Shown here: piece by piece, positions 1 through 64,000 of the stretch | How the letters are laid out: each line of letters begins with the position of its first letter | Numbering within the stretch: the first letter of the stretch is position 1 | From: an uncultured Flavobacteriaceae bacterium | GTDB taxonomy: Bacteria > Bacteroidota > Bacteroidia > Flavobacteriales > Weeksellaceae | Direction of reading: 5' to 3' | Assembly (NCBI GenBank): GCA_963530615.1 | Contig: CAUSDX010000003.1 | Span: 22,181 to 86,180, forward strand | Length of the DNA: 64,000 bases | The notes under the pieces: generated by a model | Seen by the model: the letters and a program-made list of their open reading frames with translations, nothing else | The model's database searches: none | Told to the model about the DNA's origin: nothing | Position numbers and translations under genes: made by a program

Positions 1-481
1 TTTTATAATAGTTATTTCCATTAGGATAAGTAATATCTGATTCTATAGATGTTAAACTTCCTCTTTGTCTTGTTTCTCCAAATTGATAAGCTAAACTCAA
101 CCCAAACATATGGGTAATTTGCTTGTCCAAACTCACATAAAAATTATAACTTGGAGTAAAACTTCTATCATTATAAGAAGTTAGGTCTCCTCTTGTTAAA
201 AGGGCTAAACCTCCTCCTACAGAAATCCCCCAATCTCTAAAAGCTCTCTCTTTATTATTAAATTTATGTACCTTACTACTTCCAGAAGTGAAAGTATTAT
301 ACTTAAATTTATCTCCACCATAATTTTTATACTCTCTCTCTGACTTTCTATAAAGATCGGTTGCATCCCTATTTACCTTGTTTAGTTCACCAACCTCTGG
401 ATTCATCCGCTCCTCCTGTGCAAATACAACGGTAGGAATAGATGCTCCCAAAGCCAACAATGTTAATAATTTTAAATTCAT
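1..481 (-). CDS. outer-membrane beta-barrel protein, OmpA-family-like N-terminal part (partial, runs off window start)
   Basis: Hand translation of the minus strand from the ATG at 481-479 is stop-free to position 1. It begins MNLKLLTLLALGASIPTVVFAQEE (signal peptide), followed by beta-strand-like segments (WGISVGGGLALL, MFGLSLAYQFGE). It is absent from the ORF track because it is truncated. Confidence 0.45.
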   Translation of the reverse strand, partial: MNLKLLTLLALGASIPTVVFAQEERMNPEVGELNKVNRDATDLYRKSEREYKNYGGDKFKYNTFTSGSSKVHKFNNKERAFRDWGISVGGGLALLTRGDLTSYNDRSFTPSYNFYVSLDKQITHMFGLSLAYQFGETRQRGSLTSIESDITYPNGNNYYK

Positions 482-496
482 ATTTGTTTTAATTTA

Positions 497-910
497 TTAT
501 AAACAATCTATTTCTCTTAACAATTTCCTTGAAAACCCTCTTAAAAACAAATGTCTATAATGAGGAATGTTTAATCTTTCACAAGAATAAATTATATCAT
601 CATACATTACTATATCGATATCTATTATCCTATCTCTATATTCACCATATACCGAAGAATCCCTCTCTCTTCCCATTTCTTTCTCTATGTTCTTTATTGC
701 ATTAAGCAATTTTATTGGAGAATATTCCGTATCAAAAATGACTGCAATATTACAAAAAATATTTAAGCTATCAAATTCAACAGGGAAAGTTTTTAAAATT
801 CCACTTCTTTTTATAACTCTTCCCATTTTTTCTAACTTAGAAATCGCAATCAAAATATGCTCTTTGGCATCTCCTATGTTACTCCCAAGCAACAATACTA
901 CTTTTTTCAT
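497..910 (-). CDS. folK: 2-amino-4-hydroxy-6-hydroxymethyldihydropteridine diphosphokinase (HPPK)
   Basis: 137-aa ORF. The N-terminus MKKVVLLLGSNIGD, the IIDIDIV motif and the size are typical of HPPK. Confidence 0.85.
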   Translation of the reverse strand: MKKVVLLLGSNIGDAKEHILIAISKLEKMGRVIKRSGILKTFPVEFDSLNIFCNIAVIFDTEYSPIKLLNAIKNIEKEMGRERDSSVYGEYRDRIIDIDIVMYDDIIYSCERLNIPHYRHLFLRGFSRKLLREIDCL

Positions 911-977
911 ATTTTTTTATTATTTTTTGTAACAAAATTTATTTTTTATATACTAATACTAATAAAATCTAAGTCTT

Positions 978-2732
978 ATGAAAAATTTTTTCAAAAATTT
1001 ATTTACGAACATTCTCGCTTTCTTTATTGCGATTTTTTTACTCCTATTCATGCTCATTATTGGAATTGTTGCAATAGCCTCCACAGATTCTGGCAAAGAT
1101 ATTAAAATAGAAGAAAACTCTGTACTTACTCTCTCTTTTCATAATCAAATCATTGACCATGATACTCAGTCTCAAATTTCTATTTTTGAATTTAATTCAA
1201 AACAAAATCTAAGAATCCAAGATATTCTCAACGCTATTGAAAAAGCTAAAACCGATGACAATATTAAAGGAATCAGCATAGAAACTGATTTTCTGTTTGC
1301 AGGAGCTACTCAATTAGAGGACTTAAGAAAAAGCCTTGAAGAATTTAAGAAAACCAAAAAATTTGTGTATGCTTACGGCAATAATGTTAATCAGGCAGCT
1401 TACTATTTAGGTTCAGTTGCTGACCAATATTTTCTAAATCCTGCAGGAGGAATTGAACTAAAAGGTATGGCTATAGAAACTACTTTTTTCAAAGAATTTG
1501 CGGATAAATATGGCATTGGGCTTAATGTCATCCGTCATGGAAAATTCAAAGCGGCAGTAGAACCTTTCTTCAGAAACGATATGTCTCCCGAAAACCGCGA
1601 ACAGATTACGACTCTTCTTGATGATATATGGACAGAAACATCCTCTCAAATCATGAAATCAAGAAAACTTAACCAAAATGAATTTAACACTATCGTAGAT
1701 AGCCTTTACGGAGTAATTCCTGATTTAAGCTTAAAACATCATTTAGCTGATAAACTCGTACAAAAATCTGAATATAAAGATTTCATCAAATCAAAACTAA
1801 ATATCAGTAAAAATGATAACCTTAATCAAATTTCCATATCAGATTATATTGAAACACTTTCAGAAACAAATCTCAGCACCGATAAAATAGGTGTTTTATA
1901 TGCTGCAGGAACAATCTATAATGGGAAAGAATTTACTAATATCCATTCCGAAAAATATGTTCAATACATCAAGGATTTAGCAGAAGATGATGATATCAAA
2001 GCGGTGGTTCTCCGTGTAAACTCTCCCGGGGGAAGTGCTAATGCTTCTGATGAGATTCTATTTGAACTCCAACAGCTGAAACAGAAAAAACCGCTCATCG
2101 TCTCATTTGGTGATTATGCAGCTTCTGGAGGGTATTACATCTCTATGGCAGCTGATAAAATCTATGCCCAAAACAAAACTATCACAGGTTCTATCGGTGT
2201 TTTTGGAATGATTCCTGATATTAAAAAATTGGCTCAAAACCAAGGTATACACTATGATATCGTAAGTACAAACGCAAACTCAAGTATGTTCTCTCCAATC
2301 TCAGGAATTACCCCTGGTACACTAAATATTTTGCACCAAAGTGTTCAAAGAACCTACAAAAGATTCATTCACTTCGTAGCACAAAATAGAAAGATGACTA
2401 CGGAGCAAGTGGATAAAATCGGAGAAGGTAGAGTGTGGAGCGGAAAGAGAGCTAAAGAAATAGGTCTAGTGGATGAAATAGGAAATCTGAATGATGCTAT
2501 TAAATTTGCAGCAAAAAAAGCAAAACTCAACAACTATCAAGTGGAAAATTACCCTGCTAAAATGGATAAGTTACAACAATTTTTTAGTAGTTTAGAGGAA
2601 GAAAACATTGCTGCAAAATACATAAAAAAACAAATCGGTGAAGAGCATTATAGTTTATTCCAACTTTTCTCTAACCCTCAACCAAAGAATAGTGTGCAAA
2701 TGATTTCACCTTATCAACTTCATATAAAATAA
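978..2732 (+). CDS. sppA: signal peptide peptidase SppA, 67K type
   Basis: 584 aa with an N-terminal TM segment and two S49/ClpP-like repeats (VNSPGGSA, GDYAASGGYY, GSIGVFG). Confidence 0.9.
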   Translation: MKNFFKNLFTNILAFFIAIFLLLFMLIIGIVAIASTDSGKDIKIEENSVLTLSFHNQIIDHDTQSQISIFEFNSKQNLRIQDILNAIEKAKTDDNIKGISIETDFLFAGATQLEDLRKSLEEFKKTKKFVYAYGNNVNQAAYYLGSVADQYFLNPAGGIELKGMAIETTFFKEFADKYGIGLNVIRHGKFKAAVEPFFRNDMSPENREQITTLLDDIWTETSSQIMKSRKLNQNEFNTIVDSLYGVIPDLSLKHHLADKLVQKSEYKDFIKSKLNISKNDNLNQISISDYIETLSETNLSTDKIGVLYAAGTIYNGKEFTNIHSEKYVQYIKDLAEDDDIKAVVLRVNSPGGSANASDEILFELQQLKQKKPLIVSFGDYAASGGYYISMAADKIYAQNKTITGSIGVFGMIPDIKKLAQNQGIHYDIVSTNANSSMFSPISGITPGTLNILHQSVQRTYKRFIHFVAQNRKMTTEQVDKIGEGRVWSGKRAKEIGLVDEIGNLNDAIKFAAKKAKLNNYQVENYPAKMDKLQQFFSSLEEENIAAKYIKKQIGEEHYSLFQLFSNPQPKNSVQMISPYQLHIK

Positions 2733-2746
2733 ATATTTTTAATAAA

Positions 2747-2778
2747 AAAGAGAGACATTTTAGTCCCTCTTTTTTTTA
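2747..2778 (+). terminator. intrinsic terminator after sppA
   Basis: Hairpin aagagagac/gtccctctt (one mismatch) followed by a T-run. Confidence 0.55.
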
Positions 2779-2882
2779 TTATCCAATAACTTGCATTTGA
2801 GATATAAACAATACTTCCCTATATTCAATCAAACAAATAACCATATTTAACAATTAAATAATTTTATTAAATATTACTCTAT

Positions 2883-3647
2883 TTATTCCTCTATATTTTT
2901 CAATCCCATTAAAAGCTGATAAGCACCTTTTGTTACAATTTTTTTATCCATAAAACTTTGGGAAATATTTACTAACTCGGTATAACCATTTTCAGAATTA
3001 CCAATCTGAACTTCCAACATTTTATAAGTCTTTGGTTTTAACTCTTCAAAAACATACTGCTTTCCTTCCCAAGTTACCACAGCATCATCAGAAATAGATG
3101 TACTTATTTTATTTTCCGTTTCTATTTTAGCATTCAAGAAAGTCCCTTTTGCTAAATGCTCTATTGAACCACCAAAATTACAATACACCAATACACTCCT
3201 ATCTACTTCAAAATTTTTTCCGATTAGGAATACATTGGCTACAAGTTGATTTTCAAGATTTTCATTACTAAAAGCATAAACTTTCTGCCCTACCCTAATT
3301 TTAGACAAATCTTTTTCAAAAACTTTTAAAACCAATTGTTTTTCATTAGTATTAATAATATCAAACAAAATCTATCCGCAGGAGAAACATATTGTCCTAA
3401 ACTAATATTAACCGCAGAAATATACCCAGAAATAGGAGCTTTAACTGCGATACTTTTGAATATTTCCTGAATGCAAACACTCTGGATTTACACCCAAAAT
3501 CCTCAACCTATCTGCTATTGCATTCATCATAATTTTTTGATTTTGAGCATCAGTATGAGCCATTTGCATTGCCTTATCACTGCTTTCTTTGTTTTCATTC
3601 CTTAAATTTATATTAAGAACAAATAAAACTTCAAATCTATTATTCAT
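2883..3647 (-). pseudogene. remnant of an RND-efflux periplasmic adaptor (HlyD/CzcB-type membrane fusion protein)
   Basis: ORFs 3441-3647 and 2883-3368 plus the gap (reads VKAPISGYISAVNISLGQYVSPADR in a third frame) are contiguous pieces of one adaptor protein. There are at least two frameshifts, near 3445-3460 and 3368-3372. The N-terminal part and the partner pump/OMF genes are absent. Confidence 0.75.
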
Positions 3648-3734
3648 TGATTAACAATACTTTACCTAAATCTAAAAGTGCATTCTGATGAAATTTCAGT
3701 ATATTATTCTTTCTTTTTGAATTAAAATTATAAT

Positions 3735-3779
3735 AAAAATAAACAAAAATCCTTCGGCAAAATTTACCAAAGGATTTTT
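3735..3779 (-). terminator. intrinsic terminator downstream of the 3849-6167 operon
   Basis: 10-bp stem aaaaatcctt/aaggattttt (3745-3779), followed by a T-rich run on the minus strand. Confidence 0.5.
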
Positions 3780-3848
3780 CATAAAACAACAATATAAACA
3801 ATAAATCTCTTTTCCTATGTAACAGATAATCAATTATTATTTTTTCCT

Positions 3849-5120
3849 TTATAACTCTGTAAAAGAAAGCCCTCTCTCCTTTAACAATTTTTCAGATTGT
3901 TCTTTATAATAACCTGAATCTAACTTTTCTTTTAATGCTTCAAATGCAGCTAAAGTTTCATTTATTTCCGCATCTGTATGAGAAGCTGTAGGAATTAATC
4001 TTAGTAAAATATTACCTTTTGGAATTACAGGATAAACCACTACGGAAGTAAAAATACCGTAATTTTCTCTCAAATCCTTCACTAATAAAGTAGCCTCCAC
4101 TGGTGAACCTTGAATAAATACTGGCGTTACGCAAGTGTTGGTCTCTCCTAAATTAAATCCTCTCTCTCTCAATCCATTCTGTAACTTCTTCACATTTTCC
4201 CAAAGTTTAGCCTTAATTTCTGGACGACTTCTTAAAAGTTCTAATCGTTTCAATCCTCCTATAACCATTGGCATTGTTAATGATTTTGCAAAAATTTGAG
4301 AACGAAGATTAAATTTCAAATATCTTACAATTTCTCTATCTCCTGCCACAAAAGCTCCAAAACCAGCCATTGATTTTGCAAATGTTGAAAAATAGACATC
4401 TATCTGATCTTGACACCCTTGCTCCTCTCCTGCTCCTGCACCTCTATGCCCCAAGGTTCCAAAACCATGAGCATCATCTACTAATAATCTGAAATTAAAT
4501 TTCTTTTTTAATTCACAAATTTCTTTCAGTTTTCCCTGTTGTCCTCTCATACCAAAGACCCCTTCAGTAATTACTAAAATTCCTCCACCATTTTCTTCTG
4601 CTACTTTGGTTGCTCTTTCCAAATTTTTCTCCAAACTAACCATATCATTATGTTTGTAAGTAAAACTCGTTCCAAAATGAAGCCTAACTCCATCAATAAT
4701 ACAAGCGTGAGAATCTGCATCATAAACAATCACATCTCTCCTCGTTACCAAAGCATCAATGATAGATACCATACCTTGATAACCAAAATTTAACAAATAC
4801 GCAGATTCTTTTTCAACAAACTCTGCTAATTCTTTCTCTAATTGCAAATGAGCCTCAGTCTCTCCAGACATTGCTCTTGCTCCCATTGGATAAAACATTC
4901 CATATTGAGCTGCCGCTTTAGCATCCGCTTCTAAAACTTCAGGATGATTACAAAGTCCTAAATAATCATTTGCTGACCAAAAAACCACCTCTCTTCCCTG
5001 AAATTTCATTCTCGGTCCAATAGGCCCCTCTAACTTTGGAAAAATAAAATACCCTTCTCCATAATCCGCGAACTGACCTAACGGTCCTGGATTTTGCTTA
5101 ATTCTTTCAAAAATATCCAT
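3849..5120 (-). CDS. PLP-dependent alpha-oxoamine synthase family protein (Spt/KBL-like; candidate cysteate-C-fatty acyltransferase CapB/SulA type)
   Basis: 423 aa. The NDYLGL, DDAHGFG and FSTFAKS(M) (PLP-lysine region) motifs are those of the AONS/KBL/serine palmitoyltransferase family. It lies 18 nt downstream of a CBS-like gene. Confidence 0.8.
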   Translation of the reverse strand: MDIFERIKQNPGPLGQFADYGEGYFIFPKLEGPIGPRMKFQGREVVFWSANDYLGLCNHPEVLEADAKAAAQYGMFYPMGARAMSGETEAHLQLEKELAEFVEKESAYLLNFGYQGMVSIIDALVTRRDVIVYDADSHACIIDGVRLHFGTSFTYKHNDMVSLEKNLERATKVAEENGGGILVITEGVFGMRGQQGKLKEICELKKKFNFRLLVDDAHGFGTLGHRGAGAGEEQGCQDQIDVYFSTFAKSMAGFGAFVAGDREIVRYLKFNLRSQIFAKSLTMPMVIGGLKRLELLRSRPEIKAKLWENVKKLQNGLRERGFNLGETNTCVTPVFIQGSPVEATLLVKDLRENYGIFTSVVVYPVIPKGNILLRLIPTASHTDAEINETLAAFEALKEKLDSGYYKEQSEKLLKERGLSFTEL

Positions 5121-5138
5121 AATTTCTTATTTTAATCT

Positions 5139-6167
5139 CTATTTTATAATTATTTCTTCGTTGTATTGACAAAATTTACTTTTAGTAAATCCCTGCTCTC
5201 TCATCCAATCATCACTATATATTTTAGTCATATATTTAGAACCATGATCTGGAAAAATCAAGACTACACAATCCTCTTCACTAAAAGGATTCGCCTCTGC
5301 ATATTGCATCAAACCTTGTACTACAGCCCCTGTTGTATACCCCCCCATAATTGCTTCTTTCATTGCAATTTCACGAGTCATATAAGCACTATCTTCGTCA
5401 TTTACTCTCACATATTCATCAATTTGATTAAAAAGTAAAGTATCTGGAATTAAATTTTTTCCAAGTCCTTCTATTTGATAAGAATGAATTTCACTTTTAT
5501 CAATTTTCCCTGTTTCATGATAAGTTTTTAGAATAGAACCATCAGCATCTACTCCTATAATTTTGATATTAGGATTTTTTTCTTTCAAATACTTCGCTGC
5601 CCCAGAGAGTGTCCCTCCCGTTCCCGTACAAGCTATTAAATGAGTAATTTTTCCTTGTGTCTGCTCCCAAATCTCTTTTCCAGTAGTCAAATAATGAGCT
5701 TCTATATTTAACTCATTAAAATACTGATTAATATAAATAGAATTAGGTGTTTCTTCTGCTATTTTCTTCGCTACCTCATAGTAAGAACGAGGGTCATCTG
5801 CTGGAACACTTGCAGGACAAACATAAACTTTCGCTCCTAACGCTCGTAAAAATGCAATTTTTTCTGGTTTGGTTTTATCACTTACTGCCAAAACACATTG
5901 ATAGCCCTTAATGATACTTATCATTGCCAAAGAAAATCCCGTATTTCCTGATGTAGTCTCTACGATAGTAGCCCCTGGCGTCAAAATTCCTCGCTCCTCA
6001 GCAACTTTTATAATATGTAATGCAATCCTATCTTTTACCGAATGTCCTGGGTTAAATGCTTCCAATTTAGCATATACTTTTGCAGAAATTCCTTCTACTA
6101 CATGATTTAATTTAACCATCGGCGTATTCCCCACCAAATCTAAAATACTATTATAAACATTATCCAT
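5139..6167 (-). CDS. PLP-dependent cysteine synthase/cystathionine beta-synthase-fold protein (candidate cysteate synthase CapA type)
   Basis: 342 aa with the SVKDR PLP-lysine motif, TSGNTG and GTGGT loops of fold-type II enzymes. Co-directional with and adjacent to the Spt-like gene. Confidence 0.8.
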   Translation of the reverse strand: MDNVYNSILDLVGNTPMVKLNHVVEGISAKVYAKLEAFNPGHSVKDRIALHIIKVAEERGILTPGATIVETTSGNTGFSLAMISIIKGYQCVLAVSDKTKPEKIAFLRALGAKVYVCPASVPADDPRSYYEVAKKIAEETPNSIYINQYFNELNIEAHYLTTGKEIWEQTQGKITHLIACTGTGGTLSGAAKYLKEKNPNIKIIGVDADGSILKTYHETGKIDKSEIHSYQIEGLGKNLIPDTLLFNQIDEYVRVNDEDSAYMTREIAMKEAIMGGYTTGAVVQGLMQYAEANPFSEEDCVVLIFPDHGSKYMTKIYSDDWMREQGFTKSKFCQYNEEIIIK

Positions 6168-6264
6168 TCAAAAAAAATTCTATAATTCTTCACAAAAATA
6201 AAAAATTATAAAAACATATACCTTCTCATTACTTCTAAAAGAAAGTTAATTTTTATAATTTAAT

Positions 6265-6621
6265 TCACTCTAAATACTTTTTCCAAACTCCAAAAGCTAA
6301 TAGTATACCAACCATATCTGCAACCCAATCTAATATTTCCATAGACCTACCTAAATCCATAGCTTCCTGTAATACCTCTGTTATCAAAGCATATCCACCC
6401 ATTATTCCTAAAAAAATTAGGAATCTATTTTTTACGAAAGATAACAAATAACTAAAAGCTAATAAAGCAAAAAGGAAGACATGAACACATTTATCCATTC
6501 CTTCAAAATTTAACGGTAAATCTTTTGACTTTATCTTTATAGGTTTGAGTAATATATATGTGAGAAATGCCCAATAAATGGGCAATATTCTATATCTAAA
6601 TAAACGGCGTATTTTATCCAA
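6265..6621 (-). CDS. VanZ family membrane protein
   Basis: 118 aa with 4 predicted TM segments. It overlaps the gcvH stop by 8 nt, the usual flavobacterial gcvH-vanZ pairing. Confidence 0.7.
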   Translation of the reverse strand: MDKIRRLFRYRILPIYWAFLTYILLKPIKIKSKDLPLNFEGMDKCVHVFLFALLAFSYLLSFVKNRFLIFLGIMGGYALITEVLQEAMDLGRSMEILDWVADMVGILLAFGVWKKYLE

Positions 6622-6991
6622 TAACTTCCTGATATTGTTTATCTGTCAATAATCCTGATAAATCAGCACCTTCTTCTATCTGTAATTTAATAATCCACCC
6701 CTTTCCATAAGGTTCTGTATTTATCAACTCTGGCTCATCTTCCAAACTTTGATTAAACTCAATTATTTTCCCAGAAACGGGTAAATATAAATCTGATACA
6801 GTCTTCACAGCTTCCACACTTCCATAAATCTCCCCTGCTTTTAATGTATCTTCCACACTGTCTACATCTACAAAAACAATATCTCCCAATTCCCCTTGTG
6901 CGAAATCTGTAATTCCTATAACAGCAATATTTTCATCAACCCTTACCCATGCATGGTCCTTTGTGTATTTTAATTCTTCTGGTATGTTCAT
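6614..6991 (-). CDS. gcvH: glycine cleavage system protein H
   Basis: 125 aa. YTKDHAWV and the lipoyl-lysine motif SVEAVKTVSD are present. Confidence 0.93.
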   Translation of the reverse strand: MNIPEELKYTKDHAWVRVDENIAVIGITDFAQGELGDIVFVDVDSVEDTLKAGEIYGSVEAVKTVSDLYLPVSGKIIEFNQSLEDEPELINTEPYGKGWIIKLQIEEGADLSGLLTDKQYQEVIG

Positions 6992-7097
6992 TTTGATTTA
7001 TTTTTCTTCAAATTTAATATTTTTTATTAGATAAAACAAATTTAATTTACAACAATAGAAATAATCTATTTTCTTTCATATTCTAACTTAATTTTTC

Positions 7098-7105
7098 TAA
7101 ATTTG
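7098..7105 (+). promoter_or_regulatory. Bacteroidota -7 promoter box (TAAATTTG)
   Basis: Matches TAnnTTTG, 19 nt upstream of the ATG at 7124. Confidence 0.55.
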
Positions 7106-7123
7106 TGAAAACTACAATAAATT

Positions 7124-7753
7124 ATGCCTAAAAAATTCAATCCAAAACAATTACATATCCTAAATGTAGCAGAGGAACTCATCTCCAAAAACGGCTTCAA
7201 AGATACCTCCATAAGAGATATTTCCTCCAAGGCAAAAGTAAATGTAGCTATGATTTCTTATTATTTTGGGTCAAAGGAAAAAATGATGAATGCCCTTTAT
7301 GAGTATCGAGTGCAAAGGAGTAAAGAAAAATTTTCAGAATTTACCCAAACTATCATTCACGGAAGACCCGACATGCAACTAAAAGAACTTATCAATTTCT
7401 TCGTGGGGGAACTTTTAAGATATAAGCATTTTCATGGTTTTGTTACACAAGAAATGCAACATGATGAAAGTACTCGGGATTTATTAACTGACTTCTATAT
7501 TATTGCAGTAAATATTATTGAGCGAATTATAGAAAGAGGCATCTCCATTGGACTGTTTACAAAGGCTATAAAAGCAGAAGATTTACTCTCTACACTCATT
7601 GGAACTGTTTTATTTACCATTAGGAATAAAGGATTTTATGCCAAATTTCTAAATTGCCACACAAGAGATTTACCCTACAATATAGAAGAAAAAGTAAAAT
7701 CACATCTCATTAATTGCACATTCTCACTTTTAGGATATGATGAGAGATTATAA
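7124..7753 (+). CDS. TetR/AcrR family transcriptional regulator
   Basis: 209 aa with an N-terminal HTH (GFKDTSIRDISSKAKVNVAMISYYFGSKE). Confidence 0.88.
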   Translation: MPKKFNPKQLHILNVAEELISKNGFKDTSIRDISSKAKVNVAMISYYFGSKEKMMNALYEYRVQRSKEKFSEFTQTIIHGRPDMQLKELINFFVGELLRYKHFHGFVTQEMQHDESTRDLLTDFYIIAVNIIERIIERGISIGLFTKAIKAEDLLSTLIGTVLFTIRNKGFYAKFLNCHTRDLPYNIEEKVKSHLINCTFSLLGYDERL

Positions 7754-7782
7754 AAATAATTTTTCGTATGAATAAAAAATTA

Positions 7783-7790
7783 TATCTTTG
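7783..7790 (+). promoter_or_regulatory. Bacteroidota -7 promoter box (TATCTTTG)
   Basis: Matches TAnnTTTG, 27 nt upstream of the ATG at 7817. Confidence 0.55.
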
Positions 7791-7816
7791 TAATTTAATC
7801 ATTTCTTAAACTTTTT

Positions 7817-8680
7817 ATGAAAAAATATATTGTATTAGCTACCATCTCAACGGTATTCTTCTCTTGTAACAGACAACATAATCTAGCCATGAAAAGTGCT
7901 GATAAAGAATTTATTCTCAGTACAGCTAATGATTTTTACGCAAGAAAAAAATGGTCTAAAGCTATTTCCTTATATGACCGTTTACCTAATCTAGTTGCTG
8001 GGACAGAAGATGCTCCAGAGGTAGTTTTCAAGTCCGCTTATGCTAATTTTTATGATAAAAATTATAAATTGGCAGGACATCAATTCAGAAATTTTGCTAA
8101 TACCTTTACTCGTGATATAAGAAGAGAAGAAGCAGCTTACATGTCTGCCGTTTCTTACTATGAGGAATCTCCTGAATATAACCTTGACCAATCTAGTACA
8201 GAATCGGCAATAAATTATCTTCAAGATTTCTTAAATGATTACCCAAACTCCGAAAGAGCAGAAGAAGCAAATAAAAAAATAGAAATTCTTACTAATAAAT
8301 TAGAAAAAAAACACTACGAATATGCTAGACAATATTTCAAAATGGCAGATTATCGCAGTGCTGTAGTTTCTTTTGAAAATTTATTAGAGGATTATCCTAG
8401 TACAAAATACAGACAACAAAGCATAGATTACATCATGAAGGCTAAATTTGAGTTAGGTATGCATTCCATCTATGATTTGAAAAAAGATCGTTTGGAAAAT
8501 GCTATTGCTTATGCCCGACAAATAGAAAATGATTATCCCAACACCAATTCAGCCAAAGACGCCCTTTCCATGAAAGAAAAACTAACCAAAGAATTGGAAA
8601 AACACCTCATCATCATGAAAGAAGTGGAGGCAAAAAAAGCAGAATTCCTTGAAAAACAAAAAGAAAGAGAACACAATTAA
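7817..8680 (+). CDS. bamD: outer membrane protein assembly factor BamD
   Basis: 287 aa. Lipoprotein-like N-terminus (FFSC), TPR-like repeats, and the conserved position upstream of rpoZ-coaBC. Confidence 0.85.
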   Translation: MKKYIVLATISTVFFSCNRQHNLAMKSADKEFILSTANDFYARKKWSKAISLYDRLPNLVAGTEDAPEVVFKSAYANFYDKNYKLAGHQFRNFANTFTRDIRREEAAYMSAVSYYEESPEYNLDQSSTESAINYLQDFLNDYPNSERAEEANKKIEILTNKLEKKHYEYARQYFKMADYRSAVVSFENLLEDYPSTKYRQQSIDYIMKAKFELGMHSIYDLKKDRLENAIAYARQIENDYPNTNSAKDALSMKEKLTKELEKHLIIMKEVEAKKAEFLEKQKEREHN

Positions 8681-8712
8681 TTTCAAATTTTGTTTTTCCT
8701 TTTTAATTTATT

Positions 8713-8720
8713 TATATTTG
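8713..8720 (+). promoter_or_regulatory. Bacteroidota -7 promoter box (TATATTTG)
   Basis: Matches TAnnTTTG, 20 nt upstream of the ATG at 8740. Confidence 0.55.
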
Positions 8721-8739
8721 CAAAATAATTTTTCCCAAG

Positions 8740-9060
8740 ATGAGAAACATTAAAAATACCAAAGCAGAAACAAACACTATCACTTATGATAGAAATACCA
8801 TAGAAGAAAAAGTGGGGAGCATCTACGAGGCCATTGTAATCATGGGTAGAAGAGCAGAGCAAATCAACTCTGAAATCAGAACTGAACTTCATAATAAATT
8901 AGATGAGTTTGCCGTTCATAATGCTACTTTAGAAGAAGTTTTTGAAAATAGAGAGCAAATAGAAATCTCTAAACATTATGAAAAACTTCCAAAACCTACC
9001 TCTATTGCTATTAGAGAATGGCTGGATGATGAAATATATTTCAGAAAAACCGACAAATAA
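8740..9060 (+). CDS. rpoZ: DNA-directed RNA polymerase subunit omega
   Basis: 106 aa. IYEAIVIMGRRAEQIN core and bamD-rpoZ-coaBC synteny. Confidence 0.8.
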   Translation: MRNIKNTKAETNTITYDRNTIEEKVGSIYEAIVIMGRRAEQINSEIRTELHNKLDEFAVHNATLEEVFENREQIEISKHYEKLPKPTSIAIREWLDDEIYFRKTDK

Positions 9061-9089
9061 AGTTTCTCTTTTCATATTATTAAAATTGA

Positions 9090-9117
9090 GTTGTAGTATT
9101 TTTACTACAACTTTTTT
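9090..9117 (+). terminator. intrinsic terminator after rpoZ
   Basis: 9-bp stem gttgtagta/tactacaac, 4-nt loop, T-run. Confidence 0.7.
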
Positions 9118-9151
9118 ATTTGCTATATTTTTATAGATATTTTTAATTATT

Positions 9152-9159
9152 TACCTTTG
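9152..9159 (+). promoter_or_regulatory. Bacteroidota -7 promoter box (TACCTTTG)
   Basis: Matches TAnnTTTG just upstream of the ATG at 9165. Confidence 0.45.
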
Positions 9160-9164
9160 CTTAC

Positions 9165-10361
9165 ATGAAAACATTACAAGGAAAAAAAATCCTTATAGGA
9201 ATTACGGGAGGCATTGCCGCTTATAAAATCAATCATTTAGTCAGAGATTTTATCAAAAATGGTGCAGAAGTTCAGGTCATTTTAACACCATCTGCTAAAG
9301 ATTTCGTTAGCCCTCTTACCTTATCCACATTATCCCAAAAACCTGTTTATAGCGATTTTACTACCCCAAACGGAGAGTGGAATAATCATGTAGATTTAGC
9401 TCTCTGGGCTGATGTGATGCTCATCGCTCCTTGTACCGCTAATACTCTATCCAAAATAGCAAATGGAAATTGCGATAATCTTCTTATGGCAACTTACCTT
9501 TCTGCAAAATGCCCTATCTTTATAGCTCCTGCTATGGACTTAGACATGTATGCACACCCCTCTACTCAAAGGAATTTATCTATCGCTGAGGAATATGGAC
9601 ACATCATCATTCCTGCCGAAGAAGGCGAGTTGGCAAGTGGTCTTATAGGAAAAGGAAGAATGGCAGAGCCTGAAACTATTTTCAAATATATTCATGATTT
9701 TTTTCATCAGGAGGCTTCTTCGTTGAGTGGAAAGCATATCCTCATCACAGCTGGGCCTACTTATGAAGCCATTGACCCTGTCAGATTTATCGGTAATCAT
9801 TCTTCTGGAAAGATGGGCTATGCCCTTGCCGAAGAAGCTCACGGAAGAGGTGCGAAAGTAACGCTTATCTCTGGCCCAAGTGCCTTAACACCTCCGCAGG
9901 GGATTGACTTTCACAAGGTAACTACCGCCCAAGAGATGTTTGACCAAGTTTTCAACCATTACTCCCAAGCAGATATTGCTATTATGAGTGCAGCCGTTGC
10001 AGACTATACCCCTAAGGTTGTCGCTTCTGAAAAAATCAAAAAAAATGAGGAAGAAATGACCTTAACATTAGTCAAAAACCCTGATATTCTCAAAACTATG
10101 GGCGAAAGAAAGCAACATCAGTGGTTGGTGGGATTTGCTTTAGAAACCGAAAATGAAGAGGAAAATGCGAAGGGAAAACTACAGAGAAAAAATTTAGATA
10201 TGATAGTTCTCAACTCGCTAAAAGATAAAGGCGCAGGTTTCCAACAGGACACGAATAAAATAAAAATCATCACTGATACGGAGCAAAAAGAATTTTCTCT
10301 AAAATCAAAAAAAGAGGTCGCCAAAGACATTCTCAATTTCATAGAAAATAAGATTTCATAA
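9165..10361 (+). CDS. coaBC: bifunctional phosphopantothenoylcysteine decarboxylase / phosphopantothenate-cysteine ligase
   Basis: 398 aa with an N-terminal flavoprotein domain (ILIGITGGIAAYK) and a C-terminal DFP ligase domain. Confidence 0.93.
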   Translation: MKTLQGKKILIGITGGIAAYKINHLVRDFIKNGAEVQVILTPSAKDFVSPLTLSTLSQKPVYSDFTTPNGEWNNHVDLALWADVMLIAPCTANTLSKIANGNCDNLLMATYLSAKCPIFIAPAMDLDMYAHPSTQRNLSIAEEYGHIIIPAEEGELASGLIGKGRMAEPETIFKYIHDFFHQEASSLSGKHILITAGPTYEAIDPVRFIGNHSSGKMGYALAEEAHGRGAKVTLISGPSALTPPQGIDFHKVTTAQEMFDQVFNHYSQADIAIMSAAVADYTPKVVASEKIKKNEEEMTLTLVKNPDILKTMGERKQHQWLVGFALETENEEENAKGKLQRKNLDMIVLNSLKDKGAGFQQDTNKIKIITDTEQKEFSLKSKKEVAKDILNFIENKIS

Positions 10362-10369
10362 ATAATGAA

Positions 10370-10408
10370 GAGCAACCGAAAGAAATTCTGGTTGCTCTTT
10401 TATTTTTA
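10370..10408. terminator. bidirectional terminator between coaBC and the tlpA-like gene
   Basis: 9-bp stem agagcaacc/ggttgctct followed by a T-run, lying between convergent genes. Confidence 0.65.
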
Positions 10409-10428
10409 AGAGTCGTTAAGTTTTTATT

Positions 10429-10989
10429 CTATTTATTTTTCTCTAAAAAACGATGCACCTGCGAGGAGTTCCAATCTGCCGCCCCTGAATCTTTCTTTAA
10501 TATTTCGCCGTTTTTACTGATGATAAAAGTCGTAGGGAAAACATTAAAATGAAGAATTTCAGGGAGCTGACTGCTATCAATCATATAAACGGGAACGGTA
10601 TATTGGTTCTTTTCTAAGAAATCCCTTACTTTCTGCTCTTCATCTTGCATTGCTATCAGTACGAAATGAGCATTCTCCTTCTGCTTCATGTATAATTCTT
10701 GAATACTCGGAAACTCTGCTCTACATGGCGGACACCAGCTTCCCCAAAAATTAAGAAATAAGGTCTTCCCATAGAAGTCTGAGAGGTGAGCATCAGGGAC
10801 ATTGATGCCTTTCAGCTCAATATCATACTCCTCTTTCCTTAAAACTCCCTGCACACTTCCCTCCTCTACTGATGGACTGAACAAGAAAACTCTCATCACT
10901 CGTTCTCTAACACCTGGTACAAAGAAAAACACCAATACAAAAACTATAAATACAATGTTTCCTTTATTCTTTTTAATAAAATCTTTCAT
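10429..10989 (-). CDS. TlpA-family thiol-disulfide oxidoreductase
   Basis: 186 aa with an N-terminal TM anchor and a WCPPC thioredoxin-fold active site. Confidence 0.85.
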   Translation of the reverse strand: MKDFIKKNKGNIVFIVFVLVFFFVPGVRERVMRVFLFSPSVEEGSVQGVLRKEEYDIELKGINVPDAHLSDFYGKTLFLNFWGSWCPPCRAEFPSIQELYMKQKENAHFVLIAMQDEEQKVRDFLEKNQYTVPVYMIDSSQLPEILHFNVFPTTFIISKNGEILKKDSGAADWNSSQVHRFLEKNK

Positions 10990-11027
10990 TTTTTTATTCT
11001 AAAAATTAGTTTTAATCTTTTCACACT

Positions 11028-11185
11028 TCTTATTTTGCTCAAACTTTTGGTTTCTACTAAATCAGCCATCTTATTTTGCTTAAACCTTTGGTTTCTACTA
11101 AATCAGTCATCTTATTTTGTTCAATCCATTGGGTTTCTGCCAAATCAGTCATCTTATTTCGCTAAATCCATTGTTCCGAACTATT
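11028..11185. repeat. tandem repeat, 41/42-bp unit, about 3.7 copies
   Basis: The unit cttattttgctcaaacttttggtttctactaaatcagccat repeats at 11028, 11070 and 11111, with a partial copy at 11153. It lies in the intergenic region between the miaA stop and the tlpA-like start. Confidence 0.9.
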
Positions 11186-11301
11186 TATGAATTCATCAAT
11201 GCTTCCTTTTTCATTTTCCTGTCAATTATATATTCATCATTCCATGAAAAAATGTTTTTTCTTGCTTTCATAAAATCATTATCAGCTCAAATCTTTATTG
11301 C

Positions 11302-12216
11302 CTACTCATTTATGCGTTCATATTTTTGTAAAAAAATGCTTAAATCCTCTTTTATGTAATCATAATTGAGCCACTGGACATGATTGAGCTTTTTAAGCCA
11401 AGTTAATTGTCTCTTGGCATATCTTCTGGAGTTTTTCTTAATCTCTGAAACGGCAAAATCCAAATCCCAATCCCCATCAAAATACTTAAACAGCTCGGCA
11501 TATCCTACCGTTTGCAATGCGGTATTGTTTCGGTAAAGGAGAAGATTTTTAGCCTCTTGTAAGAGTCCTTGCTCCATCATTTTATCTACTCTTTGGTTTA
11601 TTCTGTCATACATCACCTCTCGCTCTGCTGTGAGACCTATCCTTATCGTTTCAAAATTTCTTTGTGGCAAAGGCTGAGCGATATTCTCTATATAGGTCTT
11701 CCCTGTTTGCCAAATAATATCCAATGCTCTGAGCAGACGGCGAGGGTTTTCCCTATCCACCACCTGATAATATTCCTTATCAGCTTCCTCTAACATGTTT
11801 TGGAGGGTTTCTATTCCCTTTTCTCTCCAAATCTGCTCCAGCTGACGCTGATTTTCTTCATTAGCTTCAGGCAGATTATTCAGCCCCTCCACCAAAGCTT
11901 TCTCATACATCCCAGAACCTCCCACCAAAACCACTTCATCAAACTTCAAAAACAGCTCTTCTAACTTTGCCAAAGCATCTATCTCATACTGCCCGATAGA
12001 ATACTCCTCCTCTACACTTAAATTCCCAATAAAATGATGCTTAACCTCCGCTAGTTCATCTCCGTCTGGTGCAGCTGTCCCAATAGGCATTTCCTTAAAA
12101 AATTGCCTTGCATCACATGACAAAATCTCTGTATCAAAGTGCTTGGCTACTAAAATAGCCAGCTTGGTTTTACCAATCCCCGTAGGACCTACAATAGAAA
12201 ATAGTCTTTTCTTCAT
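11302..12216 (-). CDS. miaA: tRNA dimethylallyltransferase
   Basis: 304 aa with the P-loop IVGPTGIGKT and the typical MiaA length. Confidence 0.92.
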   Translation of the reverse strand: MKKRLFSIVGPTGIGKTKLAILVAKHFDTEILSCDARQFFKEMPIGTAAPDGDELAEVKHHFIGNLSVEEEYSIGQYEIDALAKLEELFLKFDEVVLVGGSGMYEKALVEGLNNLPEANEENQRQLEQIWREKGIETLQNMLEEADKEYYQVVDRENPRRLLRALDIIWQTGKTYIENIAQPLPQRNFETIRIGLTAEREVMYDRINQRVDKMMEQGLLQEAKNLLLYRNNTALQTVGYAELFKYFDGDWDLDFAVSEIKKNSRRYAKRQLTWLKKLNHVQWLNYDYIKEDLSIFLQKYERINE

Positions 12217-12369
12217 TACTACTCATTCATAAAAGCGTGTAAATATATCACTTTTTATTCCATGATAAATAACCCTAATCATAAAAAACAATCCTCCCTA
12301 AATACAACCTTATAAAACCCAAGTTATATTTAGGGAGAATATAAATTTTTCAGTAATATAGTATTCTTA

Positions 12370-13227
12370 CTATTTTGTAACTAACAATTTTTGAGCGTGG
12401 TCCTGAAGATTTAATCTAAAATTCCCATCATATGGAGCTCTTGCCGTTACTACTACAGAAACACTATAATCACTTGCATCTCCTCCTGCAGGAACTAAAT
12501 AGTTCATCAAAATAGGCTGACTAAATTCACTATCAAAACCTTTAGATAAAATATTCGCTGTAGTACCAGTAATATCAGTCTCAGCAGTATTATAATTTCT
12601 TCCCCTAAAATTTACAATTTGTTTCACCTTTCTTATCATAGTATTTCCTTTATAAAGATATAAGTATATAACAACTTGTCTATCTCCATTAACGGCCATA
12701 TCATTAAGAGCCTTATTTGCATCTGAAGTAGCTCCATTTTTTTGAACCTCAAAATTAATTATAGCTTCTATAGTTAAGAATTCTCCTGCATTTGCTGTAA
12801 AACTGGTATTTCCATTTGTATAATTACCTACTGACGCATTCACATCATTTTTTACACCAAACACAAGATAATTATCAAATACCTTTTGAGGACCTTTTGG
12901 TCTATCTACTTCTGCCGTACCTCCTCTAGCTCCATCATCATTTGTATTCCATTTTAATCCAGTTGCAGGATGGTCAATAATGTTTATCAGTGGTGTTCTA
13001 CTAATAAAAGCACCGAAGTCTCTCTTCCCCAGAGTACCATCATCTTTTGCTACTACCACCTTAGGGAAATCAACGGCATCTGCTCCATCTGCTAATGTTC
13101 TTATTCTTCCGTTTCCTTCAACATCTAAGGCTTCTGTAGGAGCAGTGTTATTAATCCCTACCATTCCTGTTTGAGCAAAGCCCATACTGGAAACCATCAT
13201 TCCTAATAAAAATAAATTTTTTCTCAT
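12370..13227 (-). CDS. secreted hypothetical protein
   Basis: 285 aa with a signal peptide (MGFAQ). The N-terminal GINNTAPTEALDVEGNGRIR motif is common in flavobacterial surface proteins. No catalytic motif recognised. Confidence 0.6.
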   Translation of the reverse strand: MRKNLFLLGMMVSSMGFAQTGMVGINNTAPTEALDVEGNGRIRTLADGADAVDFPKVVVAKDDGTLGKRDFGAFISRTPLINIIDHPATGLKWNTNDDGARGGTAEVDRPKGPQKVFDNYLVFGVKNDVNASVGNYTNGNTSFTANAGEFLTIEAIINFEVQKNGATSDANKALNDMAVNGDRQVVIYLYLYKGNTMIRKVKQIVNFRGRNYNTAETDITGTTANILSKGFDSEFSQPILMNYLVPAGGDASDYSVSVVVTARAPYDGNFRLNLQDHAQKLLVTK

Positions 13228-13311
13228 AACATTCTTATTTTATAATCAATCGGCAAATATAAACATAAAAAGATAATTTATATTTAATTTCTTAAAAATT
13301 GGAATTTATAA

Positions 13312-14952
<1,641 letters not shown>

Positions 14953-14996
14953 AAAATATTATAGGATTTTTTATCTTTGTAGCCCTATACGGATTA

Positions 14997-15004
14997 TATT
15001 TTTG
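14997..15004 (+). promoter_or_regulatory. Bacteroidota -7 promoter box (TATTTTTG)
   Basis: Matches TAnnTTTG, 22 nt upstream of the ATG at 15026. A second match (TATCTTTG) lies at 14972-14979. Confidence 0.5.
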
Positions 15005-15025
15005 TTTAATATTATAAATTAAGAA

Positions 15026-16798
15026 ATGCAAAACAATAACGGAGGACTTGAAAGGTCACAATTTATCAACATGCTTGTCTTCGGAGCATTTATATTAGCG
15101 GTAATGCTCTTATTTCAATACACCAATCGTAATGACAAAGAAAGGCAAGAAAAGGCATTGGTAGAAGAACAAGCAAGAGCAAAAAAAGCAGAAGCAAAGG
15201 CTATTGCTATCAATAATGGACATAAAACCGAACTCAAAAATGAGGAGCTTACCTTGGAGATTTCTAATTTAGGAGGGCAAGTTTCTTCTGTGAAGCTCAA
15301 TAATTTTTCTTCTTACAACAAGGAGAATAAAAATAAGAATCTTTACATCTTTGATAATAAAAATTCAAGCTACGGATTTACTTTTAAAGATAAAAAAGGA
15401 AGAAAAATCAGCACTCAGAATTTGAATTTTACTCCAGAAGTGAATGGTAATTCTATCATTATGTCTGCTCAGATAGAAGATGCTACTATTCAATTCATTT
15501 ACACTCTTCAACCTCAATATAAAGTTGATTTTCAAGTAAAAACACAAGGATTATCCAAAATTACCACAGATAATAAGGCTGGTTTTATTTGGGATTATGA
15601 AGTATTAAATGTAGAGAAAGGAAGAGAGCAAGAACAAAGCCACACGGAATTCGTTTACTCTTTTGACAACTATGGAGATTATGACTATGATGCTCGTGGT
15701 GAGTTAGATGAAACGAAAGAAACTCTGGACTGGATCGGTGTAAAACAACAATTTTTCACTACCGTTTTAGAGGCGAAACATGGTTTTAACCAATCTACTG
15801 GGGAGCAAGAAATCCTGAATAAGGGAGAATATGTAAAAAGATTTAATTATAATGCAGAGGTTAATCTCTCTACAAATAAGGAATTTAACGAAGAATTCAC
15901 TTGGTATTTTATCCCTTTGGAATTAGATTTATTAAAGTCTTATAACAAAAACTTTGAAGAAATCCTTCCTTTGGGGTGGTCTTTCATCAGAACGCTCAAT
16001 GTTTGGTTCTTTATTCCTATATATGAACTTATTGAGACTTGGGGGTTAAGTGCTGGATGGAGTATTTTAATTTTAACGATTATGGTTAAAATTATCCTCT
16101 CACCAATTATGTTCAAACAACACAAACTCAGTGCAATGATGAGGGTTATCCGCCCAGAAGTAGATGCTGTGAATGAAAAATACAAAGACGCAGACCCACT
16201 AAAAAAACAACAAGAAGTGATGGCTGTTTATAGAAATGCCGGAGTTAATCAATTAGCGGGATGTCTCCCTGCCCTATTGCAACTTCCTATTTTCTATGCT
16301 CTATTCCGCTTCTTCCCTAATTATATTGATTTCAGAGGTAAAAGTTTTTGGTTTGCAGAGGATTTATCATCTTATGATGATGTTATCAAATTACCATTTC
16401 ATTTTCCTGGATTGGGAGAGCATTTAAGTATTTTTGCGGTAGCATGTACGGTAGTTATCCTTATCTATACAGTGATGACTTCTGGAAATGTACAAGCTCC
16501 TCAACAAGAAGGTATGCCAAATATGAAGCCTCTTATGTACATTTTCCCTATTATGTTTATGTTCTTCTTAAATACGGCAGCTTCTGGATTATCATGGTAT
16601 TATTTTGTTTCTAATGCTTTGAATATTGTAATTATTTTAGTAATAAAACATCTAATCATTGATGAAAAAAAGATTCATGCTCAGATTCAAGAAAACAAAG
16701 CAAAACCTGCCAAAGAAAGTAAATTCCAAAGAAAAATGAGAGAACTTATGGAACAAGCTCAAGAGGCAAAGAAAGAGCAAGAAAGAAATAAAAAATAA
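15026..16798 (+). CDS. yidC: membrane protein insertase YidC
   Basis: 590 aa with a large periplasmic domain, the conserved 5-TM core (GWSILILTIMVK...), and a K/E-rich tail. Confidence 0.92.
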   Translation: MQNNNGGLERSQFINMLVFGAFILAVMLLFQYTNRNDKERQEKALVEEQARAKKAEAKAIAINNGHKTELKNEELTLEISNLGGQVSSVKLNNFSSYNKENKNKNLYIFDNKNSSYGFTFKDKKGRKISTQNLNFTPEVNGNSIIMSAQIEDATIQFIYTLQPQYKVDFQVKTQGLSKITTDNKAGFIWDYEVLNVEKGREQEQSHTEFVYSFDNYGDYDYDARGELDETKETLDWIGVKQQFFTTVLEAKHGFNQSTGEQEILNKGEYVKRFNYNAEVNLSTNKEFNEEFTWYFIPLELDLLKSYNKNFEEILPLGWSFIRTLNVWFFIPIYELIETWGLSAGWSILILTIMVKIILSPIMFKQHKLSAMMRVIRPEVDAVNEKYKDADPLKKQQEVMAVYRNAGVNQLAGCLPALLQLPIFYALFRFFPNYIDFRGKSFWFAEDLSSYDDVIKLPFHFPGLGEHLSIFAVACTVVILIYTVMTSGNVQAPQQEGMPNMKPLMYIFPIMFMFFLNTAASGLSWYYFVSNALNIVIILVIKHLIIDEKKIHAQIQENKAKPAKESKFQRKMRELMEQAQEAKKEQERNKK

Positions 16799-16838
16799 TC
16801 TTTTATTCTATTTAACATACTGATTTTAGTACAAAAGC

Positions 16839-16881
16839 CCTTCAACATATTGTTTTAAAAAAAATTGTTGAAGGTTTTTTT
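16839..16881 (+). terminator. intrinsic terminator after yidC
   Basis: 9-bp stem ccttcaaca/tgttgaagg followed by a T-run. It overlaps the track's TTG start at 16865. Confidence 0.6.
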
Positions 16882-16900
16882 ATTCATACTGCATTTTTAT

Positions 16901-18100
16901 ATGAAAAAAATATTTATCATTGGAGGTGGAGCGTCGGGATTCTTTACCGCAGCAAATTTAGATTCTAATAAATATAAAATCACTATTTTAGAACAGAATT
17001 CTGATATTCTTCAAAAGGTAAAAATCTCTGGAGGAGGAAGGTGCAATGTTTCCCACGCTTGTTTTAACCCAAAAGAATTGGTACAATTCTATCCCCGTGG
17101 TTATAAAGAATTATTAAGTGTTTTTACTAAATTTCAACCTGCTGATACCATGAGTTGGTTTGAGGAAAAAGGTATCTCTCTAAAAATAGAAGAAGATAAT
17201 AGAATTTTTCCAGAAAGCGATTCTTCACAAACAATTATTGACACCTTACTTAAAGAATCTCTAAAAAGAAATGTTAGGATTATTACTAAACAATCCGTTG
17301 TAGAAATTATACCTAATGGTGAACAATATAAAATTCATACCCAAAATCAAAATTATATCGCGGATATTATCATTTTCAGTACGGGCAGCTCTCAAAAAGC
17401 ATACAAAATATTAGAAAACTTGGGGCATAAAATTATTCCGCCAGTACCTTCATTATTTACTTTTAATATTAAAAATGATGCTCTTACAGATTTAATGGGG
17501 ACGGGGTTTCCTTCGGCCATTGTAGAAATTCCTTCATTAAAATTAGAAGAGTCTGGTGCTCTTCTTATAACTCATTGGGGACTAAGTGGTCCAGCAATAT
17601 TAAAATTATCAGCTTGGGGAGCTAGGGAACTCGCTAAAATAAAATATCAATTTGACATTATTATAAATTTCATTGGAATTTCCCCAGAAAATGCTTTGGA
17701 TACATTAAAGAAAGCCAAAGATACTCATTCAAAAAAATCCATTGGTCAAACTAAAATATTTGATATTACCAATAGATTTTGGCATAAAATTTTATGTCTT
17801 GCTCAAATAAATTGCAATAAACAAATTGCTCACTTAACTCACAAAGAAATGAAAAAAATTATAGAACTTCTTTGTAATAATAAAATGAAGGTTTTGGGTA
17901 AAAGTACCTTTAAAGAAGAATTTGTTACTGCAGGAGGAGTAGATTTGAAAGAAATAAACTTCAAAAATATGAAGAGTAAAATTCTACCCAATTTTTTCAT
18001 TTCAGGAGAAGTCTTAGATATTGACGCAGTCACAGGAGGATTTAATTTTCAAGCATGCTGGAGTGAAGGTTGGCTTATTGCTCAAGAGCTAAATTCATAA
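16901..18100 (+). CDS. NAD(P)/FAD-dependent oxidoreductase, HI0933/BaiN family
   Basis: MKKIFIIGGGASGFF dinucleotide-binding start and the GGGRCNVSH motif. The start was moved from 16865 to the ATG at 16901. Confidence 0.85.
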   Translation: MKKIFIIGGGASGFFTAANLDSNKYKITILEQNSDILQKVKISGGGRCNVSHACFNPKELVQFYPRGYKELLSVFTKFQPADTMSWFEEKGISLKIEEDNRIFPESDSSQTIIDTLLKESLKRNVRIITKQSVVEIIPNGEQYKIHTQNQNYIADIIIFSTGSSQKAYKILENLGHKIIPPVPSLFTFNIKNDALTDLMGTGFPSAIVEIPSLKLEESGALLITHWGLSGPAILKLSAWGARELAKIKYQFDIIINFIGISPENALDTLKKAKDTHSKKSIGQTKIFDITNRFWHKILCLAQINCNKQIAHLTHKEMKKIIELLCNNKMKVLGKSTFKEEFVTAGGVDLKEINFKNMKSKILPNFFISGEVLDIDAVTGGFNFQACWSEGWLIAQELNS

Positions 18101-18145
18101 TTATTGAAAATATTAAATTTTATAAACGCTTAATATTAAAAAACA

Positions 18146-18180
18146 AAACTCTTTTACGATTGATAAAAGAGTTTTTATTT
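18146..18180. terminator. bidirectional terminator between convergent genes
   Basis: 11-bp stem aaactctttta/taaaagagttt with flanking A- and T-runs. Confidence 0.6.
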
Positions 18181-18200
18181 ATCTATAAATTAACTTATAT

Positions 18201-18746
18201 CTAATAATTTTTATCCTGAAAAGTTGCTTGAACCTTATCTTTTTCAGACAAAATAATCTCTGAAATGGGAATTTTCCAATCAATTTGTAAATTTTCATCA
18301 TTCCAAATCACCCCTCTTTCTGCTTCTTTACAATAAAAATTATCACACTTATAGGAAAAAACAGCGGTCTCGCTCAACACTACAAAACCATGAGCAAAAC
18401 CTCTTGGAATATAAAATTGTAACTTATTTTCGTCTGTCAGTTCTACTCCAAACCATTTCCCAAAGGTTGGAGAATCCTCCCTCAAATCCACTGCAATATC
18501 CCAAACTTTCCCCTCTACACAAGAAACTAGTTTCGCTTGTGCATATTCTCCTTTTTGTAAATGCAACCCACGAAGCACTCCATAAGAAGACTTAGAAATG
18601 TTATCTTGAACGAAATGTCCATTCATCCCTGTAAGTTCTTCAAATTTTTTCTCATTAAATTTTTCATAAAAATATCCTCTATTATCTTCAAAAAGTGTAG
18701 GCTCTATGATATAACAATCTTTTAATGGTGTTTCTTTAACCCTCAT
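18201..18746 (-). CDS. rfbC: dTDP-4-dehydrorhamnose 3,5-epimerase
   Basis: 181 aa. The motifs DNRGYFYE, LRGLHLQ and PRGFAHGF are present. Confidence 0.92.
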   Translation of the reverse strand: MRVKETPLKDCYIIEPTLFEDNRGYFYEKFNEKKFEELTGMNGHFVQDNISKSSYGVLRGLHLQKGEYAQAKLVSCVEGKVWDIAVDLREDSPTFGKWFGVELTDENKLQFYIPRGFAHGFVVLSETAVFSYKCDNFYCKEAERGVIWNDENLQIDWKIPISEIILSEKDKVQATFQDKNY

Positions 18747-18761
18747 ATTTAGTTTATTTTT

Positions 18762-20297
18762 TTACAATACCTCAATTTTATCATTTACTTTAATTCTAAC
18801 AAACCTTATCAAAACTAAACCTATTAAGAAAAATACTCCCATAAAAAATGCAGCAAACCGCATCCCTGATGCAGTAGGAAGTTCTATATCTATCTGAATA
18901 AAAAATACTCTAATATTATCATAATTATCTATAATAAATGAGAAAATAAAAGCCCCTATCATAATAGCAATCTTTTCCAAAACATCATAAAAACTGAAAT
19001 AAGTAGTATTATCCATACCATTTTCAGGCAATAAACGGCTATAAGTAGAACGAGACATCGCTTGTAACCCTCCCATCACCAATCCTACCAATCCTGCCAC
19101 AGCATAAAAATGATATTCCACATTAAGATTTGCTTTATTCAAAAAATAAGCCCATACACAAACTACAATCCAAAGAAAAACCGTAATACTAATTACATTT
19201 TTATTTCCTATTTTTTGAGATAATCGAGAAAAAACCATCGCCCCAATAATCGCTTCTATTTGGATTAGTAATAAAGTTATAATCAATTTATTTTGAGCTA
19301 AATTAATTTCACTTTTACCAAATAAAGTTGCCATCAAAAAGATGGTCTGCATTCCTACACTATAAAAGAAAAAACTAGATAAAAAATACTTTAAATTCGG
19401 TGTTTGGAATAATTTCCTTCCTACCTTAAAAAGTTCTTTAAAACTTTCTCTGATAATTTCTAAATAAAATTTAATATTTCTTTTCACCACTTCAAACCAC
19501 CCTCCTGCTTCGCTATGGGATTGAAATATATTTTTGAAATTTAACAATACCAAATCTTTAGGCAACTGATCCTTTACTTCTCCAAATTTCGGTAAATATC
19601 TGAATGTATATTGTGAAAAACTGAACCACCAAGCCCCTGTCAATAAGAAACTTATACGAGTATAAAGCAACGCTTCTTCTTTATTTCTTGCCAAAACTTG
19701 GATTAAAATCAAACAAATAATCACCAGAATCACAGACCCTACATAACCATAAACATAACCACGAGCAGAGAGAGCATCTTGCTTATCCTTTGTGGCAATA
19801 TCGGGTAAAAAAGAATTATAAAAAACCAAACTACCCCAAAAACCAACACTTGCCGTAATACTAAATAAAAGACCTAAATAAACCGTCTCCATGCTTGTAA
19901 ATAGTGCCAATCCCATACAAGAAGTTGCTCCTAAATAACAAAAAAACTGCATGAAAGATTTTTTATTTCCTATAATATCTGCTAATGATGATAAAATAGG
20001 TGTTAAAATAACTACAATAAAAAATGATAAAGTCAAAGAATAACCATAAACAGCATCTGGTTCATAAGTTTTACCAAAGAATTTAATCATATTTCTCACT
20101 GGCACATCTATCCATTTACCTGTTTCAGAAATATATTCCTTTTTCTCGTATGCCGTGGTCAAAATAGAATAATAAATAGGAAAAATAGTGGAGGTAATCA
20201 CCAAAGAATATACCGAATTTGCCCAATCATACACCGCCCAAGCTTGCATAATTCGGGGATTGTTTTTGATTTGTTTTTTCATTTTTATAATATCCAA
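18762..20297 (-). CDS. MFS transporter (UMF1/Atg22-like family)
   Basis: 511 aa with about 12 TM segments and the WAVYDWANSVY N-terminal signature. The start may be the internal MKKQIK. Confidence 0.8.
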   Translation of the reverse strand: MDIIKMKKQIKNNPRIMQAWAVYDWANSVYSLVITSTIFPIYYSILTTAYEKKEYISETGKWIDVPVRNMIKFFGKTYEPDAVYGYSLTLSFFIVVILTPILSSLADIIGNKKSFMQFFCYLGATSCMGLALFTSMETVYLGLLFSITASVGFWGSLVFYNSFLPDIATKDKQDALSARGYVYGYVGSVILVIICLILIQVLARNKEEALLYTRISFLLTGAWWFSFSQYTFRYLPKFGEVKDQLPKDLVLLNFKNIFQSHSEAGGWFEVVKRNIKFYLEIIRESFKELFKVGRKLFQTPNLKYFLSSFFFYSVGMQTIFLMATLFGKSEINLAQNKLIITLLLIQIEAIIGAMVFSRLSQKIGNKNVISITVFLWIVVCVWAYFLNKANLNVEYHFYAVAGLVGLVMGGLQAMSRSTYSRLLPENGMDNTTYFSFYDVLEKIAIMIGAFIFSFIIDNYDNIRVFFIQIDIELPTASGMRFAAFFMGVFFLIGLVLIRFVRIKVNDKIEVL

Positions 20298-20322
20298 AGT
20301 CTTCTTATTTAAATAAGCAAAT

Positions 20323-20982
20323 TTAAGAAATTCCCAATATATAATATACCGTTGCCTGAACTCTTGCTAAAATTTCACGACTATGATTTCTGTAAAAGCT
20401 CTCATTTTTAGTTACATCTTGAGCATCATATCCTAAAGCATTCATTCCTTGATTCCTAGCAAGAAATAACGCCCGAAGATTATGATACCCTTGAGAAACA
20501 ATTATTACATTATTTTCTCTAAAAACCTCCCTACATCGGATGATGCTCTGTTTTGTGCTGAATCCTTTAGTATCCTCTACGATAACAGTCTCTGGTACTC
20601 CTTTCTGATAAACTAAATAATTTTTCATGGCTCTGGGTTCATCATAATATGGACTCCTTTCACCACTTACAATTATTTTTTTGATTTTCCCATGATGATA
20701 AAGTGTAGCTGCAGCTCTCATTCTTTCAGTAAAATAAGGATTTGCCTTACCTGATTTCATCTTCGGCGAAGTCCCCAAAACTAAAGCACAACTCCTCGGC
20801 GGGATTTTACTAATCTGATAAAATGTTCTTCCATTGGTCAAGTAAAACACCCAAATATTAGCCCATAAAACAAGCAATAGACCTATTTCCGTGGAAAGAA
20901 ATGTAAGTTTTATAATATTTTTTATTGACTGCAAATTCAAAGTTTTTATCAAATTAGAACAATGCAAAAATAACAATTTCAT
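20323..20982 (-). CDS. SanA/YdcF (DUF218) family protein
   Basis: 219 aa with an N-terminal TM segment and a DUF218-like core (ALVLGTSP..., IIVSQGYHNLRA). Confidence 0.75.
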   Translation of the reverse strand: MKLLFLHCSNLIKTLNLQSIKNIIKLTFLSTEIGLLLVLWANIWVFYLTNGRTFYQISKIPPRSCALVLGTSPKMKSGKANPYFTERMRAAATLYHHGKIKKIIVSGERSPYYDEPRAMKNYLVYQKGVPETVIVEDTKGFSTKQSIIRCREVFRENNVIIVSQGYHNLRALFLARNQGMNALGYDAQDVTKNESFYRNHSREILARVQATVYYILGIS

Positions 20983-21054
20983 TTTTAAGTTTAAAAAATA
21001 ATTATTACCAATCTAAAAACATTTGCTTATCTTTACCGCTTATTTTTTAAGTTT

Positions 21055-21585
21055 ATGAAAAAAAGTATTTTATTCTTAAGTTTCTTAGCTCTTCTGAGTT
21101 GTAATAAAACTAAACAAGAAATAACAAACACTACAGATGATAATATTACGGAAAGTAATGTTCATTTAGTTGAAATGAATTCTCAACAAATTTCAGAGAT
21201 AATTACTCCCCAACAAAATGACACTATCTATGTTACTAATTTCTTCGCAACTTGGTGTGGACCTTGTATGCATGAAATTCCTTTTTTCAAAGAAAAAATG
21301 GAGGAACTCAATGGTGAAAAAGTAAAATTCACCTTCATCAGCGTAGATAGACCTAAAGACTGGAGTATTGCCGTAAATCAATTTGCAAAAGAATCCGGCT
21401 TAACAAAAAATATTGTTTTATTCAATACGGAGCAAATCCCTGCTGACTTTTTCACTAAACACTTTGAAACATGGAACGGTGCCTCTATTCCTTTTACACT
21501 AATTACTAAAGGAAATCAAAGAATAGAGACCATCGGTATGATGAGAAAACAAGAACTCTCTGATAAAATCAATGCTCTAAAATAG
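21055..21585 (+). CDS. thioredoxin-fold lipoprotein (TlpA/ResA-like)
   Basis: 176 aa with a lipobox LLSC and a WCGPC active site. Confidence 0.8.
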   Translation: MKKSILFLSFLALLSCNKTKQEITNTTDDNITESNVHLVEMNSQQISEIITPQQNDTIYVTNFFATWCGPCMHEIPFFKEKMEELNGEKVKFTFISVDRPKDWSIAVNQFAKESGLTKNIVLFNTEQIPADFFTKHFETWNGASIPFTLITKGNQRIETIGMMRKQELSDKINALK

Positions 21586-21598
21586 TGTCAAAATCCCT

Positions 21599-22564
21599 AT
21601 GAAGAACTTCCGATTTGTCCTTCTATGTTTTCTCTTTTTAATGATGATTGCTATCTACACCAATCTTAATACTGGTTTTTTAGCATTAAATTTTTCTGAT
21701 TTTTGGAGCGAAAATACTCTTCATCAAGAGGTAATTCATTTAAGGATCAATCGGGTTTTGGTAATGATTTTAGCAGGAATTTCAATTCCTACCAGTGGAT
21801 TTTTGCTCCAAGAATACTTCCGCAATCCCTTGGCAGGTCCTTCTGTTTTAGGAATAAGTTCTGTAGCAAGTCTCTCCGTAGCATTTTACATTTTATTTTC
21901 CAAGAATTTGGCTTTTCCTGAATTTCTTCATCAAGGTATGATAAGTTTCTTCGCTATTGGGGGTAGCCTTACCTTATTGTTGTTACTTTTACTATTTTCT
22001 CGATATGTAAAAGACATTTCCTATATTGTCATTTTTGGATTTCTCATCTCTGCCCTATCAGGTGCCGTGGTAAGTATCTTGCAATTCTATGCAGAAAACG
22101 AGTCCCTGAAAAGCTATATTTTATGGTCTTTTGGAGGAAATAATCAAGTAACCCTTTTACAAATTTTCATCTTATTTTGCATTATTTTATTAGGATTAAC
22201 ACTTACCTTCTTAAGCATTAAACCTCTCATTGGTCTCAGTTTAGGTATAGATTATGCCCAAAGTATGGGCGTGAATCTCTCTCGTCTTAGAGTTTTAATC
22301 ATCATTTCTTCTTCTCTACTCTCTGCTTCTATCACGGCATTCCTTGGACCTATTCTATTCATAGGTGTGATTGTTCCACATTTTTCTAGAATGCTTTGGA
22401 ATCCTTCTCAACTTTGGCACCAATGGCTACTCAACATGCTTCTAGGGGTTATCATTATGGAATTATTCTCCTCTCTATCAGAAAATCTTCAACTCCCTAT
22501 GAACATCATCACTTCTATATTCGGTGTGCCAGTGATTTTGGTCATGCTTCTTAAAAGAAAATAA
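21599..22564 (+). CDS. FecCD-family iron/siderophore/B12 ABC transporter permease
   Basis: 321 aa, polytopic. The NPLAGPSVLGISS motif is typical of the FecCD/BtuC family. Confidence 0.85.
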   Translation: MKNFRFVLLCFLFLMMIAIYTNLNTGFLALNFSDFWSENTLHQEVIHLRINRVLVMILAGISIPTSGFLLQEYFRNPLAGPSVLGISSVASLSVAFYILFSKNLAFPEFLHQGMISFFAIGGSLTLLLLLLLFSRYVKDISYIVIFGFLISALSGAVVSILQFYAENESLKSYILWSFGGNNQVTLLQIFILFCIILLGLTLTFLSIKPLIGLSLGIDYAQSMGVNLSRLRVLIIISSSLLSASITAFLGPILFIGVIVPHFSRMLWNPSQLWHQWLLNMLLGVIIMELFSSLSENLQLPMNIITSIFGVPVILVMLLKRK

Positions 22565-22647
22565 CCAAACTCAATAAATACAACAGAGTCTTCATCATTT
22601 TTCAAAATTAAAGTTTATTTTTGCTCATTAAAATTTTTATTGAAACG

Positions 22648-23424
22648 ATGAAACTTATCAGTTATAATGTCAATGGTATCCGTGCCGCAATGGGAAAAGA
22701 TTTTTTAACTTGGTTAAAAGATGCTAACCCTGATGTGCTTTGTATCCAAGAAAGTAAAGCCCAGCCCGAACAAATAGATGAGCAAGGTTTTAAAGATTTA
22801 GGATATAAATGTTTTTGGTACTCTGCTGAAAAAAAAGGCTATAGTGGCGTGGGTATTCTCTCAAAACAACAGCCAAAGCATGTGGAGTACGGCATTGGCA
22901 TAGATTACATGGATACAGAGGGGCGAATAATTCGTACTGATTTTGAGAACTTTTCAGCGATTTCGGTATATGTTCCCTCAGCAACTAACATTGACCGCCT
23001 TGACCTAAAAATGCAGTTCTGCTATGACTTTTTAGACTACATCAAAGCATTAAAAAAAGAAATTCCAAACCTTATAATCTCTGGCGATTTCAATATTTGT
23101 CATCAAGCCATTGATATTCACGATCCTATCAAACTCGCAAAGGTCTCAGGCTTCCTTCCTATGGAGCGAGAATGGCTCAGTAAATTCATAGAAGAATGCT
23201 CCCTCATTGATAGTTTCAGACACTTCAACCATGCACCACATCAATACTCTTGGTGGAGCTATAGAGCCAATGCTCGTGCAAACAACAAGGGTTGGCGATT
23301 AGATTATAATTTTGTAAGCCTAAACATGGAGGCACAAATGAAACGAGCAGTCATTCTAAAAGAAGCTGTACATTCTGATCATTGCCCCGTAATGGTTGAG
23401 TTTGAAAATACACTGCTTAGATAA
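22648..23424 (+). CDS. xth: exodeoxyribonuclease III
   Basis: MKLISYNVNGIR start, plus the ISGDFNICH and SDHCPV motifs. The start was moved from the TTG at 22621 to the ATG at 22648. Confidence 0.92.
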   Translation: MKLISYNVNGIRAAMGKDFLTWLKDANPDVLCIQESKAQPEQIDEQGFKDLGYKCFWYSAEKKGYSGVGILSKQQPKHVEYGIGIDYMDTEGRIIRTDFENFSAISVYVPSATNIDRLDLKMQFCYDFLDYIKALKKEIPNLIISGDFNICHQAIDIHDPIKLAKVSGFLPMEREWLSKFIEECSLIDSFRHFNHAPHQYSWWSYRANARANNKGWRLDYNFVSLNMEAQMKRAVILKEAVHSDHCPVMVEFENTLLR

Positions 23425-23472
23425 TCCTCTCTCTTTACTAATGGATTTATTTCATTTTTACTCCCTAATTCT

Positions 23473-23480
23473 TATCTTTG
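23473..23480 (+). promoter_or_regulatory. Bacteroidota -7 promoter box (TATCTTTG)
   Basis: Matches TAnnTTTG, 19 nt upstream of the ATG at 23499. Confidence 0.55.
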
Positions 23481-23498
23481 CAAAAATAAAAAATCATC

Positions 23499-24113
23499 AT
23501 GTTAGTAATAGGCATTGCAGGTGGAACAGGCTCAGGAAAAACCACCGTAGTTTCCAGAATTTTGAAAAATATCGATATGGAGGGTATTAATGTTCTTTCA
23601 CAAGATAATTATTACCATGACAATACCCATCTAAGCCTACAAGAACGAGAAAGTTTAAACTATGACCACCCAAAAGCAATAGATTTTGACCTTTTAGTAA
23701 GCCATATCCGTGCTTTGAAAAAAGGAGAAAGCATAGAACAACCCGTATATTCGTTTGTTACTCATAATAGAACGGGAGACCATGTCATTGTACACCCTAA
23801 AAGTGTCATCATAGTAGAAGGTATTTTGGTTTTAACCAACAAAGAACTATTAAAAGAATTTGACCTAAAAGTATTTGTCCATGCTGATACCGATGAAAGA
23901 CTCATTCGCCGTATCCGTAGAGATACCCAAGAACGCGGTAGAGATTTGGAAGAAGTTTTGCACCGCTATCAAACTACTCTAAAACCTATGCATGAAGAAT
24001 TTATAGAGCCTTCTAAGTCTCATGCTGATATTATCATTCCTAATATGAATTACAATAATGTAGCAACTAACCTTCTCGCTACAGTAGTCAGTGATTTTTT
24101 GAAAAATAACTAA
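23499..24113 (+). CDS. udk: uridine kinase
   Basis: 204 aa with the P-loop GIAGGTGSGKTT and DHPKAIDFDL. Confidence 0.93.
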   Translation: MLVIGIAGGTGSGKTTVVSRILKNIDMEGINVLSQDNYYHDNTHLSLQERESLNYDHPKAIDFDLLVSHIRALKKGESIEQPVYSFVTHNRTGDHVIVHPKSVIIVEGILVLTNKELLKEFDLKVFVHADTDERLIRRIRRDTQERGRDLEEVLHRYQTTLKPMHEEFIEPSKSHADIIIPNMNYNNVATNLLATVVSDFLKNN

Positions 24114-24122
24114 CGACTAACA

Positions 24123-24482
24123 ATGAAACAAAATACCTCAGAAACCACCTCTCCCAATAATAAAAGACTTCCTATATTAAAAAAAATAGCTTGGAATAAA
24201 TACTCTTTAGCCATTATTTTATTCATAATTTGGATGATTTTTTTTGATAATACTTCTTGGCTTGTTATCAGAGAATTAGACAAAGAAATTAATAAATATG
24301 AAGAACAAGTCAATTTTTATAAAAATGAGTTTGAAAAAAATGACAAATTCTATAAAAAATTAATGCTCAATAAATCCGAAAAAGAAAAGTTCGCAAGAGA
24401 AAATTATTTCATGAAAAAAAGCAATGAAGAGATTTTTATTTTAGTAATAGATAGTTCTTCTTTAGCTCAAAAAAACAAATAA
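24123..24482 (+). CDS. septum formation initiator (FtsB/DivIC) family protein
   Basis: 119 aa with one TM segment followed by a coiled coil. It occupies the conserved position after udk. Confidence 0.7.
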   Translation: MKQNTSETTSPNNKRLPILKKIAWNKYSLAIILFIIWMIFFDNTSWLVIRELDKEINKYEEQVNFYKNEFEKNDKFYKKLMLNKSEKEKFARENYFMKKSNEEIFILVIDSSSLAQKNK

Positions 24483-25637
24483 ATGATTGATTTGAATATT
24501 ATCACTCAAGCAGGAATTCAAAATTTCATCATAGATAATACAAATACTGATTTAACCCAGTTTTTATTAAAAACAAATCCTTTTCCTAATCTTAGCATTC
24601 AAGAAATTGCACAACAGATTAAAGGTAGACAAATTGCACAAAAAAAATTTCCTTTTCTACTAAAAGAAGGCATTGTTTTTCCTCCACATCTCAATATAGA
24701 ACAAGCTTCTTCACAAGAAACAGCCATTGCCAAAGCTCAAAATTTATCAGGAAAAACATTCCTCGATTTAACTTGCGGTTTTGGAATTGATGCTTATTTT
24801 TTTGCTCAAAACTTTGAAAAAGTTTATTTAGTAGAGCAAAACTCTACCCTTTCTAAAATTGTGAAACACAATTGGAAAATTCTCGGAAAGAGTGCTCATT
24901 TCATCAATGACAATTTAGAAAACTTCCTTAAAGAAAACAAAGAAGTTTTTGATTTGATTTATCTTGACCCTGCCAGAAGAAATGCCTTAAATCAAAAAAA
25001 GTTCCTATTAGAAGAGCTTTCTCCCAATATTTTAGAAATTCAGGACAAACTCTCTTCTTTCGCAAAAAGAATCATTATCAAGTTATCTCCATTGATTGAT
25101 ATAAAATATCTACAAGATAGCATAAAAAATATCTATGAAATAGAAATTATCGGAGTAAAAAATGATGTTAAAGAAGTTATTCTCCATATTATCCCCAATT
25201 TTCAAGGAAAAATTAGAATTACCTCCAAAAATTTATCCAGCCCAAACATAGATTTTTCATTTTTTATAGATGAAGAAAGTTCTGCAATTTCTGAATATTC
25301 CGATGTTTTAGAATACATATATATTCCCAATAATGCTGTTCTAAAGTCTGGAGCTTTTAATCTCATCTCTGAAAAATTTAAGTTAAAAAAACTACACCCT
25401 AACACCCACATCTATACTTCTAATGAAAAATTAAACCACTTTTGCGGAAGAATTTTTAGAGTCAAAGAAATTTCTGCAAAAAGCTTACAGAAGGGCATGA
25501 AGTTTAATATTATTTCCAAAAATCACCCTTTAAGCCCAGAAGAAATAAAATCTAAATATAAGCTTAAAAACGGTGGTGATGATTTTCTCTTCTTTACCCA
25601 ATCCCAAAAAGGAAAAATTATCCTAAAATCAATATAG
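24483..25637 (+). CDS. class I SAM-dependent methyltransferase with THUMP-like C-terminal region
   Basis: 384 aa with motif I (LDLTCGFGIDA) and the DLIYLDPARR post-motif. Confidence 0.7.
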   Translation: MIDLNIITQAGIQNFIIDNTNTDLTQFLLKTNPFPNLSIQEIAQQIKGRQIAQKKFPFLLKEGIVFPPHLNIEQASSQETAIAKAQNLSGKTFLDLTCGFGIDAYFFAQNFEKVYLVEQNSTLSKIVKHNWKILGKSAHFINDNLENFLKENKEVFDLIYLDPARRNALNQKKFLLEELSPNILEIQDKLSSFAKRIIIKLSPLIDIKYLQDSIKNIYEIEIIGVKNDVKEVILHIIPNFQGKIRITSKNLSSPNIDFSFFIDEESSAISEYSDVLEYIYIPNNAVLKSGAFNLISEKFKLKKLHPNTHIYTSNEKLNHFCGRIFRVKEISAKSLQKGMKFNIISKNHPLSPEEIKSKYKLKNGGDDFLFFTQSQKGKIILKSI

Positions 25638-25716
25638 ATTTACAAAACTTTTTATCGTTTTCCTTTGTTAAACAGTTTCTATTTTTTAACTTTGGTTATT
25701 ATTACTAAATTATTCA

Positions 25717-27099
25717 ATGGAAACAACCTTATCTTACATTAAAGAAAATAAACAAAGATTTTTAGACGAATTAATAGAATTGCTAAAAATAGCTTCTATA
25801 AGTGCTGATCCTGCTTACAACCAAGATGTACTACAATGTGCCAATACCGTAGCAAAACATCTACAAAATGCAGGAGCTGATAATGTAGAAATTTGCGAAA
25901 CCAAGGGCTATCCTGTAGTTTTTGGAGAAAAAATAGTTGATAAAGATTTGCCTACTGTTTTAATATATGGACATTATGATGTTCAACCTCCCGACCCATT
26001 AGAGCTTTGGGAAAGTGGTCCTTTTGAACCAGTTATCAAAAAAACAGAACTCCACCCAGAAGGGGCGATTTTTGCAAGAGGAGCCGCTGATGATAAAGGA
26101 CAATTTTTTATGCACTTGAAAGCCTTTGAGGCAATGATGAAAACTAATACATTGCCTTGTAATGTAAAATTCATCATTGAAGGAGAAGAAGAAGTGGGCT
26201 CTGCAAGTTTAGCCGAGTACTTGGAAACAAATAAAGAAAAATTGGCTTGTGATGTTATTTTAGTTTCTGATACTAGCCTATATTCTATGGAGCAGCCTAC
26301 GGTTACCACAGGACTTCGAGGTTTAAGTTATGTAGAAGTAGAAGTAGAAGGACCTAATCGAGATTTACATTCTGGTCTTTATGGGGGAGCTGTTCCTAAT
26401 CCTATCAATATTTTAGCAAAAATGATAGGTAGTCTTATCGATGAAGATGGAAGAATTACTGTAGAAGGATTTTATGACAATGTAGCCATCGTATCTGAGG
26501 AAGAAAGAGCTGAAATGAATAAACTAAAAGACGACCCAGAAGCTTTCAAAAAAGAAATTGGTCTAAAAGGATTAGAGGGAGAAAAAAACTACACAACACT
26601 AGAAAGGGCTTCCATTCGTCCTACCCTTGATGTCAATGGTATGTGGGGCGGATATATTGGAGAAGGAGCAAAGACAGTAATCCCTTCAAAAGCCTCTGCT
26701 AAAATCTCTATGAGATTAGTTCCTAACCAAACTCCAGAAGAGATTACAGAAAAATTTATAAAACATTTTCAAAAAATCGCTCCCAAAAGCATAAAACTTA
26801 AAATCACACCTCATCATGGAGGAATGCCTTATGTTTTAGAAAGTAACACTAAAGAATTTTTAGCAGCTAAAAAGGCGATGGAACAAGCATTCGGAAAAGA
26901 GGTACTACCATTCAGAAGTGGAGGAAGCATCCCTATTACAGCTTTATTTGAACAAATTTTGGAAGTAAAATCTGTTCTGATGGGATTTGGATTAAGTACA
27001 GATGCTATTCATTCTCCAAATGAACATTATGGACTTTATAATTTCTATAAAGGCATAGAGAGTATTCCTCTATTTTTTGAACATTACGCTAAAAAATAA
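25717..27099 (+). CDS. M20-family dipeptidase
   Basis: 460 aa. The motifs GHYDVQP, RGAADDKGQ and EGEEEVGS are present. Confidence 0.9.
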   Translation: METTLSYIKENKQRFLDELIELLKIASISADPAYNQDVLQCANTVAKHLQNAGADNVEICETKGYPVVFGEKIVDKDLPTVLIYGHYDVQPPDPLELWESGPFEPVIKKTELHPEGAIFARGAADDKGQFFMHLKAFEAMMKTNTLPCNVKFIIEGEEEVGSASLAEYLETNKEKLACDVILVSDTSLYSMEQPTVTTGLRGLSYVEVEVEGPNRDLHSGLYGGAVPNPINILAKMIGSLIDEDGRITVEGFYDNVAIVSEEERAEMNKLKDDPEAFKKEIGLKGLEGEKNYTTLERASIRPTLDVNGMWGGYIGEGAKTVIPSKASAKISMRLVPNQTPEEITEKFIKHFQKIAPKSIKLKITPHHGGMPYVLESNTKEFLAAKKAMEQAFGKEVLPFRSGGSIPITALFEQILEVKSVLMGFGLSTDAIHSPNEHYGLYNFYKGIESIPLFFEHYAKK

Positions 27100-27111
27100 C
27101 TATTTTTCATT

Positions 27112-27150
27112 AAAAAATCCTATCTTAATTTCAATGATAGGATTTTTTTA
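27112..27150 (+). terminator. intrinsic terminator after the dipeptidase gene
   Basis: 9-bp stem aatcctatc/gataggatt followed by a T-run. Confidence 0.7.
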
Positions 27151-27217
27151 TTTTTGAAACCTGTCAAAAATCATAATGTTATTTTTTACAAATATTGTAA
27201 TACTAATTATTTTTTTC

Positions 27218-27326
27218 TACATTTGTCCCAACAAAATCTCCATCTATGCAGATTTGTTTCTAATCTTTTTCATATAAATCTATTTTTATAAAGAGGTCAT
27301 TTTGAATAAAAAATGACCTCTTTTTA
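27218..27326 (+). ncRNA. candidate small RNA (promoter box to terminator-like hairpin), unverified
   Basis: A TACATTTG -7 box lies at 27218-27225. About 65 nt downstream is a 13-bp hairpin (27290-27323, aaagaggtcattt/aaatgacctcttt) ending in Ts. No ORF is present. Confidence 0.25.
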
Positions 27327-27386
27327 CCTAATTAGTATACTTTTAATCTTTATCAATAAACACACTCCTTTTATTTTAATTTTTAC

Positions 27387-27394
27387 TACCTTTG
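27387..27394 (+). promoter_or_regulatory. Bacteroidota -7 promoter box (TACCTTTG)
   Basis: Matches TAnnTTTG, 21 nt upstream of the internal ATG at 27415, and lies inside the track's longer ORF. Confidence 0.5.
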
Positions 27395-27414
27395 GAGCCT
27401 TATTTTTTATTTTT

Positions 27415-29418
27415 ATGTTATTTAAAAAGAAGGACAGTTTTAGTGTTATACTTAAAAAATATTTTACCCATCGGAATGAGACTCAATCTATTCAGCCTCT
27501 CTCTGAATTTTTTCAAAGTTTAAAAAAAGAAAATTTTGATGTATTTCTCGCCTATCTTAAAAATAATGAAGAAATCACCCAAAATTTCAAGTATTATCTA
27601 TTCAATATATTTTCGGGAAAAAGTTTTAATAAAGTCATTACCAATGCTAATATTTTATCTGAAAATGCCTTTTTTCCTGAACTAAAGAAAAGAATTTCCT
27701 ACAAATTTCTCCCTCCAGTAGAAGACGAAAATACAGTATCTAATATCATCTCAAAAGTTTTATACAAAGCTAAAACAGATATTCAGTATATTGAAAAAAT
27801 TACACCTGAAGAAAGTAATGAGTTTATTCAACTTCTAGGACTTGAAAATTTGATTAACTTACCTTACATCAAAAGAGAAATTTTATTTTCAGCCAATATT
27901 CTCTCTCGTAGAGCAACAGGAAGTGCTATGGAATCTGAGATTGCTAGAATGCTCCCTGAATACCAATCTTTTGATAACCCATTCATTGCTCTACAAAAAG
28001 AATTAGACCATATTACTGAAAGATTTCAAAATGATGAAAATCTTACTATAAATTCTAAAGATACTGATTATAAACAAATTAAGATTTATATTGAACAATG
28101 TTTAGGCTTTGTAAATCAAGCATTTAAAAATGCATCTAAATTTGGAATTTCTAGTAAAACCAATCAATCTTTATTGAAAATCAGACAACAATTAGAACGA
28201 ATTCAAGAGACTCTATATTTGTTGGTTATTGATACTGAAGATGATATTCTAAATAACACGAGAAGACTCATTATCAATATTTTAAAATATAAATCTCATA
28301 GAAATAATATAAGAGAACTTATAGATGATAGCACCAAACTTCTCTCTCATCTTATTACCTCTCACACCGCAGAAACAGGCACCCACTATATTGCAACCTC
28401 TTCTAAAGAATATATAAAAATGTTTTGGAAATCCAGCGGAGGAGGAATTTTGGTAGGATTTTTATGTATTTTCAAAATGCTATTCAGTTCTGTGCATGGT
28501 AGTGATTTTCTACATGCTATACTTTATTCTATGAATTATGCCATTGGCTTTGTAGTGATTTATTTATTGGGATTTACCTTAGCTACAAAACAGCCTGCAA
28601 TGACCGCTACTACAATGGCAAAAATTCTATCAGACGAAACAAAAAATTCTAATTATCAAGCATTTGCAAATTTAGTCGCCAAACTTTTCAGAACTCAATT
28701 TATTGCCTTCGTAGGGAATGTTATTTGGGTATTTCCTACGGCATTGGCTCTTATTTATGGTATGGATTATTTTTTTGATAAAAATTTTGCCACACCAAAA
28801 GCTAATAAATTACTCAAAGATTTAGACCCTTTCCAATCTAAAGCGATTATTCATGCATGTATTGCAGGAGTATTTTTATGTATTTCAGGTGTCATATCAG
28901 GAAGTATTTCTAATAATTCTATCTTCCAAAAAATCCCGCAAAGAATTGCTCAAAATCCTTACTTAAATAATATTTTTGGAATTCCTTTTTCTAAAAAAAT
29001 TGCTGATTTTTATACTAAAAATTGGGCAGGAATTATTTCAAACCTTTGGTTTGGGATATTTTTAGGTATGATAGCACCTTTGGGAGTATTTTTAGGTTTA
29101 GATTTGGATATTCGCCATATTACATTCTCTGCGGGAAATTTTGCATTAGGACTTTATGGCAAAGGATTTGAAATTTCCACTTATGATTTTTGGATTTGCC
29201 TTATCACAGTATTTCTCATTGGTTTTTTCAATTTTATCATAAGTTTTGGATTATCAATGTTTTTGGCTTTCCGCTCTCGAGAAGTAAATTTTGGTGAAGT
29301 AGGAAAAATTTACCAAGAAATTTTTCACTTCTTCCTTAAAAATCCTTTAAGATTTTTTATCCCTCTAAAATCAGAATTAGATCAAGGAACAAAAGATTTA
29401 ATCAATGAAAAACATTAA
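27415..29418 (+). CDS. large polytopic membrane protein (possibly the family annotated 'site-specific recombinase', PF10136-like)
   Basis: About 667 aa from M35 of the 701-aa track ORF. The N-terminal half is soluble and helical; the C-terminal half has multiple TM segments. The track start at 27313 sits inside a hairpin. Family assignment is from memory only. Confidence 0.5.
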   Translation: MLFKKKDSFSVILKKYFTHRNETQSIQPLSEFFQSLKKENFDVFLAYLKNNEEITQNFKYYLFNIFSGKSFNKVITNANILSENAFFPELKKRISYKFLPPVEDENTVSNIISKVLYKAKTDIQYIEKITPEESNEFIQLLGLENLINLPYIKREILFSANILSRRATGSAMESEIARMLPEYQSFDNPFIALQKELDHITERFQNDENLTINSKDTDYKQIKIYIEQCLGFVNQAFKNASKFGISSKTNQSLLKIRQQLERIQETLYLLVIDTEDDILNNTRRLIINILKYKSHRNNIRELIDDSTKLLSHLITSHTAETGTHYIATSSKEYIKMFWKSSGGGILVGFLCIFKMLFSSVHGSDFLHAILYSMNYAIGFVVIYLLGFTLATKQPAMTATTMAKILSDETKNSNYQAFANLVAKLFRTQFIAFVGNVIWVFPTALALIYGMDYFFDKNFATPKANKLLKDLDPFQSKAIIHACIAGVFLCISGVISGSISNNSIFQKIPQRIAQNPYLNNIFGIPFSKKIADFYTKNWAGIISNLWFGIFLGMIAPLGVFLGLDLDIRHITFSAGNFALGLYGKGFEISTYDFWICLITVFLIGFFNFIISFGLSMFLAFRSREVNFGEVGKIYQEIFHFFLKNPLRFFIPLKSELDQGTKDLINEKH

Positions 29419-29450
29419 AAAAATCCTCCTTTAAAAAGGAGGATTTTTAT
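29417..29450. terminator. bidirectional terminator between convergent genes
   Basis: 9-bp stem atcctcctt/aaggaggat with flanking A- and T-runs. Confidence 0.7.
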
Positions 29451-29461
29451 TTAATAAATTT

Positions 29462-30166
29462 TTACAGTTTAGAAAATTCAAATTTATTTTTCAGAAAATC
29501 AGCAGAAGCATTTTCTACAAATAATTGACCTATTTTAGTTCTTCTTAATTGAGTTAAATACGCTCCTACCCCCAATTCTTGCCCTATATCATGAGCCAAA
29601 GAACGGATATAAGTTCCTTTGGAACAACCTACAATAAAACTAATTTTAGGAAAATTTATCTGAATTTCTTTGATATAATGTATCGTAGTCTTACGGGGTT
29701 TTACTTCCACTTCTTGTCCTGCTCTTGCAAGATTATACGCCCTCTCTCCAGCTACTTTTATCGCTGAAAAAATTGGAGGCTTCTGTTCTATCTCACCTAA
29801 AAAATTCACTAATACCCTTTCTACTAAATCTTTTGTAATATGCTGATAATCCATCAATAATATCTCTGGTTTTTCTGTATCATAAGATTCTGTCTGAGCT
29901 CCAATCTTTATCTCTGCCCAATACTCTTTCGGAGCATCTTGTATTTCTGGAATTTTCTTGGTTGCTTTTCCTGTACAAACAACAAGCAGTCCTGTTGCTT
30001 TTGGGTCTAATGTTCCTGCATGACCTATCTTGATTTTCTTTAACTTAAATTCCTTTTTTAATTTAAATTTCATCTTATTCACTACTTGAAAAGATGTCCA
30101 ATCTAATGGTTTATCTACTAAAAAAACTTGCCCACTTTGTATCTGCTCTAAGGTCATTAAAGTCAT
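29462..30166 (-). CDS. truB: tRNA pseudouridine(55) synthase
   Basis: 234 aa with the catalytic motif GHAGTLDP. Confidence 0.93.
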   Translation of the reverse strand: MTLMTLEQIQSGQVFLVDKPLDWTSFQVVNKMKFKLKKEFKLKKIKIGHAGTLDPKATGLLVVCTGKATKKIPEIQDAPKEYWAEIKIGAQTESYDTEKPEILLMDYQHITKDLVERVLVNFLGEIEQKPPIFSAIKVAGERAYNLARAGQEVEVKPRKTTIHYIKEIQINFPKISFIVGCSKGTYIRSLAHDIGQELGVGAYLTQLRRTKIGQLFVENASADFLKNKFEFSKL

Positions 30167-30214
30167 TTTTATTTCAAAATTATCCTATAAATATTTTATT
30201 CACCACTTTCATTC

Positions 30215-31018
30215 TCAATGAGAATAAAAATAAATCAATAAAATCACTCCTACAATAATCCTATACCAACCCCAAAATTTAAAACCATATTTCGCTAAAA
30301 CTTCAATGAAAAACTTAACGGCAATCAATGCTACAATAAACGCAACTATATTTCCTACTAAAAAAACCTGAATGTTTTCAGGAGTTTTCATAATCATTTC
30401 GTAGCCTTTCTGTCCATTTTCCCAAGTTTTCACGAAAACAGAATAAATTGTTACTGCCAACATCGTTGGTAACGCTAAAAAGAAAGAAAACTCTGCTGCT
30501 GCTTTTCTTGTTAATCCTTGATACATTCCCCCTATGATAGACGCTGCCGAACGAGAAGTTCCTGGCATCATTGCTAAACATTGCCAAAAACCAATAATTA
30601 CCGCTTTTTTGATAGATACTTCTTTTTCATCTGCAATAATGGAATTAGCAAACCATTTATCCACAAATAATAAAATAATCCCACCTAAAATCAACACAGA
30701 AGAAATCACAACTTGATTTCCCAAAACAGCCTCAATTTTATCATCAAATAAATATCCAAAAAATAAAGCTGGTATTACAGCAAATGCTAATTTGATATAA
30801 ATCTGAAAATTATTAATATCAAAAAACTTCTTCCAATAAATTACCACAATGGATAAAATCGCCCCAAACTGCGTAGAAACTTGAAACATCTTCAAATATT
30901 CTGTTTCTTCCATACCTAATAATGCTGCTGTAAAGCCCATATGTGCTGTGGAAGATATGGGTAAATATTCCGTAAGACCTTCTATAATCGCTATAATAAT
31001 CGCTTCTATCAGTTCCAT
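30215..31018 (-). CDS. uppP: undecaprenyl-diphosphate phosphatase
   Basis: 267 aa. The motifs EGLTEYLPISSTAH and PGTSRSA are present. Confidence 0.93.
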   Translation of the reverse strand: MELIEAIIIAIIEGLTEYLPISSTAHMGFTAALLGMEETEYLKMFQVSTQFGAILSIVVIYWKKFFDINNFQIYIKLAFAVIPALFFGYLFDDKIEAVLGNQVVISSVLILGGIILLFVDKWFANSIIADEKEVSIKKAVIIGFWQCLAMMPGTSRSAASIIGGMYQGLTRKAAAEFSFFLALPTMLAVTIYSVFVKTWENGQKGYEMIMKTPENIQVFLVGNIVAFIVALIAVKFFIEVLAKYGFKFWGWYRIIVGVILLIYFYSH

Positions 31019-31021
31019 TTA

Positions 31022-31291
31022 TTATTTCTTTCTTTTTAAAATTGCAAAAACCTGCACTATAAAACCTATAATAACCAACAAGGGTGCAATTCTAATTCTC
31101 AACACTGAAAAAATATCTTCATTCCAATAATTTGGGTCAAAAGTTCCATCTGGTCTTGTATTTGCTCCCTGTCCCATCATCAATAAAAATCCTACAACTA
31201 TGAAAGCCAAACCTATGAGCATCAATCTAAAATTTCCCTTTCCGAAATAAAAACTATTTCTTTCTTCTCTTTCTTGATTATTTTTTTTCAT
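31022..31291 (-). CDS. DUF3098 family membrane protein
   Basis: 89 aa with two TM segments, in the conserved position between ftsX and uppP. Confidence 0.65.
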   Translation of the reverse strand: MKKNNQEREERNSFYFGKGNFRLMLIGLAFIVVGFLLMMGQGANTRPDGTFDPNYWNEDIFSVLRIRIAPLLVIIGFIVQVFAILKRKK

Positions 31292-31368
31292 CTCCTTGAG
31301 TATAAAATGATATAAAGTTCGTAAAAGAAATTTCCTTCACGAACCTTATTTCTTATTAAAATTATTTT

Positions 31369-32268
31369 TTATGTATAATACAAATCATCCATGTTAGATT
31401 TTAGGAACCTCCAAGTAGCAAAAATAGTGCTTAATACAGTAATCGTAATACCCACAAAAACAACTCCTAAAATCAACCAAACAAACTGGCTCGTATCCTG
31501 TACAAAAGCATCGCCGATTTCTTTAGTGAAATAATACCATGCCACGGATAAGAGTAAAATTCCTATTATCGCTCCTATAATCCCAATAATAACCGCCTCT
31601 TTAATGAAAGGCTTTAAAATAAACCTTCTCCTTGCTCCTACGAGTTGCATAGTCTTAATAATAAATCTTTTAGAAAAGATTTTCAAACGAATAGAACTAT
31701 TAATTAAGATAATTGCTATCACCAAAAACAGCACCGCAAACCCTACAATCCATAGCAAGATTCTATTCAGATTATAATAGACCTTTTGTGTAAGCTCACT
31801 ATCATTCTTTACTTCCGAAACACCCTTTACTTCACTTAATTGTTTTATTACTCCGTTTATTTTCTCTGGTGCAATATATTCTGGTTTAAGAGTTACCTCA
31901 ATCGATGGCGGAAATATATGCTCTTCAAATAATGCCTCTGCATCTATCCCTAATTGTTTCCTTGCAATAACGGAAGCCTCTTCTCTGGTAATAAATCTCG
32001 CTTTCTTTACTGCTGGGTTTTGTGAAACTAATTTATAAGTTTCCTGATGATATTCATCTGCTTTCTTCGCTTCCCTTGGGTCCAAATACTCTTGGAAATA
32101 AACCTCTACAACCAATTGTTCTTTGATATAATCAGAATATTTCTGTGCATTGATAAGAATTAACCCAAAAAGTCCTACTAAAAATAACACCAGTGAAATA
32201 CTGATAGTTACCGTAATATTACTAGAACGCAATCTCCTTTTATTAAACTCATCTACTGTATTTGCCAT
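31369..32268 (-). CDS. ftsX: cell division protein FtsX (permease-like)
   Basis: 299 aa with TM1, a periplasmic domain and 3 further TMs, including the MQLVGA motif. Confidence 0.85.
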   Translation of the reverse strand: MANTVDEFNKRRLRSSNITVTISISLVLFLVGLFGLILINAQKYSDYIKEQLVVEVYFQEYLDPREAKKADEYHQETYKLVSQNPAVKKARFITREEASVIARKQLGIDAEALFEEHIFPPSIEVTLKPEYIAPEKINGVIKQLSEVKGVSEVKNDSELTQKVYYNLNRILLWIVGFAVLFLVIAIILINSSIRLKIFSKRFIIKTMQLVGARRRFILKPFIKEAVIIGIIGAIIGILLLSVAWYYFTKEIGDAFVQDTSQFVWLILGVVFVGITITVLSTIFATWRFLKSNMDDLYYT

Positions 32269-32424
32269 GCGATAATTTTTTTGCTAAAATATGAAAATTC
32301 TTCTGAAGTCAAAAAAGTTACAAAAAAATCAGTGTTAATGAAATCATAAATTTTAATAATTCATCTTCTTCTTTCTTCATCACTTTAATGAATACTAAAA
32401 GCCTTATAAAATGGACACCCTATT

Positions 32425-32563
32425 CTCTCTAAAAAATCTCTCGTGAGTTTTCCTAAAAACTCTCTTATGATTTCTCTAAAACTCTCTTATAATTTCTCTA
32501 AAACTCTCGTGAGATTTTTGCTAATCTCTTTAGAGTTTTATAAAATACTCTCTTATAAATTAT
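32425..32563. repeat. degenerate 22-24-bp tandem repeat (4 direct units plus an inverted/partial unit)
   Basis: The units ctctaaaa(a)ctctc(ttat|gtgag)Ratt(t) have 'cta' anchors at 32429, 32453, 32476 and 32498. The following segment ctctttagagtttta is an inverted copy. Confidence 0.8.
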
Positions 32564-32683
32564 TTTAGTCATACTTTTCATACTATAAATCCTCACTTAT
32601 AAAATTATTTTTTAACCTTAAAAAAGTCTTTTTCATTACCACTTATTTACCTCTACTTCCTCCTTTATTTTTAAGAAAAACCT

Positions 32684-32691
32684 TACATTTG
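32684..32691 (+). promoter_or_regulatory. Bacteroidota -7 promoter box (TACATTTG)
   Basis: Matches TAnnTTTG, 20 nt upstream of the ATG at 32711. Confidence 0.55.
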
Positions 32692-32710
32692 CTAAAATTT
32701 AGAAAGTATC

Positions 32711-33484
32711 ATGAGCGTAAAAGCAAAGAAGCATCTCGGTCAGCATTTCTTAACTGATGAAAATATTGCAAGAAAAATTACCAATGGTCTCCACTTTGAG
32801 GGATATCAAAAGGTCTTAGAAGTAGGGCCAGGCATGGGTGTTTTAACCAAATACCTTTTAGAAAAAGACACAGAAACCTTTGTCGCAGAAATAGATACAG
32901 AATCTATCATTTACTTAAAAGAACATTATCCAAAATTAACTGACAAGTATTTTACAGGGGATTTCTTAAAGCTAAACTTCTCAGAGGTATTCCCTAATGA
33001 ACAAGTTGGTATTATCGGAAACTTTCCTTATAACATATCTTCACAAATACTCTTCCATATCATTGAAAATTATCATCAAATCCCTGAGATGACGGGCATG
33101 TTTCAAAAAGAAGTAGCAGAAAGAACGGCCGCAGTACCTCGCACGAAAGATTATGGAATTTTATCCGTAATGGTACAGGCATACTATGATGTGAAATATC
33201 TATTTACCGTTCATGAAAATGTATTTAATCCCCCACCAAAAGTAAAATCAGGGGTAATCACTCTCACCAGAAACCCCAAAGAAGGTCTGGCTGGAAATGA
33301 GATTTTATTCAAAAAAATTGTGAAGGCTGGTTTTAACCAAAGAAGAAAAAAACTTAGCAATGCCTTGAAAATTCTAAATATCCCACAAGAGATTCTGGGG
33401 CATGACTTTCTCAATCGCCGTGCAGAAGAGTTATCAGTAGAAGATTTTATCTTATTTACTCAAGAGTGGAAAAAGAGTCTTTAA
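32711..33484 (+). CDS. rsmA: 16S rRNA (adenine1518/1519-N6)-dimethyltransferase
   Basis: 257 aa. KKHLGQHFL, EVGPGMGVLT and GNFPYNISS are present. Confidence 0.93.
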   Translation: MSVKAKKHLGQHFLTDENIARKITNGLHFEGYQKVLEVGPGMGVLTKYLLEKDTETFVAEIDTESIIYLKEHYPKLTDKYFTGDFLKLNFSEVFPNEQVGIIGNFPYNISSQILFHIIENYHQIPEMTGMFQKEVAERTAAVPRTKDYGILSVMVQAYYDVKYLFTVHENVFNPPPKVKSGVITLTRNPKEGLAGNEILFKKIVKAGFNQRRKKLSNALKILNIPQEILGHDFLNRRAEELSVEDFILFTQEWKKSL

Positions 33485-33548
33485 CTAAAAACCCTCTTAT
33501 GAATTAAATATTTTTCTTTGTTTTTTCTCAAAATAAACCTTATCAACT

Positions 33549-34244
33549 ATGTCTTTACAAATTATAGATTTAACAAAAAATTTCGGAGAACAAACTGCTC
33601 TCAATAATATTAACCTTAACATTAAAAAGAATGAAATAGTGGGACTTCTCGGTCCTAATGGAGCAGGAAAATCTACGCTTATGAAATCCATAACGGGCGT
33701 TCTCAAAATAGAAACAGGACAAATTTTATTTCAAGGAAAAGATATTAGTCAATCTCCCATAGAGAGTAAAAAAAATATCGGTTTTCTTCCTGAAAATAAT
33801 CCGTTATATCAAGATATGTTTGTCAAAGAATATCTCAATTTTGTAGCAAACATTCACAAAATATCTTCTAAAATAGTAAATGAAGTCATTGACTTAGTAG
33901 GCATTACTCCCGAAAAATCAAAAAAAATCTCTCAACTCTCCAAAGGATATAAACAAAGAGTTGGCTTGGCTCAGGCCATTATTCATCAACCTGACTTACT
34001 TATTCTTGATGAACCTACGAATGGTCTTGACCCTAACCAAATCATAGAAATCCGAAACCTCATCAAAGAGATTAGCCTCGAAAAAACTATTATTCTCTCG
34101 ACTCATATCATGCAGGAAGTAGAAGCCCTCTGCTCTCGCGTGATTCTAATCCATAAAGGAAACATTCTCCAAGATTGCTCTATAGAAGATTTCAAAGGTA
34201 AATTCCAAAACCTTGAAGAAGCTTTTCAATATTATACAAAATAG
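33549..34244 (+). CDS. ABC transporter ATP-binding protein (ABC-2/GldA-like)
   Basis: 231 aa with Walker A (GPNGAGKST), signature (LSKGYKQRV) and Walker B (LLILDEP). It resembles GldA but is shorter, about 230 versus about 300 aa. Confidence 0.85.
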   Translation: MSLQIIDLTKNFGEQTALNNINLNIKKNEIVGLLGPNGAGKSTLMKSITGVLKIETGQILFQGKDISQSPIESKKNIGFLPENNPLYQDMFVKEYLNFVANIHKISSKIVNEVIDLVGITPEKSKKISQLSKGYKQRVGLAQAIIHQPDLLILDEPTNGLDPNQIIEIRNLIKEISLEKTIILSTHIMQEVEALCSRVILIHKGNILQDCSIEDFKGKFQNLEEAFQYYTK

Positions 34245-34272
34245 ACTATCTTTTAGATAGTCTATTTTTTTA

Positions 34273-35241
34273 TTACTTTCCGTTTTTATATAGAATATTA
34301 TTTAATCTAATGATAAAATCTACATTCCTAACCCCTGGCGTTACATCTTCTAAATCAATTTTATAAATTTGATTATTTTTCACTGCATTAGTATTCTTCA
34401 AGACAGGATTAGTTCTAAAAATTTCCATCTTTTCCTCTACTGGCTCTGGACGAGATTTAATATCTATTATAAAAATAGCATCTGGATTTCTTTCTAAAAC
34501 ACTCTCAGGAGTTACAAATTCAAATCTTTCATGTAAGTCTTGATATATGTTTATCCCATGAGCTTTATTGACAAGGTCTGTAGCTAACGCACTAAAAGCT
34601 GCTATTCCTCCTCTATATGAAAGTATTAAAACTTTCTTCTTTTTGCTATTTTCTGGATTAACAAAATCTTTTTGTGCTACTTCCAGCTTCTTTTTCATTT
34701 TATTAACTAAATCCTTAGCTCTATCTTCAACATTAAAAATTCTACCTAATAAATGAATATCATCATAAACATCATTTAATGTAGGATTAGGAATATCATC
34801 TAAACTTCTAAGATTATAAGGAGATATACCTAATTTCATCAATTCCTCTGGAGAACCCGCTGTCTCTGCGTTTATATTTCCTGCTGCAAAATCTGGTTTT
34901 GACAATAAAAATGCTTCTTTATCCATCCTAAAACCATGACCTTTAAGTTTTTGAGGTACTTTTTCATAAGCTTTTCTAAACTCAGGAAGTAATTCTCCCT
35001 CTGTACTCCCTATAATAATCTTATCTTCTAAGCCTAACGCTAAAAGAATTTCGGTAGTATATGGGTTAAAAAGTGCCGCTCTCTGAGGCGGAGAAGTAAT
35101 CTCTACAGGAATATCTCTACCTCCATCCTTATAGATGTATTCCACTTTTTGCATTTTACCAACCTCCGATTTTTTAGAGTTATCCTTATCTGAACAAGAT
35201 AATATTGACAAAAGGATAAAAACTGAACATAACTTCTTCAT
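34273..35241 (-). CDS. ABC-type iron/siderophore/heme substrate-binding lipoprotein
   Basis: 322 aa with a lipobox (LSILSCS). It looks like a type-8 periplasmic binding protein and is adjacent to the TonB-dependent receptor. Confidence 0.75.
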   Translation of the reverse strand: MKKLCSVFILLSILSCSDKDNSKKSEVGKMQKVEYIYKDGGRDIPVEITSPPQRAALFNPYTTEILLALGLEDKIIIGSTEGELLPEFRKAYEKVPQKLKGHGFRMDKEAFLLSKPDFAAGNINAETAGSPEELMKLGISPYNLRSLDDIPNPTLNDVYDDIHLLGRIFNVEDRAKDLVNKMKKKLEVAQKDFVNPENSKKKKVLILSYRGGIAAFSALATDLVNKAHGINIYQDLHERFEFVTPESVLERNPDAIFIIDIKSRPEPVEEKMEIFRTNPVLKNTNAVKNNQIYKIDLEDVTPGVRNVDFIIRLNNILYKNGK

Positions 35242-35261
35242 AATTTTCTATTTTATACTAT

Positions 35262-37496
35262 TTAAAAACTATACTTAATATTAAACATTACATTTCTAGG
35301 TGTTCCTGGGAATAATCTTGTATAATCAAAAGCTCCTAACCAATAGGTCTTATTAAACACATTTCCTACATTCACAGCTAATTGAACTTTTTTCAATTTA
35401 TAATAAACAGCAGCATCTACTACCATATAAGAAGGAACTGTTAGACTTCTGTCTATCCATGCTATTTTTTCTCCCACATAATTTCCACCAATTCCTATCC
35501 CAAAATTTTGCAATGCACCCCGAGTTACATCATATCTTGTCCAAAAATTGAAACTATGTTTAGGAGTATTTTCTTTTCTATATTTTTCACCATTCTCTTT
35601 TAAATTTGCATCAATAAAAGAGTATCCAGCATTAATTTGCCAATTTGGCAAGATTCTTCCTGTAACTTCTAACTCTACCCCTTGAGAGCGTTGATTAGCT
35701 CCTTGTTTTTTCAATTCATTAGAGTCATTAGGATCATCTGTTAATACATTTTTTTGATGAATGTTAAAATATGCTACACTCGCATTTAATTTTCCATTTA
35801 ACCACTCTGTTTTTAGTCCTCCTTCAAACATTTTTGAAGACATAGGAGCAAATGGACCACCATAAGCTGTAGTTCCTAAATAAGCGTTAGTCTGTACCTC
35901 AAATCCTTCTATATAAGATGTATATACATTTACATTCTTAGAAGCTTTATATATAGCACCTACCCTTTTCAGTAATTTGTGCTGTCTCGTAACCACTTCA
36001 TTTTTAAGATTATAATTAGTTTTATCCAAATACCATTCTTGTCTAATTCCTAAATTAAGGATAAAATTCCCATAACTCATTTGGTTCATTAAATAAATCC
36101 CATTAGTCATAAAGTGCAAAGGAGTTATTTCTCTATTTTGAAAAATATAGTCATTCAAATTAGCTACAAGATATTTAGGATTTTCTAAATCAAAATGAGG
36201 CACATTAGGCACTGGATTTCCCTTATCATCTGTTACATAATCAGATATTTTGTTAACATCAAACTTATTTGCTGTTTTTCCATTTTTTAATCTATAACCT
36301 CTTGCTCTATTCCAACCTCCATTTCTACTCACCTCAAAAGCACTTAAGTCATACCCAAAAACTACTTTATTTTTTAATTTCCCTAAATTAAAATCTACAT
36401 TAAAATAAGCATTAAAATTATCTGAATATACCTTTTGTTCTCTACGAGAAATCTGCATTTCTACTAAAGTTGGTATAGCTTTCCCAGTCTTATCCTGAGC
36501 AAATTTATTAGCAGTCCTATGCTCTAATAAATCTTCATCCCAAATATGTTTCATATACGCCATATTAACCCCTACTTTATCTGAAAACTGATGAGATAAA
36601 CTACTCATAACAGTAAGGTTAATATTTTTATTATAATCATTAGAAGCACCGATAGCAAAATTTATAGGAGTAGTTCGTAAATCTGCACTCTGACCTTTCT
36701 TCACACCAAAAATTGGCTGACCTCTATCTAACTTAGAATTAGTATTTGTAAAAACTAACTCTAAATTTACCCGTGTTTTTTCATTAGGGACATAACTAAT
36801 AGTAGGAGCTATCACATAAGATTTATTTCCTTGCAAATCTCTAAAACTTTGAGAATTCTCATATCCTAAATTCAAACGATATAATAAACTTTTTGATTTC
36901 TCTAAAGGACCTGTAAAATCTAATGTACTTCTTATTGTTCCATAACTTCCTATCGTAAGATCTACCTCTTTTCTATTAACACTTAAAGGTTTTTTAGTTA
37001 CCATATTGATAGACCCTCCAGCATTAGCACTTGCAAATGTAATACTTGCAGGGCCTTTTATCACTTCTATTCTCTCTAAGTTAATTGTTAGTGGTGGTGT
37101 AATATAACTGGAAAATGCTGTCATCCCGTTAATCAACCGATTATTATCCCTATTTCCCCAACCTTGAGTAACCCCTCTAATTGAGTAATGACTATAATAA
37201 CTGGTAGTACTTACCCCCGTTACATTCTTTAATGCATCTCCCATTCTAAAAACCTGCCTATCTGACAAAAGTTCTTTAGTAACTGTAGAGATAGATTGAG
37301 GGACCTCCATATTTTTCAAAGCAATTTTTGAAGAAGAAAAAGAATAATCACTATTGTAATCATTCCTTGCTCTCCCAACAATCTCCAATGTCTGTAATAT
37401 TTTCTCAGGGTTAGTCAAACTATCTTTAACTACCTCTTGACCAAAAACTCCAATGAAGGCCATCAAACTAGAAGCCAACAACACTTTTTTGTTCAT
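35262..37496 (-). CDS. TonB-dependent (siderophore-type) outer membrane receptor
   Basis: 744 aa with a signal peptide, a plug domain (IEVIKGPAS), a beta-barrel and a C-terminal aromatic residue (YSF). Confidence 0.9.
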   Translation of the reverse strand: MNKKVLLASSLMAFIGVFGQEVVKDSLTNPEKILQTLEIVGRARNDYNSDYSFSSSKIALKNMEVPQSISTVTKELLSDRQVFRMGDALKNVTGVSTTSYYSHYSIRGVTQGWGNRDNNRLINGMTAFSSYITPPLTINLERIEVIKGPASITFASANAGGSINMVTKKPLSVNRKEVDLTIGSYGTIRSTLDFTGPLEKSKSLLYRLNLGYENSQSFRDLQGNKSYVIAPTISYVPNEKTRVNLELVFTNTNSKLDRGQPIFGVKKGQSADLRTTPINFAIGASNDYNKNINLTVMSSLSHQFSDKVGVNMAYMKHIWDEDLLEHRTANKFAQDKTGKAIPTLVEMQISRREQKVYSDNFNAYFNVDFNLGKLKNKVVFGYDLSAFEVSRNGGWNRARGYRLKNGKTANKFDVNKISDYVTDDKGNPVPNVPHFDLENPKYLVANLNDYIFQNREITPLHFMTNGIYLMNQMSYGNFILNLGIRQEWYLDKTNYNLKNEVVTRQHKLLKRVGAIYKASKNVNVYTSYIEGFEVQTNAYLGTTAYGGPFAPMSSKMFEGGLKTEWLNGKLNASVAYFNIHQKNVLTDDPNDSNELKKQGANQRSQGVELEVTGRILPNWQINAGYSFIDANLKENGEKYRKENTPKHSFNFWTRYDVTRGALQNFGIGIGGNYVGEKIAWIDRSLTVPSYMVVDAAVYYKLKKVQLAVNVGNVFNKTYWLGAFDYTRLFPGTPRNVMFNIKYSF

Positions 37497-37609
37497 AATT
37501 AATTATAATTTACATTCAACCCCGCAAAGATATTACTTAATTTATTTTAATAACAAATATCTCCCATGACTTTTATCACTTTTTATACATTTAATAACAC
37601 TATATAAAC

Positions 37610-37645
37610 ATAAAAAAACTCACTTCTTAAGAAATGAGTTTTTTG
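37610..37645 (-). terminator. intrinsic terminator after gyrB
   Basis: Roughly 10-bp stem aaactcacttc/gaaatgagttt (one mismatch), followed by a T-run on the minus strand. Confidence 0.6.
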
Positions 37646-37659
37646 TCTAACGCATAAAA

Positions 37660-39594
37660 CTATGCATCAATATTTGCATACCTTGCATTCTGCTCTATAA
37701 ATTCTCTTCTTGGCGGAACTTCATCTCCCATCAACATAGAGAAAACCCTATCAGCTTCTGCTGCATTTTCTATATTTACTTGCTTTAAGAAACGGTTTTC
37801 TGGATTCATCGTAGTCTCTGCAAGTTGTTCTGCATTCATCTCTCCAAGCCCTTTATATCTCTGAATTTCTACTTTCCCATCAGGCGAAAGTTGATAAGCT
37901 TTTTCATCTCTATCCTTATCATTCCAAGCATAAACAGAAGTTTTACCTTTTCTCAACTGATAAAGTGGCGGTGTTGCAATATATACATACCCATTATCTA
38001 TCAATTCTCTCATATATCGGAAGAAAAATGTCAAAATCAATGTAGAAATATGAGAACCATCCACATCAGCATCGGTCATAATAACTACTTTATGATAACG
38101 CAATTTTGATAAATTTAAAGCCTTAGAGTCTTCCTCTGTACCCACTGATACCCCTAACGCCGTATAGATATTTTTAATCTCATCACTATCATACACCTTA
38201 TGAGTCAAAGCTTTTTCTACATTCAGAATTTTACCTTTTAATGGTAAAATCGCTTGAAACTCACTATTTCGTCCTTGTCTCGCCGTTCCTCCTGCAGAAT
38301 CTCCCTCTACAAGGAATAATTCACATACTGATGGATCTGTAGAAGAACAATCAGACAATTTACCAGGAAGACCACCTCCCCATAATGGAGTTTGCCTTTG
38401 TACAGTTTCTCTTGCTTTTTTTGCCGCAATACGAGCTTTCGCTGCTAAAATTACTTTTTGAACGATAACCTTAGCTTCTGCTGGATTTTCTTCTAAGAAA
38501 TTAGTGAGCATTTCACTCACCACACGGGATACCGCCCCTGATACTTCCGAGTTTCCTAATTTAGTTTTAGTTTGACCTTCAAACTGAGGTTCCATTACTT
38601 TCACAGAGACAATTGCCGTAAGACCTTCACGAAAATCTTCTCCAGAAATTTCCACTTTCTCTTTTTGTGGAATTCCTAAATCTTCGGCATACTTCTTCAA
38701 GGTAGTGGTCAAAGCTCTTCTAAAACCTGCTAAATGAGTTCCCCCTTCATGGGTGTTAATATTATTCACATAAGAATGGAGATTTTCACTAAAAGAATCA
38801 TTATAACGCATCGCTACCTCTACAGGAATCTCATCTTCGTCTCTGCTTTCTATATAGATAGGCTGAGCCATTAAACCTACTCTATTACCATCAATATATT
38901 CTACAAATTCTTTTAGTCCTCCTTCTGAAAAGAATGTTTCTGACTTAAAGTTACCATTTTCACCTTTTTCTCTCTCATCCGTTAACTTAATCGTAATTCC
39001 CTTATTCAAATAGGATAATTCACGCAAACGATTTGCCAGAGTATCATAATTATATACTAATTCATTAAAAATAGTATCATCTGGCTGGAAAAACTGCTCC
39101 GTTCCTCTCTTATCACTAATTCCCACTTCTTCTACGGCTGTAATTGCCTTTCCTTTTTGGTATTTTTGCTGATAGATTTTTCCATCACGATAGACACGAG
39201 TAGTCATATCCGTAGAAAGTGCATTCACACAAGAAACCCCTACCCCATGCAATCCTCCAGATACCTTATAAGATTCTTTATCAAATTTCCCTCCCGCACC
39301 AATCTTAGTCATAACTACCTCTAGCGCAGACTTTTGCTCTTTTTCATGAAAATCCACTGGAATACCACGCCCGTTATCCGTTACCGTAATAGAATTCCCT
39401 TCATGAATGGTTACCGTGATAGTATCACAATACCCTGCCAAAGCTTCATCTATGGAGTTATCCACCACCTCATATACCAAATGATGAAGTCCTCTCACTC
39501 CCACATCACCGATGTACATAGAAGGACGCATACGCACATGCTCCATACCTTCTAATGCCTGAATACTACTTGCTGTATATTGTTTATTATCCAT
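37660..39594 (-). CDS. gyrB: DNA gyrase subunit B
   Basis: 644 aa. LEGMEHVRMRPSMYIG, GGLHGVG, EGDSAGG and PLKGKILNVE are present. Confidence 0.97.
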   Translation of the reverse strand: MDNKQYTASSIQALEGMEHVRMRPSMYIGDVGVRGLHHLVYEVVDNSIDEALAGYCDTITVTIHEGNSITVTDNGRGIPVDFHEKEQKSALEVVMTKIGAGGKFDKESYKVSGGLHGVGVSCVNALSTDMTTRVYRDGKIYQQKYQKGKAITAVEEVGISDKRGTEQFFQPDDTIFNELVYNYDTLANRLRELSYLNKGITIKLTDEREKGENGNFKSETFFSEGGLKEFVEYIDGNRVGLMAQPIYIESRDEDEIPVEVAMRYNDSFSENLHSYVNNINTHEGGTHLAGFRRALTTTLKKYAEDLGIPQKEKVEISGEDFREGLTAIVSVKVMEPQFEGQTKTKLGNSEVSGAVSRVVSEMLTNFLEENPAEAKVIVQKVILAAKARIAAKKARETVQRQTPLWGGGLPGKLSDCSSTDPSVCELFLVEGDSAGGTARQGRNSEFQAILPLKGKILNVEKALTHKVYDSDEIKNIYTALGVSVGTEEDSKALNLSKLRYHKVVIMTDADVDGSHISTLILTFFFRYMRELIDNGYVYIATPPLYQLRKGKTSVYAWNDKDRDEKAYQLSPDGKVEIQRYKGLGEMNAEQLAETTMNPENRFLKQVNIENAAEADRVFSMLMGDEVPPRREFIEQNARYANIDA

Positions 39595-39755
39595 AATCTT
39601 ATGTTTAAAATTCTATATTTATTTAAAATAAAATACTCACAAATATCGTTATTTTTTTTCAAAATAAAAATAAAGTTAATATTTTTTAACAAAATTTTCT
39701 TCATATTATTTTTTATTCATAACTTCACAAAGTTTTAATTTTTCAAACTATAAAA

Positions 39756-40919
39756 ATGAAAGAGAGCAATAATCTTTTACTTCAAATCATCATTGCTATT
39801 GTATCAGGAATTACAATTGGACATTTCATTAATGAAGGCTTACTTCGCTTATTCCTAACCTTCAATGGTATTTTTAGTGAATTTTTAGGATTTTGCATTC
39901 CTCTTATTATCATAGGTCTCATCATCCCTTCTATTGGTAAATTGGGTCATACAGCGAGTAATATGGTTATCGTTGTCACTATTTTAGCATATATTTCCAC
40001 TATTCTATCCGCTTATACCTCTTATGGGGTGAGTATACTCACTTTTCCTCATTTATTAGAGGGGCAATTTCTTAACAGCGTCAATGAAATAGAAAATATA
40101 AAACCTTATTTCTCGCTAAAATTTCCACCTATTATAGATGTAATGAGTGCTTTACTTTTAGCTTTCATAATAGGTATTGGTATTTCAAAAATTCAAAATT
40201 CATACCTATTAAAAGTCTGTGAAGAATTTGAAAATATTATTTCTAATGTTATTGCAAAAATTCTCATTCCTGCACTTCCATTATATATTTTTGGTATATT
40301 CTTAAGCATGACTTATACTGGTGAAGTTTTTACCATTATCAATATCTTTGCAAAAATCATCGCGGTAATTTTTGGGTTACATATTCTGTATTTGGTTTTT
40401 CTTTTTGTAATTGCTGGAACAATAAGCAAAAAAAATCCATTCAAATTACTAATCACTATGATACCGGCATATTTCACAGCATTAGGAACTCAATCTTCCG
40501 CAGCAACGATTCCTGTATCGTTAGAACAAACCATCAAAAACGGAGTTTCTGAAAAAGTAGCTAAATTAACCATTCCTCTCTGTGCTACTATTCATCTTTC
40601 TGGTAGTGCTTTAAAAATAGTAGCTTGTACCATTGCTCTAATGATTGTCCAAGGAATGTCTATTGATTTTTGGGATTATGCAGGGTTTATCCTAATGCTA
40701 GGCATTGGTATGATTGCGGCTCCTGGGGTACCTGGTGGAGCCATTATGGCTGCCATAGGTATTATTGCTAACATGCTTGGATTTGATGAAAAAAATCAAG
40801 CACTTATGATTTCTCTTTACATTGCCATGGATAATTTTGGAACGGTAGGAAATGTAACGGGAGATTGTGCCATTGCTATTATTACCGATAGTATTTTCAA
40901 AAAGAAAAATATTAACTAA
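39756..40919 (+). CDS. dicarboxylate/amino acid:cation symporter (SstT-like)
   Basis: 387 aa, polytopic, with DAACS-family motifs (TQSSAATIPV, PGVPGGA). Confidence 0.85.
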   Translation: MKESNNLLLQIIIAIVSGITIGHFINEGLLRLFLTFNGIFSEFLGFCIPLIIIGLIIPSIGKLGHTASNMVIVVTILAYISTILSAYTSYGVSILTFPHLLEGQFLNSVNEIENIKPYFSLKFPPIIDVMSALLLAFIIGIGISKIQNSYLLKVCEEFENIISNVIAKILIPALPLYIFGIFLSMTYTGEVFTIINIFAKIIAVIFGLHILYLVFLFVIAGTISKKNPFKLLITMIPAYFTALGTQSSAATIPVSLEQTIKNGVSEKVAKLTIPLCATIHLSGSALKIVACTIALMIVQGMSIDFWDYAGFILMLGIGMIAAPGVPGGAIMAAIGIIANMLGFDEKNQALMISLYIAMDNFGTVGNVTGDCAIAIITDSIFKKKNIN

Positions 40920-40978
40920 TAAATTATATAAAAGTAGTTTCCATAAAAACGAAAACGCTTTATATTCTAAAATATCTT

Positions 40979-42217
40979 ATGAAAGAGAAATTTTTGCAAA
41001 CTCTATGGAAAAATAAAGTTTTCAATCCATTAAACTTTCGAGATACGGAAGGAAATGCGATTGAAATTTTAGAGTTTGGTGTAATCAACCCCAATTCTGG
41101 ACCTGACTTTCATTCTGCAAAAATTAGAACTCAAAATTTAACTTTTTATGGGAATATAGAAATCCATATTAAATCTTCCGATTGGTATGCTCATAAACAT
41201 CAATATCAGAAAGAATATGAAAGTATTATTTTACATATCGTTTTTGAACATGATAAAGACATTCCTGAACTTAAAGCAAGAAACATTCCCACCATTGAAC
41301 TCAAAAATTATATAAATCCCAACTTACTCTCCTCAGAAAAATTCCACTCTAATACTGAATTTATTGCTTGTGAAAAAATATTCAATATTAAAAAAATTCC
41401 GTTTTATTTCTCCAAAGAAATAATTCTACAAAAACTAACCGAAAAAGACAAGGAAATCCAACAATCACTTAAACTCTCAAAAAATAATTTTGAAGCGGTT
41501 CTTTTCCAAAAAATTGCTTATACTTTTGGTTTGAAAGTAAATGCTGATATTTTCCTAAATATTGCTCAAAATATTGATTTTAAAATCATTAAAAAGGCTT
41601 CACAAAACCCTTTCCAATTAGAATCTTTATTCTTCGGAAAAGCAAATTTACTCCATGAAGATATAACAGATTCTAAACCTTGGCAAAAAGAATATGAATT
41701 TTTACAAAAGAAATTTCAGTTGAATGAAATTAATTTTCCAGCTCAGTTTCTAAGACTCATGCCCGCTTCATTCCCCACCATTCGGCTTTCTCAATTGGCA
41801 ATACTTTACCATACTCACCAAAATTTATTTTCAAAAATCATCAATGCTGAAAGCACTCAAGAGTTAAAAACTCTTTTTCTGAACATCTCTACTACTCCTT
41901 ATTGGGAAAACCATTTCGTTTTTGGAAAAGAAACTTCCCAAAAACACAAAACTTTGTCATCCGATTTTATAGATATTATTTTAATAAATGCTATTTTTCC
42001 AATCATTTACACTTATCATAAAAATGAATCTGATATTTTAGACAAAATGTATACATTTTATAAAAGCTTAAAACCTGAGAAAAATTCTGTTATCAAAAAA
42101 TGGAAAAATTTAGGAGCCGATATTCAGTCCGCTTTGGATTCTCAAGCTTTTCTATACCTTTATAAAAACTATTGTTCACAAAAAAAATGTACTAATTGTC
42201 CTCAAATTAACTTTTAA
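40979..42217 (+). CDS. DUF2851 family protein
   Basis: 412 aa. The N-terminus (LQTLWKNKVF...GPDF..A....GNIEIH.KSSDW..H.H) is typical of the family as I remember it. Confidence 0.6.
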   Translation: MKEKFLQTLWKNKVFNPLNFRDTEGNAIEILEFGVINPNSGPDFHSAKIRTQNLTFYGNIEIHIKSSDWYAHKHQYQKEYESIILHIVFEHDKDIPELKARNIPTIELKNYINPNLLSSEKFHSNTEFIACEKIFNIKKIPFYFSKEIILQKLTEKDKEIQQSLKLSKNNFEAVLFQKIAYTFGLKVNADIFLNIAQNIDFKIIKKASQNPFQLESLFFGKANLLHEDITDSKPWQKEYEFLQKKFQLNEINFPAQFLRLMPASFPTIRLSQLAILYHTHQNLFSKIINAESTQELKTLFLNISTTPYWENHFVFGKETSQKHKTLSSDFIDIILINAIFPIIYTYHKNESDILDKMYTFYKSLKPEKNSVIKKWKNLGADIQSALDSQAFLYLYKNYCSQKKCTNCPQINF

Positions 42218-42237
42218 TCATTAAATACAATAATCTT

Positions 42238-42750
42238 ATGAATTTTTTATCTTCTTTATCCTTAGAAATTAAACAACAAATCTTCCAATCTTACCTCTCA
42301 TCTTTCCCAGAAGATGAACGCAGAGACGAGAATGACTTTTGGGCTATTTTTAACAATCCTAATGCTCAAGTTTTATCTATTTCTGAAAGTCAACAACCCA
42401 TAGGCTACCTCATCCTCTGGCAAATTTTGGATTTTATATTCATTGAGCATTTTGAAGTGTTTGAAAATTTTAGAGGAAGAAGTCTAGGTTCAAAAATTCT
42501 TAATGAATTGATAAAAAAACACAGTAAAATAATTTTAGAAACAGAGCCTTCTACTCTCAATGATATTGCAAAAAGAAGAGTCAAATTTTATCAAAGAAAT
42601 CATTTTGAAATTTTAGATAAAAACTACATTCAACCGAGTTATGGCATTGGTAAGAACCCTCTCAATTTATGGTTAATGGGAACTTTTACTCCTAAAAATA
42701 TAGAAAAATATATTCATGAAATCTATAAAATCGTTTACCAAAAAAAATAA
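42238..42750 (+). CDS. GNAT family N-acetyltransferase
   Basis: 170 aa with the acetyl-CoA motif FRGRSLGSKIL. Confidence 0.75.
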   Translation: MNFLSSLSLEIKQQIFQSYLSSFPEDERRDENDFWAIFNNPNAQVLSISESQQPIGYLILWQILDFIFIEHFEVFENFRGRSLGSKILNELIKKHSKIILETEPSTLNDIAKRRVKFYQRNHFEILDKNYIQPSYGIGKNPLNLWLMGTFTPKNIEKYIHEIYKIVYQKK

Positions 42751-42769
42751 CATTTTAAGTTATTATTCT

Positions 42770-42777
42770 TAATTTTG
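42770..42777 (+). promoter_or_regulatory. Bacteroidota -7 promoter box (TAATTTTG)
   Basis: Matches TAnnTTTG, 20 nt upstream of the ATG at 42797, at the head of a 4-gene operon. Confidence 0.55.
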
Positions 42778-42796
42778 CCTCTAACAAAAATCCAAA

Positions 42797-43681
42797 ATGA
42801 AAAAATACTTAAAACTTCTCCGTGTAGAACAATGGGTTAAAAATACATTCGTATTTCTTCCCATTTTCTTTTCAGGACACTTCATTTCCCCTGATTTTTT
42901 GGTAAAAAGTATCTTTGCATTTATCATATTTTCGCTCACTGCAAGTAGTATTTATATTCTCAATGATTATTTAGATATAGAGGCAGATAGAAAACACCCT
43001 GAAAAATGCAAAAGACCTTTAGCATCAGGTGAAATCAGTAAACATGAAGCAAAAATTATTTTTGGTGGACTGATTGGCATTTGCTTTATTTTAATCGTCC
43101 TTGGACAAGAATATCTTAATAAAAATTTGAGCAAATTTATTTTCATCATTGGAAGTTATTTTGTTCTCAATATTGCTTATACATTGAAACTGAAACATAT
43201 TGCAATTATTGATATCACTATCATTGCGATTGGTTTTGTTTTAAGAGTTTTCGCTGGAGGATATTCCACAGGATTGATGATTTCTCAATGGGCTATCCTT
43301 TTAACTTTTATTTTAGCTTTAGTTTTAGCAATTGGCAAAAGAAGAGGAGAGTTAATTAACTCTCAAATCACGGGAAAAACAAGAAAAGCACTAGATGGTT
43401 ATAATATTCAATTTGCAGATATTGCTTTGGCTATCAGCTGCAGTTTAGCCATTATTTTTTATATTATGTTTACCCTTTCTCCCGAAGTACAGAATAGATT
43501 TAACGAAAAAATATTTTATACCTCATTTTTTGTAGGTTTCTCTTTTTTGAGATATTTACAGCAGACTTTGGTATATAATAAAACTGAATCGCCTACCAAA
43601 ATAGTCTATAAAGACCGATACATTCAGGTAACTATGGTACTTTGGTTTATTACTTTCATCCTTTTAATTTACTTCAAATAA
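42797..43681 (+). CDS. UbiA-family prenyl-phosphate phosphoribosyltransferase (decaprenyl-phosphate PRPP transferase-like)
   Basis: 294 aa, polytopic, with the NDYLDIEADR Asp-rich motif. It is followed by DprE1/DprE2-like genes. Confidence 0.8.
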   Translation: MKKYLKLLRVEQWVKNTFVFLPIFFSGHFISPDFLVKSIFAFIIFSLTASSIYILNDYLDIEADRKHPEKCKRPLASGEISKHEAKIIFGGLIGICFILIVLGQEYLNKNLSKFIFIIGSYFVLNIAYTLKLKHIAIIDITIIAIGFVLRVFAGGYSTGLMISQWAILLTFILALVLAIGKRRGELINSQITGKTRKALDGYNIQFADIALAISCSLAIIFYIMFTLSPEVQNRFNEKIFYTSFFVGFSFLRYLQQTLVYNKTESPTKIVYKDRYIQVTMVLWFITFILLIYFK

Positions 43682-44994
43682 TGAAACCTAATTTTATACA
43701 AAAAGTTTCCAATTGGGGAAATTACCCCGTGGTAAAAAAAGAAATGCGTGCCGAAGAAAATTATGAAGATATTAAGAAATTTATCTTGAATCATAATGAA
43801 GTCATCGCTCGTGGTAACGGAAGATGCTACGGAGATGCCTCCCTAGGTGAAGCTATCTTTTCTACAAGAAAACTTAATAAATTCATTAGTTTTGATAGAA
43901 TCAATGGTATTTTAGAATGTGAATCTGGAGTTCTACTTTCAGAAATACTTGATGTCATCGTCCCACAAGGATATTTTCTATATGTAACACCTGGTACTAG
44001 CCTAATTACCATTGGTGGAGCTATCGCCTCTGATGTCCATGGAAAAAATCACCACTCGGAAGGTAGTTTTACCGAATATGTGATTGAATTTTCTATCATG
44101 GTAGAAAATGGAGACATTAAAAAATGTTCTCGAGAAGAAAATTTCGATTTGTTTTGGGCTACAATCGGCGGAATGGGACTTACAGGAATTATCCTTTCTG
44201 CAAAATTTAGATTAAAAAATATTGAAACCGCTTACATTCGTCAAGAACAAATCAAAGCTAATAATCTAGATGAGATTTTTCAATTATTTGAAGAGAGCGA
44301 AAACTGGACTTATACTGTCGCATGGATAGATTGTTTACAAAAAGGAGAAAATATTGGGCGTTCTATCATGATGAGAGGAGAACATGCCTTAAAAAGTGAA
44401 TTACCCTTAAAACTCCAAGAAAAAGCTCTAGAATTAAAAAAGAAATTTACCCCTACCATACCTTTTTATTTTCCAAATTTCATCTTAAACACCTTAAGTG
44501 TGAAAATATTTAATTGGATTTTTTTCAATAAACAAAAAAAGGAAGTTAAAAATATTGTAGATTATAAAACATTTTTCTATCCACTAGACATCATCAATGA
44601 TTGGAATAAAATTTATGGTAAAAAAGGATTTATACAATATCAAATGATTATCCCTAAAAAACATGGAAAAGAAGGAATGAAACGCATTTTAGAAACCATT
44701 GCCAAGAGTGGTCAAGGTTCATTTCTTGCCGTACTAAAGCTCTACGGAGCATCTCACCCTCAATCTTATAATTCCTTCCCTATTGAGGGATATTCGGTAG
44801 CCTTAGACTTCAAAATTAACTCTCAATTAAAACAATTAGTAAGTAATTTAGATAACATAGTAGAAGAGTTTGGAGGTAGAATTTATTTGACGAAAGATAG
44901 TATGAGTAAACCATCTCTTACCAATTATCTAAAAAATACAGATTCTACTAAATTTGTTTCCCTTCAAAGTAAAAGAATAAAAAATAATTATTAA
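43681..44994 (+). CDS. FAD-binding oxidoreductase, DprE1-like
   Basis: The start was moved to the ATG at 43681 (TAATG overlap with the upstream stop). The ARGNGRCYGD and GGAIASDVHGKNHH motifs indicate an FAD_binding_4 domain. Confidence 0.8.
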   Translation: MKPNFIQKVSNWGNYPVVKKEMRAEENYEDIKKFILNHNEVIARGNGRCYGDASLGEAIFSTRKLNKFISFDRINGILECESGVLLSEILDVIVPQGYFLYVTPGTSLITIGGAIASDVHGKNHHSEGSFTEYVIEFSIMVENGDIKKCSREENFDLFWATIGGMGLTGIILSAKFRLKNIETAYIRQEQIKANNLDEIFQLFEESENWTYTVAWIDCLQKGENIGRSIMMRGEHALKSELPLKLQEKALELKKKFTPTIPFYFPNFILNTLSVKIFNWIFFNKQKKEVKNIVDYKTFFYPLDIINDWNKIYGKKGFIQYQMIIPKKHGKEGMKRILETIAKSGQGSFLAVLKLYGASHPQSYNSFPIEGYSVALDFKINSQLKQLVSNLDNIVEEFGGRIYLTKDSMSKPSLTNYLKNTDSTKFVSLQSKRIKNNY

Positions 44995-44995
44995 A

Positions 44996-45721
44996 ATGGT
45001 CATTTTAGGTAGTAATTCAGAAGTTGCACAGGCATTCGTAGAAAAATATTTAAGTAGTGGAGAAAAAATTAAAAATCTTTATCTATTCACTTCTAACGAA
45101 CAGAATACCAAGAGATTCGCACAACATATCTATGTAAAATATCTTCAAGAAAGCACAACTATCCCTTTAGATATTACCAAAGAAATTGATTACAAAAAAC
45201 TAGAAGAAATTGATGCTGATTTACTTTTTTGTGCTACAGGATTTTTAGGAAAAAATACTCAAGAAGGACTTTATGATAATGATAATACTCAAAAAATTAT
45301 TGACATCAATTATGCTAAGTTGATTCCTCTCTTGAATTTTTTTGCAAAAAAAATGGAAGCCAAAAGAAACGGTACCATTATCGCCCTTTCCTCTGTGGCA
45401 GGAGAAAGAGGGAGGCAAAGCAATTTCATTTACGGAAGTGCTAAAGCTGGTTTTACAGCCTATCTAAGTGGATTAAGAAACTATCTTTTTAACAAAAAAG
45501 TAAGGGTCATGACCGTAAAACCTGGTTTTATGGACACAAAAATGACCACAGGACTACCTCTTAACCCAAAACTAACTGCTACACCTCAACAAGCTGCGAA
45601 CTACATTTATAGAGGCTACAAAAATAAAAAAGATGAAATTTATGTTCTGCCTATATGGTGGTTAATCATGTTGATTATCAGAAATATTCCTGAATTTATT
45701 TTCAAAAAAATGAAATTATAA
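44996..45721 (+). CDS. short-chain dehydrogenase/reductase, DprE2-like
   Basis: 241 aa with an SDR catalytic YGSAK motif. Only a 1-nt gap separates it from the upstream gene. Confidence 0.75.
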   Translation: MVILGSNSEVAQAFVEKYLSSGEKIKNLYLFTSNEQNTKRFAQHIYVKYLQESTTIPLDITKEIDYKKLEEIDADLLFCATGFLGKNTQEGLYDNDNTQKIIDINYAKLIPLLNFFAKKMEAKRNGTIIALSSVAGERGRQSNFIYGSAKAGFTAYLSGLRNYLFNKKVRVMTVKPGFMDTKMTTGLPLNPKLTATPQQAANYIYRGYKNKKDEIYVLPIWWLIMLIIRNIPEFIFKKMKL

Positions 45722-45727
45722 AATCCT

Positions 45728-46315
45728 ATGAAAAAACTTTACTGCTTCGATTTTGATGGCACCATTACAAAAAAAGACACGATGTTTTCATTCTTAAAAT
45801 TTTATAATAAACGAAAATTTTATCTCAATTTTATGAAGCATTTACCTTTTTTTATCATGCTAAAACTTAATTTATCCGAAGCAGAACGAGTAAAAAAAAA
45901 CTTTGTATCTTCCATTCTAAAAGGAGAAAAAGAAACCAAAATTCAGCAAAAAGCAATATCTTTTTTTGAAAAAAACTATCCTTATATTCTGCGAGAAAAA
46001 GCCTTAAATTTCATTCAAAATATAGATAGAAATAATTCTGAATGTTATTTAGTTACTGCATCTTTGGATATTTGGGTAAAACCTTTTTCTGAAAAATTAA
46101 ATTTAAAACTTCTATCCACCCAAGCTAAATTTGAACACGGAATTTATATTGGCGAATTCGCAACAAAAAATTGTAACGGAATAGAAAAAGTTAATCGCAT
46201 AAAAGAAGTTATAAAAAACCAATCCTTTAATAAAATCATCGCTTTTGGAGATACCTCTGGCGATAAAGAAATGTTAGTTTGGGCAGATGAAGGACATTAC
46301 AAATTTTTTCATTAA
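45728..46315 (+). CDS. HAD-IB family phosphatase
   Basis: 195 aa with the DFDGT nucleophile motif and a C-terminal GDTSGD. Confidence 0.8.
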   Translation: MKKLYCFDFDGTITKKDTMFSFLKFYNKRKFYLNFMKHLPFFIMLKLNLSEAERVKKNFVSSILKGEKETKIQQKAISFFEKNYPYILREKALNFIQNIDRNNSECYLVTASLDIWVKPFSEKLNLKLLSTQAKFEHGIYIGEFATKNCNGIEKVNRIKEVIKNQSFNKIIAFGDTSGDKEMLVWADEGHYKFFH

Positions 46316-46335
46316 TTTAGCATAAATTTAGAGAT

Positions 46336-46821
46336 ATGAAAAAAATATTGATATTCAGTTTGTTAAGTTTTTTCCCTTTCTCATATGCTCAAAAACATAA
46401 AAATCATATGAAAGAGGAAGAAATTACTTTTTCCACAGAAAAGTTTATTTTTTATTTTGACCATACTAATGGAACAAAAACTAAGAATTTCACGATTCTA
46501 AAAAAACAAAAACAACTAAACCAAGCCCTCAATGAAAGGAAGTTATTTATTACCGAAGAACTACAAGCTTCTGGTATTTATCTTAAATTTCCAAGAAATC
46601 AAAAAGTAATTTTATATAATTTTGGAGAAATGCGTTCTGGAATCTACCAGATTAAAGGCATTGATAAAATCAAATTAGCAAAAGATAATCTAGAAGTTTA
46701 TTTGATAAAAGAAAAAAATATTGAACAGAATTCAAAACTACAAGTTCAAGTCATAACTTATCCCAAAATGATTTTCTCCATTCCCAAAAAATTTAACTTC
46801 AAAAACATCATTATCAAATAA
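46336..46821 (+). CDS. secreted hypothetical protein
   Basis: 161 aa with a signal peptide (FPFSYAQ). No motif recognised. Confidence 0.55.
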   Translation: MKKILIFSLLSFFPFSYAQKHKNHMKEEEITFSTEKFIFYFDHTNGTKTKNFTILKKQKQLNQALNERKLFITEELQASGIYLKFPRNQKVILYNFGEMRSGIYQIKGIDKIKLAKDNLEVYLIKEKNIEQNSKLQVQVITYPKMIFSIPKKFNFKNIIIK

Positions 46822-46823
46822 AT

Positions 46824-47993
46824 ATGAATAAAATATATTTAGACAATGCAGCTACTACTCCTCTTAATGAGGAAGTCATTGATACTATGATTTCTGTAAT
46901 GAGAAAACAGTATGGTAACCCTTCATCTATTCATAGCATAGGACAAGAAGCTAAATCTTTAATCGAAGAAACCCGTAGAAAGATTGCTGAATATCTAAAA
47001 GTAACTCCTAGCGAAATCATTTTCACCTCATGTGGCACAGAATCTAATAATATGATTATCAAATCTTCTGTAGATAATTTAGGCGTTCAAAGAATTATTT
47101 CTTCACCGATGGAGCATAAATGCGTTACTGAAACCTGCCTTGAAATGAAAAATAAGAAAGGGGTAGAATTAGTTTATGTAAAACATCTTGACAAAGGAGA
47201 AATTGATTTAGTTGACTTAGAAAAAAAACTACAATCATCCGATAAAAAGACCTTGGTGAGTTTAATGCATGCAAATAATGAAGTTGGAAACCTTCTTGAT
47301 ATTGAAAAAGTTAGTGAAATTTGTAAAAAATATAATGCACTTTTCCATTCTGACACTGTACAAACCATCGGACATTTGGATTTAGATTTTGCTAAAATTC
47401 CATTAGATTTTGCTTCATGCAGTGCCCATAAATTTCATGGTCCTAAGGGAAGTGGCTTTGCGTTCATCAGAAAATCTTCAGGATTGAAGCCTATTATTGT
47501 AGGGGGTACTCAAGAACGAGGTTTAAGAGCAGGTACAGAAAATGTAATTGGAATTGTAGGATTAGGAAAAGCATTGGATATAGCAGTTCAAAATCTAGAT
47601 ACTTATACTCAATATATTCAAGAAATTAAAGATTATGCGATAAAAAAACTCTCCCAAGCCTTTCTTGAAATTAAATTTAATGGCTTTTCGGCAGATAAAG
47701 AAAAAAGTCTTTACACCGTTTTAAGTTTATCGCTACCTTTCAAAAATCCACTAATAGGACTACTATTAGATATGAGAGGTATTGCTATTTCACAAGGAAG
47801 TGCTTGTAGCTCAGGGGCTTCCAAACCGTCCATGGTACTGATGACTTTACAATCTGATGAAGAAATGGAAAATACAACACCTTTAAGGATATCTTTTTCT
47901 CATCAAACCACAACAGTAGAGATTGATAGTCTCGTTAACGCTTTAAAAGAAATCGCAAATGAAAATAGAAAAATAGAAATAATCAATAATTAG
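46824..47993 (+). CDS. cysteine desulfurase (NifS/IscS class)
   Basis: 389 aa. NAATTP, SAHKFHGPKG (PLP-lysine) and the active-site SACSS loop are present. Confidence 0.9.
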   Translation: MNKIYLDNAATTPLNEEVIDTMISVMRKQYGNPSSIHSIGQEAKSLIEETRRKIAEYLKVTPSEIIFTSCGTESNNMIIKSSVDNLGVQRIISSPMEHKCVTETCLEMKNKKGVELVYVKHLDKGEIDLVDLEKKLQSSDKKTLVSLMHANNEVGNLLDIEKVSEICKKYNALFHSDTVQTIGHLDLDFAKIPLDFASCSAHKFHGPKGSGFAFIRKSSGLKPIIVGGTQERGLRAGTENVIGIVGLGKALDIAVQNLDTYTQYIQEIKDYAIKKLSQAFLEIKFNGFSADKEKSLYTVLSLSLPFKNPLIGLLLDMRGIAISQGSACSSGASKPSMVLMTLQSDEEMENTTPLRISFSHQTTTVEIDSLVNALKEIANENRKIEIINN

Positions 47994-48021
47994 TATAGAT
48001 TATTTTCTATAAACTTTATTG

Positions 48022-48029
48022 TATTTTTG
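48022..48029 (+). promoter_or_regulatory. Bacteroidota -7 promoter box (TATTTTTG)
   Basis: Matches TAnnTTTG, 30 nt upstream of the ATG at 48059. Confidence 0.5.
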
Positions 48030-48058
48030 TATTAAGTTTTAATAAAAAATATATAATT

Positions 48059-48376
48059 ATGGCATTAGAATTTACAGACGGAACTTTTAAAGAATCCGTG
48101 TTACAATCAGATAAACCAGTATTAGTAGATTTTTGGGCTTCTTGGTGTGGTCCTTGTAGAATGCTTAGCCCTGTGATAGAGCAACTACATAATGAATTTG
48201 AAGGAAAAGCTTTAATTGGAAAAGTAAATGTAGATAACAACCAACAAGTTTCTGCAGAATATGGTATTAGAAGTATTCCTACGGTTTTAATCTTCAAAAA
48301 CGGTGAAGTTGTAGACAAAATAGTGGGAGTTTCTCCAAAAGAAACCTATATTGAAAAAATCAATGCTCATCTATAA
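48059..48376 (+). CDS. trxA: thioredoxin
   Basis: 105 aa with the WCGPC active site. Confidence 0.95.
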   Translation: MALEFTDGTFKESVLQSDKPVLVDFWASWCGPCRMLSPVIEQLHNEFEGKALIGKVNVDNNQQVSAEYGIRSIPTVLIFKNGEVVDKIVGVSPKETYIEKINAHL

Positions 48377-48394
48377 AAAACAACACTGAAAATG

Positions 48395-48427
48395 AGTGCT
48401 TTCTAAAAAAGAAAGCACTTTTATTTT
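48395..48427 (+). terminator. intrinsic terminator after trxA
   Basis: 9-bp stem agtgctttc/gaaagcact followed by a T-run. Confidence 0.7.
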
Positions 48428-48457
48428 CAAAATATTTGTTACTTATAATTATTATTG

Positions 48458-48465
48458 TATATTTG
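48458..48465 (+). promoter_or_regulatory. Bacteroidota -7 promoter box (TATATTTG) for the tRNA-Asp pair
   Basis: Matches TAnnTTTG, about 40 nt upstream of the first tRNA. Confidence 0.5.
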
Positions 48466-48505
48466 CAATCACAAAACGAGAGATGTAGTTCTTAAACAAT
48501 AAAAA

Positions 48506-48579
48506 GATCCGGTAGTTCAGTTGGTTAGAATGCCGCCCTGTCACGGCGGAGGTCGCGGGTTCGAGTCCCGTCCGGATCG
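48506..48579 (+). tRNA. tRNA-Asp (GTC)
   Basis: The 74-nt cloverleaf has acceptor gatccgg/ccggatc, a D-arm tagttcagttggttagaa, the anticodon loop ccTGTCAcg (anticodon GTC), and a T-arm gcgggttcgagtcccgt. CCA is not encoded. Confidence 0.9.
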
Positions 48580-48607
48580 CAAGATTTAATTTATTCCAAA
48601 GACTACT

Positions 48608-48681
48608 GATCCGGTAGTTCAGTTGGTTAGAATGCCGCCCTGTCACGGCGGAGGTCGCGGGTTCGAGTCCCGTCCGGATCG
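48608..48681 (+). tRNA. tRNA-Asp (GTC), identical second copy
   Basis: By eye this is the same 74-nt sequence as 48506-48579, with a 28-nt spacer between the two. Confidence 0.9.
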
Positions 48682-48684
48682 CAA

Positions 48685-48720
48685 AAAAGCTTTTCAATAT
48701 AGAAAAGCTTTTTTTGTTTT
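48685..48720 (+). terminator. intrinsic terminator after the tRNA pair
   Basis: 11-bp stem aaaagcttttc/gaaaagctttt followed by a T-run. Confidence 0.75.
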
Positions 48721-48816
48721 ATATTCTATTTTGCTATACAAAATTATTTTTCTCTTTCAAGATTAAACAAAATTTTATTTAATTTAGCCAAATAATTCAC
48801 AAAGTTAAGTTTCATT

Positions 48817-49536
48817 ATGACAAAATTAAGTGTAAATATCAATAAAATAGCTACTCTACGAAATTCCCGAGGAGGAAACCTCCCAAGTGTAACCGAAGCC
48901 GCAATAAGAATCCAAGAATTCGGGGCGGAAGGCATTACCATACACCCAAGACCCGACCAAAGACATATTACAAGACAAGATGTTTATGATTTAAAGCCAT
49001 TAATATATACGGAATTTAACATTGAGGGCAATCCTCATCGACATTTTGTTGATATGGTTTTAGAAGTAAAACCCACACAAGTAACCCTTGTACCTGATGC
49101 TGATAATGCCCTAACTTCTAATGCAGGTTGGGATACCAAAACCCATTTGGAATATCTCACAGAGATTATTACAGAATTCAAAAACGCAGGAATTAGAACT
49201 TCCATTTTCCTTGACCCAAAACCTGAACTTTGTGAATATGCAGCAAAAACAGGAACTGACAGAATAGAACTTTACACCGAAGCTTATGCTTCCCACTATC
49301 ATCAAAATAGAGAACTTGCCCTAAAACCTTATTTAGAAACAGCTATTAAAGCAACAGAGTATGGTCTTGGAATCAACGCAGGACATGATTTAAGTTTAGA
49401 AAACTTACAATATTTTGCAGAGAATATTCCTAATCTCTTGGAGGTGTCCATCGGGCATGCACTCATCAGCGATGCTCTTTATATGGGCATGGAAAACACC
49501 ATTCAGGCTTACTTAAAAAGATTAGAGATAAAATAA
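48817..49536 (+). CDS. pdxJ: pyridoxine 5'-phosphate synthase
   Basis: 239 aa. LSVNINKIATLRNSRGG, ITIHPRPDQRHI and NAGHDL are present. Confidence 0.95.
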   Translation: MTKLSVNINKIATLRNSRGGNLPSVTEAAIRIQEFGAEGITIHPRPDQRHITRQDVYDLKPLIYTEFNIEGNPHRHFVDMVLEVKPTQVTLVPDADNALTSNAGWDTKTHLEYLTEIITEFKNAGIRTSIFLDPKPELCEYAAKTGTDRIELYTEAYASHYHQNRELALKPYLETAIKATEYGLGINAGHDLSLENLQYFAENIPNLLEVSIGHALISDALYMGMENTIQAYLKRLEIK

Positions 49537-49538
49537 TC

Positions 49539-49829
49539 ATGCCCAAGAAAAGAGAATTTCAATCATCAGAATTGGTGAAATCTTTAGCAAAAATATATGG
49601 TTTTGAAGATGTTTTGACCGCTTTTAAAATCAAGGATTTTTTAGAAGAATACCTTGATGAGATGCTGTTTAATGAAATAGAAGGTGTAAGAATCAAAAAC
49701 CAAATTCTTACGCTTAGAATAAAATCTCCGCTTCTCAAAAATGATTTCCAAATGAGAAAGTCTTTCTATATCAAGAAAATCTCCCAAGCAGTAGAAAATG
49801 TTAAAATCACAGACCTACAAATTATTTAA
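49539..49829 (+). CDS. DUF721 (DciA-like) domain protein
   Basis: 96 aa. The size and the pattern (...W.......I...T....I.....L.I...S......L) fit small flavobacterial DUF721 proteins. Confidence 0.5.
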   Translation: MPKKREFQSSELVKSLAKIYGFEDVLTAFKIKDFLEEYLDEMLFNEIEGVRIKNQILTLRIKSPLLKNDFQMRKSFYIKKISQAVENVKITDLQII

Positions 49830-50466
49830 GATGAATCGTGTTCATCTGTCTCAACACCCATTGATGTTTCTTTTTCAGAGCAGGAGTAGAATTTTTCGGG
49901 TCATAAGATTTCGGGTTTGGTAAAACTACAGCAATCCATGCTGCTTCTGATTTCGTCAAATCCTTTGCAGATTTTTGGAAATAATACTTTGCCGCTGCCT
50001 CTACCCCAAAAACACCCTGCCCCATCTCAATGGAATTCAAATAACGCTCTAAAATAATATCCTTACTCCAAAACTTTTCTATTACAAAAGTATAACCCAC
50101 TTCTAAACCTTTTCTTAGCCAACTTCTTCCATTCCAAAGAAAAATATTCTTTGCTGTTTGCTGAGAAATTGTACTTCCGCCGCGGATTTTACCCCCCTTT
50201 TGATTGTGGGCAATTGCCTTTTCTATAGCTGACACATCAAAACCTGAATGCGTGTAAAACTTCTGATCTTCAGAGGCGATAACCGCTTTTTTCACCCAAT
50301 CCCCCATTTCATCAAAAGAAATATAATCACGGTCTAATTTTTGGTATAAAATAACCCCTTCTATCTGAGTCCAAGTAATAATTGGATTAAAAAAACGCCC
50401 CCATGCTATTGCTAAAATATTTAAAACAATAACAACATAAACTATTTGCTTGATTACCTTGAACAT
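49822..50466 (-). CDS. mtgA: monofunctional biosynthetic peptidoglycan transglycosylase
   Basis: 214 aa with a TM anchor and the GT51 motifs ASEDQKFYTHSGFD, GGSTISQQTAKN and RYLN. Confidence 0.92.
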   Translation of the reverse strand: MFKVIKQIVYVVIVLNILAIAWGRFFNPIITWTQIEGVILYQKLDRDYISFDEMGDWVKKAVIASEDQKFYTHSGFDVSAIEKAIAHNQKGGKIRGGSTISQQTAKNIFLWNGRSWLRKGLEVGYTFVIEKFWSKDIILERYLNSIEMGQGVFGVEAAAKYYFQKSAKDLTKSEAAWIAVVLPNPKSYDPKNSTPALKKKHQWVLRQMNTIHLK

Positions 50467-50494
50467 CTTTTATTTTTTTATTAGAAATTGGGAG

Positions 50495-50502
50495 CAAAGA
50501 TA
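50495..50502 (-). promoter_or_regulatory. Bacteroidota -7 promoter box for mtgA (caaagata on the plus strand = TATCTTTG on the minus strand)
   Basis: Reverse-complement match to TAnnTTTG, 29 nt upstream of the mtgA start at 50466. Confidence 0.5.
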
Positions 50503-50617
50503 ATTTTTTTATTTCATCTCTTTTATAAAACCTAAAATTTCACAATTTTTTTTGAATAAATCAGATAAGAATCTTATCTTCGCGACTAAATTTTTACAAT
50601 AAATAAAGTATTGGCTT

Positions 50618-50846
50618 TTGTTCTGCTGTCCGAAAACTGGAAATTTTCATAACAACACAGAAACAATTAGTTTAATACTCACGCCATATAGGTGTGGGTT
50701 ATTTCTATTTTGTGTTGTAAGGTAATTCCAGTACCTCGGGCAACAAAAAAGAAACTCCCATACCTTTTTTTATTGTCCACAAAAAATAAAAAGAGTTAAT
50801 TTTATTCTGTTGCCCGAAAACTGGAAACTTTCATAATAGCAACACA
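50618..50846 (+). ncRNA. structured repeat block: a ~130-nt imperfect hairpin (arms 50618-50659 / 50708-50746, apical hairpin 50677-50699) plus a third direct arm (50802-50846). Candidate ncRNA/leader or REP-like element.
   Basis: Hand alignment and pairing of the three ~42-nt arms. No ORF is present. The strand is assigned only because the downstream island genes are on the plus strand. Confidence 0.4.
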
Positions 50847-51004
50847 GGATAGGTTAGCCTATGTAAGCGGAGGGACACGAATGCGGTTCCTTTGCTGTAT
50901 AGCCCCAGCTGTAAAAGAATAAGATTCTGCCCCAGCTCTTTTTGAGTAGAATATTCACATCTCCGATAGAGGCAGCGGAGATACCTATTCTGAAAGGCAA
51001 ACAG

Positions 51005-51628
51005 ATGGAAGGCAAACAAGTAAAATCCAAACAGCGAGTAGCAGACCACGGCGAGGTATTCACTGCCGAGAGAGAGGTAAAAGCTATGGTAGATTTGGTA
51101 TGGAAAGAGTTAGACAGAGGCAGTGCAGATAAACTGATGACCGCTACTTTTTTAGAGCCATCTTGTGGTTCTGGTAATTTTCTCATAGAAATTCTCCGCA
51201 GAAAGATAGATCTCCTTAAAAAAACAAAAAAAGATAAAGCCGAATATCGGTTTTATTTGGTGATGATTGCTGGTAGTCTCTATGGTGTAGAGCTCCTTCC
51301 TGATAATGCCCAAGAGTGCCGAGAAAGACTTCTCGCAGAGTTCCAAAAAGCATATCCCAAAAAAGAAGCCGTCTATGAAAGACTGATGAAGAGCATCGCG
51401 TTCGTCATCAGCCAGAATATCATTTGCGGTGATGCCCTTACCTACACTACCCCAGAGGGGGAGCCTATCCTCTTCACCCACTGGGTAGGCACAGGCATGC
51501 CAAAAATTACCGCCAATTACTTTGACTACGGCGAACTAACGAACAAAAAAATGGGAAAGATGTCTCTCTTTGCAGAGCATACCGTGAAAGACTCCGTGAC
51601 GAAGCACTACTTGGAACTCTCAGAATAG
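51005..51628 (+). CDS. SAM-binding DNA-methyltransferase-like protein lacking catalytic motif IV
   Basis: HGEVFTAEREVKAMVDL plus motif I FLEPSCGSGNFL (51149-51184), followed by YGVELLPD and NIICGDAL. No (D/N)PP(Y/F) motif occurs before the stop. The start was placed at the ATG at 51005; the track's TTG at 50942 would read through a 7-bp hairpin (atctccg...cggagat). Confidence 0.65.
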   Translation: MEGKQVKSKQRVADHGEVFTAEREVKAMVDLVWKELDRGSADKLMTATFLEPSCGSGNFLIEILRRKIDLLKKTKKDKAEYRFYLVMIAGSLYGVELLPDNAQECRERLLAEFQKAYPKKEAVYERLMKSIAFVISQNIICGDALTYTTPEGEPILFTHWVGTGMPKITANYFDYGELTNKKMGKMSLFAEHTVKDSVTKHYLELSE

Positions 51629-51649
51629 CCTAAAACCTTTTTTTCTCTC

Positions 51650-53227
51650 ATGAAAAATTACAATCCTGACATTCTCAACTGTCTTGCCAATCTGAGCAGT
51701 GATGAGGTCTTCACTCCGCCTAACATTGCTACCAAGATGCTGGATCTCCTACCACAGAAGCTCTTCTCTGACCCTAATGCCAAGTTCTTAGACCCTTTCT
51801 CCAAATCTGGTGTATTTTTAAGAGAAATAGCCAAAAGACTGCTGAAAGGTTTAGAAAGCCAAATCCCAGAATTGCAGGAGCGTATAGACCACATCATGCA
51901 CCACCAGCTCTATGGCATAGGCATCACGGAGCTTACCGCCTACATGAGCCGCCGTAGTCTCTACTGCTCCACTCGTGCCAATAGCAAGCACTCCGTTACT
52001 CACTTCCCAGATGAAGACGGCAACATCTTCTTTGAGGAAATCTCCCACACATGGGACAAAAACAGAAAATGCATCTACTGCGGTGTGAACCAAAAAGACT
52101 TTGGGGATGAAATAAGAGAGGGACTCTCTAAATATGCCTACCCCTTTATCCATAACCTTAACCCTTACGAAAACATGAACTTTGATGTTATTATAGGAAA
52201 TCCGCCTTACCACTTAAATGTAGGGAATGATAAAGAAAAAGGAAATAGCTCAAAAGCAAAAGCTATTTATCATCTCTTTATTGACCAAGCTATCAAAATG
52301 AACCCTAAATATATTTGTATGATTATACCAAGCCGCTGGATGACAAGAAGTACAGAGGGGGTATCTGAAAAATGGATAGATAAAATGCTAAGTTCTAATA
52401 AGTTTAGAATCATACATGATTTCTTGGATGCCAAAGGTATTTTCTCCGGAACACCTCCAAAAGGTGGAGTCAATTATTTCTTATGGGACAGAGATTACAA
52501 TGGGGAGTGTCATTATTATCTATATGAAAGTGCAAATAAACCTTCCTCTTATAGATTTGAAGCATTAGATAAAAATAATTCAGGTATTATCATCAGGGAT
52601 AGGATAGCCAACGATATATTAAAGAAAATATCAGAAGTTCATCAGGATTATATGAAAAATGGGGAGAATTTTTCTTCCTTAATTAGCCCAAAGGACTTTT
52701 TTACCAATAAACAATGGCTTACTTCTAGTTGGAATGGTTTTGCTAACACTCCTAATCAAGATTATAACATCAAATATTATCCTAATAAAATACTTCTAAA
52801 AAATGGCGCTAATTTTGGCTGGATTAACATCAACCAAATCCCTAAAAATAGAGAAACTAAAGACTTACATAAGGTATTTATTCCTGCCGCAGGAGGTTCG
52901 GGAACAGATACCCATGTTTTAGGACATCCTTTTTATGGTGAGCCTAATTCAGTGTGCTCACAAACATATTTGGTAATAGGATATAATCAAGACTTTACCA
53001 AAGAAGAGTGTTTAAATATTATCTCCTACATCAATACTCGTTTTTTTAGATATTTAGTTTCTATTAAAAAGAAAACCCAAAATGGAGCAAGAGGCGTTTA
53101 CCAATTTGTCCCTATACAAGATTTTGACAAGCCATGGACAGATGCAGAGCTTTATGATAAATACAGCCTCACAGAAGAGGAAATTGCCTATATAGAGAGT
53201 TTGGTAAGTGATAAAAGAGAGGAGTAA
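51650..53227 (+). CDS. N6-adenine DNA methyltransferase, Eco57I/TaqI-like gamma class, with C-terminal target-recognition region
   Basis: 525 aa. SSDEVFTPP, a motif I variant FLDPFSKSGVFL (51785-51820), the catalytic DVIIGNPPY (NPPY at 52199-52210), and a typical C-terminal tail (PWTDAELYDKYSLTEEEIAYIE). Confidence 0.85.
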   Translation: MKNYNPDILNCLANLSSDEVFTPPNIATKMLDLLPQKLFSDPNAKFLDPFSKSGVFLREIAKRLLKGLESQIPELQERIDHIMHHQLYGIGITELTAYMSRRSLYCSTRANSKHSVTHFPDEDGNIFFEEISHTWDKNRKCIYCGVNQKDFGDEIREGLSKYAYPFIHNLNPYENMNFDVIIGNPPYHLNVGNDKEKGNSSKAKAIYHLFIDQAIKMNPKYICMIIPSRWMTRSTEGVSEKWIDKMLSSNKFRIIHDFLDAKGIFSGTPPKGGVNYFLWDRDYNGECHYYLYESANKPSSYRFEALDKNNSGIIIRDRIANDILKKISEVHQDYMKNGENFSSLISPKDFFTNKQWLTSSWNGFANTPNQDYNIKYYPNKILLKNGANFGWININQIPKNRETKDLHKVFIPAAGGSGTDTHVLGHPFYGEPNSVCSQTYLVIGYNQDFTKEECLNIISYINTRFFRYLVSIKKKTQNGARGVYQFVPIQDFDKPWTDAELYDKYSLTEEEIAYIESLVSDKREE

Positions 53228-53244
53228 CTTAAAAAATAAAAATT

Positions 53245-53907
53245 ATGAAAAAAATAGAATTAAAAAAAGAATATTACTATGAAATATTTTGTAATAATAT
53301 GGGAGATATTCCTAACTATAAAGTAGTTAAATATTTAGGAAATCATCAAATACAATTTTTGGATAATAATGAAATTATAGAATTAGATGAAACTCTAATA
53401 ACTCATGCCGATAAGCAACTAAAAAATGGAAAAAATATTACCTATGCCAAAGGGATTTTCGGTTTTAGAGATATATCAATAGAATCCAAACATTTAGAAA
53501 AATTAGGTTTTATAAAAAAAGAAGGAAATTTATATGAAATAGATAATCCTAATATAAAAATTATGATGTATTTAGCAATATTAGGAGATGAAAACTTTAA
53601 TTACATCGGAAATATTGTAATGAATAGCAAAGAATATAATCATCTTATTCAAAAAATAGAAGATAAAGAAGAATGGAAAAATAAATATAAAATTGTCTTT
53701 AATAATACATTATACATTATTGATAATACTAATATTATAGATTATTTATACTACGGAAAGCCAATGAAGTTAAATTTAGATGCACATAATGAAATAGTAA
53801 CAATAATAAATGAAAATTTCAAAGGAATACGAAATATAAATGAATTATTTGAAAGATTAGAAAAAGAAGGAGTTAAAATAGAAAATAAAGATGAAATACT
53901 AATATGA
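53245..53907 (+). CDS. hypothetical protein (N/I/K-rich, extremely AT-rich gene)
   Basis: 220-aa ORF, 17 nt after the MTase stop on the same strand. No motif recognised. Confidence 0.55.
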   Translation: MKKIELKKEYYYEIFCNNMGDIPNYKVVKYLGNHQIQFLDNNEIIELDETLITHADKQLKNGKNITYAKGIFGFRDISIESKHLEKLGFIKKEGNLYEIDNPNIKIMMYLAILGDENFNYIGNIVMNSKEYNHLIQKIEDKEEWKNKYKIVFNNTLYIIDNTNIIDYLYYGKPMKLNLDAHNEIVTIINENFKGIRNINELFERLEKEGVKIENKDEILI

Positions 53908-53919
53908 ATGAAATACTCG

Positions 53920-54127
53920 CTCTCCACCAAGTATAAAACAAGCAAAGCGGAGTATGAAATACCCAAGACCAAGTGTAAAATAAGCGAGACCGAGTGGTAT
54001 TTTTAGAAGATTGAGCAGTAAAAATGCAAAACGGAGTGTAAAATATCAAAAACCAAACAGTATATTTAGAATAATGAGTAGTAAAAATCATTTTTTTTAG
54101 AATAATTCAAAAACTGAGTAAGAAATA
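53920..54127. repeat. 21-bp phased degenerate tandem array, about 10 units (core RAGTRTAAAAYA)
   Basis: Unit anchors at 53931, 53952, 53973, 53994, 54015, 54036, 54057 and 54078 are exactly 21 bp apart. A weaker unit lies near 54118. Confidence 0.85.
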
Positions 54128-54144
54128 TTAAAAATTAAAAAATT

Positions 54145-54801
54145 ATGACAAAGAAAATCTACAAAACCAATGAAGAAATGCTCCAAAATGCTCAAGTGCT
54201 TTTTGAGACCATAGAGAAAAACCAAGACATCGCCCAAAAATTAGAGGACTACGGCTACCCTACGGCAGAAATCGCCAAGGGCAAAAAGCTCTACACCACC
54301 GCACAAACTCTCTACGGCACCAACAAGAAAGAAACCGAAGAAGAACGCATCGCTTACCAGAAATTCAGCTCCGCTATGGACGAGCTTACCAAAACCTATG
54401 CCGAGCATCGCAACAAAGCCAAGCTTATCTTCAAGGAAAACGAAACCGCGAAAATCAGCCTTGCCCTCAAAGGAAGCCCTGCCACTGCCATCACCACACT
54501 TCTGGAAGAAATCACCCAGTTTTATAAAAACCTCCATGAGCAAGAAGCTCTCAGAACACCTCTTATCAGAGTGAAAATCACCACAGAAAACATCACCGAC
54601 CAACAGGCGAAAACCTCCCAAGTGAAAAATCTATACTCTACCTATGCACAAGAAAAAAACGAAAGTCAACAAGCGACCAAAGACAAGAATAAAGCCTTTG
54701 CCGACCTTGATAAATGGACCCGCGAACTCTACGCCTACGCCAAGTATGCCCTTGCCGAACATAGCCAGTTCTTACAAATATTTGGCAAAACCGTGAAATA
54801 A
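54145..54801 (+). CDS. hypothetical protein, predicted all-helical with an internal duplication
   Basis: 218-aa ORF in the GC-richer part of the island. Two similar ~90-aa halves are visible (LYTTAQTLYG...AMDELTKTYAEH and LYSTYAQEKN...AFADLDKWTRELYAY). No known motif recognised. Confidence 0.6.
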   Translation: MTKKIYKTNEEMLQNAQVLFETIEKNQDIAQKLEDYGYPTAEIAKGKKLYTTAQTLYGTNKKETEEERIAYQKFSSAMDELTKTYAEHRNKAKLIFKENETAKISLALKGSPATAITTLLEEITQFYKNLHEQEALRTPLIRVKITTENITDQQAKTSQVKNLYSTYAQEKNESQQATKDKNKAFADLDKWTRELYAYAKYALAEHSQFLQIFGKTVK

Positions 54802-54851
54802 AATTTTGGCAAAAAGATAGAATATATCAACTTTCTTAAAAACCGAATAAA

Positions 54852-57449
54852 ATGAATTTTTTTACACAAAATAACATCCCTAAAATATATGCCTACACCG
54901 ATGAGCATTTCCCAGGTATGCTAAAAGTAGGCTATACTACCAAAACCGCCGCCGAACGAGTAAAAGAGCAATACCCCGTGAAGATGCCTCGCCAGACTTG
55001 GGAAATCGTTTTAGAAGAAGTAGCCACAAGAGAAAATGGCACTTATTTTACTGACCATGACCTGCATAAAAGATTGGAAAAAAAAGGCTTTCACCGAGAA
55101 AATGGAGAATGGTTTCTCTGCACTCTGAAAGATTTAGAAGCCATCATCATAGAAGAAAAAAAAGGCATCGTCAACACTGAAAACCGCTCCCAAAACTTCA
55201 GCATGAGACCAGAGCAAAAAGAAGCCGTAGAGCGTACGGCAAGATACTTCACTGCCGTGAGAGAGGAGGGCTACACCCCTCACTTCCTTTGGAATGCCAA
55301 AATGCGTTTCGGAAAGACTTTTGCGACATATCAACTTGCCCTAAAAATGGGCTGGACTAAGGTACTCGTGCTGACCTTCAAACCTGCTGTCCTCAGTGCA
55401 TGGCGAGAAGACCTCCAAGAACATATAGACTTCCAAAACTGGCAGTTCGTTTCCAATAAAGAAGAAGACCTCAACCCAAAGGAGATTGACAAAAATAGAC
55501 CCTTCGTGTATTTCGGCTCTTTCCAAGATCATTTAGGTTTAGATAAAAAAACAGGTCTTATCAAACCTAAAAATGAATGGCTACATGATGTAGAATGGGA
55601 CTGCGTGATCTTTGATGAATACCACTTCGGTGCATGGAGAGATAAATCCAAAAAAATCTTTGAAGCCATAGAAGGTACTGATGACAAAGATAAAGAAGAA
55701 AAAAAACGACTAAAAGAAGAACTAAAAGAATTCAAAGAACAAGAAGAGGAACAAAAAGAGTTAGACACCGAAGAATCTGGAAAAACAGAAGACCTCTCCT
55801 ACTTTGATGAAAACCTCATTACCATCTCTACCAAACATTACCTCTATCTTTCAGGGACACCCTTCCGTGCCTTGGCAGATGGGGAGTTCATAGAAGAACA
55901 AATCTATAACTGGACCTACTCCGATGAGCAAAAAGCCAAAGCTGAATGGAAAGGCGAGAATAATCCCTATGCCTCTCTCCCAGAAATGATAATGATGACC
56001 TATCAGCTCCCTGGTGAAATCAAGGACATCGCCTCTAAAGGAGAATTTAATGAATTTGACCTCAACACTTTCTTCTCTACCGAAAAAGCCGAAAATGAGC
56101 ATAACAGCGAGAAAAAAACCAAAAAAGGGAAGAGAAATGAAGAAAATACCGTCTTCAAATACCAAGACGAAGTGCAAAAATGGCTAAACTTTATCCGTGG
56201 GCAGTTTTTAGGAAATGCTGAAGCACAGCTCAAACAAGGAAAAAGTAAAGCACCAATGCCTTTCTCCGATAGCCGACTTTTGGACATCTTACAGCATACC
56301 TTTTGGTTCTTACCGAATGTATCCTCTTGCTATGCCATGGCAAACCTTCTGAAAAGCCCTAAAAATCAAGCCTTTTTTGGAGATTATAACATCGTGGTCT
56401 GTGCAGGAGCAGAAGCAGGAATAGGCGTAGAAGCCCTAAAACCTGTGGCAAAAGCCATGGGCGACCCCCTCAAAACCAAAACCATCACCCTCTCCTGCGG
56501 AAAACTCACCACAGGGGTTTCTGTCTCACCTTGGTCAGGGATTTTCATGCTGAGAAACTCTTCCAGCCCAGAGACTTATTTCCAATCCATCTTCCGAGTG
56601 CAAACTCCTTGGGTCATTAAAAACCCTAATGGAGAAACTCCAAATGAGCGAGTCATCATCAAAAACAAATGTTATGTGTTTGACTTTGACCCTAACCGAG
56701 CATTGAAACAAGTGGTATCCTATGCTCAAAAACTAAATACAGACGCAAGCATACCTTCGGAAGAGAAAATAACGGAACTTATCAGTTTCTTACCTATCTT
56801 GGCTTATGATGGGGAGAATATGACAGAAATAGATGCTTTAAAAGTATTAGAAATTGCCCACAATGGGACTACCGCTACCTTACTTGCCAGAAGATGGGAA
56901 TCGGCTCTGCTCGTCAATGTAGATAATATTACCTTGGAAAAACTTCTCAAAAACCAAGAAGCCATGGACATATTAGAAAATATAGAAGGATTTAGAAATT
57001 TAGGGCAAGATATAGAAACCATCATCACTAAATCTAACGAGATAAAAAAAAATAAACAAAAAGGAACGACTAAAGATCCCAAAGAAAAAAAGAAACTTAG
57101 TGAGGAGGAAAAGGAATACAAAAGCAAAAGAAAACAGATTCAGGATAAACTTCTAAAATTCGCGACCAGAATCCCTGTATTCATGTATCTCTCCGAATAT
57201 AGAGAGCAGACTCTGAGAGATGTCATCACCCTCTTAGAACCTGAACTCTTCAAAAAAGTAACTGGGATAGAGGTGAAAGATTTTGAACTCTTAGAAAGAT
57301 TAGGACTATTCAACAGCAATCTGATGAATGATGCCGTGGAAAAATTCAAAGCCTATGAAGACAGCTCCCTTGCCTACACAGGAAAGAAAACTTATGGTAA
57401 TCTCAGAGTAGGTTTATTTGATACCACAAAAACTATTACAGAAGAATAA
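54852..57449 (+). CDS. T5orf172/GIY-YIG-like nuclease domain fused to an SF2 (restriction Res-type) helicase
   Basis: 865 aa. The N-terminus is IYAYTDEHFPGMLKVGYTT...ERVKEQ...DHDLHKRL...NGEWF (T5orf172 pattern). Helicase motifs are Walker A FGKT (55311-55319), DEYH (55614-55625), LSGTPF and motif VI QSIFRVQT. There are K/E-rich insertions. Confidence 0.8.
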   Translation: MNFFTQNNIPKIYAYTDEHFPGMLKVGYTTKTAAERVKEQYPVKMPRQTWEIVLEEVATRENGTYFTDHDLHKRLEKKGFHRENGEWFLCTLKDLEAIIIEEKKGIVNTENRSQNFSMRPEQKEAVERTARYFTAVREEGYTPHFLWNAKMRFGKTFATYQLALKMGWTKVLVLTFKPAVLSAWREDLQEHIDFQNWQFVSNKEEDLNPKEIDKNRPFVYFGSFQDHLGLDKKTGLIKPKNEWLHDVEWDCVIFDEYHFGAWRDKSKKIFEAIEGTDDKDKEEKKRLKEELKEFKEQEEEQKELDTEESGKTEDLSYFDENLITISTKHYLYLSGTPFRALADGEFIEEQIYNWTYSDEQKAKAEWKGENNPYASLPEMIMMTYQLPGEIKDIASKGEFNEFDLNTFFSTEKAENEHNSEKKTKKGKRNEENTVFKYQDEVQKWLNFIRGQFLGNAEAQLKQGKSKAPMPFSDSRLLDILQHTFWFLPNVSSCYAMANLLKSPKNQAFFGDYNIVVCAGAEAGIGVEALKPVAKAMGDPLKTKTITLSCGKLTTGVSVSPWSGIFMLRNSSSPETYFQSIFRVQTPWVIKNPNGETPNERVIIKNKCYVFDFDPNRALKQVVSYAQKLNTDASIPSEEKITELISFLPILAYDGENMTEIDALKVLEIAHNGTTATLLARRWESALLVNVDNITLEKLLKNQEAMDILENIEGFRNLGQDIETIITKSNEIKKNKQKGTTKDPKEKKKLSEEEKEYKSKRKQIQDKLLKFATRIPVFMYLSEYREQTLRDVITLLEPELFKKVTGIEVKDFELLERLGLFNSNLMNDAVEKFKAYEDSSLAYTGKKTYGNLRVGLFDTTKTITEE

Positions 57450-57471
57450 GCTTTATTCTATATATTCCCCT

Positions 57472-57503
57472 AAAAAAACCGCTATTGTTTATAGCGGTTT
57501 TTT
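57472..57503 (+). terminator. intrinsic terminator closing the island operon
   Basis: 8-bp stem accgctat/atagcggt flanked by an A-run and a T-run. Confidence 0.7.
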
Positions 57504-57551
57504 CTTTATTCATTCCTATAAAAATATCTTTTTCACTTAATATATCTTATG

Positions 57552-57589
57552 CTAAATAAAAAATAATTTGTCTTAAAAAGACAAATTAT
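57552..57589 (-). terminator. intrinsic terminator after sprA
   Basis: 11-bp stem ataatttgtct/agacaaattat, followed by a T-run on the minus strand. Confidence 0.65.
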
Positions 57590-57596
57590 TTTATTT

Positions 57597-60500
57597 TCAA
57601 TTTGTATTTCCTCCAAAGGTAAAATTAGCTGTAATCCCTGCCCTTATCGTGGATAGCGGATATGCCGTAGAAACTTTATATTTGGTTACTAACTGATTAT
57701 AAAACAATCTCATTTGGAAATTTTGAGAAAAATTATAATCTGCAGAGAAATTTACCCCCAATATTTTTTGTCCACCCGTTACCTGTATATCTTCCTTTAA
57801 TATATTGGTAACTCTGGTTCTATTATCTCTCAAAGAAATATCCATCTTCAAGTTCAAATCACTTTTAATCGTTCTACTCTTACCTCTAATGGTCATTCTC
57901 ATCTTCAAATCTTTAATAATATACCCCAATCCAAAAATATACTCTGAACCTGAATCTTCCGTCAAGGTATAATTCTGAACTCCCAAAACATAGGCTCTAT
58001 TCTTGTTATACATCGCACGGATTTGCATGTTATTTCTCATCGTAACATCTGCCCCTAATAATGGAGCGAACTCCTCCACATAGCCCACTTGAGAAAAAGT
58101 ATAAGGATTAATATAATTATTATTCGTGTCTCTATCCGTAACTCCATTGGTTTGATAATTATAATAATCTGAGCTTGATTGAATCCCCGAAGTGGTATAA
58201 GTGGCCTTATAACCATGTAGTAAATCAAATTTTGCAAAATGTTTATTAATTATCGGCAAATTCTTTAAACCAGAATAAATTACCTGCCAATTGGGAAGTG
58301 GAAATTTAGATTTCGTAGGGTTTTCTTTACCCACTTTTTTCCCTCCTATTGCTGACTTAAATGCAGGAATCAAAACATAAGAATTTGCTAATCCATAACC
58401 ATCTACAAAGCCATCAGTGTTCAATGCACCTCCAAAACTTTGAGAAATCTCTCTTGCATTCTGCACCAGATTCATATATAAATCCCTACCATCTTTGAAG
58501 GAAGTCCCTAAAATCATATCAGAATAAGAAAAACTCATCATCTCCTTAGCATAGGATAGTTGGTCATTCACCAAAATATTATAATTCGTATGTGATAAAG
58601 AACGCGACTGATTTTTCAAAAAATTCAAGTCTATTCTTAAATCATTCATCGGTTGAATTTGAATATTCCCTGTCAAAGCTTTGGTATTCATCTGGGTGTA
58701 GGCATCTGTCATTAAATCCGATGCAGAAACCAAATTACGCTCTATCATGAGCCTACGAATATCAGATTGAGAACCTAATAAAAACCCATAAGTAGGCCCT
58801 CCGCCATTACTTCCATATCCAAAGAAATTCGGAGAAGAAAGAATCCCTGGCAATGATGTTCCACTTGTTTCATTATAAGAAATATTCGCTTGTTTAAAAG
58901 AAGTCAAAGCATACAAAATAGACTGTATTGGTGTCAACTTATTTTTGAATTGATAATTCTTCGTATTCTCTACTTTCTTTCCTTTGCTTCTCTTTTCAGC
59001 AATATCCACATTGTATTTTTCCATCACTGCAATCTCTGCTCTCCTTGCAGATATAGTTTTCTCTAAATTTTGGAAATATTTGAATTTACCTAATAAAGAA
59101 GGAATATTCACAGAAGCCGTAGCCACTGTATTTACACTATTTTGAGCTAAATTTCCTAAATCTGCCGAAGAAAGCACCGTAGAACGAGCCGACCAATTAT
59201 ACTGAATGCCTCTTCCTACTTCGGCATTGATGAAATCCAAATATGGGAAATACTCAAAAGGCAATCTATAATTCATCTGAATTCTATGATTATACAATAC
59301 TGGTCTTCCTACCTTAAACGGATCCTTAAAGATAGAACGAGTATTCAAATCTACTACCGACAAATGGTCATTGAGTGTTCTGGTATATGAATTTACATCT
59401 AATTTTAAGGATTTTGTCAAATTAAACCCTAAATTATACTGCCACCCGAAATAAAAAGTTCTCGTTCGGGTCGTTTGAAAATCTGTTCCAGCACCAGAAG
59501 TTCCCAACAATATCGCATCTATATTTCTATATTGCAATTCGTTATAATTTCTATCTATTTCCGTTCGGAAAGAAAATCTTGTAGGAATAGGATTGAGATT
59601 AAACTCTTTCACCCAATTAAGATATTTTGCAGATTTTGCGGTATCGCTTATCAGTTTATTGAATGGCCTGATATTCACTGGCTTAAAATTATAGGAATAA
59701 TCTATATATCCACGAAGATACTGACGATAATTTTTAGTGGTGTGAATATCACGATAAAAATCATCATTATATACCGCTGTAACGGATAAATTTTCTACAT
59801 CATAAAACCGCTGTTTCTTTTGTGGATTGGTTCTTTCCTTTCTCATATTAACCACTCCTATGCTTCTCTGCTGAGAGTAAGTTCTTACTACTTTTTTCAG
59901 TTCATTTTTTATAGGACTTTTACTCAGCTCTACATCATTATCAAGAGGGTTATATTTGGGGTCTTCTATACTTTGGGTATAAGAATAATTCACAGGAATT
60001 TTCATTCCAAATTTTTCTGGTAAAAATTTATCTAAATTTACCGTAGTATCAATATGAAATTGAGAAACTTCCGTTTGAGACCTCTCTGATGGCTTCTGTG
60101 TAATCGTTCCAAAACCTACCGAAGACATTGCCCCTGTGGCATTTACCAACGCAAAATCTCCTAAATTAAAATTAAGACTTGCATTTGCTGCATAACCACT
60201 TTTATTCTCTGTCCCAGAAACTCTAACCTCATTCATCCACAATACAATATCTTTAGAAATACTGCTCGCATCTTGATTTCTTACCCCCATTACAATACTG
60301 GTGATATTCCCTAAACTTGGGCGACCTTTCACATAAATTTTCTTATTCTCATTCCCATAAGAAGTATCAGTATATCTGCTATCTATTACTGCTGAAGCCC
60401 TATCTCTTCTACCTTTAATATCCGTAAATTCTTGCAAATCAAGAGCAATAGTATTTTCTGTAGGCCAAATTTCATAAGGTGTTCTTGCATTCGCTGAAGT

Positions 60501-63500
60501 ATATTTTAATGATGCTTCATATTCATAATAATTATCCGTAGCATCACTTCCTAAACGAATAAAAAATTTGGTCTTGTCATCTAATTGAGTAGAAGTTACA
60601 TTTTTCAAATCCTGAGCATGAACAAACATTTCTAACTTTTCATATCTCCTTAAATCCAAAGACACATTTTTATACAAAGCTCGAGCATCATTACTTAATC
60701 CTGTAACTTTCATATACAAAGAGCTTTCATTCGCTCTCTGTGAACCTGCATTCCCACTAAATACCTCCCTATCTATCCCTGGTGGCAACATATATGGCGG
60801 TGTCCCCATAGAGTTTTCTTCCAAATTCACACTACCTACATCTACATTAGAAGCATCTATCATTCCAAAGCCTTCATTTGTGGTATTATCTACCGCGACA
60901 GGCTTAGTGTATTTTCTCCAATCAGAACGCACCAAATCAAATGTCCCAAATCTCAAAGTAGAAGTCTCATCAAATCCTGTCAAAAGCAGTCTCGCAAAAC
61001 GAACATTATTCAAAACATCTCTGCTATGCTCCCCTGCTGTGGTATCAAACTGCCCCACAGGAATGCGGAATAGATACCATTTATTCCTTCCAGAACGCCC
61101 ATCTTCAAAGGTAGTTTGCACTTCTTTAACATCTACAATATTATTTTGACCTAAAACTAAATTATTTCTATTTAAATCAATAGTATATTGATTATAATTT
61201 TCATATTGGTCAAGGTTATAATCCCCATTAATATCTTCTACATCAGGCGTTTGCGATGACACCTCCAAAGGCCCAGAAGCGGAATTCCCATCTGGATTCC
61301 TAAAATAACGATAACGCTCCACCACAGAACTTGCCATGCTTCCTTGAAATCTATCAGACAGAAAATACACAAAATCATCAGATGCTGGGTCTAACTCATT
61401 GGTAACTGGATTCACAAACGATGTTCCAAATTTCTCATGCTCACCTGCATTATTTAATCCATCATACCCCACATCTTGAGCCTTTCTGTCAGCCCCTTCC
61501 GAAGAAAAAGTATAAAGTATAGGTGATACACTTGGTTGGGTTCCCCAGTTGGTCGTTGTCGTTACCGAAGGAGATGAATCCGTAGGTAATCCATTTTCAT
61601 ATTGTAAATGACCATCTTTCAAAACATCTTCAGAAATATTCCCTAAATGAAGCAATAATTTAGGATTTGCTCCCAAATTTCCTCCATCAGCATAAGGGTC
61701 CATCATCCAAAATTCTACATATTCTATATTAGAAGTTGTAAAATTAGACACCGATATTGGTCTCATCAGCCCTGCCCATCTATCTTGAGTAGCTTCATGA
61801 TTAGGATTAAAATTATAAGGACCTCTTTCCTTTGGATAATAAGAAATATCAAAAGTATTGGTAAAAGTTTCTTCTCCCGCTACATAATCTCTAGTATTAT
61901 ACAACTCACTGAGTCTCACTCTACGAGACATGTGATTAGACACGCTTTGCGTAGAAATACCATTAGGTGCAGTGCCACCAATGCCATAAAATCTCGGGTC
62001 AATATTATACCACGAAATAAGCCCTCTTCCATAGCCATTTACAATACTATTATTTACTCCTGCATTCCTAAATAATGCATCTCTTGTATTTTGTTCAGGT
62101 TTGGAAGCTAACCCCCACATTGCAGGGTCTTTGAGGGATATTTTAGAAGAACTTTGCTCAAAATCATCTATATAAGACTGGTTCTGAGCATTTTTACTCT
62201 GCCCTGGTATCAAATATGCAGCTTCCACTCTGAAATTTATATTTGATGGAGCACTAGTCTTAATCCAAGGAATTTTATTGGTAAATCTTGTCAAGAATGG
62301 AGCTTCATTACTATACAAAACATTAACTCCCAACATGGTGTTATTCACAGCCTCTTGTCCATACTGCACTTTTTGAGTTAATGGCGTCTCTCTATAATTA
62401 ACTGCTGTGGCACCTATTAACAAATTTTCATTGATTTTCCTTTCTAAATTTAATCCCAAAAATCTCTTTCTTTGAGTATTAAAATTTAATTGATTTTCAA
62501 GACTAATGTTTATTGCCTGACCAGATTGTTTTATCGTTTCATTAATAATTGTAACACTCCCTAACAAATAATCTACCGTATAATCTACCCCCTCTATCAA
62601 GGTTACTCCATTAGAGGTTACTTTTACAGAGCCTTGCGGAATATTGATTGCTCCCAAAGAAATTCCAGAAGATGATGTGCCTTTATACCTTCCTTCTAAA
62701 GTATATCTTTGAGCCAAATTATTCTGTGCTGCTACGGATTTTAATTGACGATAAAGATCAGTAAAAACATACCGAGGATTATTAGCCCCCAATACATTTT
62801 CTAAATGCCTACCGAAAGGTTGAGTTTTCGTAAAAATCAATTTTCCGTTTTCTCTGTCAATGGTCAAACCTTCCACCATATCAAATAATCCATCTCCATA
62901 AGTCCCATTAGAATTTTGCTGAAAATCCCCATTAAGATTCAATCTATCCCAATTGAATAAACTCAACAAATTAGTATCCTGCACATTCGTATTTGGTAAA
63001 TAATTAACCTTACCATTATTGGGGTCTCTATAGTACACTCCCATCAAGAAATCGCTGGTGTCTATATTCGCCGTATTAAGAGAATAAATATTCTTCATCA
63101 TCAAGTCCCACATCGGAGAACTTGTTTTCATGGAAGTATTTGGCTTTAATAATTTGGTAATCAACACAGAAGAATTATCCTCTGAAAATTCACCGACTTT
63201 ATATACATTAGAATCTCCACTAACAGTATATGAAAATGACACAGCCAAAAGCTGATTATCATTTAGCCTTTGGTTCAATGAAATATACCCTAATTTCGGA
63301 TGGAATTTATACTCGTTTTCATTTAATTTTCTTGCTCTTCTCGTGAAAACAAAATTCTCTCCTTCTTGGTAAGGCTGATTTCCTCCCGCAGTGATGTCAT
63401 ACAAAGACTGCCCTTTTATGCTATTATAAGCAGAAGTTACATCTCTAATTCCTGCTAAATTTGTAATATCTTGATAAAGATTGTTCTGTGAATTACTTGG

Positions 63501-64000
63501 GTAGGTAGTTGTTGCCATTCCTTCTCCAAGGTCTCTTACCGCCACAATACCTTTTTGACTTTCCACATTGATAGTACCTTGATTAAGCACCCAAACTTCC
63601 ATTCTAGTAATGCTAATTTTAGAATTTACCAATGGATATTGGCTTAATGCACCATCATAAGCATTATTAAAATAATGCCCTATAAAGAAATGCTGATTGT
63701 CTTCATAATCTACTGCATTCAGCTTAAAAGTTTGTGAAACACCACCATTCTGAGCAACTACCGTTCTTGACTCTCCCTGCTGTTGAGAAAGCACCAATGT
63801 TCCCTTAGTTTTCCCTAATTGAAACTCTGTTTTTACTCCAAAAAGAGATTCAGAACCGCGAATTAAACTTGTAGAAAGAGGCATATTGATATTCCCAAAT
63901 TCTACTTTTTTGATAATTCTATCCTCTGGATCTTTACTTTCTTTATTATTTGATGAATTGTTTTGAGCATTTCTCGAAGAACTTCCCCTTGGTTGCCACA
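57597..64000 (-). CDS. sprA: T9SS translocon / gliding-motility cell-surface protein SprA (partial, N-terminus outside window)
   Basis: The giant ORF is longer than 2130 aa within the window. The frame stays open upstream of the track's ATG (63884) to position 64000 (hand-translated ...KKVEFGNINMPLSTSLIRGSESLFG). Size and composition fit the flavobacterial SprA beta-barrel. Confidence 0.8.
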   Translation of the reverse strand, partial: WQPRGSSSRNAQNNSSNNKESKDPEDRIIKKVEFGNINMPLSTSLIRGSESLFGVKTEFQLGKTKGTLVLSQQQGESRTVVAQNGGVSQTFKLNAVDYEDNQHFFIGHYFNNAYDGALSQYPLVNSKISITRMEVWVLNQGTINVESQKGIVAVRDLGEGMATTTYPSNSQNNLYQDITNLAGIRDVTSAYNSIKGQSLYDITAGGNQPYQEGENFVFTRRARKLNENEYKFHPKLGYISLNQRLNDNQLLAVSFSYTVSGDSNVYKVGEFSEDNSSVLITKLLKPNTSMKTSSPMWDLMMKNIYSLNTANIDTSDFLMGVYYRDPNNGKVNYLPNTNVQDTNLLSLFNWDRLNLNGDFQQNSNGTYGDGLFDMVEGLTIDRENGKLIFTKTQPFGRHLENVLGANNPRYVFTDLYRQLKSVAAQNNLAQRYTLEGRYKGTSSSGISLGAINIPQGSVKVTSNGVTLIEGVDYTVDYLLGSVTIINETIKQSGQAINISLENQLNFNTQRKRFLGLNLERKINENLLIGATAVNYRETPLTQKVQYGQEAVNNTMLGVNVLYSNEAPFLTRFTNKIPWIKTSAPSNINFRVEAAYLIPGQSKNAQNQSYIDDFEQSSSKISLKDPAMWGLASKPEQNTRDALFRNAGVNNSIVNGYGRGLISWYNIDPRFYGIGGTAPNGISTQSVSNHMSRRVRLSELYNTRDYVAGEETFTNTFDISYYPKERGPYNFNPNHEATQDRWAGLMRPISVSNFTTSNIEYVEFWMMDPYADGGNLGANPKLLLHLGNISEDVLKDGHLQYENGLPTDSSPSVTTTTNWGTQPSVSPILYTFSSEGADRKAQDVGYDGLNNAGEHEKFGTSFVNPVTNELDPASDDFVYFLSDRFQGSMASSVVERYRYFRNPDGNSASGPLEVSSQTPDVEDINGDYNLDQYENYNQYTIDLNRNNLVLGQNNIVDVKEVQTTFEDGRSGRNKWYLFRIPVGQFDTTAGEHSRDVLNNVRFARLLLTGFDETSTLRFGTFDLVRSDWRKYTKPVAVDNTTNEGFGMIDASNVDVGSVNLEENSMGTPPYMLPPGIDREVFSGNAGSQRANESSLYMKVTGLSNDARALYKNVSLDLRRYEKLEMFVHAQDLKNVTSTQLDDKTKFFIRLGSDATDNYYEYEASLKYTSANARTPYEIWPTENTIALDLQEFTDIKGRRDRASAVIDSRYTDTSYGNENKKIYVKGRPSLGNITSIVMGVRNQDASSISKDIVLWMNEVRVSGTENKSGYAANASLNFNLGDFALVNATGAMSSVGFGTITQKPSERSQTEVSQFHIDTTVNLDKFLPEKFGMKIPVNYSYTQSIEDPKYNPLDNDVELSKSPIKNELKKVVRTYSQQRSIGVVNMRKERTNPQKKQRFYDVENLSVTAVYNDDFYRDIHTTKNYRQYLRGYIDYSYNFKPVNIRPFNKLISDTAKSAKYLNWVKEFNLNPIPTRFSFRTEIDRNYNELQYRNIDAILLGTSGAGTDFQTTRTRTFYFGWQYNLGFNLTKSLKLDVNSYTRTLNDHLSVVDLNTRSIFKDPFKVGRPVLYNHRIQMNYRLPFEYFPYLDFINAEVGRGIQYNWSARSTVLSSADLGNLAQNSVNTVATASVNIPSLLGKFKYFQNLEKTISARRAEIAVMEKYNVDIAEKRSKGKKVENTKNYQFKNKLTPIQSILYALTSFKQANISYNETSGTSLPGILSSPNFFGYGSNGGGPTYGFLLGSQSDIRRLMIERNLVSASDLMTDAYTQMNTKALTGNIQIQPMNDLRIDLNFLKNQSRSLSHTNYNILVNDQLSYAKEMMSFSYSDMILGTSFKDGRDLYMNLVQNAREISQSFGGALNTDGFVDGYGLANSYVLIPAFKSAIGGKKVGKENPTKSKFPLPNWQVIYSGLKNLPIINKHFAKFDLLHGYKATYTTSGIQSSSDYYNYQTNGVTDRDTNNNYINPYTFSQVGYVEEFAPLLGADVTMRNNMQIRAMYNKNRAYVLGVQNYTLTEDSGSEYIFGLGYIIKDLKMRMTIRGKSRTIKSDLNLKMDISLRDNRTRVTNILKEDIQVTGGQKILGVNFSADYNFSQNFQMRLFYNQLVTKYKVSTAYPLSTIRAGITANFTFGGNTN

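Follow-up and report, generated by a model that had tools for sequence, protein, structure and literature searches.

A T5orf172-SF2 motor protein as the predicted cutting subunit of a three-gene, ATP-dependent restriction-modification-type system in a Flavobacteriaceae genome

Introduction

The Type ISP restriction enzymes LlaGI and LlaBIII are single polypeptides that carry, in this order, an Mrr-type PD-(D/E)XK nuclease, an SF2 motor acting on double-stranded DNA, a coupler, a gamma-class adenine methylase and a target-recognition domain (TRD) (4xqk; PMC3553950; PMC2790908). The existence of Type ISP relatives equipped with GIY-YIG nucleases has been anticipated (PMC3553950). In the DnmA(YeeA)-YeeB-YeeC system, found in defence islands, an adenine methylase, an SF2 helicase and a T5orf172/GIY-YIG protein are also encoded together (PMC2731913; PMC9973331), and this set of proteins has been proposed to form a Type I-like restriction-modification system (PMC2731913). 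Its nuclease and helicase are separate proteins, the T5orf172 domain being C-terminal in YeeC, and its methylase is large and MmeI-like. The same T5orf172 family includes Odn (Gp88) of the vibriophage ICP1, which has the conserved Arg and Glu and produces double-strand cleavage, and of which an E180A variant has been employed as the catalytic-dead form (PMC8263062). Odn, whose targeting relies on a RepA-like DNA-binding domain, is associated with neither a motor nor a methylase and serves the phage against its satellite (PMC8263062).

In the Type I and Type III systems, a nuclease-fused SF2 motor, HsdR or Res, works with a separate methylase. Type I systems have a PD-(D/E)XK nuclease and an HsdS subunit, while Res of Type III systems has a C-terminal PD-(D/E)XK domain and a Mod-type methylase partner. 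Type ISP enzymes, for their part, are characterized by methylation of one strand and by cleavage upon collision of translocating enzymes between sites in head-to-head orientation. To our knowledge, all well-studied ATP-driven restriction motors, be they of Type I, ISP or III, carry PD-(D/E)XK nucleases.

The locus described here lies in a 64,000-nucleotide stretch of DNA from an uncultured Flavobacteriaceae bacterium, hereafter the window, and all features given below are on its forward (+) strand. It encodes a protein with a T5orf172 domain ahead of an SF2 motor. This protein family is already annotated by NCBI and PADLOC and is hinted at in the literature, but it is biochemically uncharacterized; the literature searched contained no biochemical or genetic data on it. 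The PADLOC/REBASE-derived model REase_MTase_IIG (PDLC03626, 1359 positions) describes the same family as a single chain, labelled Type IIG despite its ATP motor, which in the window is found in two pieces. We know of no biochemical characterization behind that model.

The motor protein

The motor gene (54852..57449) is one open frame coding for 865 residues. It is present as a single copy in the 1.53-Mb genome, and its GC content of 0.40 contrasts with 0.31-0.33 in its surroundings. The Pfam matches of the protein, namely T5orf172 at aa 12-99 (E 5.9e-9; 36.8 bits, with the cut-off at 20 bits), MUG113 over aa 24-99 (E 7e-7) and, further on, ResIII over aa 116-273 (E 1.7e-6, 28.5 bits), are far above chance. 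The protein also matches positions 151-803 of PDLC03626 (E 4e-34), and no NCBIfam model matches it.

The Snf2-like/ResIII ATPase motor spans aa 116-612 (55197..56687). A sequence-only reading of this gene had listed helicase motifs I, II, III and VI, and all four were found where it had placed them: motif I, FGKT, at aa 153-156 (55308-55319); motif II, DEYH, at aa 255-258 (55614-55625); motif III, LSGTPF, at aa 333-338 (55848-55865); and motif VI, QSIFRVQT, at aa 578-585 (56583-56606). To these are added motif Ia, TFKPAV (55374-55391), and motif V, CGKLTTG (56496-56516). All are invariant among 57 family sequences from many phyla, including archaea. Motif VI has a single conserved Arg in these 57 sequences, a feature that counts against reading the protein as a restriction subunit. 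When the predicted structure of the motor was compared with the PDB by Foldseek, the matches included Chd1 (E 3.8e-10), the Type ISP enzyme LlaBIII (4xqk_A, E 1.0e-9), which appeared among Snf2-type remodellers, SauUSI (E 1.4e-9) and ZorD (E 3.0e-9). Searched against the PDB with phmmer and with two profiles, the protein gave chance matches only; the likeness to LlaBIII, which HMMER does not find, is structural only.

Three stretches rich in Lys and Glu, also pointed out in the sequence-only reading, interrupt these domains and appear in the AlphaFold model as low-confidence, disordered or long-helix segments. The first (aa 278-303; 55683..55760), between motifs II and III, is a long helix of low pLDDT whose length differs between relatives, part of it being lineage-specific, with gaps in the relatives. 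The second (aa 412-432; 56085..56147), which is also rich in Asn, is lineage-specific as well, as it corresponds to a gap in 11 out of 11 relatives in alignment A1, and its pLDDT is below 50. The third (aa 732-761; 57045..57134) is a linker within the C-terminal domain, in a region that is disordered over aa 713-749 and then forms a long helix (aa 751-780); a charged linker is present at this place in all aligned relatives.

The C-terminal domain (aa 613-865; 56688..57446), which contains this linker, is all-helical in the AF2 model and highly conserved among the 57 sequences. In single-chain relatives of the protein (see below), the N-terminus of the methylase starts about 8-30 residues past this domain, which is predicted to be a docking or coupler region for the methylase. 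Apart from T5orf172, no nuclease family, be it PD-(D/E)XK, HNH or any other, was matched in the motor protein by Pfam. The possibility of a hidden second nuclease in the C-terminal part was rejected: a relaxed Pfam search of aa 590-865, with E values up to 10, gave noise only (Sec15_C, Seryl_tRNA_N). The earlier statement that the protein has no PD-(D/E)XK motif is therefore upheld.

The N-terminal domain

The first domain (aa 11-104; 54882..55163) has all the motifs from which a T5orf172/MUG113 pattern had been read, namely IYAYT (aa 12-16), LKVGYTT (aa 24-30), ERVKEQ (aa 35-40), DHDLHKRL (aa 68-75) and NGEWF (aa 84-88). The family profile PF10544, which belongs to the GIY-YIG clan, is matched by the N-domains of all 22 family members compared (best E 4.3e-14). 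In an alignment of 57 relatives that represent more than 20 phyla, eight columns of the domain are invariant, Y13, K25, G27, T29, R36, D68, H72 and E86. Y13, R36 and E86 are the likely counterparts of the catalytic Tyr (of GIY), Arg and Glu of GIY-YIG enzymes, an assignment that is based on the Pfam match, an hhalign comparison and the published alignment of Odn (PMC8263062). The domain thus retains the residues whose absence would have spoken against its being a nuclease. In the hhalign comparison, UvrC GIY-YIG domains taken from the genome of the window itself and from relatives gave a weak alignment (E 0.05, 35 columns) in which Y13, G27 and R36 fall on the GVY, YVG and R of UvrC.

In the AF2 model the N-domain has a pLDDT of 86-94 and a beta-beta-alpha-beta-alpha-alpha topology, with strands at aa 11-17, 20-29 and 50-57 and helices at aa 33-40, 68-77 and 92-104. 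The modelled fold, a three-stranded sheet with flanking helices, appears to be GIY-YIG-like. A comparison of the model with GIY-YIG structures, proposed together with the initial assignment, gave a divided answer. In BFVD, a library of predicted viral structures, so that predicted models are compared with predicted models, Foldseek retrieved T5orf172 proteins (from E 6e-5, TM 0.55-0.63) as well as, at E 1.5e-3 to 2.5e-3, endonucleases annotated as GIY-YIG. In contrast, no solved structure in the PDB matched the isolated domain at E < 0.6, and none was significant; GIY-YIG chains of Slx1 recur in that search, with a best TM-score of 0.53 at an E value of 1.5. The T5orf172 match, the invariant Tyr, Arg and Glu and the BFVD matches support the earlier proposal that a different nuclease fold is borne by an SF2 motor. 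It had also been proposed that the order of domains is unlike that of classical restriction motors, which holds true relative to Type III Res but not relative to Type I HsdR and Type ISP enzymes, whose order is the same.

Partner methylases, operon structure and fused relatives

Upstream of the motor gene lies the gene of a 525-residue, Eco57I-type gamma-class N6-adenine methylase with a TRD (51650..53227; Pfam Eco57I, E 8.3e-33), which matches positions 863-1356 of PDLC03626 (E 9.5e-42). It has the NPPY motif, but its motif I is degenerate (DPFSKSGVF), and its match to MmeI_Mtase is sub-threshold (23.1 vs 27 bits). The GC content of the gene falls from 0.44 to 0.33 past NPPY. No match to HSDR_N or Methylase_S was found in the operon with Pfam, PADLOC or NCBIfam, the TRD being part of the methylase.

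Directly upstream, at 51005..51628, is a gene for a 207-residue half-methylase that matches the N-terminal part of Pfam MmeI_Mtase; the sequence-only reading had not linked this gene to the system. The half-methylase has canonical motifs X (GEVFT), I (EPSCGSGNF), II and III, and lacks both NPPY and a target-recognition domain. The idea that it is a fragment of a pseudogene was discarded, as 60 of 80 related loci have, immediately before the methylase gene, a separate, conserved gene for a protein of about 210-245 residues. Because motif I of the full methylase is degenerate, the half-methylase may be its SAM-binding partner.

The three genes form a compact operon in 60-70 of the 80 related loci, where they are adjacent and mostly overlapping, with the half-methylase (about 220 aa) followed by the methylase (about 505 aa) and the motor last. 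The pairing of the motor with the upstream methylase, postulated earlier, is supported by 70 of the 80 loci, in which the methylase gene is upstream of and adjacent to the motor gene, and by single-chain relatives of 1193-1464 residues in which T5orf172, ResIII and Eco57I follow one another in that order. In one of these proteins, P0212, residues 4-749 correspond to aa 11-840 of the motor protein (R) and residues 757-1190 to aa 7-517 of the methylase (M), and the two matches are thus collinear; in another, P0253, residues 864-1325 align with the methylase over its whole length (E 2e-49). The arrangement of these fused relatives matches exactly that of the Type ISP enzymes. As nuclease, motor and methylase are fused in the same order, the window can be regarded as harboring a Type ISP-like enzyme in split form, with another nuclease swapped in. 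It differs from the Type ISP enzymes in that a T5orf172/GIY-YIG-type domain stands in place of the Mrr-type PD-(D/E)XK nuclease, that R and M are encoded by separate genes, and that a conserved half-methylase gene is added.

Distribution, passenger genes and locus ends

The cassette family is very widespread and horizontally mobile, with a patchy distribution. The motor protein has more than 8000 homologues (3563 cluster representatives at 50% identity), and over 590 loci of the family were found among species-representative genomes; the phyla concerned number more than 20, with archaea among them. Of 61 genomes from the host's own family, 6 have a match, and identity between phyla is 56-75%. 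The cassette in the window, with a GC content of 0.40-0.44 vs 0.31 around it, is a foreign island.

From the stop of the methylase gene at 53227 to the start codon of the motor gene there are 1625 nt, in agreement with the 1.6 kb reported earlier. This spacing is not part of the design of the system, since M and R overlap in most loci and the gap holds variable passengers. In the window, two passenger genes sit between M and R. The first (53245..53907) is an AT-rich orphan ORF of 220 aa with a GC content of 0.205; searches of Pfam, PADLOC, NCBIfam and PHROGs assign it to no family, and a homologue was found in only one of the 80 related loci (L001), in the same slot. The second (53920..54801) comprises a 21-bp repeat array and a PQLLE-family gene (54145-54801; NCBIfam NF052641, E 4.1e-59), of which there is no homologue in the 80 related loci. 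Elsewhere the slot holds RhuM, DUF1016/YhcG, AAA_15 with DUF4276, Schlafen/AlbA_2, Bro-N or a transposase, PARIS-like genes being among these occupants. Such genes typically hitchhike in Type I hsd operons, and the slot between M and R resembles the passenger slot of those operons. Insertion of the passengers might have uncoupled the expression of R from that of M.

The motor gene is followed, 24 nt past its stop, by a strong hairpin terminator of 13 pairs with a T-run (57473..57503), which it shares with a convergent gene coding for 2095 residues. Sigma-70 consensus sequences numbered 26, close to the 20.3 expected from shuffled sequence, and this consensus is ill-suited to the promoters of Bacteroidota.

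Proposed function and mechanism

Considering its domain architecture, conservation and fold predictions, together with the conserved operon, the gene fusions and the patchy distribution, the 865-residue protein is probably the R subunit of an ATP-dependent defence system of the restriction-modification type that comprises three genes, and its most likely role is that of the cutting subunit. We infer complex formation between R and M, ATP-driven translocation, cleavage, dependence on methylation and a role for the half-methylase, along the following lines. The methylase, possibly with the half-methylase as the partner that binds SAM, would recognize a short, probably asymmetric site and methylate the host DNA. 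The R subunit would dock onto it through the conserved helical C-terminal domain. At unmethylated sites, the Snf2-like motor would hydrolyze ATP and translocate on double-stranded DNA, and the N-terminal T5orf172/GIY-YIG-type domain would cut away from the site, probably upon stalled translocation or collision of two motors, as in Type ISP or Type I systems.

That the cassette is a relic or does not restrict, with an orphan or regulatory methylase and a motor-nuclease that is inactive or has some other housekeeping role, is in our opinion unlikely. It would fit with the B. subtilis DnmA-YeeB-YeeC system, which neither protected against three phages nor altered transformation (PMC9973331), and with the passenger genes that interrupt the operon in the window. 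Nevertheless, the three genes are intact and keep every conserved motif of the family, and the level of identity between phyla combined with the patchy distribution indicates an active, selected and mobile module; in Vibrio crassostreae, moreover, homologues of DnmA-YeeB-YeeC have been reported to affect phage sensitivity, as cited in PMC9973331. As described, DnmA-YeeB-YeeC differs from the system in the window, in which nuclease and motor form one chain, the methylase is of the Eco57I type and a half-methylase is present.

Two other readings concern the N-domain. It could bind DNA or act as a sensor without cutting, the system blocking invaders in the manner of BREX or recruiting a host nuclease, as might be thought from its label in UniProt and InterPro ('T5 Orf172 DNA-binding'), from the lack of a significant match among solved GIY-YIG structures and from the lack of some canonical GIY-YIG residues in T5orf172 (PMC8263062). 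This appears quite improbable given that all 57 sequences keep the same residues at the catalytic Tyr, Arg and Glu positions, that double-strand cleavage has been demonstrated for a T5orf172 protein (PMC8263062), and that the conserved operon encodes no other nuclease. A homing-type endonuclease that spreads the cassette itself, rather than a restriction nuclease, is brought to mind by the high mobility of the cassette and by the many T5orf172 genes of phages that are putative homing endonuclease genes (PMC8263062; see also PMC10448857). This possibility is very unlikely here, as the domain invariably forms one chain with a large ATP motor and its linkage to a methylase is strict, up to single-chain nuclease-motor-methylase forms, an architecture of restriction enzymes and not of homing endonucleases.

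With the R subunit as the preferred reading, comparison with the classical systems brings out what is particular to the locus. The window system has neither the PD-(D/E)XK nuclease nor the HsdS of Type I systems, and it departs from Type III systems by its N-terminal T5orf172 domain, helical C-terminus and Eco57I-type partner. On balance, we lean slightly toward regarding it as a distinct class of ATP-dependent restriction enzymes, in which a Snf2-like translocase bears a GIY-YIG-type nuclease, the methyltransferase depends for its function on a separate SAM-binding half-methylase, and the cassette carries unrelated defence passengers between M and R. This would represent both a new combination of nuclease and motor and a new, two-chain assembly of an adenine methylase.

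Nucleases of the GIY-YIG type normally act as monomers that nick DNA, and how one that rides a translocase would generate double-strand breaks is a question of mechanism. Given the great abundance of the family, its recognition sites and its defence spectrum bear on gene flow and on the transformability of non-model bacteria; it might also be a source of new enzymes. Taken by itself, the window is ordinary, as it holds one more intact member of the family, marked by low-complexity insertions particular to its lineage and by a pair of passenger genes.

Domain architecture of the predicted restriction subunit

The predicted restriction subunit R is encoded by a single uninterrupted ORF (54852-57449, + strand; 865 aa), and the observations made on it in the sequence-only reading are confirmed. 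The N-terminal motifs IYAYT (aa 12-16), LKVGYTT (24-30), ERVKEQ (35-40), DHDLHKRL (68-75) and NGEWF (84-88) are in place, as are helicase motifs I (FGKT, 153-156), II (DEYH, 255-258), III (LSGTPF, 333-338) and VI (QSIFRVQT, 578-585), and the three K/E-rich stretches are found at aa 278-303, 412-432 and 732-761. All three stretches form low-confidence surface segments of the structural model, and the second of them, with part of the first, is an insertion peculiar to the lineage of the window. In Pfam, R matches T5orf172 at aa 12-99 with an E of 5.9e-9 and a score of 36.8 bits, where the cut-off is 20; further matches are MUG113 (E 7e-7) and, at aa 116-273, ResIII (E 1.7e-6). T5orf172 is the sole nuclease family detected, in agreement with the reported absence of a PD-(D/E)XK motif.

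The proposed membership of the N-terminal domain in T5orf172 is firm. Besides the Pfam match, AlphaFold2 predicts a strand-strand-helix-strand-helix-helix topology with pLDDT above 90, both within the full-length model and for the isolated domain, and a search of predicted viral structures with the latter returned numerous T5orf172 proteins (E from 6e-5, TM 0.55-0.63), followed at lower ranks by annotated GIY-YIG endonucleases of Fadolivirus (E 1.5e-3) and Mycobacterium phage Heath (E 2.5e-3). Residues P10, Y13, K25, G27, T29, R36, D68, H72 and E86 are invariant in a 57-sequence alignment. A predicted relationship to classical GIY-YIG nucleases has the predicted fold and the motif register in its favour, and beyond these depends on the Pfam clan assignment. 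In a profile-profile comparison with UvrC GIY-YIG domains from the window's own genome and relatives, IYAY, KVGYT and R36 fell on GVY, YVG and R in the canonical register, with a weak E of 0.05. No significant match to the isolated domain was obtained among solved structures, and the only family to recur among the non-significant ones was the GIY-YIG nuclease Slx1 (best TM-score 0.53, E 1.5).

The SF2 motifs are all invariant across the family alignment. A PDB search with the model of the whole protein (mean pLDDT 74) matched the Snf2-type remodellers Chd1 (3.8e-10), ALC1 and ISWI, the Type ISP enzyme LlaBIII (4xqk_A, 1.0e-9), the ATP-dependent restriction enzyme SauUSI (1.4e-9) and ZorD (3.0e-9). 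These matches point to a motor that is predicted to move along double-stranded DNA rather than to unwind it. A hidden PD-(D/E)XK or HNH domain in the C-terminus had been considered as a rival source of cleavage. Scanning aa 590-865 alone at Pfam E values up to 10 revealed no other nuclease family, and the model of aa 613-865, a strongly conserved, all-helical region with one charged disordered linker, contains no alpha/beta nuclease core.

Probable partnership with the methylase

ORFs were called in 80 related loci and searched with the window's neighbouring proteins. The Eco57I-type adenine methylase M (51650-53227) has a homologue in 70 of them and the small methylase-like protein (the half-methylase, 51005-51628) in 60, loci without methylase homologues being mostly contigs cut off upstream. 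The three genes usually abut or overlap, as in locus L004 (5812-6471, 6464-7999 and 7992-10484). Canonical motifs X, I, II and III are present in the small protein, which lacks NPPY; M has NPPY and a target-recognition region, with a degenerate motif I (DPFSKSGVF).

Single-chain relatives of 1193-1464 aa combine T5orf172, ResIII and Eco57I with almost no spacer between the R and M parts. The relative P0212 is collinear with the window, its residues 4-749 corresponding to R aa 11-840 and its residues 757-1190 to M aa 7-517; in another, P0253, residues 864-1325 match M with an E of 2e-49. Likewise, in the PADLOC model REase_MTase_IIG, R accounts for positions 151-803 and M for 863-1356. These fusions are strong evidence that R and M would act as one machine, and together with the operon linkage they support the earlier pairing of R with the upstream methylase. 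The fusions further suggest that R may contact M through its helical C-terminus, as an interface or coupler.

The GC content of the M gene drops from 0.44 to 0.33 directly after the NPPY codons, and among loci the methylase is 38-47% identical, versus 56-62% for the motor, which suggests that the target-recognition half has been swapped. In the non-coding stretch upstream of the half-methylase gene (50575-50946), the segments ttctgctgtccgaaaactggaaattttcataacaacacag and ttctgttgcccgaaaactggaaactttcataatagcaacacagg resemble each other, and an element at 50677-50699 looks like a hairpin terminator.

Relation to known systems and possible mechanism

Among characterised systems, LlaGI and LlaBIII of Type ISP come closest: their modules follow one another as in the R family, and the motors are similar. 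They differ in their nuclease, which is of the Mrr-type PD-(D/E)XK rather than the T5orf172/GIY-YIG type, and in being single chains without a half-methylase, whereas the window's system is split and includes one. R falls outside Type ISP, Type I and Type III, because defining features of each were tested and not found in it. The domain order, described earlier as different from that of classical restriction motors, does differ from that of Type III Res but not from those of Type I HsdR and Type ISP, in which the nuclease precedes the motor. The Type ISP authors mentioned relatives with nucleases of other kinds, 'e.g. GIY-YIG' (PMC3553950), and Morgan et al. put forward a Type I-like system in which YeeA-type methylases work alongside a GIY-YIG protein and a helicase encoded nearby (PMC2731913).

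Architecture, conservation, predicted folds, operon linkage and gene fusions are observed, and from them we infer that R is probably a methylase-guided, ATP-driven enzyme with GIY-YIG-type cutting at a distance. The methylase would read a short site and so protect host DNA, and R would dock onto it; at unmethylated sites the Snf2-like motor would translocate on double-stranded DNA with ATP, and the GIY-YIG-type domain would cut remotely, perhaps when the motor stalls or collides, in the manner of Type ISP and Type I enzymes. The least secure step concerns the half-methylase: as motif I of the full methylase is degenerate, its small partner may provide SAM binding or make it more stable.

It is unlikely that the locus is a relic in which the methylase is an orphan and the rest inactive, the conclusion reached for DnmA-YeeB-YeeC of B. 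subtilis (PMC9973331). Slightly less likely still is a non-catalytic T5orf172 domain that would block without cleavage. T5orf172 proteins can be active nucleases, since Odn (Gp88), the T5orf172 protein of vibriophage ICP1, cleaves double-stranded DNA and keeps the catalytic Arg and Glu, its catalytic-dead form being the E180A mutant (PMC8263062). A homing-type role of the nuclease, in a gene linked to a methylase at most related loci, appears very improbable.

Distribution of the family

At least 8000 homologues of R were retrieved by a word-indexed search. The best 120 of these are all 824-865 aa long with the same Pfam pair, and they are named in their sources as, among others, 'GIY-YIG nuclease family protein', 'DEAD/DEAH box helicase family protein', 'restriction endonuclease' or 'Type III restriction enzyme, res subunit/T5orf172 domain'. 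When 50%-identity representatives were searched exhaustively with HMMER, 3563 clusters matched (E up to 1e-3). A literature search found no characterisation of the family. It is an abundant variant of helicase-coupled restriction enzymes, uncharacterised yet already annotated, and would not surprise a restriction-enzyme specialist.

In species-representative genomes the family occurs at 593 loci or more. The 80 best encode proteins 55-73% identical to the window's R and belong to Bacteroidota, Chloroflexota, Proteobacteria, Planctomycetota, Actinobacteria, Clostridia, Spirochaetes, Elusimicrobia and Patescibacteria, as well as several archaeal lineages. R is matched in 6 of 61 genomes of the window's own taxonomic family and is single-copy in its genome, where the core genes of the cassette have a GC content of 0.40-0.44 versus 0.31-0.33 in the surroundings. 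Strong conservation combined with patchy spread across domains marks the cassette as a horizontally mobile module. Some relatives, P0129 (1077 aa), P0125 (1094 aa) and P0168 (1122 aa), have about 250 extra residues before T5orf172 or after the C-terminal domain, and these extensions match no Pfam family.

An insertion slot between M and R

The window carries an intact split-form member of the family, plus passengers. The M-R junction is a recurrent insertion slot, with additional same-strand genes at about 23 of the 80 related loci. Those identified encode RhuM (two loci), DUF1016/YhcG (two loci), an AAA_15 and DUF4276 pair (PARIS-like), a Schlafen/AlbA_2 protein, a Bro-N protein and a Tn5-type transposase; the slot contents lie at L002 6160-7955, L021 6963-7985, L048 5549-6565, L018 2993-4108, L079 6666-7946, L003 6447-7892, L051 7112-7969 and L075 5181-6518. 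These families commonly hitchhike within Type I hsd operons.

The window's own slot, the 1.6-kb gap between M and R, contains an orphan ORF rich in AT (53245-53907, GC 0.205) and a PQLLE-family gene (54145-54801, NCBIfam E 4.1e-59) with a 21-bp repeat array upstream. The orphan has a homologue only at L001, the closest locus, in the identical slot, and the PQLLE gene with its array has no counterpart at any of the 80 loci. Of the two, PQLLE therefore seems to have arrived more recently, in a slot that elsewhere holds other defence-type passengers. The R gene starts 50 nt after the PQLLE gene with no terminator between them, and ends at a strong hairpin terminator (57473-57503). A giant ORF of 2095 aa (57597-63884, - strand) converges on the R gene and shares this hairpin with it.
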